Virus genome (UHGV): UHGV-0266384 | Source of the DNA: a virus | DNA: 10,593 nucleotides | Strand: one strand, 5' to 3' | Shown here: in pieces, positions 1 through 10,593 of the stretch | How the letters are laid out: the number at the start of each line of letters is the position of its first letter | Position numbering within the stretch: position 1 is the stretch's first letter | The notes under the pieces: generated by a model | The model's input: the letters and a program-made list of their open reading frames with translations, nothing else | Told to the model about the DNA's origin: nothing | Databases searched by the model: none | Position numbers and translations under genes: made by a program

Positions 1-1
1 G

Positions 2-121
2 AACAATAACGGTAAATACCGCACTTACAACTTACGTGGTGAAAGAGTGAAAGATGAAAAACCACAGTTAAGTTTGTTATTGCAAGTGCTGACAGACGAG
101 AAGCGTTTTATCGCTAACTGA
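2..121 (+). CDS. C-terminal 39 codons of an upstream chromosomal gene (partial; 5' end outside window)
   Basis: Open frame enters from the window edge (...NNNGKYRTYNLRGERVKDEKPQLSLLLQVLTDEKRFIAN) and stops at TGA 119-121, followed by a 12-bp inverted repeat. It lies directly upstream of tRNA-Pro; in E. coli K-12 this position is occupied by yejM (lapC) as far as I recall, but 39 residues are not enough for me to confirm identity. Confidence 0.5.
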   Translation, partial: NNNGKYRTYNLRGERVKDEKPQLSLLLQVLTDEKRFIAN

Positions 122-143
122 TTAATTATAAATCAGTTAGCGA
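112..143 (+). terminator. Perfect 12-bp inverted repeat (CGCTAACTGATT / AATCAGTTAGCG, 8-nt loop) overlapping the stop codon of the upstream gene
   Basis: Seen directly in sequence. There is no clean U-run after it, so it may be a weak terminator or a protein-binding site. Confidence 0.35.
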
Positions 144-153
144 AATATCTTAC

Positions 154-181
154 TTGCAATCGGTGTGGAAAACGGTAGTAT
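154..181 (+). promoter_or_regulatory. Sigma70-type promoter for the tRNA gene
   Basis: TTGCAA (154-159), 16-bp spacer, TAGTAT (176-181); the mature tRNA 5' end is 15 nt downstream. Confidence 0.5.
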
Positions 182-195
182 TAGCAGCCACGAGT

Positions 196-272
196 CGGCA
201 CGTAGCGCAGCCTGGTAGCGCACCGTCATGGGGTGTCGGGGGTCGGAGGTTCAAATCCTCTCGTGCCGACCA
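196..272 (+). tRNA. proL: tRNA-Pro, anticodon GGG, with encoded CCA end
   Basis: 77-nt cloverleaf read by hand: acceptor CGGCACG/CGTGCCG, D-arm GCGC-AGCCTGGTA-GCGC, anticodon loop AUGGGGU (anticodon GGG), T-arm GGAGG-TTCAAAT-CCTCT, then ACCA. Matches my memory of E. coli proL. Confidence 0.9.
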
Positions 273-279
273 AATCGCC

Positions 280-380
280 CACCGGATACCACCGGAATTA
301 ACAGTTTTTAGACACGAAAAGCCCGCTAATCCTTGATTGGCGGGTTTTTTTATGTTTTTTAGTCACCGAACATCACCGGA
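280..380 (+). repeat. Two pairs of tandem CACCGGA heptamers with 10-bp phasing, between the tRNA and int (candidate integrase arm-type or AlpA binding sites)
   Basis: CACCGGA at 280-286 and 290-296; CACCGAA at 364-370 and CACCGGA at 374-380. A third identical pair lies upstream of alpA (2194-2200, 2204-2210). Confidence 0.45.
322..351 (+). terminator. Rho-independent terminator of the tRNA transcript
   Basis: Stem CCCGCTAATC / GATTGGCGGG (one G-U pair), 3-nt loop, followed by TTTTTTT. Confidence 0.75.
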
Positions 381-405
381 TTTATAAGCTATCAGCCGGA
401 TTTTT

Positions 406-457
406 TAGTTATACGTTTAGTTATACGGGCTGGCGTATAACTAAAGCCGTATAACTA
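406..457. repeat. Four copies of the 10-mer TAGTTATACG in a symmetric array (two direct, two inverted) in the int promoter region
   Basis: TAGTTATACG at 406-415 and 418-427; reverse complement CGTATAACTA at 434-443 and 448-457. Sits 35-85 bp upstream of the int start. Confidence 0.5.
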
Positions 458-490
458 AAACCCTGTTTTTTCGTGTGGAATCATAGGCAT

Positions 491-1732
491 ATGGCGAGAA
501 AAACAACCCCATTAACTACAGTGCAGATCAAAGCAGCCAGGCCAGCTGAAAAGGAGTACACCCTACAGGACGGCGGGGGGCTTTTTCTCCTGGTCAAACC
601 GTCCGGATCAAAACTCTGGCGATTTTCCTACTACCGCCCGTCTGACAAAAAAAGAATATTGCTGAGTTTTGGATCACTTGATGATGTTTCCCTGGCTGAT
701 GCCAGAAAACGCCGTAGCGAGTACAGGACGTTAATCAGTGCCGGAACTGACCCGCAGGACCATGAACGGAAAAAACGTGAGGCAGAGGCCATAAGACAGG
801 GGAACACGTTCGAAAATGTGGCGGCAGCATGGTACAAGGTGAAAATCAGCCAGAATCTGGCCCCCAATACGATTAAAGACATCTGGAGATCGCTGGAAAA
901 ATATGTATTCCCGTTCATCGGTAACACGCCAATAGACACCCTGACCGCTCGCAGGTTCGTTGAGGTGCTTACCCCCATCAAGGAACGTGGCAACCTGGAA
1001 ACACTCAAACGGGTTTTACAGCGAGTCAATGAAGTAATGGATTACGCCGCCAACAGTGGGCTTATTGATACCAATCCGGCTATGAATGTGCGTAAGGCGT
1101 TCCCCTCCCCTGTAAAAAAACATATGCCAACAATCCGCCCCGAGCAGCTACCGGAGCTTATGCAGGCTTTATCAGTATCGGCAACAGAACGGCAGACCAG
1201 ATTACTGATTGAATGGCAGTTACTGACCGTAACCCGTCCCGCCGAAGCGTCATCAACGCGGTGGGATGAAATCGACATGGACGCGAAGCGATGGACGATA
1301 CCCGCCGGACGCATGAAGATGCGGCGTGATCACGTTATCCCGCTTTGTAGTCAGGCCATGGCAGTACTTGAAGCTATGAAGCCAATCAGCCACCACCGTG
1401 ATTACGTTTTCCCGAGTCTGAAAGACCCACGGCAGCCTATGAACAGCCAGACCGCCAACGCAGCATTGAGGCGTATGGGGTTTGGCGGGGTTCTGGTTTC
1501 TCACGGTATGCGAGCCATATTCAGCACCGCAGCGAACGAAGAAGGATTTGAGCCGGACGTAATCGAGGCCGCACTAGCCCACGTGGACACCAACGAAGTG
1601 AGACGGGCATACAACCGGAGCAACTACATAGAAAAACGCATTGTGCTTATGCGCTGGTGGGGCGAATTTGTCGAGGCTGCGGCGACGGGCGTAACCCTGG
1701 CCAGTGGTAAAAGGGGTATCCGAGCCGTGTAG
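491..1732 (+). CDS. int: Tyrosine site-specific integrase, P4/CP4-57 type, with N-terminal arm-binding domain
   Basis: 413 aa from ATG 491 (the track's GTG 473 start is in the same frame). N-terminus LTTVQIKAARPAEKEYTLQDGGGLFLLVKPSGSKLWRFSYY is the classic P4-integrase arm-binding (DUF4102-type) signature. The C-terminus carries the catalytic HxxR / Y region (HGMRAIFSTAANEEG ... RRAYNRSNYIEKR). Position next to a tRNA 3' end in the same orientation is typical. Confidence 0.92.
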   Translation: MARKTTPLTTVQIKAARPAEKEYTLQDGGGLFLLVKPSGSKLWRFSYYRPSDKKRILLSFGSLDDVSLADARKRRSEYRTLISAGTDPQDHERKKREAEAIRQGNTFENVAAAWYKVKISQNLAPNTIKDIWRSLEKYVFPFIGNTPIDTLTARRFVEVLTPIKERGNLETLKRVLQRVNEVMDYAANSGLIDTNPAMNVRKAFPSPVKKHMPTIRPEQLPELMQALSVSATERQTRLLIEWQLLTVTRPAEASSTRWDEIDMDAKRWTIPAGRMKMRRDHVIPLCSQAMAVLEAMKPISHHRDYVFPSLKDPRQPMNSQTANAALRRMGFGGVLVSHGMRAIFSTAANEEGFEPDVIEAALAHVDTNEVRRAYNRSNYIEKRIVLMRWWGEFVEAAATGVTLASGKRGIRAV

Positions 1733-1740
1733 CTGTACAG

Positions 1741-1785
1741 AAAACCAGTAAAAACTACGAAAACCATGTAAAACCGTCGTATAAT
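1741..1785 (+). promoter_or_regulatory. Phased A-tracts (curved-DNA / UP-like element) followed by a perfect TATAAT
   Basis: AAAACC-type tracts at 1741, 1751, 1760 and 1770 (about 10-bp period), then TATAAT at 1780-1785. There is no good -35 hexamer. Confidence 0.35.
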
Positions 1786-1809
1786 TGCATCAAATTTAAC
1801 GACAAGGCC

Positions 1810-2061
1810 GTGAAACATGAAACCGTTAAGATGCAAAAAAATATCAGATGCAATTGCGACGGGCTGCAACTGGCCCTGATGGTTCAGCATGAATTTTGGT
1901 CAACCTACGATCCGGAGGACAGGACGACGGCCCCATCAAAAAAACAGGTAGTAGATTTTCTGGTATCCCGTGGCGCTTCCAGAAATCTGGCGGTAAGTAT
2001 TGATAAGGTCGTACGTCCGGCATCTATGAAGATCGGAGGCAGGCCCAAAAAATGGCGGTAA
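1810..2061 (+). CDS. Hypothetical small basic protein (83 aa from GTG 1810; alternative ATG start at 1831)
   Basis: ORF followed 11 nt later by a strong intrinsic terminator. I do not recognise a family; the C-terminus GGRPKKWR is AT-hook-like. The start codon is uncertain and the Shine-Dalgarno is weak. Confidence 0.4.
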   Translation: MKHETVKMQKNIRCNCDGLQLALMVQHEFWSTYDPEDRTTAPSKKQVVDFLVSRGASRNLAVSIDKVVRPASMKIGGRPKKWR

Positions 2062-2072
2062 CAATCCTGGAA

Positions 2073-2095
2073 GCGGCAGAAATGCCGCTTTTTTT
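2073..2095 (+). terminator. Rho-independent terminator
   Basis: GCGGCA-GAAA-TGCCGC followed by TTTTTTT. Confidence 0.8.
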
Positions 2096-2124
2096 ATAAT
2101 TCCATTTCAAATCATCAATATAAA

Positions 2125-2210
2125 AAACGGTGTATACCGTTTAAAAACGGTGGGAACTGTTTTTACCCATATCCGATGATTTACCGTATTTGTCACCGGA
2201 ATACACCGGA
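2125..2210 (+). promoter_or_regulatory. alpA upstream control region with palindromes and a CACCGGA tandem pair
   Basis: AACGGTGTATACCGTT palindrome (2127-2142), overlapping ACCGTTTAAAAACGGT, then CACCGGA at 2194-2200 and 2204-2210. Confidence 0.4.
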
Positions 2211-2228
2211 TTCACAAGGTAAATCACG

Positions 2229-2435
2229 ATGGAAGCAATCAGAAAAATTATCTTTCGCCAGGAAGTAAAAAAAATTATCCACATCAAGGCAGACAGCACG
2301 CTGCAAAGCATGATCAACGCCGGAGAATTTCCGCAGGGTTTTCGCGTTGGTTTACGCCGTCGCGGATGGTATGAGGATGATGTGTTGGCCTGGCAGAAAG
2401 AACGCGAACAGGAAGCACGCGGAACGGCTGCTTAA
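2229..2435 (+). CDS. alpA: AlpA-family phage transcriptional regulator / excisionase-like (MerR-type HTH)
   Basis: 68 aa. The stretch RQEVKKIIHIKADSTLQSMINAGEFPQGFRVGLRRRGWYEDDVLAW fits the AlpA pattern (helix ... GEFP ... G.R...W...V..W) as I remember it from CP4-57 AlpA. The int - small ORF - alpA order is typical of P4-like islands and PICIs. Confidence 0.8.
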   Translation: MEAIRKIIFRQEVKKIIHIKADSTLQSMINAGEFPQGFRVGLRRRGWYEDDVLAWQKEREQEARGTAA

Positions 2436-2583
2436 CGGGTATCACAGATATGACAAACACGAAAAAAGCGGCCCCGATATGGAGCCGTCTTTCTGAACAG
2501 ATAACCCGCTGCGCTGTTTGTGTGTGTGATCCCAAACATAAGCACGGGGATGATAGCCGCTATCAGGCTGGTGGGCAATGCAA

Positions 2584-2760
2584 TCAGTCTGGTTCAGTTC
2601 GTTGCCATAACTGCGAAGCTCTCTCCTTTGATGAGTATTCTTTAAGGTACTTCTCAAGGGCAAAAGAACACGGCGCGAATCGTTCTGATTCATGCTCTTT
2701 CTTTCTGCGTCGTCTTTTTCGTGCAGGTGATGTTTTTTCGGTTGATTCTTCGTTGGTCAT
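2584..2760 (-). CDS. Hypothetical small basic protein (58 aa), below the ORF-track length cutoff
   Basis: Hand translation of the minus strand: MTNEESTEKTSPARKRRRRKKEHESERFAPCSFALEKYLKEYSSKERASQLWQRTEPD. It is in the same frame as the RHH ORF at 2818-2997 and separated from it only by one TAA and 19 sense codons. Shine-Dalgarno is weak. Confidence 0.3.
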   Translation of the reverse strand: MTNEESTEKTSPARKRRRRKKEHESERFAPCSFALEKYLKEYSSKERASQLWQRTEPD

Positions 2761-2817
2761 TGTGTGCGCCTGTAAAGCAATGCGCCGGAGTACCTCACAC
2801 CACGGCGCTGATAGTTT

Positions 2818-2997
2818 TTATCCTTTGGGTTCTATGCCGCGTTGCTGTAATTCTTTGCGGATTATTCGCTTTATCCAGGCAGCAAGAGAATCATCGCCGT
2901 CCTGTTGTTGTGCCTTTTCCATCTTTTCCCGTAAGTCAGGATCTAAACGGAACTGGAACGGAGGATTACCACGCCTTTCGTTTTTGTGTGTTGACAC
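2818..2997 (-). CDS. Ribbon-helix-helix (Arc/CopG-like) small DNA-binding protein, 59 aa, candidate repressor of the divergent switch
   Basis: Hand translation of the minus strand from GTG (SD GAGGTG 8 nt upstream): MSTHKNERRGNPPFQFRLDPDLREKMEKAQQQDGDDSLAAWIKRIIRKELQQRGIEPKG. The pattern of a beta-strand with alternating hydrophobics (FQFRL), then helix, then Gly-containing turn, then helix is that of Arc-family RHH proteins. Missing from the ORF track only because it is under 60 aa. Confidence 0.55.
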   Translation of the reverse strand: MSTHKNERRGNPPFQFRLDPDLREKMEKAQQQDGDDSLAAWIKRIIRKELQQRGIEPKG

Positions 2998-3046
2998 GTT
3001 AATTACACCTCATGTAATGTATTTATGTGTAATGACACATTACACA
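2991..3046 (+). promoter_or_regulatory. Early rightward promoter with operator palindromes
   Basis: Perfect -35 TTGACA (2991-2996), 16-bp spacer, -10 TGTAAT (3013-3018). A 21-bp perfect palindrome TGTGTAATG-ACA-CATTACACA (3026-3046) lies just downstream, with a third TGTAATG half-site at 3013-3019 overlapping the -10. The -35 overlaps the start codon of the minus-strand RHH ORF. Confidence 0.6.
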
Positions 3047-3126
3047 CAATCAACACAAAAAGCAAAGCCCCGCACTGTAGGAGCAGTAACGGGGCTTCTA
3101 ACCAACAACGTAAACTAGGAGCCGTT

Positions 3127-3324
3127 ATGGTTGCCGTAAATCATATACCACACCTTGTACACACACAAACGGCCTTTGTGTGGCGTTTTCTGGCACTGAG
3201 TGCCGGAGAATCTCAAATCATCCACGTAACCGCCTGGACGGAACGCGAAGCGCGTAGCCGTTGCCCGTCCGGTTGTGTTGCTGTATTCGCCGCCCGTATT
3301 CGTCAGGGGTCACATCATGCGTAA
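3127..3324 (+). CDS. Icd-like small protein (host cell-division inhibitor family), 65 aa
   Basis: Strong SD AGGAG 6 nt upstream of ATG 3127 (the track's longer 3025 start lacks an SD). Motifs FVWRFLALS ... TEREAR ... FAARIRQG resemble the P1 Icd / P4-like Icd-like family as I recall it. A paralogous C-terminus is repeated in the next gene. Confidence 0.5.
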   Translation: MVAVNHIPHLVHTQTAFVWRFLALSAGESQIIHVTAWTEREARSRCPSGCVAVFAARIRQGSHHA

Positions 3325-3781
3325 AAACCGCTTGCAAAAAATTATCACGGGGCTGTATGCTTCCCCCGTCGCCCACATGGCGACCGGGTTTGACAGCCTG
3401 AATACATCTGGCGGACAGCCGCCCACATCCGATAAGCGGTTTTTTTGTGTCCGTAAACCTACCCATACCCGCATTATGGCGGGGCGTAACGGGGGAGCCT
3501 TTGTGCTCGCTGGTTTCCAGATGACCAGTCTGTCAACCCTGTTACGTCTCGCCACCATGTTTGACAGCGTAGTAGCGAGACTCCTTAAAATTCATCTGGG
3601 AGCCTTTCACATGGCTGTATCCGCACGCCCTTATTTTGTCTGGCGCTTTATGCAGTGCCTGACAGACAGTATTGCAATATTCACCGTTACCGCTGCCACT
3701 GAGCGCGAAGCACGTGCACAGCTGCCGCACGCACATCTTATTTTTGTCGCCCGTATTCGCCAGGGGGGGAGTCATGCATAA
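3317..3781 (+). CDS. Ash-like / Icd-like protein (154 aa), or alternatively only the C-terminal 56-aa Icd-like paralog starting at ATG 3611
   Basis: ATG 3317 overlaps the previous stop (ATGCGTAA) with SD AGGGG upstream. The C-terminal 56 aa (YFVWRFMQCL ... TEREARAQ ... FVARIRQGG) are paralogous to the gene at 3127-3324 and have their own SD (GGGAG) and ATG at 3611. The N-terminal 98 codons overlap a repeat-rich, hairpin-rich region, so their coding status is uncertain. Confidence 0.45.
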   Translation: MRKNRLQKIITGLYASPVAHMATGFDSLNTSGGQPPTSDKRFFCVRKPTHTRIMAGRNGGAFVLAGFQMTSLSTLLRLATMFDSVVARLLKIHLGAFHMAVSARPYFVWRFMQCLTDSIAIFTVTAATEREARAQLPHAHLIFVARIRQGGSHA

Positions 3782-4001
3782 AATACCCTTTGATGTTCTT
3801 GTTCATTCTGAAAACGCATTAATCCGCGCAAAGGAAATGGACGCATTACTACTTAAGTTAATTGATGTGCCGGAAAGTGGCGATGAATCTGATTCAATGA
3901 TGTTTTCTGCCGTGCGTACGCTATTAACGCCTGTTATTAATGAATTAAATACAGTGATGGCAATTCACGAGAATAATAAAGCGCAGCACACCGGAGAATA
4001 A
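3774..4001 (+). CDS. Hypothetical small acidic protein (75 aa)
   Basis: ATG 3774 overlaps the previous stop (ATGCATAA) and follows a strong SD GGGGGGGAG. MHKIPFDVLVHSENALIRAKEMDALLLKLIDVPESGDESDSMMF... No family recognised. The track's longer 3672 start is unlikely. Confidence 0.55.
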   Translation: MHKIPFDVLVHSENALIRAKEMDALLLKLIDVPESGDESDSMMFSAVRTLLTPVINELNTVMAIHENNKAQHTGE

Positions 4002-4006
4002 AAAAC

Positions 4007-4306
4007 ATGAAAAATAAAAATTCTGGCGTTACTGCCAGCGGCCCCGCTCGTCCTGAATTTATGAACGGCGATATTTACCGCGATAAATATGGCGGCATGG
4101 TAACGATTAAAGGCGTGGCAGAACGGCGCATCACCTACCGTCGTGAAGGCTACGAATATGATTGCGTGATGCCTGTTTATCAGTTTCGGCGTGATTTTTC
4201 TCTGGTACAGGCAGCGCCCCGCAGTAAACCAACCAGCAGGGAGAAAGCACGCGCCAATATTCAGGAAATAAAAAAGATGCTTAACGTATTCAGGGGTAAA
4301 AAATGA
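4007..4306 (+). CDS. Hypothetical small protein (99 aa), translationally coupled to the primase; possibly DUF4222-like
   Basis: SD GGAGA upstream of ATG 4007; the stop overlaps the primase start (ATGA). The motif YRDKYGGMVTIKGV...RRITYRREGYEYDCVMPVYQFRRDF reminds me of a small prophage DUF family, but I cannot confirm it. Confidence 0.55.
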   Translation: MKNKNSGVTASGPARPEFMNGDIYRDKYGGMVTIKGVAERRITYRREGYEYDCVMPVYQFRRDFSLVQAAPRSKPTSREKARANIQEIKKMLNVFRGKK

Positions 4307-6051
4307 AACTGGCACCGAACGTAAAAAAACAGCCACGCGGAATAAAACACAAAGACACAGAGGTAATTATTTTCGCGGGTAGTGATGCCTGGTCGCACGC
4401 GAAACAATGGCAGGAGCAGGATGGCCCCGCATCCGGCGATAATGTGCCGCCTGTGTGGCTTGGGCCAAATCAGCTTGCCGAACTTGATGCACTGAAAATT
4501 GTTCCGGATGGGAAAAAGCGCGTAAGGCTGTACCAGGCCGGAGAACTGGATTTGGTGGAGACCAAAAAGATTGGTCAGAAGCTGGCGGCGGCAGATATTC
4601 AGGACGCAAATTTTTACCCCGAAGGAATGCACGTCCAGAAGTGTGAAAACTGGCGGCGCTATCTGAATGCTGAGCGTGAAAATATTGCCGCAGGGCTTAC
4701 CATGCCGGAGCAGAAAAATACGCAACTGGCACAAATGGCAGACAGTGAGCGCGCGCAGCTGCTTGCCGAGCGCTTTGATGGCGTTTGTGTGCATCCGGAA
4801 AGTGAAATCGTTCACGTATGGCGCGGCGGGGTATGGTGTCCGGTCAGCACAATGGAACTTAGCCGCGAAATGGTGGCGATCTATTCAGAGCACAGGGCCA
4901 CTTTCAGCAAGCGCGTAATCAATAACGCCGTGGAGGCGTTAAAAGTTATTGCCGAACCAATGGGCGAGCCGTCCGGCGATTTGCTGCCGTTCGCCAATGG
5001 TGCGCTTGACCTGAAAACGGGGGAATTTTCCCCGCACACGCCGGAGAACTGGATCACCACGCACAACGGCATTGAGTACACGCCACCAGCACCAGGGGAG
5101 AATATCTGCGACAACGCGCCAAACTTTCATAAATGGCTTGAGCACGCAGCCGGAAAAGACCCGCGCAAGATGATGCGTATATGTGCCGCGCTGTACATGA
5201 TTATGGCGAACCGGTACGACTGGCAGATGTTTATTGAGGCCACCGGAGACGGCGGGAGCGGCAAAAGTACATTCACCCACATCGCCAGCCTTTTAGCGGG
5301 GAAACAAAACACGGTAAGCGCGGAAATGACATCGCTTGATGATGCTGGTGGGCGTGCGCAGGTTGTCGGGAGTCGTCTTATCGTCCTGGCAGACCAGCCG
5401 AAATATACAGGCGAAGGCACGGGCATCAAGAAAATCACGGGCGGCGACCCCGTGGAAATCAACCCGAAATATGAAAAGCGTTTCACTACGGTAATCAGGG
5501 CGGTGGTGCTGGCGACCAATAACAACCCGATGATATTCACCGAACGGGCCGGAGGCGTGTCACGTCGTCGGGTTATTTTCCGCTTCGACAATATCGTAAG
5601 CGAGGCAGAAAAAGACAGGGAGCTACCGGAAAAGATCGCGGCTGAAATCCCTGTCATTATCCGCCGCTTGCTGGCGAACTTTACCGACCCTGAGAAGGCA
5701 CGGGCTTTACTACTGGAACAGCGTGACGGTGATGAAGCTCTGGCAATAAAGCAACAGACGGATCCGGTTATTGAGTTTTGCCAGTTCCTGAATTTTCTGG
5801 AGGAAGCACGCGGCCTGATGATGGGCGGCGGTGGCGATTCAGTGAAGTACACAACCAGAAACAGCCTTTACCGCGTCTATCTGGCGTTTATGGCATACGC
5901 AGGCAGGAGCAAACCGCTAAACGTGGCTGAGTTCAGCAAGGCCATGAAGCCAGCGGCAAAAGTTTACGGACATGAATATATTACGCGGAGAGTTAAGGGA
6001 GTAACGCAGACCAACGCAATTACAACTGATGATTGTGACGCGTTTTTATAA
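4303..6051 (+). CDS. Primase-helicase, P4 alpha / D5-like SF3 helicase (the PICI pri-rep equivalent)
   Basis: 582 aa. SF3 helicase motifs are present: Walker A GDGGSGKST (about nt 5245-5271), motif B RLIVLAD, motif C VVLATNNNP. It is immediately followed by an iteron array, as expected for a replication initiator. Confidence 0.85.
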   Translation: MKLAPNVKKQPRGIKHKDTEVIIFAGSDAWSHAKQWQEQDGPASGDNVPPVWLGPNQLAELDALKIVPDGKKRVRLYQAGELDLVETKKIGQKLAAADIQDANFYPEGMHVQKCENWRRYLNAERENIAAGLTMPEQKNTQLAQMADSERAQLLAERFDGVCVHPESEIVHVWRGGVWCPVSTMELSREMVAIYSEHRATFSKRVINNAVEALKVIAEPMGEPSGDLLPFANGALDLKTGEFSPHTPENWITTHNGIEYTPPAPGENICDNAPNFHKWLEHAAGKDPRKMMRICAALYMIMANRYDWQMFIEATGDGGSGKSTFTHIASLLAGKQNTVSAEMTSLDDAGGRAQVVGSRLIVLADQPKYTGEGTGIKKITGGDPVEINPKYEKRFTTVIRAVVLATNNNPMIFTERAGGVSRRRVIFRFDNIVSEAEKDRELPEKIAAEIPVIIRRLLANFTDPEKARALLLEQRDGDEALAIKQQTDPVIEFCQFLNFLEEARGLMMGGGGDSVKYTTRNSLYRVYLAFMAYAGRSKPLNVAEFSKAMKPAAKVYGHEYITRRVKGVTQTNAITTDDCDAFL

Positions 6052-6065
6052 TTTTTTGTAAAAGT

Positions 6066-6289
6066 CCTCTACCCCATCCACCTGAATGAAATAAACGCAT
6101 ATTATTCAACATGATAAGTGGGTAGAGGGCTAGGTAGAAGGCTAATAAAACCTCTCTACCTCTTCTACCATGATTAAGATCGTTTGTGAGGGGCGGGTAG
6201 AGGATGGGTAGAGGGCCACGAAAGCCCTCTACCCATCTGAAAGCCGCGCCATTACTGACATGAAAGATGATTAGGTAGAGAGGTAGAGG
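6066..6289. repeat. Iteron-type replication origin (candidate ori): at least 9 copies of GGTAGAGG / CCTCTACC
   Basis: GGTAGAGG or one-mismatch variants at 6121, 6133, 6196, 6207, 6274 and 6282; CCTCTACC or variants at 6066, 6151-6170 and 6226. Includes the perfect inverted pair GGGTAGAGGGC-7nt-GCCCTCTACCC (6206-6234). AT-rich spacers lie between the copies. Confidence 0.7.
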
Positions 6290-6337
6290 AGGTGCACCAC
6301 AACCTAAAACTTTTTAAACACGAGAGTAAAAATAAAA

Positions 6338-6616
6338 ATGCACACATCAGGAAGATTTAACAAATCACTCAAAAAACGCAAAGACAGAACAGCACCAAGA
6401 TATAAAGCGCTGGAGATGACAGAGCACGCCTTAAAGGTGGCTATAAAGGTGATAGACATCACAGCGGGAGAAGGATACTCGAAAGCACATCCCGAACTAA
6501 TAAGCGCATTCATGACCACGGCGGCGGCAAACTTTGCCACGCTGACAGAGCGGGAGATTGCAGAAGCGGAACAGGTAACAACCATCAACGTTAAAACCGG
6601 AGAGCAGACAGCATGA
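6338..6616 (+). CDS. Hypothetical protein (92 aa), translationally coupled to ssb
   Basis: The ORF's stop overlaps the ssb start (ATGA). No family recognised and the start codon is uncertain (weak SD). Confidence 0.45.
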   Translation: MHTSGRFNKSLKKRKDRTAPRYKALEMTEHALKVAIKVIDITAGEGYSKAHPELISAFMTTAAANFATLTEREIAEAEQVTTINVKTGEQTA

Positions 6617-7023
6617 CAGCACAGATAGCGGCTTACGGGCGGCTGGTGGACGACCCGCAGGTAAAACAGACCAGCAAGGGCACACCAATGACGCTGGCAC
6701 GTATGGCGGTATCGTTGCCATGTAGTCAGGCGCAGGATGGGCAGGCTACGTTATGGCTATCGGTGATGGCATTTGGTAAGCAGGCCGACTTCCTGGCTAA
6801 ACATCAAAAAGGCGACGTTGCCAGCGTATCCGGCACGATGCAGGTCAGCCAGTGGACCGGACAGAACGGGGAAACGCGGCAGGGTTATCAGGTTATTGCA
6901 GACAGCGTAATCAGTGCCCGTGCGGCACGTCCTGGCGGGAACAGACGCAAAACCACAGGCACACAGGGTAATCAGCCACCAGCGGGAGGCGATGACCCTT
7001 ACGGTGATGATATTCCGTTCTGA
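6613..7023 (+). CDS. ssb: Single-stranded DNA-binding protein (phage-type SSB)
   Basis: 136 aa with an OB-fold-like N-terminal region and a Gly/Pro-rich tail ending in the hallmark acidic C-terminus ...DDPYGDDIPF (E. coli SSB ends ...DFDDDIPF). Confidence 0.8.
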   Translation: MTAQIAAYGRLVDDPQVKQTSKGTPMTLARMAVSLPCSQAQDGQATLWLSVMAFGKQADFLAKHQKGDVASVSGTMQVSQWTGQNGETRQGYQVIADSVISARAARPGGNRRKTTGTQGNQPPAGGDDPYGDDIPF

Positions 7024-7033
7024 GGGGGTGAGG

Positions 7034-7306
7034 ATGGTACATGACCGCATAGCGGAGGAACTCGAGGCAAAAGGCTTTTACCGGAGGGCGGCGGCACGAT
7101 GGGGTGAAGTCATGCAGCTGGTGGAGACAGACAAGGAACGGCATCAGGTTACGATGCGACGGCTGGAATGTTCCAGGAAGGCACAGAGGCCACCGGAGCC
7201 GCCGGATAACTTCGGAGACCTGAGAAAGGCAGTCGATCGCACTTATGCTGAAATGGGTATAGATGGTGTAAGCGATGAAATATGGCGTAATTACCCAGGC
7301 AGCTAA
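7034..7306 (+). CDS. PerC/Pch-family-like transcriptional regulator (90 aa)
   Basis: ATG 7034 with SD GGGGGTGAGG (the track's 6914 start would overlap ssb). The N-terminal motif RIAEELEAKGFYRRAAARWGEVM resembles the PerC family signature as I recall it. Followed by two terminators. Confidence 0.45.
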   Translation: MVHDRIAEELEAKGFYRRAAARWGEVMQLVETDKERHQVTMRRLECSRKAQRPPEPPDNFGDLRKAVDRTYAEMGIDGVSDEIWRNYPGS

Positions 7307-7311
7307 TCAAC

Positions 7312-7334
7312 AGCCGGAGTAATCCGGCTTTTTT
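7312..7334 (+). terminator. Rho-independent terminator
   Basis: AGCCGGA-GTAA-TCCGGCT followed by TTTTT. Confidence 0.8.
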
Positions 7335-7340
7335 GTACCC

Positions 7341-7383
7341 AAAAAAAGCCCGATAAGTACAGGAGGCATCTTATCGGGCTTTT
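7341..7383. terminator. Second hairpin, potentially a bidirectional terminator
   Basis: AAAAAAA, then GCCCGATAAG - 12-nt loop - CTTATCGGGC, then TTTT. Confidence 0.6.
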
Positions 7384-7461
7384 GCATATGAGGTTTTTTT
7401 TGGCGCACTGACACACATGATCGGGATCATCATTTCATAATTTGCAACACAACTCAACATC

Positions 7462-7490
7462 ATTGCATAAAATGCAATCATGATTATAAT
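7462..7490 (+). promoter_or_regulatory. Late (capsid operon) promoter with operator palindrome
   Basis: -35 TTGCAT (7463-7468), 16-bp spacer, perfect -10 TATAAT (7485-7490). The 17-bp perfect palindrome ATTGCAT-AAA-ATGCAAT (7462-7478) overlaps the -35. Confidence 0.55.
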
Positions 7491-7546
7491 CAGATCTGGA
7501 TGAACATCCAGTTATGATTTTTTAAGTCAAAGAGGAATTTCTTACT

Positions 7547-7753
7547 ATGGCTGAAGAGAAAAAAGGCGGTGTTTCGGTGTACATAAGCCCCGACATCGTG
7601 AAGGCGCTCAAGGAACGCCACCAGCAGAACGTAAAAGCAGGCATTGCGGCAGGACTTGATCCGCTGGCGATGGTTGAGCCGTCAACAGGCTGGCAGGTAC
7701 GCGCCTATTTACGCGCGGCGCTGGGTATGAATCAGGTTCACGGGGGTGAATAA
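7547..7753 (+). CDS. Hypothetical small protein (68 aa), first gene of the capsid operon
   Basis: SD AGAGGA 9 nt upstream of the ATG; the stop overlaps the major capsid start by 1 nt (TAATG). No family recognised; position suggests a scaffold or assembly role. Confidence 0.55.
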   Translation: MAEEKKGGVSVYISPDIVKALKERHQQNVKAGIAAGLDPLAMVEPSTGWQVRAYLRAALGMNQVHGGE

Positions 7754-8808
7754 TGACAGTAAAAGCAATATCACTTAACACTAACCAGCTTTTTGCGTAC
7801 CTGAATCGCGAGGATATTGCGGAATTTAAATTCAGTCCGCTGTTTACCGCGCTGTTTTTCCCGAACGTGGCGACATTCAACACACAGGACATCATGTTAG
7901 ATAACCTGGATATTGAAGAAGTCACTATGTCGGCGTTTTGTTCGCCTATGGTGGGTAGCCAGGTTCAGCGCGATAAAGGGTACGAAACAAGCATTATTCG
8001 CCCTGGCTACATGAAGCCAAAACACGAAATCGATCCATTAAAAACAATAATGCGCATGGCTGGAGAAGATCCAGCACAGCTTAACGACCCTACCTACCGC
8101 CGTATGCGCCTGATTACTGGCAACATGCGCCGCCAGATAAACGCCATTAAAGCGCGCGTGGAATGGCTGGCGGTAAATGCGGTAACGACCGGAAAAAACA
8201 TCATTGAGGGCGAAGGCATAGAGCGCTATGAAATCGACTGGAAGATACCGGAAAAAAACATCATAGAGCAGGCCGACGGTAAAAAATGGTCAGAGCAGGA
8301 CAAAGACATACACGACCCAATCTATGACATTGAGCTATACGCAGATCAGGCAGGTTGCCCCGCAAACGTCATGATTATGGGCGTTGATGTATGGCGCATG
8401 TTACGCAGCTTTAAAAAATTCCGTGAACTGTACGATCTCTCCCGTGGTTCAGAATCCGCCGCAGAGCTGGCATGTAAAAACCTGGGAGAAGTGGTGAGCT
8501 TTAAAGGCTATCTTGGTGATCTGGCCCTTATCGTCTATTCCGGCAAATACACTGACAGCGACGGCACAGAAAAATATTTCCTTGAGCCTGATTTGCTGGT
8601 CCTGGGCAACACCAACAATAAAGGGCTGGTGGCCTATGGTGCGATTATGGAACAGGAAGCGGTAAGAACGGGCGCAACGCAAAACATGTTTTACCCGAAA
8701 AACTGGATTGAAGACGGCGATCCGGCGATTGAGTACGTGCAGACACACAGCGCACCGCAGCCTGTTCCGGCAGATATTCGCAAATTTGTTACCGTCAAAA
8801 TTGGTTAA
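7753..8808 (+). CDS. Major capsid protein, lambda gpE family
   Basis: 351 aa with multiple blocks matching lambda gpE from memory: EFKFSPLF (KFKFDPLF), RPGYMKPKHEIDP (TPGYVKPKHEVNP), DPTYRRMRLITGNMR (DPAYRRRRIIMQNMR), LGDLALIVYSGKY (YGDVAIVVYSGQY), YPKNWIEDGDPAIEY (YPKNWVTTGDPAREF), C-terminal KFVTVKIG (EFVSVQLA). Confidence 0.88.
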   Translation: MTVKAISLNTNQLFAYLNREDIAEFKFSPLFTALFFPNVATFNTQDIMLDNLDIEEVTMSAFCSPMVGSQVQRDKGYETSIIRPGYMKPKHEIDPLKTIMRMAGEDPAQLNDPTYRRMRLITGNMRRQINAIKARVEWLAVNAVTTGKNIIEGEGIERYEIDWKIPEKNIIEQADGKKWSEQDKDIHDPIYDIELYADQAGCPANVMIMGVDVWRMLRSFKKFRELYDLSRGSESAAELACKNLGEVVSFKGYLGDLALIVYSGKYTDSDGTEKYFLEPDLLVLGNTNNKGLVAYGAIMEQEAVRTGATQNMFYPKNWIEDGDPAIEYVQTHSAPQPVPADIRKFVTVKIG

Positions 8809-8819
8809 CGGTGGATTCT

Positions 8820-9155
8820 ATGAACACTCCATACATTGAGTTATTTGCAGGCAGTCAGCAGGTATCAACGACGCTGGTACATTTTGCCGCTGATGCTGGC
8901 GTTATTCAGGAATTTACCCCGCTGATGCTGGCGGACAATGGCGAGTTTAAGCCGTGGGATGGTCAGGAATCTGGCAAGGCTGTTTATCTGACCTCGTACC
9001 CCGTTGACACGTCGACGCAGAAATCAGCACAGTGCTATAAGACGGGGATATTCAATATCGCCGCCGTTAACTGGCCTGAGAGCGTCGACACCGATGCGAA
9101 AAAATGCGCCGCCTTTGCGGGTTCTGGCGTATCCGTTCAGCCGCTGGCCCGATAA
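8820..9155 (+). CDS. Head decoration protein, lambda gpD family
   Basis: 111 aa from ATG 8820 (the track's GTG 8811 is in the same frame). TPLMLADNGEFKPWDG matches lambda gpD TPLMLDTSSRKLVAWDG; YKTGIF...WPE...DAKKCAAFAGSGVSV matches gpD YKSGTF...WPE...ETKKRTAFAGTAISIV. Confidence 0.75.
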   Translation: MNTPYIELFAGSQQVSTTLVHFAADAGVIQEFTPLMLADNGEFKPWDGQESGKAVYLTSYPVDTSTQKSAQCYKTGIFNIAAVNWPESVDTDAKKCAAFAGSGVSVQPLAR

Positions 9156-9167
9156 GCAGGGGGAACG

Positions 9168-9581
9168 ATGGCAACGAATGAAAGCATCATGGCGCTACCG
9201 CTGGCGAGTAAATTTAAAGCCGAAGCGCGGGCAATGGCTGACAGAGGGTTATCAACCTACGAGGCCGTATATCAACTCAACAAACTGGAAGAACAGGACA
9301 AGCCGCGCGCTGATGCGATTATGGCGCTTCATGAACATAACGACTATCAGCCGCTGTTACGTGCAATGGCAAACGTGCCATGTATTAGCGTCGATAATGC
9401 TCGTGAAATCCTGAACATGACCATAGAGCAGGAGCGCCCAAAGGTTGCACCAGAGCTTACCGCAGCCTTTGAAAACTTTATGGACATGCACAGCCCGCAA
9501 GCCGTATCAGCTGGCATGGCATACGATGGCAGAAACCAGGGCGATGACGGCGACATCGATCACATACTGAAAACCATCTGA
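9168..9581 (+). CDS. Hypothetical protein (137 aa), last gene before cos; possibly packaging- or head-related
   Basis: Strong SD GGGGGA upstream of the ATG; followed by a strong terminator. No family recognised and no clear match to lambda FI or FII. Confidence 0.6.
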   Translation: MATNESIMALPLASKFKAEARAMADRGLSTYEAVYQLNKLEEQDKPRADAIMALHEHNDYQPLLRAMANVPCISVDNAREILNMTIEQERPKVAPELTAAFENFMDMHSPQAVSAGMAYDGRNQGDDGDIDHILKTI

Positions 9582-9587
9582 GACAAG

Positions 9588-9611
9588 GCCGGAGAAATCC
9601 GGCTTTTTTTT
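9588..9611 (+). terminator. Rho-independent terminator of the capsid operon
   Basis: GCCGGA-GAAA-TCCGGC followed by eight T residues. Confidence 0.85.
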
Positions 9612-9830
9612 ACGGGTCCTTTCCGGCATATGGACCCGTTACGGGGCGGCGACCTCGCGCGTTTTCACTATTTATGAAAATTTTCCGGGATCCATGTCCG
9701 GTTTCTCTGCAAGTTAACCATATGAAAAATATAAAAACATGCTTTCTATGAACCGGACATGCGCAAAAAACAGACACTAAAACCGGACATCGTACCCGTT
9801 AACCGGAAGTGTGCAAAAATCACACGCATT
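9609..9830 (+). other. Lambda-type cos site, copy 1: cosQ-like, cosN, and cosB with R-like repeats
   Basis: TTACGGGTCCTTTCCGG ... GTTACGGGGCGGCGACCTCGCG ... GTTTTC(A)CTATTTATGAAAATTTTCCGG is near-identical to the lambda cos junction as I remember it. The 12-nt cohesive end GGGCGGCGACCT is at 9644-9655. Downstream there are three or four AACCGGACAT(G/C)-type repeats in both orientations (9691-9826), consistent with terminase small-subunit binding sites. Confidence 0.8.
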
Positions 9831-10099
9831 GCTGCGCGTGATTAACAATTTATCGGCTTTACTGTTCTGTATAGGCTGGGTGGCGTCATGCCGTAGCCGT
9901 TCTCCGTGCCAGCATGGAATAATCCGTAGTTACAGAGCGGTAAAGTTAAAAATCACTTTCTGTTACGCCATCAAATACGCGATACAACAACCATGTGTTT
10001 TTACAAAACCATTTGATATCATTGAATTTTTTCACATTAATGACATCAAAATACATCGTAAGGTTGTTGTATTTATTTTATTTTTACCTTACTTATCAA

Positions 10100-10213
10100 T
10101 TAGATATACCAAACAATTAAACAACAACCACCCCCTCAAAAAATCTCATAAATAGCGAAAAACCGCGAGGTCGCCGCCCCGTAACGGGCCATAATTCCAG
10201 GAAGGACCCGACG
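10100..10213 (-). other. Second lambda-type cos site (copy 2) in inverted orientation, with a divergent cosB-side flank
   Basis: The reverse complement reads CGGGTCCTTCCTGG ... CCCGTTACGGGGCGGCGACCTCGCGG TTTTTCGCTATTTATGAGATTTT. cosN is identical to copy 1 over 25 bp (10164-10188 against 9635-9659), with the GGGCGGCGACCT complement at 10168-10179. The flank beyond TATTTATGA differs (GAGGGGGTGGTTGTTGTTTAATTG...). Confidence 0.75.
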
Positions 10214-10243
10214 ACACCAGACTATCAGAGCGATGGGGGCACA

Positions 10244-10525
10244 ATGACAGAAGCCGAACTACTGGGATTAATCCGCCGCGTTACCGGAATCAGCCAGCAG
10301 CATGACGAACAGGCCACACAGCCGGACAGCGTGACCGCTGAAAATTATGTGCGTGTTGTTGCTGAGGTGATGCGCCGTGATGGTATAGAACTTAATGGCG
10401 TGGATATGCGCAACATACGAACCAGAGTTCTTGAGTTGCTGGCCTACCGTCGCCGCGTGGAGATGTATCGGGAGAAGGAGAAAATAACGTACCACTGGAA
10501 GAAGCCGGAACGACTGCGTACGTAA
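10244..10525 (+). CDS. Hypothetical protein (93 aa) immediately distal to the cos region
   Basis: SD GGGGG upstream of ATG 10244; the stop is embedded in a 17-bp perfect palindrome CGTACGTA-A-TACGTACG (10517-10533). No family recognised. Its position next to cos suggests a packaging-related role, but this is not supported by sequence. Confidence 0.5.
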   Translation: MTEAELLGLIRRVTGISQQHDEQATQPDSVTAENYVRVVAEVMRRDGIELNGVDMRNIRTRVLELLAYRRRVEMYREKEKITYHWKKPERLRT

Positions 10526-10593
10526 TACGTACGGACATCGAGATAAAGACGGTTTAACCATCCATTAAAAATCAACGTGATTTTGTGCTTTCC

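Follow-up and report, generated by a model that had tools for sequence, protein, structure and literature searches.

A PICI-like phage satellite integrated in a tRNA-Pro gene has a lambda-type attL with probable arm-type sites for Int and candidate sites for AlpA

The attP sites of phage lambda and of mycobacteriophage L5 are recombined by heterobivalent integrases with arm-type sites on both arms, and the DNA between core and arm sites is bent by Xis, which binds there in a phased array. The Xis sites of lambda are on the arm remote from the int promoter, and int of the lambda prophage does not lie beside its own arm sites. In attL of KplE1 (CPS-53) from E. coli, int adjoins the attachment site at a tRNA gene and the order runs from the core via the sites for the directionality factor TorI to the arm-type sites before int (IntS P' sites and TorI sites overlapping PintS), two further arm sites are present in attR, and this arrangement enables both Int and the directionality factor to repress int (PMC2951348). 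Autoregulation by Int has been described for KplE1 as well as for P4 (PMC2951348). Directionality factors generally recognize direct repeats that are one helical turn apart, and they also bind promoters (PMC7498355; PMC11963761; PMC2951348). Apl of phage 186 (PMC7498355), P2 Cox, P4 Vis and RdfS of ICEMlSym (PMC11963761) are small winged-helix proteins, like AlpA, that use such repeats at att and at a promoter and in this way couple excision to a transcriptional switch.

In Gram-negative PICIs, both induction and excision require AlpA. AlpA from EcCICFT073 activates transcription from its own promoter and has no such effect on Pint (PMC6092414). PICI AlpA is required for excision, excised circles appear when it is over-expressed alone, and transcription of alpA depends on the helper phage (PMC6092414; PMC11773190). 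For PICMI, AlpA has been proposed to take part in an excision complex rather than to act through transcription (PMC10803314). A description of the DNA target of AlpA in PICIs was not found in the literature consulted. In the attP sites of helper-embedded PICIs, a "doubled motif" (tgTGTATTGCa, present twice) has been noted, the two copies of which are co-oriented and lie about 81 bp to the left and about 132 bp to the right of the attP centre; its discoverers stated that other PICIs lack it and were undecided between the arm domains of Int and AlpA as its ligand (Mageeney et al. 2023; PMC10111431).

Here, we analyzed a stretch of 10,593 nucleotides (UHGV virus genome UHGV-0266384), referred to as the window in the following. 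It carries a PICI-like phage satellite that is integrated in the proL tRNA gene and encodes an integrase, an AlpA-like protein, a D5-type primase and capsid components. Features relevant to attachment and excision are collected in Table 1. The region from 258 to 490 is the attL of this island. The recombination core lies inside the 3' part of the tRNA-Pro(GGG) gene, and CTCTCGTGCCGACCAAA is common to attL, attR and attP of related islands; the crossover is somewhere within this identity block. The int product is a heterobivalent tyrosine integrase, the Arm-DNA-bind_3 domain of which comprises residues 8–94 (Pfam, E = 3.3e-23). Downstream of alpA follow an Icd-like gene, a DUF4222 gene and the primase gene, and further downstream, by homology to the closest E. 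coli island (L001), genes for SSB, PerC, the major capsid protein and decoration proteins. An initial reading made from the sequence only had placed the repeats in an attL and int-promoter region and upstream of alpA. This context is correct: ARAGORN identified the tRNA-Pro(GGG) gene, Pfam the domains of Int, and Pfam, PHROG and profile searches the affiliation of the alpA-like gene. The window ends before its own attR, and the two-arm argument developed below was therefore built on relatives that are 75%–96% identical.

Table 1. Features of the left part of the window that bear on attachment, excision and the control of int and alpA (positions within the window).
Feature	Position	Strand	Remarks
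End of yejM	window start		5' of tRNA-Pro(GGG)
tRNA-Pro(GGG), proL locus, downstream of yejM	196..272	+	ARAGORN; annotation of the homologous E. coli locus
Core identity block CTCTCGTGCCGACCAAA	258..274	+	attL versus attR in L001, L163 and L164; contiguous attP in L093
Core-proximal pair CACCGGA-tac-CACCGGA	280..296	+	direct repeats 10 bp apart; proposed AlpA sites
Intrinsic terminator	316..357	+	16-bp stem and T run; between the two CACCGGA clusters
Core-distal cluster	364..400	+	CACCGAA (364), CACCGGA (374), AGCCGGA (394); phased
Two tandem copies of TTTAGTTATACG	404..427	+	proposed arm-type sites for Int; orientation as in the attR pair
Two inverted copies (CGTATAACTAAA on the + strand)	434..459	-	proposed further Int arm-type sites
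int	491..1732	+	Arm-DNA-bind_3, Phage_int_M and Phage_integrase (Pfam); NCBIfam PRK09692, E = 4.7e-166
Small ORF between int and alpA	1831..2061		no family matches
Pair CACCGGA-ata-CACCGGA	2194..2210	+	19 bp from the start codon of alpA; proposed site of autoregulation by AlpA
alpA-like gene, 68 aa	2229..2435	+	divergent AlpA/excisionase winged-helix family

The general picture that emerged is that of an ordinary lambda-type heterobivalent att organization, which had previously been unmapped for this island family and is not a new kind of system. The locus shares with KplE1 the position of int beside attL at a tRNA gene, the order of core, putative directionality factor sites and arm-type sites, the two further arm sites in attR (seen here in relatives) and the resulting, in our case putative, capacity of Int and the directionality factor to repress int. 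The two systems differ in that an AlpA-like protein takes the place of TorI, with different families and sequences, in that a terminator separates two site clusters and the arm array comprises two direct and two inverted units, and in that a second set of sites for the proposed factor, a pair, is found at the gene encoding it; the sites of the island are predicted ones. A likeness to Apl, Cox, Vis and RdfS is likewise proposed for the island. Here, too, there are differences: repression is the main activity of Apl, Cox and Vis, in contrast to the positive autoregulation reported for PICI AlpA, and RdfS has no clear consensus while the predicted sites of the island have a sharp CCGG core.

Directly upstream of int, TAGTTATACG occurs in four exact copies, two on the plus strand (406–415 and 418–427) and two on the minus strand (434–443 and 448–457), and no further copy with fewer than two mismatches is present anywhere in the window. 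This array had originally been described as symmetric. Two direct and two inverted copies are indeed there, but the true repeat unit is 12 nt long (TTTAGTTATACG at 404–415 and 416–427, CGTATAACTAAA at 434–445 and 448–459), and with a spacing of 12 bp in the direct and 14 bp in the inverted pair the symmetry is near rather than perfect. In many relatives, the last site of the array ends 2 nt before the ATG of int. The inverted copies contain TATAAC hexamers that could, judged by their sequence, be −10 elements of an int promoter. A consensus scan of positions 250–2300 yielded no sigma-70 promoter for int or alpA; its sole match is on the minus strand (2145–2117).

The array was also examined in elements for which both arms are available. 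In L001, the attR arm contains the direct pair TAGTTATACG-tt-TGGTTATACG. In L163, an attL array of TAGCTACACG/TAGCTATACG is matched by two copies of TAGCTACACG in attR, and L164 exhibits the same relation between its arms with TAGTTATAYG and TGGATATACG. A fourth element, L093, is an 8-kb IMG/VR contig with the same array layout, in which P arm, core and P' arm are contiguous and which therefore represents attP from a circle or a tandem. A search for words common to both arms returned, in each of the four elements, the array motif as the only substantial one. Counted from where the core block CTCTCGTG has its left edge, the attR pair starts at −83/−71 in four out of four cases, and the co-oriented pair in attL starts at +137/+149 or, in the window type with its 11-bp insertion, at +148/+160. 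The arm repeat is distinct from the core sequence, present on both arms in relatives and fixed in its spacing to the core. Looking for the motifs near attR, as the sequence-only reading had suggested, was therefore possible via relatives, and it revealed the array pair in the attR arm but no phased CACCGGA pair; such CCGGA words as are present there are all part of a terminator hairpin.

The array 10-mer itself varies between elements, and the variant is matched between the arms (TAGTTATACG, TAGCTACACG, TAGGACTAGA, TAGGCATA or TAGTAACATC). TAGTTATACG is found in the window, E. albertii, Pectobacterium and Brenneria, TAGCTATAC in Pantoea and Edwardsiella, TAGGACTAGA in Erwinia, Citrobacter and Rosenbergiella, TAGGCATA in Brenneria L3-3Z and TAGTAACATC in Shewanella. 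The layout of two direct and two inverted units before int is kept across genera despite the changing 10-mer.

Natural exchanges of Int domains link this variation to the integrase. Int from L007 and L008 is 90%–92% identical to Int from L003 and L004 from residue 101 to the end, but only 51%–54% identical over residues 1–72, and the arrays differ accordingly: TAGYTATAC in L003 and L004, TAGGACTAGA in L007 and L008 as well as in L015. The N-terminal domains (residues 1–72) of L007 and L008 are 86% identical and both share 71%–74% identity with that of L015, such that elements with TAGGACTAGA fall within 71%–86% of each other in this region. The same pattern of N-domain and array exchange was observed for L014 relative to L010. 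The differing residues are situated in the conserved N-terminal stretches YTLQDG..LLVKP, SGSKIWRFNYY and KKRALISFG, which we take to be strands of the arm-binding fold; in the swapped group, SGVKTWQLRYY replaces SGSKIWRFNYY. The array motif thus co-swaps with the N-terminal domain of Int and independently of the catalytic domain, which shows that it follows the arm-binding domain rather than other parts of the element. Judged from both arms, the fixed spacing and these exchanges, the TAGTTATACG array is almost certainly the set of arm-type sites for the N-terminal domain of Int, as had been surmised for one of the two repeat families at the outset.

The near-palindromic arrangement of two plus two units directly before int, which in many relatives leaves only 2 nt up to the start codon, would also suit an operator for a specific int repressor (dimer or tetramer) instead of Int. 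This is highly improbable given that the other arm, remote from any int promoter, has a co-oriented pair at a constant distance, and given that the motif changes together with the N-terminal domain of Int. Furthermore, the loci examined yielded no conserved candidate gene for such a repressor, and the one small ORF considered, at 1831–2061 between int and alpA, is missing from most relatives.

The arm-type array can be compared with the doubled motif of helper-embedded PICIs. Both are tandemly doubled with a 12-bp period and occur in PICIs with int and alpA, and the geometry is similar, although positions were counted from the attP centre there (−81/+132) and from the left edge of the core here (−83/−71 and +137/+149 or +148/+160). 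The core sequence of that motif, TGTATTGC, was not found in our elements, the array of which consists of TAGTTATACG and its variants, so we regard the two as analogues and not as the same motif. In addition, the helper-embedded elements have an integrase from a different clade and integrate into prophage late genes instead of a tRNA gene, and they lack the two extra inverted copies. For the clade studied here, the natural domain swaps identify the arm-binding domain of Int as the ligand to which the analogous doubled motif is assigned, and this bears on the ambiguity between Int and AlpA for the helper-embedded islands.

The second repeat family has a different distribution. Exact CACCGGA is present at 280, 290, 374, 2194 and 2204 and in single copies within the island at 3989, 5241 and 7191, i.e., eight times in the window versus 1.2 expected, a number reached in none of 200 shuffled sequences. 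The pattern CACCGRA-N3-CACCGGA matches exactly three times (280–296, 364–380 and 2194–2210) versus 0.14 expected. The three pairs that had been noted initially are therefore present and non-random, with the amendment that the pair at 364–380 is inexact in its first unit (CACCGAA, one mismatch) and is joined by an additional unit, AGCCGGA at 394–400, 20 bp after the unit at 374. The core-distal units precede the arm array by 40, 30 and 10 bp, and the two clusters in attL are 84 bp apart, corresponding to eight helical turns. CACCGGA-type sites thus lie in phase between the core and the arm-type sites, and they do so on one arm.

In order to assess conservation, we aligned 26 non-redundant attL regions; most IMG/VR loci end at the int start codon, and few were usable for attL. 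Nearly all loci at tRNA or tmRNA junctions have a common order consisting of the core, two to three YCGGW units 10 bp apart, a terminator hairpin, up to three further units and the array. The offsets of the YCGGW units from the array are 10, 30, (40) and 94/104/114(/124) bp; those of 10 and 30 bp recur in most relatives across genera, and that of 40 bp occurs only in elements of the E. coli type. Site positions differ by no more than about 1 bp between genera, the flanking sequences being divergent. The hairpin between the clusters is likewise kept at its position in nearly all relatives with a tRNA or tmRNA junction and varies in sequence. It probably substitutes for the tRNA gene's own terminator and protects int from read-through.

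Upstream of alpA, a CCGGW pair with 10-bp spacing is located directly 5' of the ribosome site in most of the AlpA homologues of the family that were recovered. It spans Escherichia, Edwardsiella, Erwinia, Pectobacterium, Brenneria and metagenomic contigs, and the remaining upstream sequence is unalignable. A weight matrix derived only from ten such pairs from outside Escherichia was used to scan the whole window. It returned the pair before alpA (window 2192, 21.7 bits) and also the core-proximal (window 278, 21.7 bits) and core-distal (window 362, 16.0 bits) pairs in attL. The only other high scores, 13.1–18.4 bits on both strands at 9585 and 7310, correspond to palindromic terminator hairpins. 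In shuffled sequence, the third-best score averaged 9.2 and did not exceed 13.4.

Repeats of this kind need not have a function. Units of 10 and 12 bp can arise by replication slippage, and the number of units does vary between close relatives: whole 10-bp units have been gained or lost, and L089, L091 and L093 possess three of them near the core, while L137 has three before alpA. Still, we consider the probability that slippage or chance accounts for the repeats to be next to negligible, because their counts are far above those in shuffled sequence and their positions are conserved to about 1 bp across genera with diverging flanks.

Which protein recognizes the phased sites? The AlpA-like protein encoded next to the third pair is a divergent member of its family. 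It scores 17.6 bits with the Pfam AlpA model, below the 21-bit cut-off, and matches PHROG 66 ("excisionase and transcriptional regulator") with E = 5.5e-7. A profile built from 13 AlpA homologues matches PDB 8c3t ("AlpA family phage regulatory protein") with E = 5e-6, and of the homologues scanned, all 13 match Phage_AlpA and 10 match HTH_17; a literature search on PDB 8c3t returned nothing relevant. AlpA is present in nearly every element with CACCGGA-type sites, and its recognition region is highly conserved across the family.

The only clear shift of the sites occurs in the lineage of L002 and L164, in which AlpA is 63%–65% identical to that of the window. Here, CGTT replaces CGGA both in attL (ATCGTT, GCCGTT) and before alpA (TTACCGTT), and the presumed recognition helix of AlpA has changed from SDSTLQSMINAGEFP to SDSTLTKMVNKGGFP. 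At the same time, the array stays TAGTTATAYG, and Int is 83% identical to that of the window in residues 1–72 as well as from residue 101 to the end. As L164 resides in E. coli in the same tRNA gene, with Int and array the same and the sites shifted, a host factor or Int is unlikely to be the ligand. This co-variation of site and protein is weak, being a single lineage shift seen at two loci; elsewhere, protein and core motif are both conserved. When alpA-upstream and attL sites were compared by eye, own versus other element, no fine-scale co-variation was apparent beyond the CCGG core and the shift in L164 and L002. In Pectobacterium and Brenneria, the pairs upstream of alpA vary in their flanking bases and those in attL are nearly constant. 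Two Shewanella elements with a canonical AlpA (L020 and L021) yielded no convincing motif common to attL and the region upstream of alpA.

On the basis of these sequence comparisons, the CACCGGA-type sites are probably bound by AlpA acting as a recombination directionality factor. The combined reading, i.e., TAGTTATACG units as arm-type sites for Int together with CACCGGA-type units as sites for AlpA, is one that we consider fairly likely. A point against it is that the pair before alpA, 19–35 bp from the start codon, is in an odd spot for a classical activator site. Of the original proposal that the second family serves AlpA or another regulator as an operator for int, AlpA as the predicted ligand can be retained, but control of int is unsupported: the sites are in a fixed register between core and arm-type sites, where directionality factors have theirs, and AlpA of a related PICI has been reported not to act on Pint. 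This published lack of control over Pint fits a role of the attL sites in recombination and not as an int operator. Should one of the repeat sets overlap the int promoter, this would be the arm-type array, by analogy with Int autoregulation in KplE1 and P4. The further suggestion that the pair before alpA links excision to alpA expression through one shared protein is plausible from the sequences.

Two other candidates were considered and set aside. The ORF at 1831–2061 is absent from most relatives that retain the sites and has no family matches. The antitermination model for AlpA from Pseudomonas aeruginosa concerns an unrelated, much larger protein that contacts DNA with residues 128–142; with the excisionase-type protein of 68 aa encoded in the window it has the name alone in common.

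The sites could also represent a second class of integrase sites, either additional arm-type or extended core-type, and through the copy before alpA Int would regulate this gene. The first unit adjoins the presumed core-type site to the right of the crossover, and Int is encoded in every element with such sites. Nevertheless, we judge this to be very unlikely: the attR arm is devoid of a phased pair, the sites in L164 and L002 have shifted to CGTT with Int (83% in both domains) and array remaining the same, and conversely the exchange of the Int N-terminal domain in L007 and L008 alters the array and leaves the phased sites as they are.

A protein encoded by the helper phage is a further candidate, namely the inducer of alpA, which may be the helper's excisionase in a manner comparable to P2 Cox at the P4 late promoter. 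By binding CACCGGA-type sites, it would trigger alpA transcription and excision directly. Such a ligand would agree with the dependence of PICI alpA transcription on the helper phage (PMC6092414; PMC11773190), with the position of the pair in the alpA promoter region and with reported cross-talk between PICI and helper excisionases (PMC11773190), and site variation between elements could then follow different helpers. However, over-expression of AlpA alone leads to excision without a helper (PMC6092414; for PICMI, PMC10803314), so that no phage protein is needed at attL, and the CCGG core is constant over many genera with presumably different helpers, in parallel to the recognition region of AlpA. 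A separate palindromic repeat at 2123–2162 is moreover available as a target for the inducer. We therefore regard a helper-encoded ligand as unlikely.

An extended form of this idea, which we hold to be quite unlikely, would make the phased CCGGA-type sites a sensor for the helper, with the inducer bound at the alpA promoter and in attL, or, in a milder version, would cast AlpA as excisionase and master activator of Gram-negative PICIs at once. If the sensor idea were correct, induction of the helper would directly fire alpA transcription and excision of the satellite; the milder version, if true, would settle how one protein of 68 aa does both jobs.

With Int on the array and AlpA on the phased sites, the following course of events can be envisaged. 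The N-terminal domain of Int would occupy the four arm units and the co-oriented pair in the other arm, and the integrase would thus bridge arm and core DNA in a recombination complex. In the prophage state, Int bound before the int start codon would probably limit int transcription, as IntS does in KplE1 and Int in P4; since the arm sites are directly in front of int, Int probably damps its own promoter. Once the helper phage switches on alpA, AlpA could occupy 2194–2210 for autoregulation, either reinforcing or limiting its own synthesis, the sign of which is not readable from the sequence. AlpA is expected to bind the direct repeats head-to-tail, and at 280–296 and 364–400 it would bend attL such that Int bound to the array reaches the core and excises the island in concert with the attR pair. 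In this way, bending by AlpA would steer Int to excision rather than to integration. The IHF consensus WATCAANNNNTTR has no match in attL of the window or in the attR arm of L001; among the attL and attR arms scanned, the single match lies in the terminator loop of the L093 variant.

For workers on these elements, the analysis provides a specific predicted AlpA operator together with a code for Int arm sites. The candidate AlpA target consists of NCCGGW direct repeats with 10-bp spacing and is present in attL as well as at the alpA promoter. If AlpA does bind it, the coupling of induction to excision by one small protein would be accounted for. The fixed geometry, i.e., an arm pair at −83/−71, phased sites, a terminator and an array of two plus two units before int, can help to delimit attL and attR of such islands.

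EcCICFT073, for which AlpA reporter data have been published, was sought in two CFT073 stretches of 45–49 kb, which contained only a lambdoid prophage and host genes. Among 5,426 complete E. coli genomes, about 287–371 cover at least 80% of an int–alpA query at one place, strain Nissle 1917 being one of them. The matches fall into a window type with 92%–96% and a variant type with about 75% nucleotide identity, the best match being 96% identical.

In an 8,050-bp IMG/VR contig, L093, the P arm, core and P' arm are contiguous, and this stretch is therefore attP (see the table). Its source is either an excised circle or a tandem insertion, which points to continuing mobility of the element family. 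In L001, the closest E. coli island, the element is decaying: int carries an annotated internal stop, and the alpA start codon reads ATA. Both genes are intact in the window's copy. Small deletions are present in the tRNA fragment at attR of L001 and of two further related islands, L163 and L164; such 'tRNA fragment damage' has been described as a typical feature of PICIs (PMC10111431). The non-coding region at the right end varies among close relatives, with different repeat sets in L001 and L093 that may be packaging or replication sites.

Coordinates of features in the window and in related island loci
Feature	Locus	Position	Sequence or remark
Palindromic 20-bp units, 5' of alpA	window	2123-2162	AAAAACGGTGTATACCGTTT + AAAAACGGTGGGAACTGTTT
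IHF-like site, attL terminator loop	window	326-338	AATCAAGGATTAG
IHF-like site, attL terminator loop	L093	4141-4153	AATCAAGTGATTA, minus strand
(A/G)AACCGGACAT repeats	window	9697-9807	9697 (-); 9752, 9782, 9802 (+); spacings 30 and 20 bp
(A/G)AACCGGACAT repeats	L001	26640-26745	
Inverted copies of ~45-bp element	window	~9625-9672, ~10148-10195	tcataaatagYgaaaaMcgcgaggtcgccgccccgtaacggg
int	L001	16491-17732	internal stop
alpA start codon	L001	18229	ATA
attR tRNA fragment	L001	27877-27895	ctctcgtg--gaccaaa
attR tRNA fragment	L163	29062-29080	ctctcgtgcc-----aaaaa
attR tRNA fragment	L164	23167-23185	ctctcgtgcc-----aaaaa
attP	L093	3988-4305	P arm, core, P' arm
Right-end repeats	L001	27520-27660	ATGTTAAC(TACC), ~5x
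Right-end repeats	L093	3797-3845	GTGACA, 5x
Ribosome sites with CCGGAG/ACCGGA	window	3990, 6596	ATG 4007, ATG 6613

Two 20-bp units lie upstream of alpA, each an imperfect palindrome (AAACGGT...ACCGTTT), and both are kept in L162 and L163, related islands that are 75% identical. These units could be an operator for an alpA-inducing factor, for example one supplied by a helper phage. In many relatives (L003, L007, L009-L013, L015, L016, L136, L138 and L140), the last inverted arm site stops 2 nt before the int ATG, too close for a Shine-Dalgarno sequence to fit in between; in these relatives, translation of int may be poor or may start from a near-leaderless mRNA. The loop of the attL terminator carries an IHF-like site, which matches the IHF consensus in the L093-type loop and is imperfect in the window.

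Near the right end of the window, the segment with the (A/G)AACCGGACAT repeats is wholly reversed in L001. Inverted copies of a ~45-bp element bracket this segment together with an AT-rich stretch of ~250 bp that L001 lacks. The arrangement points to a past inversion or insertion, or else to a promoter segment that can invert.

The (A/G)AACCGGACAT repeats constitute a third family, which shares the core ACCGGA with the CACCGGA family. CCGGAG and ACCGGA are also the top two over-represented coding-strand hexamers in the island part of the window (273-10593), where CCGGAG occurs 17 times on the plus strand and never as its reverse complement, and ACCGGA 20 times on the coding strand versus four times as its reverse complement. 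In the island they occur at ~2 per kb, compared with ~0.3 per kb on each strand of host DNA. A few copies serve as ribosome sites, and others are located within the int, primase and capsid genes, in all three frames.

What the first reader, a model, noticed from the sequence alone, without database searches (positions are those of the whole stretch)
2584..3046. Divergent genetic switch: a minus-strand RHH ORF missing from the ORF track, whose start codon overlaps the -35 of the rightward early promoter, plus a 21-bp operator palindrome
Seen in sequence: the minus strand encodes a 59-aa ORF with an Arc-like ribbon-helix-helix pattern (2997-2818). It is followed in the same frame, after a single TAA, by a 58-aa basic ORF (2760-2584). 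Both are just under the 60-aa cutoff, whereas the plus strand shows a 222-codon Cys/Ser/Arg-rich open frame (2450-3118) that looks like an antisense shadow. The RHH start overlaps the perfect TTGACA of the rightward promoter, and the operator palindrome TGTGTAATG-ACA-CATTACACA with an extra half-site sits over the -10 and +1 region. Inference: this is the lysogeny-type repressor module of the island; the in-frame TAA may mark a recently split gene or two co-evolved small regulators.
Basis: partly seen in the sequence, partly recalled or inferred. Interest (0 to 1): 0.55.

Follow-up and report, generated by a model that had tools for sequence, protein, structure and literature searches.

The report
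Arc-like repressor switch in a phage satellite
A small, conserved but unstudied DNA-binding protein gene sits on top of two head-on promoters at the control point of a phage-parasitising island, and is a good candidate for the repressor that Gram-negative islands of this kind were thought to lack.

Summary
The minus strand encodes a 59-aa protein (2997-2818) that is under purifying selection. It belongs to a family of about 59-aa proteins spread across Enterobacterales, Orbaceae and Pasteurellaceae, and it has an Arc-type ribbon-helix-helix pattern. Its start codon overlaps a perfect TTGACA. That hexamer is conserved at the same place in 69 of 78 related loci and is followed after 17-18 nt by TAnnnT. 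The 21-bp palindrome is the only one of its class in the window. It is one of four GTGTAATG half-sites, and the site sequence changes with the residues of the protein's beta-strand.

Three points need correction:
- The two small ORFs are not a split gene. orf58 is an Escherichia-only add-on.
- The two promoters face each other, with start sites about 3 bp apart. A conserved terminator for leftward transcription abuts them.
- The plus-strand 222-codon frame is not just a shadow. It is kept open from alpA to the Icd-like gene in every island examined, even through the non-coding switch, as with P4 eta.

The host element is a Gram-negative PICI that also carries C4 antisense RNA immunity. Binding and repression by the protein are inferred, not shown.

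The parts
2818..2997 (-). 59-aa Arc-like ribbon-helix-helix (RHH) protein gene, GTG start
3005..3010 (-). Shine-Dalgarno GAGGTG of the RHH gene, 8 nt before the GTG
   Evidence: Read directly from the sequence.
2584..2760 (-). orf58: small basic protein, second gene of the leftward operon, lineage-restricted
   Evidence: 24 clusters, all Escherichia/Shigella. PHROG 21027, E = 2e-12. Conserved core EHESERFAPCxFxLE. Substitutions at positions 1/2/3 = 784/549/1004. It also follows other RHH alleles.
2460..2494 (-). intrinsic terminator of the leftward RHH-orf58 operon (weaker on the plus strand)
   Evidence: Terminator scan. Fold -17.3 kcal/mol, z = -3.4, followed by UUUUUU.
2991..2996 (+). -35 (TTGACA) of the rightward early promoter P_right, inside RHH codons 1-3
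   Evidence: A TTGACA-like -35 at this position (exact TTGACA in all but three loci), paired with a TAnnnT -10, in 69 of 78 unique loci across all RHH subfamilies.
3015..3020 (+). -10 (TAATGT, 18-nt spacer) of P_right; predicted start about 3027
   Evidence: TTGACA, 17-18 nt, TAnnnT in 69 of 78 loci.
3001..3019 (.). proximal operator: two half-sites with one mismatch each (3001-3008, 3012-3019), centres 11 bp apart, over the P_right spacer and -10
   Evidence: Conserved as ATTACA-N5-TGTAAT in related loci.
3026..3046 (.). distal operator: perfect 21-bp palindrome with two GTGTAATG half-sites 11 bp apart, covering both predicted start sites and the P_left -10
   Evidence: The position is conserved, and the sequence changes with the RHH beta-strand class.
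3037..3042 (-). -10 (TAATGT) of the leftward RHH promoter P_left; predicted start about 3030
   Evidence: TTGnnn, 17-18 nt, TAnnnT found in 70 of 78 loci, in nearly all of them at the same position, although the spacer sequence varies.
3060..3065 (-). -35 (TTGCTT) of P_left, embedded in the U-tract of the upstream terminator
3053..3098 (-). conserved intrinsic terminator for leftward transcription (stem-loop 3064-3098, U-tract 3053-3063)
   Evidence: Terminator scan. Fold z = -3.3. Consensus fold -16.9 on the minus strand against -4.6 on the plus strand. 121 G-U cells on minus would be C-A on plus; compensatory changes are present.
3140..3168 (-). candidate promoter (TTGTGT, 17 nt, TATGAT) of a roughly 78-nt antisense RNA covering the icd1 ribosome-binding site and ATG
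   Evidence: A minus-strand TAnnnT lies at ATG+13 to +18 in most loci. 28 of the promoter-like pairs that scored at least 8 of 12 place their -10 at that offset. Inferred, not shown.
2450..3118 (+). eta-like read-through ORF: starts 14 nt after alpA and ends 8 nt before the icd1 ATG; antisense to orf58 and RHH with coincident wobble positions
   Evidence: One stop in this frame against 11 and 18 in the others. Open over the RHH gene in 57 of 77 loci against 30.4 expected. The switch region has 0.86 stops against 3.7 and 2.0. Open from alpA to icd in 11 of 11 E. coli islands. No protein-family hit.
2229..2435 (+). alpA (AlpA/HTH_17-type regulator)
   Evidence: Pfam match below the cutoff. PGAP calls it a 'helix-turn-helix transcriptional regulator'.
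3127..3324 (+). first Icd-like gene, first cistron of the rightward operon
   Evidence: NCBIfam phage_ICD_like, E = 5.8e-18.
3355..3404 (+). c4-a1b1 target motif
   Evidence: Rfam RF03163, 46.8 bits, above the gathering score.
3472..3559 (+). C4 antisense immunity RNA
   Evidence: Rfam RF01695, 72.6 bits, E = 5e-13.
3590..3781 (+). second Icd-like gene (the long form from 3275 spans the C4 unit)
   Evidence: NCBIfam, E = 2.2e-14. PGAP annotates the long form.

Best explanation
The region is the control switch of a Gram-negative phage-inducible chromosomal island (PICI).

Shown from sequence and comparison:
- A 59-aa Arc-type RHH protein is made from a short leftward operon: P_left, RHH, orf58, terminator.
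- P_left and the rightward early promoter P_right face each other. P_right drives Icd-like 1, C4 RNA, Icd-like 2, DUF4222 and primase. The two -10 hexamers are the arms of an inverted repeat, the predicted start sites are about 3 bp apart, and the P_right -35 lies in RHH codons 1-3.
- Four RHH half-sites form two operators, each with centres 11 bp apart. One lies over the P_right spacer and -10. The other (the 21-bp palindrome) lies over both start sites and the P_left -10.

Inferred:
- RHH dimers bind each operator as a dimer of dimers, as Arc does.
- Binding shuts P_right, which keeps the replication operon silent, and limits the protein's own synthesis.
- RNA polymerase at one promoter excludes it from the other, so the state tends to lock in.
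- A conserved terminator ends a leftward transcript just upstream of P_left. This is probably a short antisense RNA against the Icd-like translation start.
- C4 RNA adds a third layer of control downstream.
- On helper-phage induction, AlpA-driven transcription reads through from alpA. It is kept translated by the open plus-strand frame, as with P4 eta, and runs antisense across the RHH operon into the early genes. It thereby bypasses the repressor and silences it.
For: Gene reality and fold.

Promoters: P_right in 69 of 78 unique loci and P_left in 70 of 78, in nearly all at fixed positions, with variable spacer sequence (sequences).

Operators: clustered half-sites and a unique palindrome. 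Palindromes are conserved in position and switch with the beta-strand class:
- GNPPFQFRL goes with TGTAAT..ATTACA.
- SPQYQMRL/SPPFQMRL goes with ATGGTAATTACCAT.
- TDQYQIRL goes with TTGTAATTACAA.
- GNKQIALRV goes with CAAGTGTATGACA.

Terminators.

Rightward operon content.

Read-through frame. The P4 eta precedent is summarised in PMC10111431.

Context: AlpA is the known activator of these islands, and no repressor is known for them (PMC6092414).
Against: - No experiment shows binding, repression or the transcription start sites.
- The -10 hexamers are weak matches (TAATGT), and the generic promoter scan did not call either promoter.
- TTGACA conservation is confounded with the conserved Met/Val-Ser-Thr N-terminus.
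- The loci are related by descent, so counts overstate independence.
- The perfect operator lies over P_left rather than the P_right core, so the main effect could be autoregulation.
Confidence: 0.68

Rival explanations
1. The plus-strand 222-codon ORF is the only real gene (an Eta/Bro-network or long Icd-like protein). The two minus-strand ORFs are its antisense shadows.
For: PGAP annotates this plus frame as an 'Icd-like' pseudogene in some genomes. The frame is conserved open. In many loci it is in frame with the Icd-like gene.
Against: The substitution pattern is position 3 >> 1 > 2 in the minus frame. That would be 3 >> 2 > 1 in the plus frame. Amino-acid identity is 83.6% on minus against 69.8% on plus. 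RHH length, start, Shine-Dalgarno and stop are conserved even in the roughly 20 loci where the plus frame is closed. The RHH has remote homology and fold matches, while the plus ORF has none. The plus product is rich in Ser, Arg and Cys.
Confidence: 0.04
2. The RHH protein is the antitoxin of a type II toxin-antitoxin pair, with orf58 as the toxin. The palindrome is the usual antitoxin autoregulation site. There is no role in island control.
For: Order is RHH first, then a small basic protein, with an autoregulatory palindrome. Weak HMM hits to VapB and HicB. JGI labels some homologues 'HicB family'. Similar genes in satellites are listed as HicB in PMC13612085.
Against: orf58 is absent from 78 of 80 loci that keep the RHH and the switch. 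Genes downstream of the RHH vary or are missing. orf58 matches no toxin family. The RHH is always tied to the Icd-like promoter, not to a partner gene.
Confidence: 0.05
3. The RHH protein only regulates itself, or a function unrelated to the early operon. P_right is controlled only by the RNA layers (C4, antisense RNA) and by AlpA read-through, as in P4 where PLE is constitutive.
For: The perfect palindrome overlaps the P_left -10 and lies downstream of the P_right start. P4 works with a constitutive early promoter plus RNA immunity (PMC10111431). C4 and its targets are present.
Against: The second operator lies in the P_right spacer and -10 in every subfamily. An operator at +1 to +20 normally also blocks initiation. 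Face-to-face geometry couples the two promoters.
Confidence: 0.15
4. The plus-strand open frame is a by-product, not a translated eta-like ORF. It would arise from codon periodicity of the minus genes plus chance and shared ancestry in the switch. The simple picture of convergent alpA and RHH units separated by a terminator is then complete.
For: The wobble-coincident antisense phase is the one most prone to shadow ORFs. A terminator-like hairpin lies at codons 7-13 of the ORF. The plus frame is closed in about 20 of 77 loci. There is no protein-level conservation.
Against: Openness exceeds the synonymous-resampling expectation, 57 against 30.4. It holds in the non-coding 112-nt switch across operator families with different sequences: 0.86 stops against 3.7 and 2.0. 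It holds in 11 of 11 E. coli islands with three unrelated RHH alleles. The frame ends right at, or in frame with, the Icd-like start.
Confidence: 0.4

Closest known systems
Phage P22 immI region (Mnt and Arc RHH repressors, Pant/Pmnt, sar antisense RNA)
   Same: A small RHH repressor is transcribed opposite to the operon it controls. A roughly 21-bp symmetric operator overlaps the promoters. A short antisense RNA is directed at a translation start in the controlled operon. P22 roles are as summarised in PMC11016777; operator size and Arc dimer-of-dimers binding are from my own knowledge.
   Different: - No detectable sequence membership in the Arc or Mnt Pfam families.
- One repressor here rather than two.
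- The controlled operon starts with an Icd-like gene and leads to a primase, not to an antirepressor.
- The element is a satellite, not a phage.
- The antisense RNA is only predicted here.
Phage P1/P7 immI (c4 antisense RNA, icd, ant)
   Same: A C4 RNA and its a1/b1 target motif score above the Rfam gathering thresholds, next to Icd-like genes.
   Different: There is no ant gene in the window. There are two Icd-like genes. The upstream protein regulator is an RHH at a face-to-face promoter pair rather than the P1 C1 repressor (the P1 part is from my own knowledge).
Satellite phage P4 left operon (vis, nested eta/kil, PLL/PLE, CI RNA)
   Same: An AlpA/Vis-type gene is followed by a long ORF. 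That ORF starts upstream of the early promoter and runs across it and the immunity RNA region into a short killing/Icd-like gene. Translation of that ORF is what lets upstream-initiated transcripts read through (PMC10111431).
   Different: P4 has no homologue of the RHH protein, and its early promoter is described as constitutive. Here a protein-coding gene lies antisense inside the eta-like frame.
Stl/Rpr master repressors of Gram-positive PICIs (SaPIs)
   Same: A repressor gene is transcribed opposite to the excision/replication operon at the same map position, between int and the replication module (PMC6092414).
   Different: Stl proteins are larger helix-turn-helix proteins that are inactivated by helper proteins. 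Nothing here indicates how the RHH would be relieved other than by AlpA-driven read-through. There is no sequence relationship.
YlcI/YnfO (DUF3950) prophage proteins of E. coli K-12
   Same: Alleles at the same position in other E. coli islands are named YlcI/YnfO family by PGAP. The window protein hits NF041551 at E = 5e-4, and 9 of 36 homologues hit DUF3950.
   Different: The window protein is below the curated cutoff. YlcI/YnfO themselves have no known function that I could find.

Membership tests
Arc/MetJ ribbon-helix-helix superfamily | N-terminal beta-strand with alternating polar and hydrophobic residues, followed by two helices joined by a Gly-containing turn | tested here: met
   PPFQFRL, then helix 20-33, then the invariant D33-G34-D35 turn, then helix 38-52. 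hhalign aligns F14/F16/L18 with the Arc core residues F10/L12/W14, and P13/Q15/R17 with the Arc DNA-contact residues Q9/N11/R13. R17 is invariant.
Arc/MetJ ribbon-helix-helix superfamily | Significant match to a curated RHH profile | tested here: inconclusive
   PHROG 228 'Arc-like repressor' gives E = 2e-6 and matches 33 of 36 members. Pfam shows no Arc or RHH_1 hit; the best are RHH_7 at 0.033 and HicB at 0.054 in a few members. The PDB sequence search is empty. hhalign probability to Arc is only 12%.
Arc/MetJ ribbon-helix-helix superfamily | Three-dimensional similarity to solved RHH proteins | tested here: inconclusive
Arc/MetJ ribbon-helix-helix superfamily | Obligate dimer that inserts a two-stranded sheet into the major groove | not testable with these tools
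It needs biochemistry or AlphaFold-Multimer.
Repressor-operator switch of the P22 Mnt/Arc type | Cognate symmetric operator overlapping the promoters | tested here: met
   Two operators of two half-sites each, 11 bp centre to centre, lie over the -10 and +1 elements. The operator sequence changes with the beta-strand class of the protein.
Repressor-operator switch of the P22 Mnt/Arc type | The protein represses the opposing promoter | not testable with these tools
   Needs reporter fusions or in vitro transcription.
P1/P7-type C4 antisense immunity | C4 RNA and its target motif next to an icd gene | tested here: met
   RF01695 at 72.6 bits and RF03163 at 46.8 bits, both at or above the gathering score. 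Icd-like NF033153 hits.
P4 eta/kil nested-gene arrangement | A long ORF starts just after the vis/alpA gene, spans the early promoter, and ends at or in frame with the short Icd/Kil-like gene | tested here: met
   2450-3118 starts 14 nt after alpA and ends 8 nt before the icd1 ATG. The same holds in 11 of 11 E. coli islands, in frame with Icd in 5, and in many other genera.
P4 eta/kil nested-gene arrangement | Translation of the long ORF prevents premature termination of upstream-initiated transcripts | not testable with these tools
   Only the selective signature of an open frame is available.
Gram-negative PICI | int, alpA, dynamic/immunity zone, primase replication zone and late zone, co-oriented and next to a tRNA gene | tested here: met
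   tRNA-Pro 196-272. int 473-1732; alpA; Icd and C4; primase 4303-6051; SSB; lambda E-like capsid, D-like decoration and scaffold genes. This matches the four-zone scheme of PMC10111431. Helper dependence was not tested.
Type II toxin-antitoxin module | A conserved adjacent toxin partner | tested here: not met
   orf58 is present in 2 of 80 loci. Downstream genes are variable or absent.

The most novel reading that the evidence does not exclude
The 59-aa RHH protein is the missing master repressor of a large class of Gram-negative PICIs and P4-like satellites. It forms a true antisense-overlapping coding pair with an eta-like read-through ORF. AlpA-activated, ribosome-protected transcription runs antisense through the repressor gene and its promoter to flip the switch. 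Control would then be three-layered: protein repressor, cis-antisense RNA and C4 RNA.
Probability: 0.25. Interest if true: 0.8.

Novelty: new variant of a known kind. Interest (0 to 1): 0.6.

Why it matters

This small gene is annotated as hypothetical, as YlcI/YnfO, or as 'HicB', or it is not annotated at all. Homologous DNA is found in roughly a quarter to a third of complete E. coli genomes. The gene also occurs across Enterobacterales, Orbaceae and Pasteurellaceae. It always sits on the promoter of the Icd-like/replication operon.

If it is the repressor, three things follow:
- It gives a direct handle on how these satellites stay silent and how helper phages wake them.
- It offers a compact set of natural repressor/operator pairs with different specificities.
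- The conserved open frame antisense to it would be a clear, testable bacterial case of both DNA strands being read through the same stretch.

Tried and rejected
- Pfam, NCBIfam and PDB sequence searches of the RHH gave nothing above the curated thresholds.
- The plus-strand 222-aa product hit no family in Pfam, PHROGs or NCBIfam.
- Split-gene idea: I looked for fused proteins of about 138 aa. The long homologues are N-terminal extensions, unrelated C-terminal fusions or frameshift variants, never RHH joined to orf58.
- Toxin-antitoxin idea: rejected for lack of a conserved partner.
- P4 was checked for an RHH homologue: none.
- Known RNA for the 3064-3098 hairpin: Rfam at relaxed thresholds gave only chance-level hits. 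The idea that it is a plus-strand leader structure was rejected on G-U against C-A asymmetry.
- The generic promoter scan called neither switch promoter, because it needs 9 of 12 matches. I relied on positional conservation instead.
- An att repeat of the tRNA end was not found in the right part of the window.
- The AFDB fold library was unavailable.
- A dimer or single-chain model could not be submitted under the tool's input rules.
Full report
**What is at the coordinates**

- A GTG-initiated 59-aa ORF lies on the minus strand (2997-2818).
- A 58-aa basic ORF lies in the same frame after one TAA (2760-2584).
- A 222-codon ATG ORF lies on the plus strand (2450-3118).
- A perfect TTGACA (2991-2996) overlaps the minus-strand start codon.
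- The palindrome TGTGTAATG-ACA-CATTACACA lies at 3026-3046.
- A good Shine-Dalgarno (GAGGTG) lies 8 nt upstream of the GTG.

The palindrome is the only one of its class in the window. Such a repeat turns up in 22% of shuffled windows, so alone it proves little. What matters is the clustering: four of the window's six GTGTAATG-like half-sites lie within 3001-3045. Near-identical E. coli islands have both small ORFs annotated by PGAP as hypothetical proteins.

**The host element**

The window is a Gram-negative phage-inducible chromosomal island (PICI) next to tRNA-Pro. In order it carries:
- int and alpA;
- the switch region;
- two Icd-like genes that flank a C4 antisense RNA and its a1/b1 target motif, both above the Rfam gathering scores;
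- DUF4222, a P4-alpha-type primase, SSB and a PerC-like activator;
- lambda E-like capsid, D-like decoration and scaffold genes.

This is the four-zone layout (Integration, Bro/immunity, Replication, Late) described for such islands. That description already notes C4/isrK hits and captured capsid genes (PMC10111431).

**The minus-strand 59-aa gene is real and RHH-like**

- 117 homologue clusters were found, nearly all 55-60 aa. They come from Enterobacterales, Orbaceae and Pasteurellaceae, and all are unnamed or 'hypothetical'.
- In 25 unique close homologues, pairwise differences fall 3396/1546/8706 on codon positions 1/2/3 of the minus frame.
- The antisense plus frame has coincident wobble positions, and its positions 1 and 2 map to minus positions 2 and 1. 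So the usual 3 >> 1 > 2 order identifies the minus frame as the one under selection. Amino-acid identity is 83.6% in the minus frame against 69.8% antisense.
- The sequence reads strand (PPFQFRL), helix, invariant DGD turn, helix.
- PHROG 228 'Arc-like repressor' matches 33 of 36 members.
- hhalign puts P13/Q15/R17 on the three DNA-contacting residues of Arc (Q9/N11/R13), and F14/F16/L18 on its core residues.
- Curated Pfam and NCBIfam cutoffs are not reached. I therefore file it as RHH-like by pattern and remote homology, not as a member of the Arc family proper.

**Not a split gene, not a toxin-antitoxin pair**

- orf58 is confined to Escherichia/Shigella (24 clusters). It is found in only 2 of 80 loci that carry the RHH.
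- No RHH-orf58 fusion exists among the hits.
- orf58 shows a weak but correctly ordered substitution pattern (784/549/1004) and a conserved core.
- It also follows different RHH alleles, the 59-aa and 101-aa 'YlcI/YnfO family' proteins, in other E. coli islands. It is probably a real, lineage-specific second cistron.
- Elsewhere the RHH is followed by nothing, by a second RHH paralogue, or by a small lipoprotein-like ORF.

**The switch region is conserved and has a defined architecture**

I aligned the region upstream of the RHH gene from 78 unique loci. It shows the following.
- *P_right.* TTGACA lies at a fixed place over RHH codons 1-3, then 17-18 nt, then TAnnnT, in 69 of 78 loci. In the window this is TTGACA 2991-2996 and TAATGT 3015-3020, with a start near 3027.
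- *P_left.* A leftward promoter of TTGnnn, 17-18 nt, TAnnnT is found in 70 of 78 loci, in nearly all at a fixed place, although the spacer sequence varies. In the window this is TTGCTT 3065-3060 and TAATGT 3042-3037, with a start near 3030.
- *Geometry.* The two -10 hexamers are the arms of inverted repeat I15. The promoters therefore face each other with start sites about 3 bp apart, and each must be transcribed across the other. This follows from the geometry alone: the P_right -35 sits on the RHH start codon, so the RHH mRNA has to begin inside P_right.
- *Operators.* Two operators, each with two half-sites 11 bp apart, sit on the P_right spacer and -10 (3001-3019) and on both start sites plus the P_left -10 (3026-3046).
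- *Covariation.* The operator sequence changes with the beta-strand of the protein, as listed here.

| RHH beta-strand class | Operator sequence |
|---|---|
| GNPPFQFRL | TGTAAT..ATTACA |
| SPQYQMRL / SPPFQMRL | ATGGTAATTACCAT |
| TDQYQIRL | TTGTAATTACAA |
| GNKQIALRV | CAAGTGTATGACA |

This covariation is the best available evidence that the protein recognises these sites.

**Two terminators**

- The GC-rich hairpin at 3064-3098 is conserved in all subfamilies with compensatory changes. It folds far better on the minus strand: consensus energy -16.9 against -4.6. There are 121 G-U cells on minus that would be C-A mismatches on plus. It is followed by a U-tract on that strand.
- It is therefore a terminator for leftward transcription, placed just upstream of P_left. 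Its tail supplies the P_left -35.
- A minus-strand TAnnnT lies at a fixed offset (ATG+13 to +18) inside the first rightward gene in most loci, even where the encoded peptide differs. This suggests a promoter for an antisense RNA of about 78 nt covering the Icd-like ribosome-binding site and start codon. That part is inference.
- A second terminator at 2460-2494 ends the RHH-orf58 operon.

**The plus-strand frame is more than a shadow**

- Over the RHH gene the plus frame is stop-free in 57 of 77 unique loci. Resampling of synonymous codons predicts 30.4.
- In the 112-nt switch region, where no minus-strand gene can cast a shadow, this frame averages 0.86 stops. The other two frames average 3.7 and 2.0. 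The difference holds within operator families of different sequence.
- In 11 of 11 E. coli islands, carrying three unrelated RHH alleles, the frame is open from the end of alpA (or a BRO-N gene) to the Icd-like start. It ends within 20 nt of that start, or runs in frame with it. The same is seen in many other genera.
- In the window it has one stop over 2436-3126, against 11 and 18 in the other plus frames.
- There is no protein-level conservation and no family hit.
- This is the signature expected of a frame that must be translated but whose product does not matter. It matches P4 eta. That ORF starts after the alpA homologue vis, spans the early promoter and the immunity RNA, is nested with kil, and its translation lets upstream-initiated transcripts escape termination (PMC10111431).
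- P4 itself has no RHH homologue.
- Caveats: the loci are related by descent, the frame is closed in about 20 loci, and translation is untested.

**How it most likely works**

Shown from sequence and comparison:
- the gene;
- its RHH-like character;
- the two conserved promoters and their geometry;
- the operators and their covariation with the protein;
- the two terminators;
- the content of the rightward operon.

Inferred:
- RHH dimers bind each operator as a dimer of dimers, as Arc does on its 21-bp operator (my own knowledge).
- Binding closes P_right and limits P_left.
- The face-to-face promoters make the two states mutually exclusive.
- An antisense RNA and C4 RNA add post-transcriptional locks on the two Icd-like genes.
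- On helper induction, AlpA-dependent transcription reads through the open frame, antisense to the RHH operon, into the early genes. AlpA is the known activator of these islands (PMC6092414).

**Comparison with known systems**

- *P22 immI* is the closest functional analogue. It has the RHH repressors Mnt and Arc, an antirepressor operon and the sar antisense RNA (PMC11016777).
- *P1/P7 immI* shares the RNA layer: c4 and icd.
- *P4* shares the read-through ORF.
- *Stl of Gram-positive PICIs* shares the position in the element.

No paper I could find assigns a function to this gene. Satellite surveys list such genes only as 'HicB' or 'YlcI/YnfO' accessory genes. The key PICI paper states that a global repressor in Gram-negative elements is unclear.

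**Verdict**

It is a new variant of a known kind of switch, built around an uncharacterised but very widespread small protein. Interest is 0.6.

Noticed in passing
window 3275-3781: The C4 antisense RNA (3472-3559) and its a1/b1 target motif (3355-3404) lie inside the long form of the second Icd-like ORF, which PGAP annotates as one CDS. This repeats the 'regulatory RNA nested in an ORF' design of P4 eta/CI.
   Followed up: partly
window 7753-9581: The late zone encodes a lambda E-like major capsid protein, a D-like decoration protein, and a protein similar to the C-terminus of the head protease/scaffold. No portal or terminase is present. The island resembles the capsid-bearing PICI Eco567.11capE.
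   Followed up: partly
window 196-272 and 9600-10200: tRNA-Pro(GGG) sits immediately left of int. An AT-rich, gene-poor stretch lies near the right end. No repeat of at least 12 nt from the tRNA end was found in 9400-10593, so the right island boundary was not located.
   Followed up: partly
window 3140-3168 (-) and the same offset in loci L002-L081: A minus-strand -10-like TAnnnT is conserved at ATG+13 to +18 of the first rightward gene, whatever peptide is encoded. It is a candidate promoter of an antisense RNA of about 78 nt that would end at the 3064-3098 terminator.
   Followed up: partly
L041, L043, L047 (about 3180-3360) and L065: Some loci carry a second, diverged RHH paralogue directly downstream of the first, 4 to 109 nt after its stop. 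The window has orf58 at that position.
   Followed up: no
L004, L008, L017, L048, L051 (just downstream of the RHH stop): A 47-53 aa ORF with a signal/lipoprotein-like N-terminus and two conserved Cys residues follows the RHH gene. It starts 4 nt after the RHH stop in four loci and 22 nt after it in L051.
   Followed up: no
L030:3001-3010: This Citrobacter copy has a stop at RHH codon 2. The protein may start at the internal Met (MNERRGNPPF...), which would move the start off the TTGACA (here TTTACA).
   Followed up: no
E. coli loci L001, L082, L083, L085-L091: RefSeq annotation of this homologous region is inconsistent between genomes. It appears as two minus-strand hypothetical proteins, as a 'YlcI/YnfO family protein', as a plus-strand 'Icd-like' or 'ash family' pseudogene, or as nothing.
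   Followed up: yes
window 1810-2061: An 83-aa ORF between int and alpA has no family match. It is conserved and annotated as hypothetical in related E. coli islands.
   Followed up: no
window 2981-3001 and 3022-3042: A 21-nt direct repeat (81% identity, 41 bp apart) links the -35/start-codon region to the left half of the palindrome. It may be a third, degenerate site, or a by-product of the GTGT/ACAC-rich operators.
   Followed up: no

Follow-up and report, generated by a model that had tools for sequence, protein, structure and literature searches.

Two Icd-like genes in the viral genome UHGV-0266384 are separated by a stretch rich in repeats and hairpins, and this stretch is also the front part of an open reading frame that runs from 3317 to 3781. 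The question raised by the locus is whether these bases encode protein or act as an RNA that regulates the genes downstream. An earlier note on this DNA had proposed an RNA switch analogous to that of P4 immunity and had named the coding reading of 3317-3610 as its competitor. We analyzed the whole 10,593-nt stretch (the window, to which all coordinates refer) and conclude that 3332-3610 is very probably an RNA-only immunity module of the P1 immI/P4 CI type, working by the mechanism proposed below. What we describe is therefore a functional-looking antisense-RNA immunity switch; it does not form the first two thirds of a 154-aa “Icd-like” protein.

RNA family membership and anatomy of the module

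Covariance models place the segment in a known RNA family. The Rfam C4/CI search that the earlier note had suggested was positive and supports its P4-like RNA switch: the C4 model (RF01695) matched 3472-3559 over its full length (model positions 1-87) with 72.6 bits (threshold, 45; E value, 5e-13), and the c4-a1b1 model (RF03163) matched 3355-3404, marginally, with 46.8 bits against a threshold of 46.7. With relaxed thresholds, the isrK model (RF01394) also aligned along its full length (1-77) to 3368-3446, with 35.2 bits, which is below its threshold of 50; the same model gave 52 to 65 bits on relatives and P4. As P4 controls, CI scored 74.9 bits with the C4 model and seqA scored 60.8 bits with the isrK model.

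Direct nucleotide comparison points to the same family. In BLAST searches against phages, bases 3380-3569 were 76 to 80% identical to the immI regions of P1, P7, D6, and their relatives, with ∼78% nucleotide identity to P1 immI over 190 nt. When the annotated P1 record was aligned, its P1c4/P51b promoter, a1, b1, c4, a2, b2, and icd start all matched position for position. The likeness to P4 drawn by the earlier note is thus true homology, although the module is closest in sequence to the P1/P7 immI c4-icd region and not to P4. The parts of the module and its neighbors, as annotated or predicted here, are as follows.

3127-3324, + strand: icd-like-1, the upstream paralogue, 65 aa (NF033153, 64.7 bits)
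3332-3361, + strand: predicted sigma-70 promoter (-35 TTGCAA, 3332-3337; 18-nt spacer; -10 TATGCT, 3356-3361)
3368-3446, + strand: leader RNA, homologue of P1 a1/b1, P4 SeqA, and Salmonella IsrK (Rfam matches and folding)
3368-3384 and 3385-3400, + strand: predicted leader hairpins, the second presenting a1 (TTGACAG, 3390-3396) (folding)
3405-3411, + strand: b1, CATCTGG (sequence repeat)
3410-3423, + strand: hairpin GGCGG/CCGCC, competing with the stem AGCCGC/GCGGUU (3417-3422/3436-3441)
3440-3446, + strand: putative leaky intrinsic terminator, a U-run (U7) abutting the stem 3417-3422/3436-3441
3478-3556, + strand: predicted mature C4/CI-type antisense RNA, ∼79 nt (ends by homology to P1 C4)
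3546-3602, + strand: downstream target region, in which the hairpin 3546-3552/3575-3581 presents a2 (TTGACAG, 3561-3567)
3592-3599, + strand: b2, TCATCTGG, overlapping the Shine-Dalgarno sequence GGGAG (3598-3602) of icd-like-2 and matching the position of P1 b2
3611-3781, + strand: icd-like-2, the true gene, 56 aa (NF033153 over residues 9-51, 53.7 bits; ATG aligned with the P1 icd start)
3774-6051, + strand: downstream operon of packed or overlapping genes, its ATG at 3774 overlapping the icd-like-2 stop
3774-4001, + strand: 75-aa ORF in the downstream operon
4007-4306, + strand: DUF4222 protein (Pfam DUF4222)
4303-6051, + strand: D5_N/P4-family primase-helicase (Pfam D5_N, DUF5906, and Pox_D5)

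The predicted promoter aligns base for base with the annotated P1c4/P51b promoter of P1 (TTGACC/TATAGT), and 29 relatives keep TTGCAA together with TATGCT or TATTCT. A consensus promoter/terminator scan reported neither the module promoter, which has 8 of 12 consensus positions, nor the module terminator, so both assignments are based on homology and folding. A transcript start at G3368, the first base of the 5' hairpin, is suggested by the isrK match, whose position 1 falls there. The stem of the putative terminator is weak, with 6 bp (one of them G-U) and a 13-nt loop.

The segment from 3478 to 3556 aligns with the annotated c4 misc_RNA of P1. Its minimum free energy (MFE) is -45.9 kcal/mol (z = -6.4; no shuffle folds as well), and its MFE structure is that of the Rfam model, a long closing stem around two hairpins. 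The b' element, CCAGATGA (3517-3524), lies in a hairpin loop, and a', CTGTCAA (3530-3536), lies in a single-stranded junction. At its 3' end the sequence is GCCACC(A), and it shows a tRNA-like acceptor stem with GCCACCA at its end. When 13 sequences, P1 and P4 among them, were aligned, 11 of the 23 pairs in the C4 stems show compensatory changes, with one cell broken.

Complementarity, covariation, and a proposed switch

The direct repeats GGGTTTGACAGCCTG (3386-3400) and TGTTTGACAGCG (3558-3569) and the inverted copy CCAGTCTGTCAACCCTG (3525-3541) between them, from which the earlier note had started, are located exactly where it had put them. Their core, TTGACAG, has only three copies in the 10.6-kb window, at 3390 (+), 3530 (-), and 3561 (+). 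That number is insignificant by itself (3 versus 1.1 expected; 20 of 200 shuffles reach 3), and the signal resides in the clustering of the copies within 178 nt in the order +, -, +. A second heptamer, CATCTGG, occurs at 3405 (+), 3517 (-), and 3593 (+); a further copy, at 880, is unrelated. The six sites interleave as a1 b1 ... b' a' ... a2 b2 and lie within 210 nt. The triplet that the earlier note had compared to seqA, seqB, and seqC is the “a” set; it had overlooked the “b” set, which determines specificity and covers the ribosome-binding site. The position of a2 matches that of P1 a2 in the alignment with the P1 record, and bases 3512-3524 of C4 pair with 3592-3604 over 13 contiguous bp (duplex energy, -23.9 kcal/mol), covering both b2 and the Shine-Dalgarno sequence.

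We compared this arrangement across 91 loci of the same anatomy, collected from two IMG/VR pattern scans with longer, gapped patterns and supplemented with P1 and one Escherichia coli relative. These loci contain 17 types of b' and two a' words (CTGTCAA and CTGCTAA), and the three copies of each always change together. At all 91, the pairing of b' is 7 nt or longer with b1 and 8 nt or longer with b2, and a' matches both a1 and a2. An identical b type is found with both a words. When duplex energies were calculated for all 17 × 17 combinations, each of the 17 b' loops paired best with its cognate b2 (mean, -13.0 kcal/mol, versus -4.2 kcal/mol for noncognate pairs). Outside the a/b sites, the module is 4 to 8 times more conserved than the flanking icd-like genes among 29 close relatives. 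We sought b types common to island-type and P1-type modules among the 91 loci, which would be a sign of cross talk with a helper, and found none. A scan of genome contigs with the 15-mer CCAGTCTGTCAACCC gave, among the matches listed, mostly chance hits in unrelated phyla, together with a cluster of Acinetobacter loci.

The local hairpins fared unevenly in this comparison. The hairpin GGCGG/CCGCC is present, at 3410-3414/3419-3423 and not at 3411-3424 as the earlier note had it, and relatives show a compensatory change in it: the pair 3410:3423 is G:C in 15, A:T in 12, and G:T in 1. The hairpin ACGGGG/CCCCGT, which had been placed at about 3351-3373, truly lies at 3347-3352/3364-3369 and received no comparative support. 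The long-range inverted repeat of 11 bp (3323-3333/3434-3444) is exact in the sequence, as had been claimed. In relatives, changes in the hairpin at 3347-3369 and in this repeat were mostly uncompensated; the repeat is broken in one relative and weakened in 12, with zero compensatory changes, and its left arm overlaps the conserved -35 element and a duplicated gene start. Given the lack of compensatory change and the overlap with the -35 element, we dropped the repeat as a part of the mechanism. In the fold of 3317-3447 it closes the whole leader, and for this reason it may have an antitermination role in read-through transcripts.

The mechanism that we propose begins with two sources of RNA. 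A weak constitutive promoter (3332-3361) and transcripts of icd-like-1 that read through into the module would both yield a transcript carrying, in order, the leader with a1/b1, the leaky terminator (3440-3446), the C4/CI RNA (3478-3556), and a2/b2. The ∼79-nt C4 RNA would be cut out of this transcript, a step carried out by RNase P in P1. Its b' loop and a' junction would then pair with a2/b2 and block translation of icd-like-2, which would be the first gene under C4 control. Pairing of C4 at a2/b2 with a translational block is established for P1, and by homology we infer it at the present locus. The block should extend to the primase operon by translational coupling and polarity, since ATG 3774 overlaps the icd-like-2 stop and the next genes are packed or overlapping.

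A second site of action may lie in the leader. Pairing of C4 with a1/b1 would open the hairpin at 3410-3423, the neighboring stem and U-run could then form, and transcription would stop before c4. In folding predictions, the free leader forms the hairpin at 3410-3423, and when b1 is blocked the MFE structure switches to the stem that precedes the U-run. Base 3410 is both the last base of b1 and the outer base of the hairpin, and the covariation of 3410:3423 supports the hairpin and its mutual exclusion with b1, without proving termination. Precedents for such a termination switch are P4 and IsrK, by homology with which many transcripts should end at the U-run; IsrK, a homologue of SeqA, has a leaky terminator at its end and a processed CI-like RNA behind it (PMC4825925). 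The homologous leader RNA of Gifsy-1 activates rather than represses (PMC4825925), and for this reason the leader here may act with either sign. Under the proposed mechanism, the replication genes of the island would be off until the C4 RNA was titrated or out-transcribed, with the b sequence acting as a private specificity. The comparisons establish the RNA family, the C4 structure, the triple complementarity with its covariation, the b2 overlap at the ribosome-binding site, and a noncoding 3317-3610, whereas C4 processing, the transcript start, the translational block with polarity (modeled on P1), and the termination switch (modeled on P4, IsrK, and constrained folding) are predictions.

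The open frame and other readings of the locus

It is extremely improbable that ORF 3317-3781 encodes a real Icd-like protein of 154 aa, extended at its N terminus, and that its repeats and hairpins are incidental. Such a protein is what automatic annotation reports: PGAP/RefSeq gives an equivalent 465-nt CDS (154-aa Icd-like) in E. coli A34 and S1-CAM-02-A, with no RNA annotated at this place. ATG 3317 overlaps the icd-like-1 stop with a G-rich stretch 8 nt upstream, and the frame is open, as it is in 28 of 29 close relatives. However, in those 29 relatives the variable columns of the extension (3320-3610) number 25, 27, and 19 at codon positions 1, 2, and 3, with no third-position excess, as against 20, 18, and 33 in icd-like-2 and 32, 33, and 52 in icd-like-1, the true genes. 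A -1/+1 indel pair shifts the frame for 21 or 107 nt in 18 of the 29, and one relative has an uncompensated deletion. In distant relatives, stops occur 6 to 15 codons upstream of the icd ATG; P1 likewise has stops in the frame, and its experimentally characterized icd starts directly after b2. The Icd-like family NF033153 covers only residues 107-149 of the 154-aa ORF, and Pfam finds nothing in the N-terminal extension. (Pfam matched neither icd-like ORF nor the long ORF; the Icd-like domain was found by NCBIfam.) By the earlier note, an RNA was to be rejected if the third codon positions varied and a protein was conserved while the pairings did not covary. The opposite was found, and the coding reading of 3317-3610 failed on both counts, with no conserved protein and no third-position excess.

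The open frame itself needs no selection, because ∼77 to 82% of random b cores keep it open, and eight open types are unremarkable (0.8^8 is ∼0.17); we thus rejected the idea that selection keeps 3317-3610 open. ATG 3317 looks like a by-product of duplication, judging from the sequence of 3286-3333, a 75% copy of 3743-3790 at the junction of icd-like-2 and the next gene. The 3' end of icd-like-1 and its stop/start overlap duplicate those of icd-like-2. Some translation through the module may nonetheless occur, since the frame is open in all but one of the close relatives.

One form of such translation would resemble Gifsy-1, with the short terminated leader RNA (3368-3446) activating the read-through transcript in trans by opening a closed structure and ribosomes starting at ATG 3476 and translating through C4 into icd-like-2. 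We regard this as unlikely, and it is similarly doubtful that the open frame serves ribosome transit rather than a product. The leader anatomy fits the isrK model over its full length, and relatives carry above-threshold isrK matches. ATG 3476 lies in frame exactly 135 nt (45 codons) upstream of ATG 3611, a fusion kept in 19 distinct island-type sequences, and in the Gifsy-1 experiments anrP expression needed translation of orf45 and IsrK bound the CI-like region (PMC4825925). Against this, no Shine-Dalgarno sequence precedes ATG 3476 (CCCATACCCGCATTATG). Relatives whose b' loop is 8 nt long have lost the fusion, with a stop 49 nt before the icd ATG, as has one locus (L161) in which the frame stops after 8 codons; by inspection of the sequence, the P1 counterpart of the frame runs for 14 codons and ends within b'. 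In all loci, icd-like-2 has a conserved Shine-Dalgarno sequence and ATG of its own, and this is the site that b2 covers. Decay offers another explanation, in which the module would be a remnant in a cryptic island, regulating nothing. It draws on the window's lack of the first isrK-C4 module that some relatives have upstream of icd-like-1 and on the relative in strain A34, whose primase is frameshifted. It is very unlikely in view of the six perfectly matched sites, the intact primase and other ORFs of the window, and the conservation of the module, which is the most conserved stretch of the region (mean pairwise difference, 0.02 to 0.05). The occurrence of an identical b type with both a types also speaks against decay, implying ongoing exchange and maintained function. 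We therefore retain the antisense-RNA immunity module as the preferred reading.

The island and its place among known systems

The window represents an 11-kb island beside tRNA-Pro(GGG), between yejM and yejO in E. coli. Its genes include an integrase, a weak AlpA-like helix-turn-helix protein, the two Icd-like proteins, the DUF4222 protein, the D5_N/P4-family primase, SSB, PerC, lambda-type capsid E, and decoration D. The primase gene lies 700 nt downstream of the module in the same orientation; its match to TIGR01613 (P4-family primase) reached 106.8 bits, just below the cutoff of 108.7. Searches of the downstream genes for antirepressor families (Pfam and NCBIfam) gave no match, and ant is absent. 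No ORF in the window matched the P4 hallmarks sid, delta, psu, and epsilon, and none of these is annotated in the full island (tRNA-Pro to yejO) of a 97%-identical relative. We conclude that the island is a PICI-like satellite and not P4-like. Of 5,426 complete E. coli genomes, 1,217 contain DNA similar to window positions 3000-4000, the interval that holds the module together with the two icd-like genes. A recent satellite survey lists Icd-like genes as accessory cargo and leaves the RNA unmentioned (PMC13612085); the satellite papers searched, a partial coverage of the literature, likewise mention Icd-like genes and not the RNA. Recognition of the module provides a concrete regulatory handle on the silencing of replication in these PICI-like islands.

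In some relatives, icd-like-1 is preceded by a second complete isrK-C4 module whose a' and b' words are different; at this site the window has a promoter and an operator-like region instead. From these and the foregoing comparisons, we tentatively suggest that the C4 modules of E. coli satellite islands and P1-like prophages could form a combinatorial RNA address code of at least 2 “a” and at least 17 “b” words, conferring private, non-cross-reacting immunity. Some islands might stack two orthogonal modules in tandem, and the leader might act as a C4-operated antiterminator/terminator switch, given that base 3410 belongs to both b1 and the hairpin at 3410-3423 and covaries with its partner in each. 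The papers searched, which cover the literature in part, report neither how broad the code is in satellites nor the leader switch. For P1, P7, and P4, this RNA family is already textbook knowledge, as are its targets and its logic, and all of these are curated in Rfam. What is new is an instance with its own b word in a PICI-like island, and the known system is modestly extended by the range of a/b words, the modules in tandem, and the proposed switch. The 17 b types and 2 a types also constitute ready-made orthogonal RNA-target pairs.

With immI of P1 and P7, the module shares the Rfam family, the order promoter (predicted here), a1, b1, c4, a2, b2, icd, the identical “a” word TTGACAG, and an Icd-like gene whose ribosome-binding site is where b2 lies. 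As between P1 and P7, specificity is a property of b, and the b word is CATCTGG here versus GTTAGTG in P1. In P1, the regulated output is the antirepressor gene ant, to which icd is coupled in translation. The present module, in contrast, has no ant, and its operon consists of the 75-aa ORF, DUF4222, and the primase-helicase. It also differs from P1/P7 immI in being preceded by a second icd-like gene and in belonging to an 11-kb integrated island, whereas P1 and P7 are plasmid prophages.

The likeness to P4 immunity extends from the RNA family to the setting, an integrase-bearing satellite with the module upstream of a P4-family primase operon. Both have the order seqA - CI - seqC in the leader of the replication operon, and the logic of premature termination would be common to both, here by homology. 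Even the annotation of an ORF over the RNA has its counterpart in P4 (“cI, AA 1-137”). Outside the structure, however, no nucleotide similarity to P4 is detectable; the a and b sequences are not those of P4, and 26 nt separate leader and C4 here, compared to ∼108 nt in P4. The island lacks sid, delta, psu, and epsilon and has lambda-type capsid E, decoration D, PerC, and SSB.

The isrK - orf45/STnc1160 - anrP locus of Gifsy-1 (Hershko-Shalev et al. 2016, PMC4825925) resembles the module in its two-hairpin leader, leaky terminator (predicted here), CI-like RNA, and regulated gene, and in an ATG 45 codons upstream of that gene. It differs in that the isrK model falls below threshold at our locus (35.2 versus 50), the downstream gene here is icd-like and not an antirepressor, and the 45-codon frame is fused to icd-like-2 instead of ending before the regulated gene. 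By sequence comparison, then, the module is nearer to P1 immI than to P4, and it is P4-like in what it appears to control.

Tandem C4 modules in related islands

A second complete module, comprising an isrK-type leader RNA and a C4 RNA, lies upstream of icd-like-1 (the upstream of the two icd-like genes) in four relatives, each denoted by its locus number, and is absent from the window.

L143, 9274-9459: second isrK-plus-C4 module
L133, 10763-10951: second isrK-plus-C4 module
L159, 2801-2989: second isrK-plus-C4 module
L205, 2642-2830: second isrK-plus-C4 module

The a' and b' words of this module, the sequence types of the C4 elements that pair with target sites, differ from those of the other module in all four relatives, so that these islands carry two tandem RNA switches that are apparently orthogonal.

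Candidate operator, island boundary, and terminator-like hairpins

The segment at 2991-3050, between icd-like-1 and a divergent ORF, contains promoter-like elements followed downstream by a perfect palindrome, TGTGTAATG-ACA-CATTACACA (3027-3047), with further GTAATG/TTACAC copies close by. The segment has the appearance of the main operator of the island.

2818-2997, minus strand: 59-aa ORF divergent from icd-like-1, weak YlcI/YnfO match
2991-2996: promoter-like TTGACA
3015-3020: promoter-like TAATGT

The icd-like-1 leader also contains a GC-rich hairpin (GCCCCG...CGGGGC, 3065-3099), which on the minus strand is followed by a T-run and was scored as an intrinsic terminator in the terminator scan.

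At the island boundary, tRNA-Pro(GGG) is followed by the integrase gene. The island of an E. coli relative with 97% identity has yejM/tRNA-Pro on one side and yejO on the other. A directly repeated copy of the tRNA end (attR) is absent from the window.

196-272: tRNA-Pro(GGG)
473-1732: tyrosine integrase

Elsewhere in the window, we observed a near-identical pair of terminator-like hairpins, GCCGGAG(T/A)AATCCGGC followed by a T-run.

7313-7338: terminator-like hairpin downstream of the PerC gene
9588-9613: terminator-like hairpin downstream of ORF 9168-9581

C4-like loci elsewhere and their annotation

In the 97-kb, P1-sized IMG/VR contig 2703718869_000013, the C4 loop pattern was matched at three separate places (L151, L173, and L183), and the two that were read, L151 and L173, have unlike b types (ACAAGTG and ACTAACG). 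In a genome-wide scan with the 15-mer containing a', the matches listed included a conspicuous Acinetobacter cluster (L011, L015, L017, L022, L026, and about 20 others); the remaining matches were dominated by chance. Two Acinetobacter phages were also among the matches of the phage BLAST search. The Acinetobacter loci may be genuine relatives of C4 that have the "a" word in common with it.

The RefSeq/PGAP annotation of two E. coli genomes (L002, 6318-6782; L215, 10677-11141) assigns the C4 module to the N-terminal portion of an "Icd-like protein" of 154 aa and shows no RNA there. The P4 reference record likewise still places a CDS, "cI gene product (AA 1-137)," over the CI RNA (L214, 8168-8584).

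Follow-up and report, generated by a model that had tools for sequence, protein, structure and literature searches.

The closest described counterparts of the region analysed here are the immI locus of phage P1, the cI-kil-eta region of P4 and the IsrK region of Gifsy-1. In the P1 annotation the elements follow one another in the order a1-b1-c4-a2-b2-icd-ant1, with b2 at the ribosome-binding site (RBS) of icd; the icd stop codon overlaps the next start as ATGA, Icd (annotated as a cell division inhibitor) has a 16-aa C-terminal extension, ant expression is annotated as "apparently" needing icd, and C4 gates an antirepressor. Citron and Schuster are said to have shown in 1990 that the specificity of P1/P7 heteroimmunity lies in the a' and b' sequences. 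In P4, according to the passages of PMC10111431 that treat it, translation of kil/eta prevents termination and CI acts at seqA/seqB (Forti et al. 1999 and Sabbattini et al. 1995 are cited there); the same passages take Eta to be translated and say that Kil functions in cell killing. IsrK of Gifsy-1 is a short terminated RNA with a1/b1-like hairpins that is reported to activate in trans; read-through past its terminator reaches orf45, which covers a processed RNA of approximately 80 nt, is itself translated, and must be translated for the coupled gene anrP, and whose stop overlaps the next gene (AUGA); the nucleotides of orf45 are conserved and its amino acids are not (PMC4825925). For PICIs, the 2023 paper PMC10111431 reports in its passages on C4 and isrK that the Rfam profiles of both find matches within eta-like "Bro zone" genes of several GN-PICIs and HE-PICIs, and proposes an immunity function; paired Icd-like ORFs, the coupling of the first of them to an eta-like ORF, specificity types and stacked cassettes (all below) are absent from those passages, and "icd" in that paper is mostly isocitrate dehydrogenase as an integration site. 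A literature search for "Icd-like" and for C4 antisense RNA with satellites returned no paper on the paired Icd arrangement.

The window, by which we mean the whole 10,593-nucleotide stretch of the virus genome UHGV-0266384, carries between positions 3127 and 3781 what by its sequence and by analogy appears to be a P1/P4-style RNA immunity switch that guards the replication genes of a phage satellite. This is probably where a PICI/P4-like satellite, integrated at tRNA-Pro, has its immunity functions and its early leader, with an antisense switch of the P1 immI and P4 cI-kil-eta kind set between two Icd-like ORFs. Read 5' to 3', the elements are a promoter-like site, the first Icd-like ORF (Icd-1), an ATG overlapping its stop, the a1/b1 targets, a U-run terminator, the C4 RNA, the a2/b2 targets (b2 lying on the Shine-Dalgarno (SD) sequence of the second Icd-like ORF, Icd-2), Icd-2, another overlapping ATG, a 75-aa ORF (ORF75), a DUF4222 gene and a primase gene, all on the plus strand. 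ORF75 (3774..4001) occupies the place of P1 ant1 and P4 epsilon and is related to neither; it matches phrog_2196, which has no function assigned there, and profile searches found no Pfam or NCBIfam family for it. The genes that would stand under the switch together span 4007..6051 and encode a DUF4222 protein (4007-4306; PF13973, E 2e-24) and a primase (4303-6051; phrog_864 DNA primase, E 1e-170, and so annotated by PGAP in the related island L001). The island also has capsid genes where P4 has sid, delta and psu (PGAP annotation of L001, PHROG matches), and PICIs with their own capsid gene are among those described in passages of PMC10111431.

The 290 nt that separate Icd-1 from Icd-2 are, by Rfam, a C4 antisense RNA gene and C4 target sites. 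The C4 RNA, a homologue of P1 C4 and P4 CI, lies at 3472..3559 (RF01695, 72.6 bits against a gathering score of 45, E 5e-13; the C4 match of P4, which is its CI RNA, scores 74.9 bits). Its minimum free energy is -47 kcal/mol (z = -6.5), and in an alignment of 11 distinct sequences, fitted to the Rfam model, 9 of the 28 pairs have changed on both sides and 99.7% of the cells are paired, figures equalled by 0 of 500 shuffles; in slid controls 39-44% are paired. Its b' loop, CCAGATGA (3517-3524), is complementary to b1, ACATCTGG (3404-3411), and its single-stranded a', CTGTCAAC (3530-3537), to a1, GTTTGACAG (3388-3396); a1 belongs to an element analogous to P4 seqA (c4-a1b1, 3355..3404; RF03163, 46.8 bits against a gathering score of 46.7), and b1 falls just past that Rfam match. 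On the other side of C4, a2 (3559-3567) has the same sequence as a1, GTTTGACAG, and b2, TCATCTGG (3592-3599), overlaps the Icd-2 SD, GGGAG (3598-3602). These two sites, which jointly account for repeats D6, D12, I11 and I14 of the repeat search, span 3559..3602 in an order and position that agree with the a2/b2 annotation of P1, and the predicted b'-b2 duplex has 13 pairs (-22 kcal/mol) and includes the SD. Among 15 distinct modules b', b1 and b2 make up 7 matched specificities and a', a1 and a2 make up 3, and in both cases the co-variation is perfect. We also considered the RBS and leader of Icd-1 as a C4 target, and in this window found only weak duplexes there (-9 to -10 kcal/mol). Since b2 is the RBS of Icd-2, the first ORF 3' of C4, the two Icd-like ORFs would be regulated differently, and since Icd-1 has no recognisable C4 target its product would appear whenever the upstream promoter fires.

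The a1/b1 hairpins are enclosed by the closing stem of an IsrK-like short-RNA/terminator domain (3323..3446), in which AAAAACCGCTT (3323-3333) pairs with AAGCGGTTTTT (3434-3444) at 11 of 11 positions (inverted repeat I10) and whose 3' end is a run of seven T residues (3440-3446), giving a U-run terminator at about 3434-3446. With this stem 3320-3447 folds at -47.5 kcal/mol; where the long-range stem does not form, the terminator hairpin predicted locally is a weak one. The Rfam isrK family (RF01394) matches the window from 3368 onward at 35.2 bits, under its gathering score of 50; the homologous element passes that threshold in module A of L001 (61.8 bits) and in P4 (60.8 bits), so we predict that the domain works in an IsrK/seqA-like way and do not file it as an IsrK member. 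Within it lies a candidate internal constitutive promoter, the possible analogue of P4 PLE and P1 P51b, at 3332..3361 (TTGCAA at 3332-3337, an 18-nt spacer and TATGCT at 3356-3361). It matches the consensus at 8 of 12 positions and was not listed by the promoter scan; its hexamers align with the annotated P1 promoter P1c4/P51b (TTGACC-17-TATAGT), and hexamers occur at the same place in module A (TTGATC-18-TATGAT) and in P4 (TTGCCT-18-TATAGT). The predicted start, about 3368, is 3' of the eta-like start codon discussed below and coincides with the beginning of the isrK match.

Both Icd-like ORFs belong to one recognised family. Icd-1 (3127..3324, 65 aa, SD AGGAG at 3117-3121) scores 64.7 bits (E 6e-18) and Icd-2 (3611..3781, 56 aa, corresponding to P4 kil and P1 icd) 53.7 bits (E 2e-14) on NF033153, the NCBIfam model "host cell division inhibitor Icd-like protein", whose cut-off is 25 bits. 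A chance repeat is ruled out by these scores. With 73.9 bits on this model P4 Kil, a product of 65 aa with its ATG at 8365, is a member as well, and P1 icd is annotated under the same family name. Icd-1 is 48% identical to Icd-2 and 39% identical to P1 Icd, and the C-termini of the ORF at 3127-3324 (FAARIRQGSHHA) and of the ORF ending at 3781 (FVARIRQGGSHA) both finish in ARIRQG. A tblastn search of phage records with Icd-1 gave one record only, which is why membership of the P1 and P4 proteins is shown here through profiles; a word-indexed protein search returned matches that are all E. coli near-relatives, and an exhaustive search of representatives indicates a small family of 273 cluster representatives. 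Many of its "long" members (200-640 aa) are not domain fusions: they are gene-caller read-throughs of upstream open frames, whose translations are Cys/Ser-rich junk. Orthologues of Icd-1 are under moderate purifying selection (pN/pS about 0.48), a value that would fit equally a protein that matters and a translation that matters. The AlphaFold model of Icd-1 (beta-beta-alpha-beta) has a pLDDT of 66 and finds nothing under E 0.3 in the PDB with Foldseek; with a low-confidence fold and no significant PDB match, the structure says nothing about function.

The junctions that follow the two ORFs are alike. At each the next ATG begins 5 nt ahead of the stop, behind CAGGGG or CAGGGGGGGAG: at the first, ATGCGTAA (3317..3324), the ATG of the eta-like ORF overlaps the Icd-1 stop behind GGGG (3306-3309), and at the second, ATGCATAA (3774-3781), the ATG of ORF75 overlaps the Icd-2 stop. 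Such overlaps are typical of the family, being present in about 98 of 102 surveyed Icd-like ORFs (at offsets of -1, -5 or -8), and the downstream partner varies among islands, with at least 8 unrelated kinds of gene found 3' of the junction. At the first junction the overlapping ATG is present in every locus in which a C4 cassette is flanked by Icd-like ORFs, singly (I-C4-I) or in series (I-C4-I-C4-I), as ATGCGTAA in 14 junctions and ATGAGTAA in one. The kil/epsilon junction of P4 is GTGCGTAA, and overlapping ATGs also mark its vis/eta boundary. That the overlap is kept ahead of unrelated genes points to a coupling role for the Icd-like ORFs, and by analogy we infer such coupling at both junctions of the window.

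The earlier note on this DNA had read the region as tandem duplicated Icd-like modules and suggested that two division-inhibitor-like genes, transcribed from the early promoter, could arrest the host during satellite induction; the two copies are not adjacent genes. In its fullest form, this explanation has two paralogous inhibitors arise by simple tandem duplication, both expressed from the early promoter and serving chiefly to arrest host division at satellite induction, with a benefit from dosage or redundancy. The repeat itself is real and lies where it had been placed (D1, 3286-3333 against 3743-3790, 48 nt, 75% identical at a spacing of 457; D2, 3216-3255 against 3676-3715, 40 nt, 70% identical), as are the family membership of both frames and the G-rich SD with overlapping stop and start; an inhibitory function would also accord with the annotation of P1 Icd as a division inhibitor, with the cell killing that passages of PMC10111431 attribute to P4 Kil, and with the good SD of Icd-1 and its lack of a C4 target. 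The similarity between the copies is, however, limited to the Icd coding part and the junction, a complete C4 cassette lies between them, and related islands gain or lose the whole cassette, so that the repeated unit is an immI/P4-type cassette rather than a gene; Icd-2, whose RBS is b2, would not be co-regulated with Icd-1; 68 of 80 related islands have a single copy; and the junction is kept before unrelated genes, pointing to coupling, where selection on the protein is only moderate. We therefore think a co-expressed inhibitor pair unlikely. What stands of the note's interpretation is the Icd-like family, the overlaps and the copy variation described next, and the Icd-like ORF of the repeated unit appears, from its sequence and by analogy, to be a translated, C4-gated leader, the first junction presumably feeding ribosomes into the eta-like ORF across the RNA cassette and not into an ordinary next gene.

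Comparison with related islands bears out the recombination and copy-number variation that the earlier note had anticipated. Among 80 IMG/VR loci, which were retrieved with Icd-1 and so all contain it, 68 have the Icd-like ORF alone, 11 are I-C4-I like the window and 1 is I-C4-I-C4-I; the I-C4-I block is carried by 110 of 5,426 complete E. coli genomes (about 2%), and a search of GTDB confirmed one locus, that collection having one genome per species. L001 and the window are identical on either side of a 360-bp cassette that lies inside Icd-1 and that in L001 divides it, so that a 27-codon stub and a complete Icd(A) result; by this identity the Icd-1 of the window is the stub joined to the C-terminus of Icd(A). 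The data fit either an insertion into Icd-1 or a deletion from an L001-like state. Natural Icd chimeras occur in both orientations (an Icd-1 N-terminus with an Icd-2 C-terminus, and the reverse), and two cassettes are stacked in series in L001 and L086. It might be argued from these chimeras and from the identity around the 360-bp block that Icd-1 is merely a recombination scar, a hybrid left when recombination between Icd copies deleted a first, L001-like C4 cassette, and without a role here. We regard this as quite improbable, because 68 of the 80 islands lack C4 altogether and have this full-length Icd-1, behind this leader, at the head of the operon; related islands usually have Icd-1 as the first gene of their early operon, and its SD and overlapping junction are kept everywhere.

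The second copy can be read in two ways, as the 56-aa ORF that starts at ATG 3611 or as the tail of a 154-codon ORF that starts at the first junction. This long ORF (3317..3781), the counterpart of P4 eta, has a start that overlaps the Icd-1 stop and would be coupled to it, crosses a1/b1, the terminator, C4 and a2/b2, and continues in frame into Icd-2. Its frame is free of stops over 3317-3610, where the other two frames have 4 and 7; since 3.3% of dinucleotide shuffles are also open (p about 0.03), the open frame taken alone is only modestly unlikely by chance and is a weak statistic. Of 16 satellite modules 15 keep the frame open, the divergent module A included. In one relative, L007, a 1-nt change in the T-run breaks it; in two others (L008 and L038) it shifts internally for about 37 codons and stays open, with the RNA elements intact. 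Its N-terminus, MRKNRLQKI, resembles that of P4 Eta, MMMPALQKL. That 3317-3781 instead encodes one genuine 154-aa Icd-like protein, with a functional domain in its N-terminal two-thirds and only incidental RNA matches, would suit the 153-154-aa single "Icd-like" proteins called there by PGAP in L001 and L002, the open frames, the match of the translated equivalent stretch of module A to Pfam PF10554 (Phage_ASH) and the translation of P4 Eta, yet it is hardly credible given that profile searches found no protein family for residues 1-98, that conservation obeys RNA rules (the stem covariation and the loop/target co-variation), that in L008 and L038 the amino acids change frame and the RNA elements do not suffer, that in P1 this RNA module lacks an open frame through c4, and that in Gifsy-1 orf45 it is the nucleotides and not the amino acids that are conserved (PMC4825925).

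Upstream of Icd-1 lies a putative early promoter (2991..3018; TTGACA at 2991-2996, a 16-nt spacer and TGTAAT at 3013-3018), which the promoter scan did not list because it demands an A at position 2 of the -10 hexamer, and 3' of it a candidate operator, a 12/12 palindrome (I9) with arms at 3023-3034 and 3038-3049. The whole stretch 2991..3049 is 100% identical in L001. A divergent minus-strand ORF (2818..2997), whose GTG start overlaps the -35 of this rightward promoter, encodes a small Arc/ribbon-helix-helix-like (YlcI/YnfO-like) regulator (phrog_228 Arc-like repressor, E 2e-6; 20 bits on NF041551 YlcI/YnfO, below the cut-off of 30); its homologue in L002 is annotated as YlcI/YnfO family, and we infer that its product is a candidate repressor of the promoter.

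From these parts we propose the following working, modelled on the systems above. In the immune state the weak constitutive internal promoter (about 3332-3361) would start transcripts past the eta-like start codon, and these would end at the terminator, giving a short IsrK-like RNA, or run past it to yield a stable, processed C4 RNA. For C4 RNAs the expected route is release by RNase P from a longer transcript as a stable RNA of about 77-80 nt with a repressing action in trans. C4 would pair with a2/b2 and shut ribosomes out of Icd-2, and with Icd-2 and the ORF coupled to it untranslated, transcription would terminate prematurely and the replication genes would stay off. When the upstream promoter (2991-3018) fires, Icd-1 would be translated, and ribosomes re-initiating at ATG 3317 would carry translation along the eta-like ORF through the targets, the terminator and C4 into Icd-2; in the model this makes the transcripts insensitive to C4 and to termination, so that ORF75, the DUF4222 gene and the primase gene are switched on. 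The transcription starts, the C4 processing, the termination and the coupling in this scheme are all taken over by analogy. The Icd-like ORFs would act mainly as translated coupling leaders, and their products may besides be toxic or block division, like P1 Icd and P4 Kil. The apparent tandem duplication would then arise because the cassette brings its own Icd/Kil copy and is placed behind the Icd-like gene that heads the operon, and the Icd copies would double as homology for the gain, loss and stacking of cassettes. It weighs on the model that coupling is the sole role that it gives to Icd-1, and that 68 of the 80 related islands work without a C4 cassette.

The likeness to P4 is closest in layout. 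There c4-a1b1, isrK and C4 lie in the same order (8705-8420, minus strand, by Rfam), the old "cI ORF" ends in an Icd-like domain that is Kil, so that Kil, like Icd-2, is nested as the end of a long in-frame ORF that starts 5' of the RNA elements, the kil stop overlaps the next start (GTGCGTAA), the Eta N-terminus has PALQKL where the window ORF has NRLQKI, and what stands under the switch is a satellite's primase operon. P4 differs in that the gene before the eta start is vis, an alpA homologue, where the window has a complete Icd/Kil-like ORF; in that its Eta has 197-199 codons, from three candidate ATGs overlapping the vis stop (TGA), against 154 here; and in that the coupled downstream gene is epsilon, where the window has the unrelated 75-aa ORF. 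The RNA part of the window is nearer to P1 than to P4, which aligns poorly past a1/b1: the b1..c4..a2 stretch of P1 immI (c4 and its flanks) has 78% DNA identity with the window. Like P1, the window has b2 at the RBS of the Icd-like gene and a stop overlapping the next start, and here too, as in P1/P7, specificity would be set by the a' and b' sequences; unlike the window, P1 has neither an ORF through c4 nor an Icd-like gene 5' of a1/b1, and its C4 gates an antirepressor where the cassette here would gate a small ORF and satellite replication genes. Gifsy-1 shares with the window a terminated short RNA followed by an ORF over a small RNA and an overlapping stop and start (PMC4825925); its orf45 has no Icd-like domain at its end according to PMC4825925, the isrK match of the window is below threshold, and activation in trans by the short RNA is an action reported for Gifsy-1.

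The mechanism itself is not of a new kind, C4 and isrK matches in Gram-negative PICIs having been published in 2023 (in the passages of PMC10111431 on these RNAs). What the comparison does is to tie three separately studied systems, P1 immI, P4 cI-kil-eta and Gifsy-1 IsrK, to one module of a PICI-type satellite. By their profile matches P4 Kil and P1 Icd are one protein family, whose constant feature appears to be translational coupling. A common annotation is corrected as well: "Icd-like protein" twice over, with a 154-aa second copy, hides a C4/CI-type RNA and its targets, and in L001 and L002 PGAP annotates no RNA gene at the cassette. The model, in which a satellite would silence its primase operon and then bypass its own immunity, is concrete and testable.

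It is also possible, as a tentative extension, that the C4 cassette is a swappable "immunity-type" module of enterobacterial satellites, with the Icd/Kil-like ORFs and their junctions serving as portable homology through which types are inserted, deleted, exchanged and stacked in otherwise near-identical islands, with the types defining exclusion groups, and with the bypass from Icd-1 into the eta-like ORF a general one. The a' and b' types have been seen in at least 7 x 3 kinds, freely combined. If this is true, satellites that share a host, and P1/P4-like elements with them, would fall into groups marked by incompatibility or exclusion, and the Icd-1 to eta-like coupling would be a general bypass by which an induced island ignores whatever cassette it carries. 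The specificity types and the stacked cassettes suggest that immunity groups have been diversifying among these satellites.

The island is a PICI/P4-like satellite. It carries a tRNA-Pro(GGG) gene (196-272), an integrase (473-1732), an AlpA-like gene (2229-2435) and, on the minus strand, an Arc/YlcI-like gene (2818-2997) divergent from a rightward operon that contains primase, SSB (6613-7023), PerC-like regulator (7034-7306) and capsid genes. Capsid genes of the island's own lie at 7753-9581: one for a major head protein (phrog_29), one for a head decoration protein (phrog_49) and one for a further protein whose C-terminal part is head-maturation-protease-like. Its gene content includes no sid, delta or psu, and it resembles the Gram-negative PICIs with capsid genes described in PMC10111431 rather than P4.

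An earlier note on this DNA described a duplicated Icd-like block with an overlapping stop-start junction at the end of each copy, and the block is indeed present: a repeat search of the window pairs 3286-3333 with 3743-3790 (48 nt, 75% identity) and 3216-3255 with 3676-3715 (40 nt, 70%). Both copies are on the plus strand, Icd-1 at 3127-3324 (65 aa, C-terminal end FAARIRQGSHHA) and Icd-2 at 3611-3781 (56 aa, C-terminal end FVARIRQGGSHA). The ATG of the following frame overlaps the stop of each behind a G-run, at junction 1 (3317-3324, ATGCGTAA) and at junction 2 (3774-3781, ATGCATAA), where a 75-aa ORF (ORF75, 3774-4001) begins. The family assignment made in that note also holds, with Icd-1 and Icd-2 scoring 64.7 and 53.7 bits against the NCBIfam model NF033153 "host cell division inhibitor Icd-like protein" (cut-off 25 bits). 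Icd-1 and P1 Icd share 39% identity, and the motifs FxWRF and ATE.EAR are common to all the Icd copies compared. The AlphaFold model of Icd-1 is of low confidence, and a structure search found no significant neighbours for it. PHROGs places Icd-like proteins in phrog_1743 and phrog_6196, both labelled "transcriptional repressor", and the P4 ORF over the CI RNA is still named "transcriptional repressor, cI gene product" in RefSeq; both labels are probably legacies from the era when c4 and cI were taken for protein genes. Opposite the region of the Arc-like gene, on the plus strand, is a long Cys/Ser-rich antisense ORF (2450-3118). In relatives it continues into Icd-1 without a change of frame, so that gene callers yield 250-640-aa "proteins" with a C-terminal Icd-like domain (P0046, P0049, P0051, P0062, P0066), which look like artefacts rather than fusions.

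Between the two copies lies an RNA cassette. An Rfam scan of the window finds three elements there. C4 antisense RNA is matched at 3472-3559 with 72.6 bits (E 5e-13; the gathering score is 45). The "a1, b1 targets of C4" element occupies 3355-3404 (46.8 bits; gathering score 46.7), and an isrK-like match below its gathering score (35.2 bits, with 50 required) covers 3368-3446, with a T7 run at its end. The RefSeq annotation has no RNA gene at the cassette. C4 folds at -47 kcal/mol (z = -6.5). Targets a1 (3388-3396), upstream of C4, and a2 (3559-3567), downstream, are both GTTTGACAG and complementary to C4 3530-3537 (a'), and targets b1 (3404-3411, ACATCTGG) and b2 (3592-3599, TCATCTGG) are complementary to the hairpin-2 loop CCAGATGA (b', 3517-3524). 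The Shine-Dalgarno GGGAG (3598-3602) of Icd-2, which starts at 3611, is overlapped by b2, and b' and b2 are predicted to form a 13-pair duplex (-22 kcal/mol). Directly past the start codon at junction 1 is a weak promoter-like pair, TTGCAA-18-TATGCT (3332-3361; 8/12 positions match), which aligns with P1 P51b and has equivalents in P4 (TTGCCT-18-TATAGT) and in module A, a divergent second type of cassette (TTGATC-18-TATGAT); from its sequence it is a candidate only for an internal promoter. Farther upstream, the loop of a leader hairpin (GCCCCG...CGGGGC, 3065-3097) contains ACTGTAGGAGC, which has no match to the window's own C4; the C4 type with loop CTACAGTG, found in the E. coli island L001, has exactly this sequence as its b2 target. 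The hairpin could serve some C4 of other specificity as a third target, or be the remnant of a duplicated RBS (compare TAGGAGCAGTAACGG at 3078-3092 with TAGGAGCCGTTATGG at 3116-3130), and on the minus strand it reads like a terminator.

The order of elements is that of the phage P1 record (promoters P51a/b, a1, b1, c4, a2, b2, icd, ant1), where ant1 overlaps the icd stop and icd is noted as "apparently required for expression of ant"; the b1-to-a2 stretch of the window is 78% identical to P1 DNA. In P4 the Rfam models c4-a1b1, isrK (60.8 bits) and C4 (74.9 bits) all have matches on the minus strand, the C4 there being the CI RNA, and the obsolete "cI protein" ORF has an Icd-like domain at its end (73.9 bits). 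This domain is Kil (65 aa, ATG 8365, preceded by AGGAGG), whose stop overlaps the epsilon start (GTGCGTAA); its frame reaches upstream to three ATGs (199, 198 or 197 codons) overlapping the vis stop, and is Eta. According to PMC10111431, which credits the mechanism to Forti et al. 1999 and Sabbattini et al. 1995, RNA that starts at a constitutive promoter inside eta ends early through CI/seqA interactions and gives CI RNA, translation of Kil requires read-through, and translation of full-length Eta, coupled to the preceding gene, occurs only on transcripts of the upstream promoter and prevents termination.

Because P4 has the same nested kil/eta arrangement, we read ORF 3317-3781 (154 codons) by analogy as the eta counterpart and Icd-2 as that of kil, and at junction 1 ribosomes would pass from Icd-1 into the eta-like frame. 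In RefSeq the second copy is annotated as an "Icd-like protein" of 154 aa, its start being the ATG at the Icd-1 stop overlap, and the N-termini are similar (PALQKL in P4 Eta, NRLQKI here). Across 3317-3610 the eta-like frame has 0 stops, against 4 and 7 in the other two, and only 3.3% of dinucleotide shuffles are open in it. Of 16 satellite modules 15 have it open, module A included, and it is still open at two loci where it shifts internally for about 37 codons; in P1 it is not open. One relative with the Icd-C4-Icd order (L007, about 2773-2808) has a T6 terminator, not T7, and its frame is closed, truncated after 68 codons, which could mean either that the bypass ORF has truly been lost or that the homopolymer was misread in sequencing. 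Pfam PF10554 "Ash protein family" (PGAP "ash family protein"; listed proteins P0045, P0058, P0062, P0066, P0072) matches the translated isrK/terminator/C4 stretch of module A, for example L001 residues 40-122 (L001 4178-4546) and P0045 residues 62-152, and does not match the translation of the window's own cassette, a module B; it may largely describe the conserved RNA gene or Eta mid-region rather than a protein domain.

A covariance model built from five C4 copies found 18 C4 genes in 87 loci. Among their 11 distinct sequences 9 of 28 pairs carry changes in both partners and the paired share of cells is 99.7%, values reached by 0 of 500 shuffles, and slid controls are 39-44% paired. More telling evidence of a functional RNA switch is the co-variation of loops and targets when 15 distinct modules are aligned. 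For the b' loop and its targets b1 and b2, which co-vary, there are seven types: CCAGATGA with target CATCTGG, CTACAGTG with ACTGTAG, CTGTAGTG with ACTACAG, CTTGATTG with AATCAAG, CCAATTTG with AAATTGG, CACTAACG (P1) with GTTAGTG, and CTTCAGTG (module A) with ACTGAAG/ACTGAGG. Similarly, a', a1 and a2 co-vary in three types, and a and b types combine freely. Since C4 loops and targets change together, the sequences argue that the upstream and downstream target pairs are both under selection to match C4. C4 specificity diversifies between P1 and P7 too, and satellite modules do likewise.

The earlier note had read the block as a duplicated pair of genes; both members are Icd-like, but the repeated unit is a cassette carrying its own Icd/Kil copy, set after the Icd-like gene with which the operon usually begins. 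This conclusion is drawn from island architectures, from a 360-bp block in L001 and from Icd chimeras. Of the 80 IMG/VR loci that a search with Icd-1 retrieved, 68 carry one Icd-like gene without any C4, 11 share the window's Icd-C4-Icd order and one (L086) has two cassettes in series, as does L001, so the predicted copy-number variation is real. Among 5,426 complete E. coli genomes 1,243 match at least part of window 2950-4010 and 110 have the Icd-C4-Icd block. L001, otherwise nearly identical to the window, carries inside Icd-1 the 360-bp block (an Icd stub, isrK, a C4 of other specificity and a full Icd), and chimeric Icd proteins of both polarities occur, bearing out the suggestion that the copies serve as recombination substrates. 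In the stacked islands (L001 4178-5192, L086 2623-3634) a'/b' specificities differ within each pair, module A having loop CTTCAGTG and a' GGCTAA and module B loop CTACAGTG or CTGTAGTG, and each cassette with its Icd copy forms one continuous open frame. An E. coli O157 island (L003 2329-2922) has a 594-nt "Icd-like protein" pseudogene (PGAP) directly upstream of an intact Icd-like gene, and no C4 at E <= 0.01; the pseudogene may be one more product of gene calling through an open frame, or a cassette that has decayed.

The class of mechanism is known already from P1 and P4, and PMC10111431 (2023) reports matches of the Rfam C4 and isrK models inside eta-like genes of several Gram-negative PICIs. 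In the portions of the literature searched we found no account of two Icd-like genes paired in this way, with Icd-1 coupled to an eta-like frame, no catalogue of C4 specificity types, no description of stacked cassettes and no paper that places P4 Kil among the Icd-like proteins. The sequences themselves establish which elements are present, how they are ordered, and that they are complementary and co-vary. For the working of the switch we infer from the P1 and P4 analogues that internal-promoter transcripts would give C4, which would block the Icd-2 RBS; without translation, transcription would terminate and ORF75, DUF4222 and primase would stay silent. In transcripts from the upstream promoter (TTGACA-16-TGTAAT, 2991-3018), which adjoins a palindrome and the divergent Arc-like gene, Icd-1 would be translated and then the eta-like ORF through the cassette, so that immunity would be bypassed and replication switched on.

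In about 98 of the 102 Icd-like ORFs at the surveyed loci the next ATG overlaps the stop at -1, -5 or -8, the genes that follow are of at least eight unrelated kinds, and the conserved C-terminal RIRQG codons (CGT CAG GGG) are also the Shine-Dalgarno of the next gene. Constraint among Icd-1 orthologues is moderate (pN/pS about 0.48). In Gifsy-1, orf45 translation is needed for the coupled anrP (PMC4825925). The overlap before unrelated genes and the level of constraint, taken with the P1, P4 and Gifsy-1 cases, point by analogy to the family's constant function being that of a translated coupling leader, with toxicity or division inhibition a possible, putative second function.

Follow-up and report, generated by a model that had tools for sequence, protein, structure and literature searches.

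An iteron array just 3′ of a P4 alpha-like initiator gene as the very probable replication origin of an EcCICFT073-type island of Escherichia coli

The closest described counterpart of the locus considered here is the replication module of EcCICFT073, a phage-inducible chromosomal island (PICI) whose rep-ori segment, carried on a temperature-sensitive plasmid, required rep for maintenance at 44 °C (Fillol-Salom et al. 2018, ISME J, PMC6092414). In that test the pri-ori plasmid was maintained and the pri/rep mutant plasmid gave no colonies, while deletion of the ori, which belongs to the other of the two iteron subtypes described below, gave significantly fewer colonies, a reduction and not an abolition of maintenance (PMC6092414). 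The supplementary deletion primer covers the end of the gene homologous to our initiator gene together with the first two iterons (PMC6092414), so the "pri" of that study is the homologue of the gene at 4303-6051. Later work counts an "ori downstream of pri" among the standard features of PICIs (PMC10111431). In the SaPIs, iteron binding by Rep hexamers relies on a C-terminal winged helix and needs no ATP, and these iterons flank an AT-rich region on both sides (PMC9371898). The P4 record annotates type-1 repeats (TGTTCACC) in both ori and crr, the latter directly 3′ of the alpha gene; read along the initiator gene, P4 ori runs as two repeats, an AT-rich spacer, one inverted repeat, and three repeats. 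A literature search for TGTTCACC itself returned only unrelated primer sequences. Classical plasmid iteron origins, of the pSC101, R6K, and F type, have direct repeats of ~17-22 bp, DnaA boxes, and a RepA-type winged-helix initiator.

The stretch of DNA analysed here (viral genome UHGV-0266384, 10,593 bp, hereafter the window) is identified by its gene content as a Gram-negative PICI of the EcCICFT073 type, from E. coli and situated beside tRNA-Pro. The features on which the comparison turns are the following:

196-272: tRNA-Pro gene
473-1732: tyrosine integrase gene
3355-3404 and 3472-3559: C4 antisense RNA of the P4/P1 type (72.6 bits), with a1/b1 target sites upstream
4303-6051, plus strand: initiator gene (582 aa, annotated "DNA primase family"), preceded by a DUF4222 gene
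5758-6024, plus strand: region coding for the predicted C-terminal winged-helix origin-binding domain (aa 486-574), homologous to PDB 1KA8
6338-7023, plus strand: conserved orf92 (phrog_1231) and a single-stranded DNA-binding protein (SSB) gene, the downstream replication module

The SSB gene is followed by a PerC-family gene, a lambda-E-type major capsid gene, and a head-decoration gene. The window and EcCICFT073 share one order—tRNA-Pro, integrase, AlpA-type HTH, Icd-like, DUF4222, primase-family, SSB, PerC, capsid, decoration—and are 90% identical in nucleotide sequence across 5.7 kb. Further PICI traits are an integrase and attachment site at one end, the AlpA-type regulator, mostly rightward genes, and a length of ~10 kb. 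EcCICFT073 is inserted between roxA and phoQ, whereas the window lies beside tRNA-Pro and yejM; a 99.8%-identical copy of its origin region resides in E. coli S1-CAM-02-A, between tRNA-Pro/yejM and yejO.

Directly 3′ of the initiator gene lies a dense array of short repeats, separated from the stop codon (which ends at 6051) by a gap of only 14 nt. Its anatomy is as follows, "exact" denoting a perfect match to the 8-mer GGTAGAGG:

6066-6073, minus strand: iteron 1, GGTAGAGG, exact; left flank of the AT-rich spacer
6075-6082, minus strand: decayed iteron, GGTGGATG; intact GGTAGATG or GGTAGACA in relatives
6083-6118: AT-rich spacer (75% A+T), candidate DNA-unwinding site between opposed iterons
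6121-6128, plus strand: iteron 2, exact
6133-6140, plus strand: iteron 3, GGTAGAAG
6153-6160, minus strand: iteron 4, GGTAGAGA
6162-6169, minus strand: iteron 5, GGTAGAAG
6196-6203, plus strand: iteron 6, exact
6207-6214, plus strand: iteron 7, exact; inside the left arm (6206-6216) of an 11-bp inverted pair
6226-6233, minus strand: iteron 8, exact; inside the right arm (6224-6234) of that pair
6237-6257: non-iteron block CTGAAAGCCGCGCCATTACTG, between iterons 8 and 9; 20 of 21 positions invariant in 10 relatives
6274-6281, plus strand: iteron 9, GGTAGAGA
6282-6289, plus strand: iteron 10, exact

The repetition is far beyond chance. GGTAGAGG has six exact matches in the window, all within 6066-6289 (6066-, 6121+, 6196+, 6207+, 6226-, and 6282+), against a mean of 0.14 in dinucleotide shuffles, none of 200 of which reached six. 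At one mismatch or fewer the window holds 13 matches, 10 of them in the array, where 6133+, 6153-, 6162-, and 6274+ join the exact copies to give six iterons on the plus strand and four on the minus strand in 224 bp. The six-nucleotide core GGTAGA/TCTACC is more discriminating still: all 10 of its occurrences in the entire window fall inside 6066-6289. A decayed 11th copy, CATCCACC, occupies 6075-6082, the site at which relatives show CATCTACC. Within pairs, adjacent iterons are spaced 8-12 bp apart, about one helical turn. The first-pass annotation of this DNA had described at least nine copies of an 8-mer in both orientations within about 225 bp, immediately 3′ of the initiator gene, and these points are borne out. 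Its 11-bp perfect inverted pair is likewise present (GGGTAGAGGGC at 6206-6216 and GCCCTCTACCC at 6224-6234, with 7 nt between the arms), alongside a second perfect pair of 13 bp (6119-6131 with 6223-6235). The AT-rich spacers that it also described hold for 6083-6118, which ranks in the top 2% of 36-nt windows for A+T content, but not for the remaining spacers, which have 56-67% A+T, or for the loop of the inverted pair, which is GC-rich (36% A+T).

Comparison with related loci demonstrates that the iteron cores are selectively conserved. In relatives, positions within cores are 83-98% identical to the window, versus 44-76% elsewhere in the spacer between the genes (Fisher p 6e-5 to 1e-7); cores were defined from the window alone for this test, which avoids the circularity of cores defined by their conservation. 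The non-iteron block at 6237-6257 stands out against the same background, the other spacer positions of these relatives being only 44-76% identical to the window. Tabulation of the window and 20 further E. coli and Shigella loci, 21 in all and one of them a capsid-forming PICI, showed that the cores keep their offsets and orientations. CFT073 itself has 11 GGTAGA cores in its 288-bp spacer, out of 12 in the entire 14.5-kb locus. The resemblance to EcCICFT073 covers both layout and neighbourhood: the array lies immediately 3′ of pri-rep among the same genes, Rep is 90% identical, the spacer measures about 286-288 bp, the core is GGTAGA, nine core positions are common to both, and the block CTGAAAGCCGCGCCATTACTG and the flanks of the spacer are shared.

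Within this conserved frame, the 21 loci fall into two subtypes, defined by the two bases that follow the core and by the middle of the array:

Subtype A: GGTAGA-RG; middle of the array 2(+) 2(-); eight loci, including this window, O157:H7, O55:H7, and others
Subtype B: GGTAGA-YA; middle of the array 1(+) 3(-); 13 loci, including CFT073, CE10, ATCC 25922, Shigella flexneri, and others

The window accordingly differs from EcCICFT073 in iteron bases 7-8 (RG instead of YA) and in the middle of the array (2(+) 2(-) instead of 1(+) 3(-)), and its second left iteron has decayed. The subtype has a correlate in the initiator. Over the last 142 residues of the protein, A and B types differ at ~4 positions, three of them clustered, such that a VA[E/D]FSK motif accompanies GGTAGA-RG in eight loci and VN[D/E]FGK accompanies GGTAGA-YA in 13. 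All 21 loci are consistent with this pairing, though they represent few lineages, and the co-variation may reflect just one or two evolutionary events. Between the window and CFT073, the predicted recognition-helix residues in question change as A542N, E543D, and S545G. The earlier suggestion that the iteron sequence defines replicon specificity and could serve as a typing marker is thereby upheld in part, and gains the observation that subtype tracks predicted recognition-helix residues in 21 loci of few lineages.

What kind of protein would read these iterons? In sequence terms the product of 4303-6051 classifies as a P4-alpha-like helicase-initiator. It is 90% identical to EcCICFT073 Pri-Rep and matches D5_N, DUF5906 (the SF3-helicase core), and, weakly at its C-terminus, Pox_D5 in Pfam. 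Residues 141-571 align with residues 326-756 of P4 alpha at 41% identity over 432 residues (E 4e-112), and the helicase region matches the SaPI5 PriRep structure (PDB 7OLA; E 2e-14). Its last ~90 residues can be aligned from end to end with the solved structure of the P4 alpha origin-binding domain (PDB 1KA8; E 4.5e-7). A predicted third helix has the subtype-specific residues A542, E543, and S545 at its beginning, and in winged-helix domains the third helix is the usual recognition helix. The helix boundaries (541-555) come from a low-confidence model (single-sequence AlphaFold; C-terminal domain pLDDT 57), predicted without a deep alignment because a homologue search with the initiator retrieved only E. 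coli and Shigella proteins of 98-100% identity. On this model we infer that the VA[E/D]FSK stretch, which aligns with "SLKMFG" of P4 alpha, forms the first turn of the recognition helix. The N-terminus offers fewer landmarks. Residues 1-150 have no Pfam match, nothing in the N-terminus aligns with the primase domain of alpha (residues 1-325), and reading by eye revealed no Toprim-type acidic motifs in the N-terminal domain (1-140, window 4303-4722). The corresponding model is again of low confidence (single-sequence AlphaFold, pLDDT 60), its structural matches being generic alpha/beta folds. As no known primase domain is recognisable in the first 140 residues, "primase-helicase" is an annotation label rather than an established property. 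Where the first-pass annotation used this term, its helicase half agrees with the 41% identity to P4 alpha and the match to 7OLA, but its primase half finds no matching domain.

Beyond E. coli and Shigella, homologues with 53% identity in Serratia aquatilis and Morganella morganii also show a comparable array directly 3′ of the gene, with the layout kept but built of TGTTCAC and TGTTCAT, repeats that resemble the type-1 repeats of P4. The initiator's protein cluster is present on just a few contigs, and a scan of genome contigs with the initiator yielded three loci, too few for a statistical test of co-variation. As in P4, where the crr cluster lies directly downstream of the initiator gene, the 8-bp iterons occur in both orientations, and the initiator resembles alpha in its helicase and origin-binding domains (41% identity). 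An AT-rich spacer holds the equivalent position in P4 ori and in the CFT073, Serratia, and Morganella relatives. In CFT073 and Serratia, layout and orientation of the first half of the array match those of P4 ori, of which the window is a 2/2 variant. The second half (two iterons, one inverted, a block starting with CTGAAA, and two more) is reminiscent of a crr unit of P4, which has CTGAAA between its repeats; as evidence this likeness is weak. Aligned in a shared register, the iterons form a series from P4 (CTGTTCACC) through CFT073 (CTGTCTACC) to the window (CCTCTACC): the P4 iteron TGTTCACC has 4/8 bases in common with CCTCTACC of the window and 6/8 with TGTCTACC of CFT073. Unlike the single 224-bp cluster of the window, ori and crr of P4 are several kb apart (about 4.7 kb between annotated repeat clusters), and alpha has a primase domain (residues 1-325) to which the window initiator has nothing similar.

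The SaPI origins (SaPIbov1, SaPI1, SaPI5) provide a second, more distant parallel. They too lie immediately 3′ of rep, comprise 6-12 short iterons with at least two in opposed orientation on each side of an AT-rich region, and are served by a self-loading SF3 helicase initiator with a C-terminal winged helix (PMC9371898; also the 7OLA match). Their iterons, however, are 5-6 bp long and of unrelated sequence, their hosts are Gram-positive, and similarity of the initiators is detectable for the helicase core alone (E 2e-14). The window reproduces the flanking arrangement of the PICI/SaPI module: 6066(-) and the decayed 6075(-) on the left, the spacer 6083-6118, then 6121(+) and 6133(+) on the right. 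The left set here comprises one intact and one decayed iteron, where relatives have two intact copies, and this copy of the origin could be weakened as a result. Plasmid origins of the pSC101, R6K, and F type are a poor match to the window, with its 8-bp repeats in both orientations and its SF3 helicase initiator, and reading the spacer sequence by eye turned up no good DnaA box.

Together, these comparisons make it very probable that the array is the replication origin of this EcCICFT073-type PICI. The first-pass annotation had proposed a candidate satellite origin, and the proposal is strengthened by the positional match to the EcCICFT073 intergenic region that contains the tested ori, by the homology of the C-terminal domain to 1KA8, and by the conserved cores. 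Since the element belongs to a described PICI family, the origin is not new; its class has already been described and functionally tested in a 90%-identical relative. A different assignment would make the array mainly a regulatory or accessory initiator-binding region, whether crr-like, engaged in copy-number "handcuffing," or an operator of orf92-ssb-perC, with initiation taking place elsewhere. Such a role has precedent in the position of P4 crr directly downstream of alpha, and would suit both the crr-like appearance of the second half and the location of the array upstream of the next genes. Yet the first half is built like P4 ori, AT-rich spacer included, no sigma-70-like promoter was found in 5900-6500, and the rest of the window, which lacks the GGTAGA core altogether, offers no other cluster that could be the true origin. 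Deletion of the CFT073 ori, moreover, impaired replication (PMC6092414), and on this balance a purely accessory role is improbable.

A still smaller probability attaches to the idea of a DNA or RNA hairpin made by the inverted copies, working as a transcription terminator, small RNA, or RNA stability element, with the repetition being incidental. The 11-bp perfect stem at 6206-6234 invites it, as do the long-range helices that RNAalifold proposed with 10 "compensatory" pairs. Every predicted helix, however, turned out to be an iteron paired with an inverted iteron. All iteron copies switch subtype together, and it is because of this joint change that the pairs appear compensatory; the same joint change is seen in direct-repeat copies, between which no pairing is possible. 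Such concerted change is more in keeping with sites read by a protein in trans than with a folded nucleic acid. The stem beyond the cores is not kept in relatives, no T-tract follows it, and in 6052-6337 a terminator scan found nothing and Rfam gave no match. Least probable of all, to the point of being negligible, is a packaging site (a cos or pac accessory) or a recombination site: PICIs of the EcCICFT073 type do carry the cos of their helper phage, and terminases bind repeats near cos, but the exact lambda cosN 12-mers of the window are elsewhere (9644 and 10168), the left end holds the integrase and the tRNA attachment site, and the repeats track the C-terminal domain of the initiator and no packaging gene.

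Taking the array as the origin, a plausible course of initiation can be outlined. Upon induction by a helper phage, the island would make the initiator (4303-6051), whose C-terminal winged-helix domain would read the 8-bp iterons through the GGTAGA core and the two subtype-specific bases. Opposed iteron sets bracket the 36-bp AT-rich spacer at 6083-6118. Initiator hexamers probably form to either side of it, open the duplex there, and go on to act as self-loading SF3 helicases, and the separated strands would be coated by the SSB that the island itself encodes next to the origin. Primers could be supplied by host DnaG or by the N-terminal domain of the initiator. A broader synthesis is also possible, although we hold it to be somewhat less probable than its negation: the Gram-negative PICI origin could be a compact, fused P4 replicon, its ori-like and crr-like halves joined within 224 bp and its alpha homologue having lost the primase domain, with two orthogonal classes in E. 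coli, GGTAGA-RG and GGTAGA-YA, set by the three residues where the recognition helix begins. The 2018 description treated the PICI and P4 replicons as independent (PMC6092414); the fused arrangement, if true, would tie them to a common ancestor.

Among 5,426 complete genomes, about 560 contain matches to the origin region, with up to four places in a single genome; the array would mark where replication begins in a satellite very common in E. coli. These results leave the current picture of PICI replication as it was. They make modest additions: the subtype to which the iterons of this allele belong, its association with three residues of the initiator, and the homology of initiator and array layout to P4 alpha and P4 ori, with no alpha-type primase domain found. 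In practical terms, the bases flanking the GGTAGA core together with the three initiator residues could be a simple typing marker for replicon subtype, and the natural pair of subtypes amounts to a ready-made system for asking how a winged-helix initiator reads its iterons.

Several further observations concern individual carriers and other parts of the island. In E. coli S19-651 (NZ_CP075852.1), four places match this origin region. The two copies examined occupy different chromosomal sites, both without capsid genes, and have identical initiators and type-A origins; identical origins therefore coexist when integrated. A 32.5-kb circular "plasmid" record, CP088587.1, contains a capsid-forming PICI (terminase, portal, protease, capsid) with a type-B Rep-ori module. 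It was considered as evidence of autonomous replication and set aside: the chromosomal genes clcB, mlc, and pntAB flank the PICI, and the record probably stems from an assembly artefact or from a segment of chromosome that was circularised or over-replicated.

Within the window, the C4 antisense RNA adjoins Ash- and Icd-like genes, an RNA immunity system of the P1/P4 type inside a PICI. Near it, a 48-nt direct repeat (3286-3333 and 3743-3790, 75% identity) overlaps the starts of successive open reading frames of the Icd-like/Ash region, and may represent duplicated translation-start or RNA-target regions. Two hairpin and T-run elements, 7313-7338 and 9588-9613, are 92% identical (GCCGGAG[T/A]AATCCGGCTTTTTT), lie 3′ of the PerC gene and of the open reading frame at 9168-9581, and look like intrinsic terminators. 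The exact lambda cosN 12-mers (GGGCGGCGACCT) at 9644(+) and 10168(-) are in opposite orientation and sit within a 72-nt inverted repeat (9613-9684 and 10139-10210, 83% complementary). CFT073 aligns directly to window 10138-10509 and in inverted orientation to 9613-9878, and the island appears to bear two cos-like segments facing each other.

Follow-up and report, generated by a model that had tools for sequence, protein, structure and literature searches.

Helper-driven induction, packaging and high-frequency transfer have been shown experimentally for EcCICFT073 only (PMC6092414). This island of E. coli CFT073, at NC_004431 1377930-1388654, is the prototype of the cos-type phage-inducible chromosomal islands (PICIs) of Gram-negative bacteria (Fillol-Salom et al. 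2018, 2019), and the element described below belongs to its family. The usual packaging strategy of this family is redirection of the helper small terminase by RppA (PMC6739421). The published tests of its capsid module removed one gene at a time and scored lambda interference and transfer by the resident prophages; both were unchanged by deletion of c1499 or of c1500 (Fillol-Salom et al. 2018, PMC6092414). Of the genes lying downstream of ori, each expressed on its own, c1503 (rppA) alone blocked lambda (PMC6739421). The DNA packaged with lambda and EcCICFT073 was all phage-sized (PMC6092414; PMC6893505), which fits lambda-sized heads. Small capsids are known from PmCI172, a PICI of Gram-negative bacteria that likewise encodes a capsid homologue (PMC6092414).

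Other satellites take different parts of the capsid machinery with them. The cf-PICIs (e.g. EcCIEDL933) combine an int, alpA and replication backbone with a satellite-encoded capsid and also encode TerS, TerL, HNH, portal, protease and connectors. Helper-embedded PICIs (11capE type, Mageeney et al. 2023) lie inside helper late genes and carry a gpE-family capsid gene; 201 of them are in the E gene, and a back-up role has been proposed (Mageeney et al., PMC10111431). In SaPIs, for which small capsids have been demonstrated, Ccm of SaPIbov5 is a homologue of the helper capsid protein and CpmB of SaPI1 mimics the C-terminus of the helper scaffold. P4-like satellites are recognized by sid, psu, delta and a 19-nt cos of the P2 type.

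The element and its boundaries

The window (the whole analysed stretch of 10,593 nucleotides, from virus genome UHGV-0266384) is almost all of an ~11-kb Gram-negative PICI of the EcCICFT073 family, located at tRNA-Pro. Pfam searches revealed a backbone of integrase, AlpA (weak), D5_N primase, SSB and PerC; all named genes lie on the + strand, alpA following int in this common orientation:

196-272: tRNA-Pro, directly followed by the integrase gene
473-1732, + strand: integrase (PF00589, E 1e-28)
2229-2435, + strand: alpA candidate (Phage_AlpA, weak: E 0.0035, 17.6 bits against a cut-off of 21 bits), a helix-turn-helix regulator in the RefSeq annotation
4303-6051, + strand: primase (Pfam matches to D5_N, DUF5906 and Pox_D5), 90% identical to that of EcCICFT073

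EcCICFT073 exhibits the same order (int, alpA, DUF4222, P4-type primase, SSB, PerC, 68-aa protein, c1499, c1500, 137-aa protein, cos cassette, 93-aa protein) and an identical operon architecture, and its late-operon proteins are 92-98% identical to those of the window (98.5% for the 68-aa protein). In contrast, its integrase is only 24% identical, and its site is beside roxA/phoQ, whereas the window island uses tRNA-Pro near yejM.

The outer limits could be read from E. coli S1-CAM-02-A, which carries a 97.2%-identical island between tRNA-Pro/yejM and the yejO pseudogene/narP, ~11.4 kb long when measured from the tRNA up to a degenerate copy of its 3' end that precedes yejO. Nothing more is annotated in that island after the 93-aa ORF, and host genes follow on both flanks; thus, portal, protease and large terminase are absent, in agreement with the first-pass annotation, which had described a satellite-like island with no portal, protease or terminase seen in the window. 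Likewise, the ORF list, the Pfam and PHROG scans of the window and the flanks of the relative contain no tail, lysis, portal or large-terminase genes.

The terminal integrase, the specific attachment site and a size in the ~10-15 kb range are those of Gram-negative PICIs of the EcCICFT073 type, and the window also has its own primase/replicase, as expected of a PICI. Membership in the cf-PICIs was rejected: the backbone and the satellite-encoded capsid are common to both, but the window encodes just a gpE-lineage capsid protein, a decoration protein and a scaffold-like protein, with no portal, protease or TerL. A P4-like satellite was rejected as well; the window shares with P4 the P4-type primase and a C4/CI-like antisense RNA, but no P2/P4 cos was found at up to 3 mismatches, and the late proteins match gpE, gpD and Nu3 rather than Sid or Psu.

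The late operon

Positions 7547-9581 are a conserved late module of the EcCICFT073 family, organized as one operon of four genes bounded by terminators:

7312-7329, + strand: terminator-like hairpin that closes the upstream SSB/PerC transcription unit
7463-7490, + strand: putative operon promoter, read from the sequence (TTGCAT, 16 nt, TATAAT)
7547-7753, + strand: 68-aa protein, first gene of the operon (PHROG 3255, E 8e-37, function label 'unknown')
7753-8808, + strand: major capsid protein of the lambda gpE family, HK97 fold (PF03864, Phage_cap_E)
8820-9155, + strand (ORF 8811/8820-9155): head decoration protein of the lambda gpD family (PF02924, HDPD)
9168-9581, + strand: 137-aa candidate mini-scaffold, whose residues 49-131 share homology with lambdoid gpC at its C-terminal end (Nu3 scaffold)
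9585-9606, + strand: intrinsic terminator of the capsid operon

All four ORFs were found where the first-pass annotation had placed them, and its description of a four-gene operon ending directly before cos agrees with the two terminators and with a lambda-type cosN at 9644-9655, 38 bases beyond the end of the operon. Its remark that the E-like gene precedes the D-like one, the reverse of lambda, is likewise correct, since in lambda D (5747-6079) is followed by E (6135-7160). Taken together with its T tail (7313-7338), the upstream hairpin matches the terminator that closes the operon (9588-9613) at 92% identity (repeat family D4).

The promoter, first proposed at 7462-7490, is no more than plausible: the TATAAT is present and the TTGCAT-16 nt-TATAAT arrangement is kept in 54 distinct upstream alleles, but only 3 of the 6 bases of the putative -35 hexamer fit and a consensus scan missed it. 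The putative promoter and the palindrome TTGCATAAAATGCAA overlap; farther downstream come a conserved hairpin (7496-7511) and the Shine-Dalgarno sequence AAGAGGAA. No sequence similar to the promoter region was found in phages, and thus nothing speaks for a borrowed late promoter that depends on Q.

The 68-aa protein is the product of a real conserved gene (cluster of 88 members), found in 80 of 80 related loci and with a dN/dS of 0.29, for which searches of Pfam, NCBIfam and phages gave no match; NCBIfam matched none of the other late-operon proteins either. The AlphaFold2 model (mean pLDDT 74.6) predicts a β-hairpin followed by two α-helices, and Foldseek searches of PDB and BFVD returned no significant fold match. 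A likeness to ribbon-helix-helix proteins was considered and dropped, being without support from the fold searches.

Capsid and decoration proteins

The gpE-like capsid and gpD-like decoration calls of the first-pass annotation were borne out by Pfam and BLASTP searches. The capsid protein matches positions 14-328 of the 329 of PF03864 (E 3.9e-49, 167.9 bits, cut-off 22.9) and is 43% identical to lambda gpE over 328 aa (BLASTP, E 6e-92) and 45% identical to the capsid protein of the CFT073 helper. In the PDB it matches 3BQW (E 6.7e-229), the crystal structure of EcCICFT073 c1499, to which it is 94.9% identical, as well as lambda gpE (7VI9, E 3.9e-81). The protein is full length, with no obvious truncation, and its identity to the capsid proteins of T=7 phages, which are lambda-sized, is 43-48%. 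The best phage match reaches 47.6% identity, and the fact that all phage capsid proteins are <48% identical to that of the island argues for an old satellite lineage rather than a recent capture. The capsid proteins of the island and of PhiR12 have a patch, EQADGKKWSEQD, in common, suggesting that their genes have met and recombined.

The decoration protein is recognized by PF02924 (E 3.7e-18, 66.2 bits, cut-off 29.1) and by PHROG 49 'head decoration' (E 5.9e-28); it is 37% identical to lambda gpD (BLASTP, E 7e-14) and 96.4% identical to EcCICFT073 c1500. The dN/dS values are 0.14 for the capsid and 0.08 for the decoration gene.

The 137-aa protein

The last ORF of the operon is also a real conserved gene (PHROG 1999, cluster of 586 members; dN/dS 0.29; EcCICFT073 counterpart 92% identical). 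The profile analysis identified a relationship to PHROG 53 'head maturation protease', confined to positions 494-567 of its 583 (E 7e-10). BLASTP likewise aligned the protein with the last 85 aa of the S49 peptidase (gpC) of the CFT073 helper (residues 416-493 of 501), with 37% identity (E 2e-10). By tblastn, further matches were located immediately ahead of D, both in lambdoid phage 204576 and in four loci of lambdoid prophages that represent three species: E. albertii, E. coli together with Shigella flexneri (whose loci are one and the same prophage), and Trabulsiella guamensis. The match to lambda Nu3 itself is weak (hhalign E 0.0076). By sequence, the protein thus belongs with the Nu3/gpC C-terminal domain, and its scaffolding activity is putative.

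Word-indexed protein searches and a full HMMER search with the 137-aa profile returned almost solely close copies from enterobacterial satellites, and the weak long matches were rejected as low-complexity proteins. The AlphaFold2 model is all-helical (mean pLDDT 66), with low confidence in the C-terminal half; no significant fold match was found by Foldseek in PDB and BFVD, and a sequence search of the PDB gave no match.

Compared with the Nu3/C-D-E block of lambda and lambdoid prophages (capsid 43-48%, decoration 37-45%, Nu3 C-terminal segment 32-37% identical), the window exhibits the reversed order E, D, Nu3-like, and lacks the protease domain, portal, Nu1/A, W, FI and FII. Its scaffold homologue is a free-standing protein with 47 unique N-terminal residues. 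The module as a whole thus consists of a capsid protein, a decoration protein and a candidate mini-scaffold. The capsid genes are those already known from the EcCICFT073 family, and what is added here is the Nu3-type homology of the 137-aa protein; a literature search on PICIs together with Nu3 returned nothing relevant.

Distribution and selection

The module was found in 598 of 5426 complete E. coli genomes (~1 in 9), nearly always at full length, and in 80 of 80 IMG/VR loci, in which the primases (36-99% identical) and integrases (21-96%) are mosaic. This retention, together with the purifying selection estimated from the sequences, provides evidence that the operon genes are functional. 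A first scan of genome contigs with the capsid protein gave no match; a second one, for which a mixed alignment served as the query, yielded mainly contaminating lambda DNA and lambdoid prophages that were complete, plus one helper-embedded PICI.

The cos cassette

The operon is followed by an inverted repeat that encloses a putative specificity region:

9613-9684, + strand: left arm of the inverted repeat, with cosQ-like sequence and cosN GGGCGGCGACCT at 9644-9655
9656-9835, + strand: helper-type cosB, with CCGGACAT(G/C) at 9693-9701 (-), 9753-9761 (+) and 9783-9791 (+)
9875-9940, + strand: rppA remnant, the last 22 codons, 73% identical to EcCICFT073 RppA (tblastn E 1.5e-5 and DNA alignment)
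10139-10210, - strand: right arm, with a second, inverted cosN at 10168-10179

The three CCGGACAT(G/C) elements compare with 0.13 expected by chance, and the cosQ-cosN-cosB arrangement is of the lambda type. Positions 9613-9790 share 95% identity with the cos region that immediately precedes Nu1 in PhiR12_1, 2, 2_star, 4 and 5, which suggests that the cognate helper is PhiR12-like; the cosQ-side and cosN sequence is also present in the CFT073 helper prophage.

EcCICFT073 and the window each possess two inverted lambda-type cosN sites, but the helper-type cosB is at the right cosN (facing inward) in EcCICFT073 and at the left one in the window. Unlike EcCICFT073, the window island has no intact rpp, having lost rppA save the 22 codons, and no terS. 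The first-pass annotation had set the element apart from satellites that redirect the helper small terminase; this contrast does not hold for the family, which normally does exactly that via RppA. The TerS-like protein of the Nissle island gave no sequence match to the RppC or Nu1 structures. The cassette occurs inverted in sister islands, and the inverted cosQ-cosN repeats might allow it to be exchanged, for TerS, RppA or helper cosB, as well as to flip.

Possible role of the module

What does an island without portal, protease and terminase do with shell proteins? The first-pass annotation proposed a distinct capsid-hijacking strategy; this is not an unrecognized one, the same genes having already been described in EcCICFT073 as c1499 and c1500, and the interpretation as a whole is partly supported. 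The reading that we favor, as a possible one that still falls somewhat short of probable, is that the module supplies a matched shell set. It would encode a gpE-like capsid protein, a gpD-like decoration protein fitting it and a mini-scaffold keeping the capsid-binding C-terminal part of Nu3. After induction of a lambdoid helper these proteins may assemble on the helper portal, alone or mixed with helper gpE; the helper gpC protease would mature the island shells and the helper terminase would fill them, yielding lambda-like heads with several island genomes per head. Packaging specificity would come from the cosQ-cosN-cosB copied from a PhiR12-like lambdoid phage and recognized by the helper Nu1, not from RppA or an island TerS. 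The module would thus supplement or partly replace the helper shell proteins; transfer could do without it, and it would not count as a proven device for size redirection. Against this reading stand the lack of effect of the c1499 and c1500 deletions, the single-gene expression result in which only rppA blocked lambda, the weak similarity to lambda Nu3 and the low-confidence C-terminal half of the 137-aa model.

With the Nu3-type gene, what had looked like a stray capsid homologue becomes a matched capsid/decoration/scaffold set under purifying selection. If the island proteins enter particles, the EcCICFT073 family would link the classical PICIs with the capsid-forming ones; if they stay out of particles, a very common conserved structural gene set would have a non-structural role.

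Or perhaps the capsid protein and the mini-scaffold redirect capsid size, directing with a cognate helper the assembly of small shells that hold 1-2 genomes of ~11 kb and exclude the helper genome? We regard this as unlikely. A capsid homologue and a truncated scaffold with the Nu3 C-terminal end are the kinds of protein by which SaPIs redirect capsid size (cf-PICI preprint; PMC6893505), and the window has one candidate counterpart each of Ccm and CpmB; however, these show no sequence relationship to the window proteins, and SaPIs have no decoration gene, whereas the window has one. The small capsids of PmCI172 point in the same direction, while the packaged DNA of EcCICFT073 with lambda was all phage-sized, a negative size result that comes from lambda only. 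Transfer independent of the capsid gene is no argument against size redirection, but the c1499 and c1500 deletions left interference in place, and the capsid protein, resembling those of T=7 phages over its full length, shows no obvious truncation.

Less probable again is that the four genes together build satellite-specific shells with a PhiR12-like helper, perhaps of lower T number and holding 1-2 genomes of ~11 kb, for which portal, protease and terminase are stolen. The Nu3-scaffold likeness of the 137-aa protein somewhat strengthens the case for an own, possibly smaller, shell with a cognate helper. If so, the family would stand between the classical PICIs, which take everything from the helper, and the cf-PICIs, which take the tails alone, and the negative experiments with lambda would reflect a non-cognate helper.

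It is improbable that the module serves interference or defence, with island shell proteins co-assembling with, or titrating, lambdoid shell and scaffold proteins and so poisoning heads to the gain of the host or the island. The 137-aa protein, keeping the C-terminal end of the helper scaffold, could compete for the helper capsid protein, and the EQADGKKWSEQD patch common to the island and PhiR12 capsids suggests past recombination between the two genes; on the other hand, single deletions did not restore lambda plaques, genes expressed singly, rppA aside, left lambda and phage 80 uninhibited (PMC6739421), and poisoning would need no matched decoration gene.

The least probable reading, that the capsid gene is a spare copy for relatives integrated in helper E and has little function of its own in chromosomal islands, draws on the 201 E-gene PICIs, but excision restores the helper E gene anyway, the window island lies at a chromosomal tRNA gene and not inside a prophage, and the nearly universal retention of the module, like the purifying selection on it, speaks for a function in chromosomal islands too. 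An example of these relatives, which are of the same PICI family as the window, is found in Kosakonia sp. S29, where a helper-embedded PICI lies between lambda-like D and FI, with the order E then D and with capsid and decoration proteins 55% and 50% identical, respectively, to those of the window.

Layout of the island

The 10,593-base window holds a single unidirectional element, with the following features:

196-272, tRNA-Pro
473-1732, tyrosine integrase
2229-2435, AlpA-type regulator (weak match)
4007-6051, DUF4222 gene and P4/D5-type primase
6613-7023, SSB
ending at 7306, PerC-family gene
7463-7490, candidate promoter (TTGCAT, 16 nt, TATAAT)
7547-9581, capsid operon
9613-9684 and 10139-10210, inverted cosQ-cosN copies, 3' of the capsid operon
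9875-9940, rppA remnant (last 22 codons only)
10244-10525, 93-aa ORF, 3' of the cos region

The same element (97.2% identity to the window) was found in E. coli S1-CAM-02-A, flanked by yejM/tRNA-Pro on one side and by the yejO pseudogene/narP on the other, with no annotated island feature past the 93-aa ORF. Some 0.7 kb beyond the window end, the 3' end of the tRNA is repeated in degenerate form; this repeat is the likely right boundary and gives an island of ~11 kb, essentially all of which lies in the window. Thus, given the host genes in the S1-CAM-02-A flanks and the boundary repeat, the portal, protease and large terminase genes, which the first-pass annotation had not seen within the window, are not present just outside it either.

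In the early region, a C4 antisense RNA with its a1/b1 target (region of 3355-3404 and 3472-3559, + strand; Rfam score 72.6 bits, target 46.8 bits) sits just upstream of icd-like ORFs, which points to RNA-based immunity control in the style of P1/P4. A 48-nt direct repeat (3286-3333 and 3743-3790, 75% identical) overlaps the start of each of two consecutive icd-like/ash-region ORFs and indicates that a unit of this region has been duplicated.

The capsid operon

The region 7753-8808 encodes a full-length protein of the lambda gpE family (PF03864, E-value 3.9e-49; 43% identity to gpE across 328 residues), and 8820-9155 a gpD-family decoration protein (PF02924, E-value 3.7e-18; 37% identity to gpD). 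The gene content, both homologies and the E-before-D order, as opposed to D-then-E in lambda, are therefore as originally described. A PICI in Kosakonia sp. S29 (FONB01000025.1, 700-10200), embedded in its helper with a lambda-like D gene on one side and FI/FII on the other, encodes a capsid protein (55% identical to that of the window), then a decoration protein (50%), then a TerS with 56% identity to the Nissle type, as well as an integrase and a 144-aa AlpA-like helix-turn-helix ORF; hence, the E-then-D order is conserved well beyond E. coli. No homolog of the 68-aa or the 137-aa gene was found in the Kosakonia element. The 68-aa protein matches PHROG 3255 and is predicted to form a β-hairpin and two α-helices, a predicted structure for which no fold match was obtained.

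The operon is identical in composition to that of EcCICFT073, the prototype Gram-negative PICI of E. coli CFT073, which we placed at NC_004431 1377930-1388654: the 68-aa, capsid, decoration and 137-aa genes (proteins 98.5%, 94.9%, 96.4% and 92% identical to those of the window) are followed by a cos cassette, there holding a 144-aa gene, and by the 93-aa gene. The capsid protein also matches a solved structure at E-value 6.7e-229 (3BQW in the PDB, titled "putative capsid protein of prophage"), whose sequence is that of the CFT073 capsid protein wherever the two were compared. In the literature, c1499 and c1500 of EcCICFT073 are named as capsid and head decoration genes (Fillol-Salom et al. 2018, PMC6092414), and a capsid gene is present in 21 of the 29 reference Gram-negative PICIs (Mageeney et al. 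2023, PMC10111431).

Terminator-like hairpins enclose the operon (7312-7329 and 9585-9606), and the lambda cohesive-end sequence GGGCGGCGACCT begins 38 bases 3' of the second one, in agreement with the claimed termination directly before cos. The flanking terminators form 26-nt repeats (7313-7338 and 9588-9613, 92% identical), which could be module boundary marks or recombination sites. As for the promoter proposed at 7462-7490, the candidate (7463-7490) is kept in 54 distinct upstream alleles, but its -35 hexamer is poor and a consensus promoter scan made no call there, so that we regard it as a plausible and probably activator-dependent promoter. It overlaps the perfectly palindromic TTGCATAAAATGCAA, upstream of which lies the related ATTTGCAA; a hairpin, CTGGATGAACATCCAG, and a T-rich tract follow directly. 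Since all these elements are conserved in the 54 alleles, the region 7463-7511 looks like the operator of some regulator, combined with an early site of pausing or attenuation.

The 137-aa protein as a candidate scaffold fragment

Residues 45-119 of the 137-aa protein match positions 494-567, at the extreme C-terminus, of the 583-position profile of PHROG 53 ("head maturation protease", E-value 7e-10), and BLASTP aligned residues 49-131 with residues 416-493 of the 501-aa S49 peptidase of the CFT073 helper, a lambdoid prophage (37% identity, E-value 2e-10). The sole phage match in tblastn searches was to the end of the protease gene of lambdoid phage 204576, immediately upstream of D; among lambdoid prophages, four loci representing three species (E. 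albertii; E. coli together with Shigella flexneri, which share one prophage; Trabulsiella guamensis) have the matching segment in this position too, at the end of C and just before D. The C-terminal part of lambda gpC is also made separately as Nu3, the head scaffold, and is annotated so in the records. Similarity to Nu3 itself is weak (hhalign E-value 0.0076) and lies in the corresponding motif, IM..EA.GRE...LA..PGMTV..AR.IL. The structural model is helical throughout, confident in the N-terminal half and poorly defined in the C-terminal half, which would suit a scaffold without being proof of one. Judged by its sequence, the 137-aa protein is a Nu3-like scaffold fragment, and the module would thus comprise capsid, decoration and mini-scaffold proteins, preceded by the 68-aa protein. 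The label "head-tail preconnector", used in some database sources, echoes the similarity to the gpC C-terminus. We found no discussion of this protein in the literature, and the scaffold assignment is a small new detail.

Conservation of the module

Of 5426 complete E. coli genomes, 598 carry the module; a single genome may have as many as five copies, and nearly all copies are full length and show 90-95% identity. In IMG/VR, the 68-aa, capsid and decoration genes are present in each of 80 loci whose capsid protein shows 91% identity or more, and the 137-aa gene in 74 of them (several of the remainder are cut by contig ends). Across these loci, identity ranges from 36 to 99% for the primase and from 21 to 96% for the integrase. 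In pairwise comparisons with the window alleles, dN/dS was 0.14 for capsid, 0.08 for decoration and 0.29 for both the 137-aa and the 68-aa genes. The module is maintained by selection, and these data contradict its pure decay. Because no capsid protein in the 50,697 phage records exceeds 47.6% identity to that of the island, the latter represents an old satellite lineage and not a recent capture. Head genes 100% identical to those of lambda are present in many assemblies of unrelated organisms (Neobacillus, Kitasatospora, Pseudomonas, Shewanella and Leeuwenhoekiella among them; L097-L111 and further contig matches), where they almost certainly reflect contaminating lambda DNA.

Packaging cassettes and plausible helpers

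The inverted cosQ-cosN copies enclose a cassette that differs between islands, with three interchangeable types: a Nu1-like TerS, RppA, or helper cosB alone. The TerS (180 aa) occurs in 40 of the 80 loci and in the Nissle island, which occupies the same tRNA-Pro site; intact rppA, as in CFT073, in 17 or 18. RppA (c1503), a 144-aa protein pairing with the helper small terminase, is the source of interference and packaging specificity (Fillol-Salom et al. 2019, PMC6739421). Eight loci share the 666-670-bp cassette of the window, with neither gene, and one further locus is intermediate; locus L040, with a 51-aa RppA fragment, looks like such an intermediate.

The sequence beside the left cosN (9613-9790) has 95% identity to the cos region that immediately precedes Nu1 in the lambdoid phages PhiR12_1, 2, 2_star, 4 and 5. 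It carries a complete helper-type cosB, with three CCGGACAT(G/C) elements (0.13 expected) laid out like the lambda R sites, whereas in CFT073 the same cosB adjoins the right cosN, with its placement relative to that cosN unchanged. We infer that the island swapped Rpp-mediated redirection for direct mimicry of a helper cos; this rppA-less cassette is another small new detail. The PhiR12 phages also encode the closest phage capsid proteins, and a 12-residue patch, EQADGKKWSEQD, is common to the capsid proteins of the island (window ~8260-8300, residues ~170-184) and PhiR12_1 (L088:15352-16380), while lambda and the CFT073 helper differ there, which suggests gene conversion between satellite and helper capsid genes. 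The cos match, the closest capsid proteins and the common patch make the PhiR12 phages plausible natural helpers.

Possible role of the capsid module

The first-pass annotation proposed that the island builds or remodels its own, perhaps smaller, shell on the helper portal, terminase and tail. This is a reasonable hypothesis, but the genes are already published and their role partly tested with negative results: after deletion of c1499 or c1500, reasoned from SaPIbov5 Ccm, lambda was still blocked and the resident prophages transferred the island as before, and with lambda as helper, EcCICFT073 gave packaged DNA of phage size throughout (PMC6092414). The scaffold assignment and the rppA-less cassette sharpen the question of what the module does. 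Because the decoration protein and the scaffold fragment co-diverged with the capsid protein, we tentatively suggest that the latter assembles into shells. These would be lambda-sized heads on the helper portal, matured with the helper protease and filled by the helper terminase, which agrees with the phage-sized DNA packaged with lambda as well as with the dispensability of the genes when a helper supplies its own shell proteins. Redirection of capsid size with a cognate helper is unlikely, even though the only published size test used lambda and the transfer assay would not reveal such an effect. Poisoning of other phages by the module seems rather improbable, and a back-up role tied to the helper-embedded relatives slightly more so.

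Inversion of the cassette

As a lead separate from the capsid finding, the segment between the inverted cosQ-cosN copies (9656-10167) is found in either orientation when near-identical islands are compared: as in the window in L008, L009, L010, L018 and L041, and flipped in L007 (4148-4775), L012 and L014. The breakpoints map within the cosN repeat. The inversion could proceed by homologous recombination, or by terminase cleavage of the two inverted cosN sites, since double cutting leaves identical overhangs on either end of the excised piece. Flipping shifts the single cosB to the other cosN and would reverse the direction of packaging.

Follow-up and report, generated by a model that had tools for sequence, protein, structure and literature searches.

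Two facing lambda-type cos sequences with different predicted TerS-recognition elements in an EcCICFT073-family PICI

The window analysed here, a stretch of 10,593 nucleotides from UHGV virus genome UHGV-0266384, is an EcCICFT073-family PICI integrated at tRNA-Pro. Towards its right end it carries two lambda-type cos sequences that face each other. We consider it probable that these constitute the packaging module of the island, composed of two complete lambda-type cos sites that share the same cohesive ends but differ in the cosB recognised by TerS. Judged from their sequences, the most likely function of the arrangement is that each cos serves a different helper TerS specificity. The main value of this reading is that it would explain, in a way that can be tested, why satellites of the EcCICFT073 family have a second cos site.

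The repeat finder returned two inverted arms of 72 nt at 9613–9684 and 10139–10210, which are 83% complementary and contain a perfect 25-bp inverted core, CCCGTTACGGGGCGGCGACCTCGCG, at 9635–9659 and 10164–10188. An earlier note made from the letters of the window had described two head-to-head lambda-type cos sites around a 25-bp inverted core; the repeat finder and a direct check of the sequence confirmed both the arrangement and its coordinates. A perfect 25-bp inverted repeat within 10.6 kb is far beyond chance, and the head-to-head cos arrangement was found again in dozens of independent loci. The 504-bp stretch separating the cores is AT-rich, as had also been remarked, with 36.9% GC compared with 49.5% for the whole window. 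The module comprises the following elements.

9613–9684, plus strand: left inverted-repeat arm, which is the left cos core with cosQ, cosN and an I2-like segment (repeat finder; lambda cos alignment)
9614–9620, plus strand: left cosQ heptamer GGGTCCT (window sequence compared with the lambda right end)
9644–9655, plus strand: left cosN with the 12-nt cohesive end GGGCGGCGACCT, from which packaging would run rightwards (lambda alignment)
9694–9790, plus strand: left cosB of the published EcCICFT073 cos2 type, with ATGTCCGGTT at 9694–9703 and AACCGGACAT at 9751–9760 and 9781–9790
9984–10129, minus strand: right cosB, whose three GGTTGTTGT elements are arranged like R3/R2/R1 of lambda and separated by AT-rich spacers
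10139–10210, minus strand: right inverted-repeat arm, which is the right cos core (repeat finder; lambda cos alignment)
10168–10179, minus strand: right cosN, the reverse complement of GGGCGGCGACCT on the plus strand, from which packaging would run leftwards (window sequence)
10203–10209, minus strand: right cosQ heptamer GGGTCCT (window sequence, 30 bp upstream of cosN)

For comparison, the cos junction of lambda was built from the true phage ends (NC_001416) and aligned with both window copies. Lambda and the two copies are identical through cosQ and TTACG-GGGCGGCGACCT-CGCG and near-identical in the I2 segment TTTTC(A/G)CTATTTATGA, beyond which the sequences diverge. The lambda cos sequence on which the earlier note relied was therefore correct. 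The symmetric bases that flank the 12-nt cohesive end are those of lambda in both copies, and in both arms the first G of cosN lies 30 bp downstream of the start of cosQ, the spacing found at the lambda right end. The likeness extends to the layout of cosB. The R elements of lambda begin about 50 bp from the start of the cohesive end, and the first R element lies at +51 in each window site; the right site also has its R elements in direct, inverted and direct orientation, matching the lambda cosB order R3-I1-R2-R1. The R sequences themselves, in contrast, are unrelated to the lambda sequence CGTTTCC(T/G)TTCT. The window also differs from lambda in having two copies, inverted with respect to each other, neither of which precedes terminase genes. 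At the level of sequence, both window sites carry all the elements of a lambda-type cos. The earlier description of two complete facing cosQ-cosN units with different cosB flanks also stands, with three copies of AACCGGACAT on the left and three of GGTTGTTGT on the right.

The island that carries this module can be placed with confidence. Window positions 9560–10260 are 100% identical to a segment of E. coli S1-CAM-02-A, and the remainder of the window is 96–98% identical. In that genome the element lies between tRNA-Pro/yejM and yejO. Its annotated genes begin with an integrase, an HTH regulator and ash-family, Icd-like and DUF4222 proteins, continue with a DNA primase family protein, SSB and PerC, and end with the major capsid protein, the head decoration protein, the 137-aa protein, the cos pair and the 93-aa protein; the island annotation of S1-CAM-02-A contains no terminase, tail or lysis genes. 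This agrees with a Gram-negative cos PICI of the EcCICFT073 family, which is expected to have an integrase at one end beside an attachment site, an AlpA-type regulator, a primase-replicase and a length of ∼10–12 kb. The tRNA-Pro(GGG) gene occupies 196–272 of the window; no attL/attR direct repeats of 10 nt or longer turned up when the tRNA-Pro region was compared with the right flank. Identity to EcCICFT073 is 89.8% over 3976–9690 (5.7 kb) and 89.2% over 10138–10518, the gene order is the same, and one SSB protein accession is common to the S1-CAM-02-A island and EcCICFT073. Pfam and PHROG scans of the window identified a lambda E-like capsid protein, a lambda D-like decoration protein, SSB and PerC. 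The genes and the terminator around the module are as follows.

7753–8808, plus strand: lambda E-like major capsid protein, equivalent to c1499 of EcCICFT073 (Pfam/PHROG)
8811–9155, plus strand: lambda D-like decoration protein, equivalent to c1500 of EcCICFT073 (Pfam/PHROG)
9168–9581, plus strand: gene for the 137-aa protein, the upstream flank of the cos module
9585–9606, plus strand: intrinsic terminator GGCCGGA-GAAA-TCCGGC followed by a T run (terminator scan)
10244–10525, plus strand: gene for the 93-aa protein (phrog_1561), beside the right arm and conserved family-wide

The terminator sits directly past the stop codon of the 137-aa gene and just ahead of the left cosQ, and ends the capsid-gene operon.

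The earlier note knew of no satellite with dual inverted cos sites, and on this point it was mistaken, as cos1 and cos2 of EcCICFT073 have been published (PMC6092414; PMC6739421). EcCICFT073 was reported to carry “two cosN sequences” (Fillol-Salom et al., 2018, ISME J; PMC6092414), and in the CFT073 genome the inverted arms (37528–37604 and 38262–38338 of locus L004) lie head-to-head around rppA (37659–38093). A satellite with two facing cos sites has thus been in the literature since 2018, and the window opens no new category. When cloned, each EcCICFT073 cos gave plasmid transfer by both lambda and phi80 (PMC6092414). For transfer of the island itself, deletion of cos1 had a lowering effect, deletion of cos2 a raising effect, seen with lambda as well as phi80, and deletion of both abolished transfer (PMC6092414). 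By these plasmid-transfer and deletion assays both sites are functional (PMC6092414; PMC6739421). RppA (c1503) binds the TerS of the phage and diverts packaging to the cosB of cos1, and the sequences of cos1 and cos2 are given in Figure S1A of the same paper (2019, Mol Cell; PMC6739421). The original authors reported failing to find a phage cosB in EcCICFT073 (PMC6092414; PMC6739421). The role of cos2 is unexplained in published work, cos2 being dispensable with lambda and phi80 (PMC6092414). A search of later literature on cos2 and the inverted geometry found cos2 mentioned in the 2018 and 2019 papers only, and the analysis of Murialdo and Feiss (2022) does not discuss it. Two putative cos sites in SaPIbov4 are cited in the 2018 paper (PMC6092414). 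Cos-type SaPIs such as SaPIbov5 and SaPIbov4 resemble the window island in being satellites that have the helper's cos and lack a terminase of their own, but they belong to an unrelated Gram-positive lineage and their sequences are unrelated.

The module of the window is a variant of the EcCICFT073 module (cos1 - rppA - cos2), in which rpp has been lost, a PhiR12-type and an N15-like cosB are paired, and the interior can be flipped. It occupies the same place between the 137-aa and 93-aa genes, has the same two outer cosQ arms and head-to-head geometry, and its left cosB is that of cos2 at 94% identity. The differences lie inside. Only a 22-codon relic of rppA is present and the cos1-type cosB (GTGAAGGTGACACCACCACCAC) is missing; the second site instead has the GGTTGTTGT-repeat cosB; and the interior is flipped, so that the cos2-type cosB adjoins the 137-aa gene and not the 93-aa gene.

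The left cosB could be traced to a phage lineage. Exactly three copies of AACCGGACAT, its complement included, are present in the window (9694–9703, 9751–9760 and 9781–9790), compared with 0.03 occurrences expected by chance; the ATGTCCGGTT copy lies at +51 from cosN, which is the R3 position, and the other two are inverted relative to it. By BLAST against CFT073, the left flank and left arm of the window align collinearly, window 9613–9878 corresponds in reverse complement, at 94% identity, to the cos2 side, and the left cos is therefore of the published cos2 type; its cosB also agrees with the cos2 sequence in Figure S1A (PMC6739421). The same cosB is 94% identical to that of PhiR12_1 and other PhiR12-group phages, where it lies directly upstream of Nu1. 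In PhiR12-like phages (e.g., PV340549 and the S1-CAM-02-A prophage), the sequence is near-identical to the island from cosN through R3 and the two AACCGGACAT repeats, but the phage continues to an R1-like CATGACCGGTTT and then Nu1, whereas the island diverges there and has no terS. Since the left cosB leaves the phage sequence past the second AACCGGACAT, the phage R1 is not kept in the island. The closest comparison comes from a single genome. S1-CAM-02-A, which holds the 100% identical copy of window 9560–10260, also holds a prophage whose cos, directly upstream of the prophage Nu1, shows four differences from the window left cos between cosN and the second AACCGGACAT. These comparisons identify the left cosB as a genuine phage cosB, essentially that of PhiR12-like lambdoid prophages.

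Of 5426 complete E. coli genomes, 1156 contained the PhiR12-type cosB-Nu1 junction. The cosB of the cos2 type is hence that of a prophage lineage found in about one-fifth of E. coli genomes, which suggests a role for cos2. Four strains (S1-CAM-02-A, STEC2018-607, NCTC9112 and SCU-172) have both a PhiR12-type junction and a window-type module, against a PhiR12-type background of 21%. The icd prophage of CFT073 was considered as a source of cos2 and rejected, its cosB being phage 21-like; it is the only CFT073 lambdoid prophage cos that was examined.

The right cosB matches a different phage lineage. The window contains exactly three copies of GGTTGTTGT, compared with 0.14 expected by chance, and all three belong to the right site: R3 at 10121–10129 (+51, direct), R2 at 10062–10070 (+110, inverted) and R1 at 9984–9992 (+188, direct). 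Phage N15 and Enterobacter phage MStein-2023a share the R3 core, GGTTGTTGTTTAAT, which occupies bp 50–63 in N15 and 51–64 in the window right cos. R3 of N15 has been mapped to bp 48–60 (Murialdo and Feiss, 2022; PMC9026076). Sister islands have cos sites related to the right cos that precede an island-encoded Nu1-family TerS, and the TerS encoded by sister islands is 46% identical to N15 gp1. The two differ in that the N15 cosB consists of R3 only (PMC9026076), whereas the window right cosB has two further R copies, and in that the N15 cosN is GGGCGGCGTCCG, whereas that of the window is lambda-type. Phage matches to the right cosB are only ∼76–80% identical, cover the arm and R3 only, and come from N15-like Enterobacter elements; a phage-plasmid origin was not adopted, the N15-like Enterobacter plasmids matching only through R3 at ∼76–78% identity. 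In the collections searched, no E. coli phage had the right-hand cosB next to terS. This type of cosB (types T3 and T6 in the survey below) is nevertheless widespread in islands and was found in 294 genomes at a coverage of at least 80%.

Between the two cosBs lies what is left of rpp, represented by two relics.

9875–9940, plus strand: rppA relic, the last 22 codons and the stop codon (tblastn with RppA as query)
9823–9840, minus strand: remnant of the rpp terminator hairpin, running opposite to its CFT073 counterpart, which lies just past the rppA stop (terminator scan)

The tblastn match covers RppA residues 123–144 at 73% identity (E = 1.5e-5), and the same search gave no other match to RppA in the window. 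At the nucleotide level, 72 bp of the rppA 3′ end (window 9874–9945) are 84.7% identical to CFT073, and window 9946–10137 has no CFT073 counterpart by BLAST. With residues 123–144 as the only part of RppA found, the window has neither rpp nor the cos1-type cosB. The latter is characterised by AGGTGACACCACCACCAC at bp 48–65; this segment differs in both window cos sites, neither of which groups with the cos1 type (T2). Rpp-dependent redirection, in which an Rpp-TerS heterocomplex acts on a cos1-type cosB, requires an intact rpp, which is absent from the window. Rpp-less islands therefore exist, and they appear to depend wholly on phage-type sites. The flanking 137-aa and 93-aa proteins were considered as Rpp homologues and set aside, as neither had a PDB sequence match at E ≤ 1. 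Two open reading frames of the interior (114 aa at 9811–10155, and 36 codons on the minus strand) were also discarded, as they are not conserved in the related T6 interior. RefSeq annotates nothing in the interior in S1-CAM-02-A, and neither an intact gene nor a promoter-like site was found there.

The family was surveyed in 80 IMG/VR loci collected with the 137-aa protein as query, and every lambda-type cosN was classified together with its inner flank. Among the 67 informative loci, which are those with both flanking genes, the head-to-head pair was present in 52, a single cos in 8 and a single cos with a variant cosN in 7. The earlier note had allowed that relatives might consistently carry one copy, the second being an isolated rearrangement; this was not observed, both copies being present in 52 of the 67 informative relatives. 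A cross-species contig scan with the 137-aa protein gave 102 pattern matches, none of which was confirmed, and the survey is therefore based on the IMG/VR loci and complete E. coli genomes. The inner flanks of the IMG/VR loci fall into seven types, T0–T6.

T0: precedes a 180-aa Nu1-family TerS (Pfam PF07471, 78.8 bits; 46% identical to N15 gp1)
T1: the cos2 / PhiR12 type
T2: the cos1 type, followed by rppA/B
T3 and T6: the type of the window right cos
T4: similar to the site that precedes Nu1 in phage SerU-LTIIb
T5: R3 region 88% identical to the phage 21 cos

The pairs observed were T2/T1, T2/T6, T2/T3, T0/T4, T0/T5, T1/T3, T3/T1 and T1/T6. Modules of the family commonly combine one site linked to an Rpp or TerS that the island encodes with one phage-type site, and the window module pairs two sites with neither an rpp nor a terS gene. 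A testable idea that follows is that such satellites retain one site dependent on Rpp or TerS along with one copied from a helper.

The state of rpp raises the question of whether both sites of the window are in use. A different account, which we regard as unlikely though worth weighing, is that only the left PhiR12-type cos is used and that the right cos is a decaying leftover of an island-specific cos that formerly stood ahead of an rpp or terS gene, and is now either without a role or only a drag on packaging. Only 22 codons of rpp persist, with a small local inversion, which indicates decay of the interior, and one cos could therefore also be decaying. The T3/T6-like cosBs resemble the T0 cosB, which in sister islands lies upstream of an island terS that is absent here, and the collections yielded no E. 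coli phage with the right cosB. Moreover, the increase in EcCICFT073 transfer on deletion of cos2 means that a second cos can be a cost, at least with non-matching helpers. The right site, however, has an intact cosQ, cosN and I2, and each of its three R copies sits at a lambda-like position. The module interior is conserved at 99.4–100% although the island flanks differ by up to 9%, and the T3/T6-type cosB, besides its occurrence in the 294 genomes, also serves as the partner site in rpp-containing islands.

We favour the use of both sites by helpers of different TerS specificity. In lambda, packaging from a cos relies on another cos of like orientation lying about one capsid-length further downstream, and termination needs cosQ-cosN in that same orientation. 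A facing site would thus be ignored, and a full island unit could be packaged from either site, in opposite directions. After induction and concatemeric replication, the helper TerS-TerL would bind whichever cosB matches, nick the matching cosN and package away from cosQ to the next cos in the same orientation. By this route at least two terminase specificities would be open to the island in the absence of Rpp. The head-to-head layout would also make two identical cohesive ends tolerable, through the orientation dependence of termination. If both sites were cut, the outer ends could not anneal with each other and the interior would not be lost. Direct repeats would permit precise deletion. In the inverted layout the interior would return either way round but would not be deletable, which provides a rationale for the head-to-head arrangement and a possible route to inversion; the same geometry would permit a flip of the interior, consistent with the two orientations described below.

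The ideas on packaging put forward in the earlier note fared unequally. Its proposal of two helper phages with different TerS is the best reading, since each cosB matches a different phage lineage, PhiR12-like on the left and N15 on the right. Its other proposal, that an outward-facing cos of the integrated island launches in situ packaging of the flanking chromosome, which would resemble lateral transduction, found no support and seems to us most improbable. The geometry alone speaks for it: the left cos faces yejO and narP, and the right cos looks across the island at tRNA-Pro and yejM. The 28.7-kb locus around the island, however, has only the two cos sites of the island, and the further cos of like orientation that packaging would need is not evident in the 13.4 kb of host DNA to the right. 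According to a published statement, moreover, lateral transduction is not carried out by cos phages (PMC12829572). PICIs of the EcCICFT073 family also excise and replicate upon induction (PMC6092414).

Both orientations of the module interior are found in nature. STEC2018-607 has, at the same chromosomal site, a module that is 98% identical and inverted relative to the flanking genes. Nine complete genomes have the window orientation and two match the module only, the signature of an inverted copy; of these two, STEC2018-607 was confirmed as inverted. The IMG/VR loci are split 7 to 4, and junction searches placed the PhiR12-type cosB beside the 137-aa gene in 31 genomes and beside the 93-aa gene in 41. 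The outer cosQ arms stay with the flanking genes, and the exchange point lies inside the 25-bp core, in the cosN core. Among islands with flanks of 91–99.9% identity the interior is 99.4–100% identical, and the 535-bp interior is found in both orientations among near-identical islands, its orientation not tracking flank similarity. These islands can carry virulence genes, and such flipping bears on predicting the phages by which they are mobilised.

Homologous recombination within the core is an equally good explanation of the inversion, and both orientations are also expected from terminase cutting and rejoining between the arms. The latter leads to a more speculative proposal, on balance doubtful, that the cos pair is a terminase-driven, self-protecting invertible cassette, a swappable unit for acquiring helper-matched cosBs. 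A double cut at cosN would release a 535-bp fragment with 5′-GGGCGGCGACCT at both ends, the outer ends being complementary. The fragment could re-anneal only by reinsertion, in either orientation, and deletion would be impossible; each flip would swap the pairing of cosB with flank and the polarity of packaging. If true, this proposal would account for the presence of cos2 in EcCICFT073.

The two orientations also bring up the possibility that the inverted pair is mainly a regulated invertible switch of the Hin/Gin type, in which a flip of 535 bp alters expression or packaging polarity. We judge this very unlikely. The 9 to 2 and 7 to 4 distributions, the exchange point within the shared 25-bp core and the independence of orientation from flank similarity would all fit a switch. 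No invertase gene, however, lies in or beside the segment, the sole recombinase being the island integrase ∼8 kb away. The neighbouring genes are capsid-related or without an assigned function, and none is a Hin/Gin/Cin or Fim invertase, and the interior offers no intact gene or promoter-like site. Modules that carry rpp or terS, furthermore, were found in a single orientation (59 of 59). This pattern looks like occasional recombination filtered by selection, from which we infer that flipping happens now and then and is removed by selection when a gene is present.

The interior of the cos pair, between the two head-to-head lambda-type cosN sites (window 9644-10179), is 98.3-100% identical to the corresponding segment of the fetched loci L005, L011-L030 and L074 (99.4-100% if L074 is left aside), whereas these islands are just 91-99.9% identical over the 3 kb upstream. 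The greater conservation of the interior suggests that it is a module swapped between islands or one under strong constraint. The window comes from a different genome than the best-matching locus, L001. The two are 100% identical in the cos region, but over the integrase-proximal 3.2 kb (window 1-3210) identity falls to 96.2%, and a 359-bp indel shifts the alignment. The island is thus a mosaic across strains. In E. coli Ch1 (L007, 3081 and 3852), both inverted arms have the same cosN variant, GGGCGTCGACCT, which suggests concerted evolution of the two arms through gene conversion, or selection for matching cohesive ends.

Within the interior, a short stretch around the stop codon of rpp, the packaging-redirection gene, is duplicated in inverted orientation, and its two copies flank the rpp relic (window 9857-9945) at the following positions.

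9857-9872: first copy of the inverted duplication, CTTTACTGTTCTGTAT
about 9932-9945: second copy, ACAGAGCGGTAAAG

Thus the final ~50 nt of rpp point the opposite way from the gene's own terminator relic (9823-9840). This arrangement is a scar left when rpp was destroyed by a local inversion or deletion.

Other islands of the family carry different genes beside cos. T0 flanks, in which cos is followed by an island-encoded 180-aa small terminase of the Nu1 family instead of Rpp, are the commonest subtype (37 of the 131 classified cos flanks). The T0 protein is 46% identical to N15 gp1, and a second, phage-type cos in inverted orientation often lies beyond its gene. The proposed Rpp-binding R3 element of CFT073 cos1 (L004, about 37605-37625) includes CACCACCACCAC, and the terS-linked cosB of T0 islands (for example L012, about 3520-3540) includes its reverse complement, GGTGGTGGTGG; the two cos types thus share one motif in opposite orientations at a nearly equal distance from cosN. 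A further seven loci (L053-L055, L083, L084, L086 and L087) have one cos with a differing cohesive-end region (…CCACGGGGCGGGAGCGGCGCAG…), followed downstream by a CCGGACAT-type cosB and then the opening codons of a Nu1 gene like that of the lambdoid PhiR12-like prophages. This subgroup looks like an independent capture of a phage cos-Nu1 segment. Examples of both arrangements are listed here.

L023 3476-4163: T0-type cos and small terminase gene (IMG/VR locus)
L053 3440-3800: single cos with variant cohesive ends

Next to the cos pair, the 137-aa protein encoded at window 9168-9581 has no match in Pfam and aligns to positions 494-567 of PHROG 53, the head maturation protease (E = 7e-10). The matched positions are C-terminal, and in lambda C/Nu3 the C-terminal region acts as scaffold. 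This gene and the genes for the lambda E-like capsid and D-like decoration proteins (7753-9155) could make up a small capsid module. For c1499 and c1500 of EcCICFT073, the 2018 paper (PMC6092414) found no phenotype.

Six draft or metagenome contigs from IMG/VR (L021, L026, L038, L065, L077 and L081) stop inside or shortly before the cos arms. These ends may be assembly breaks, either at a repeat that resident prophages also carry or at a segment that the sample contains in both orientations.
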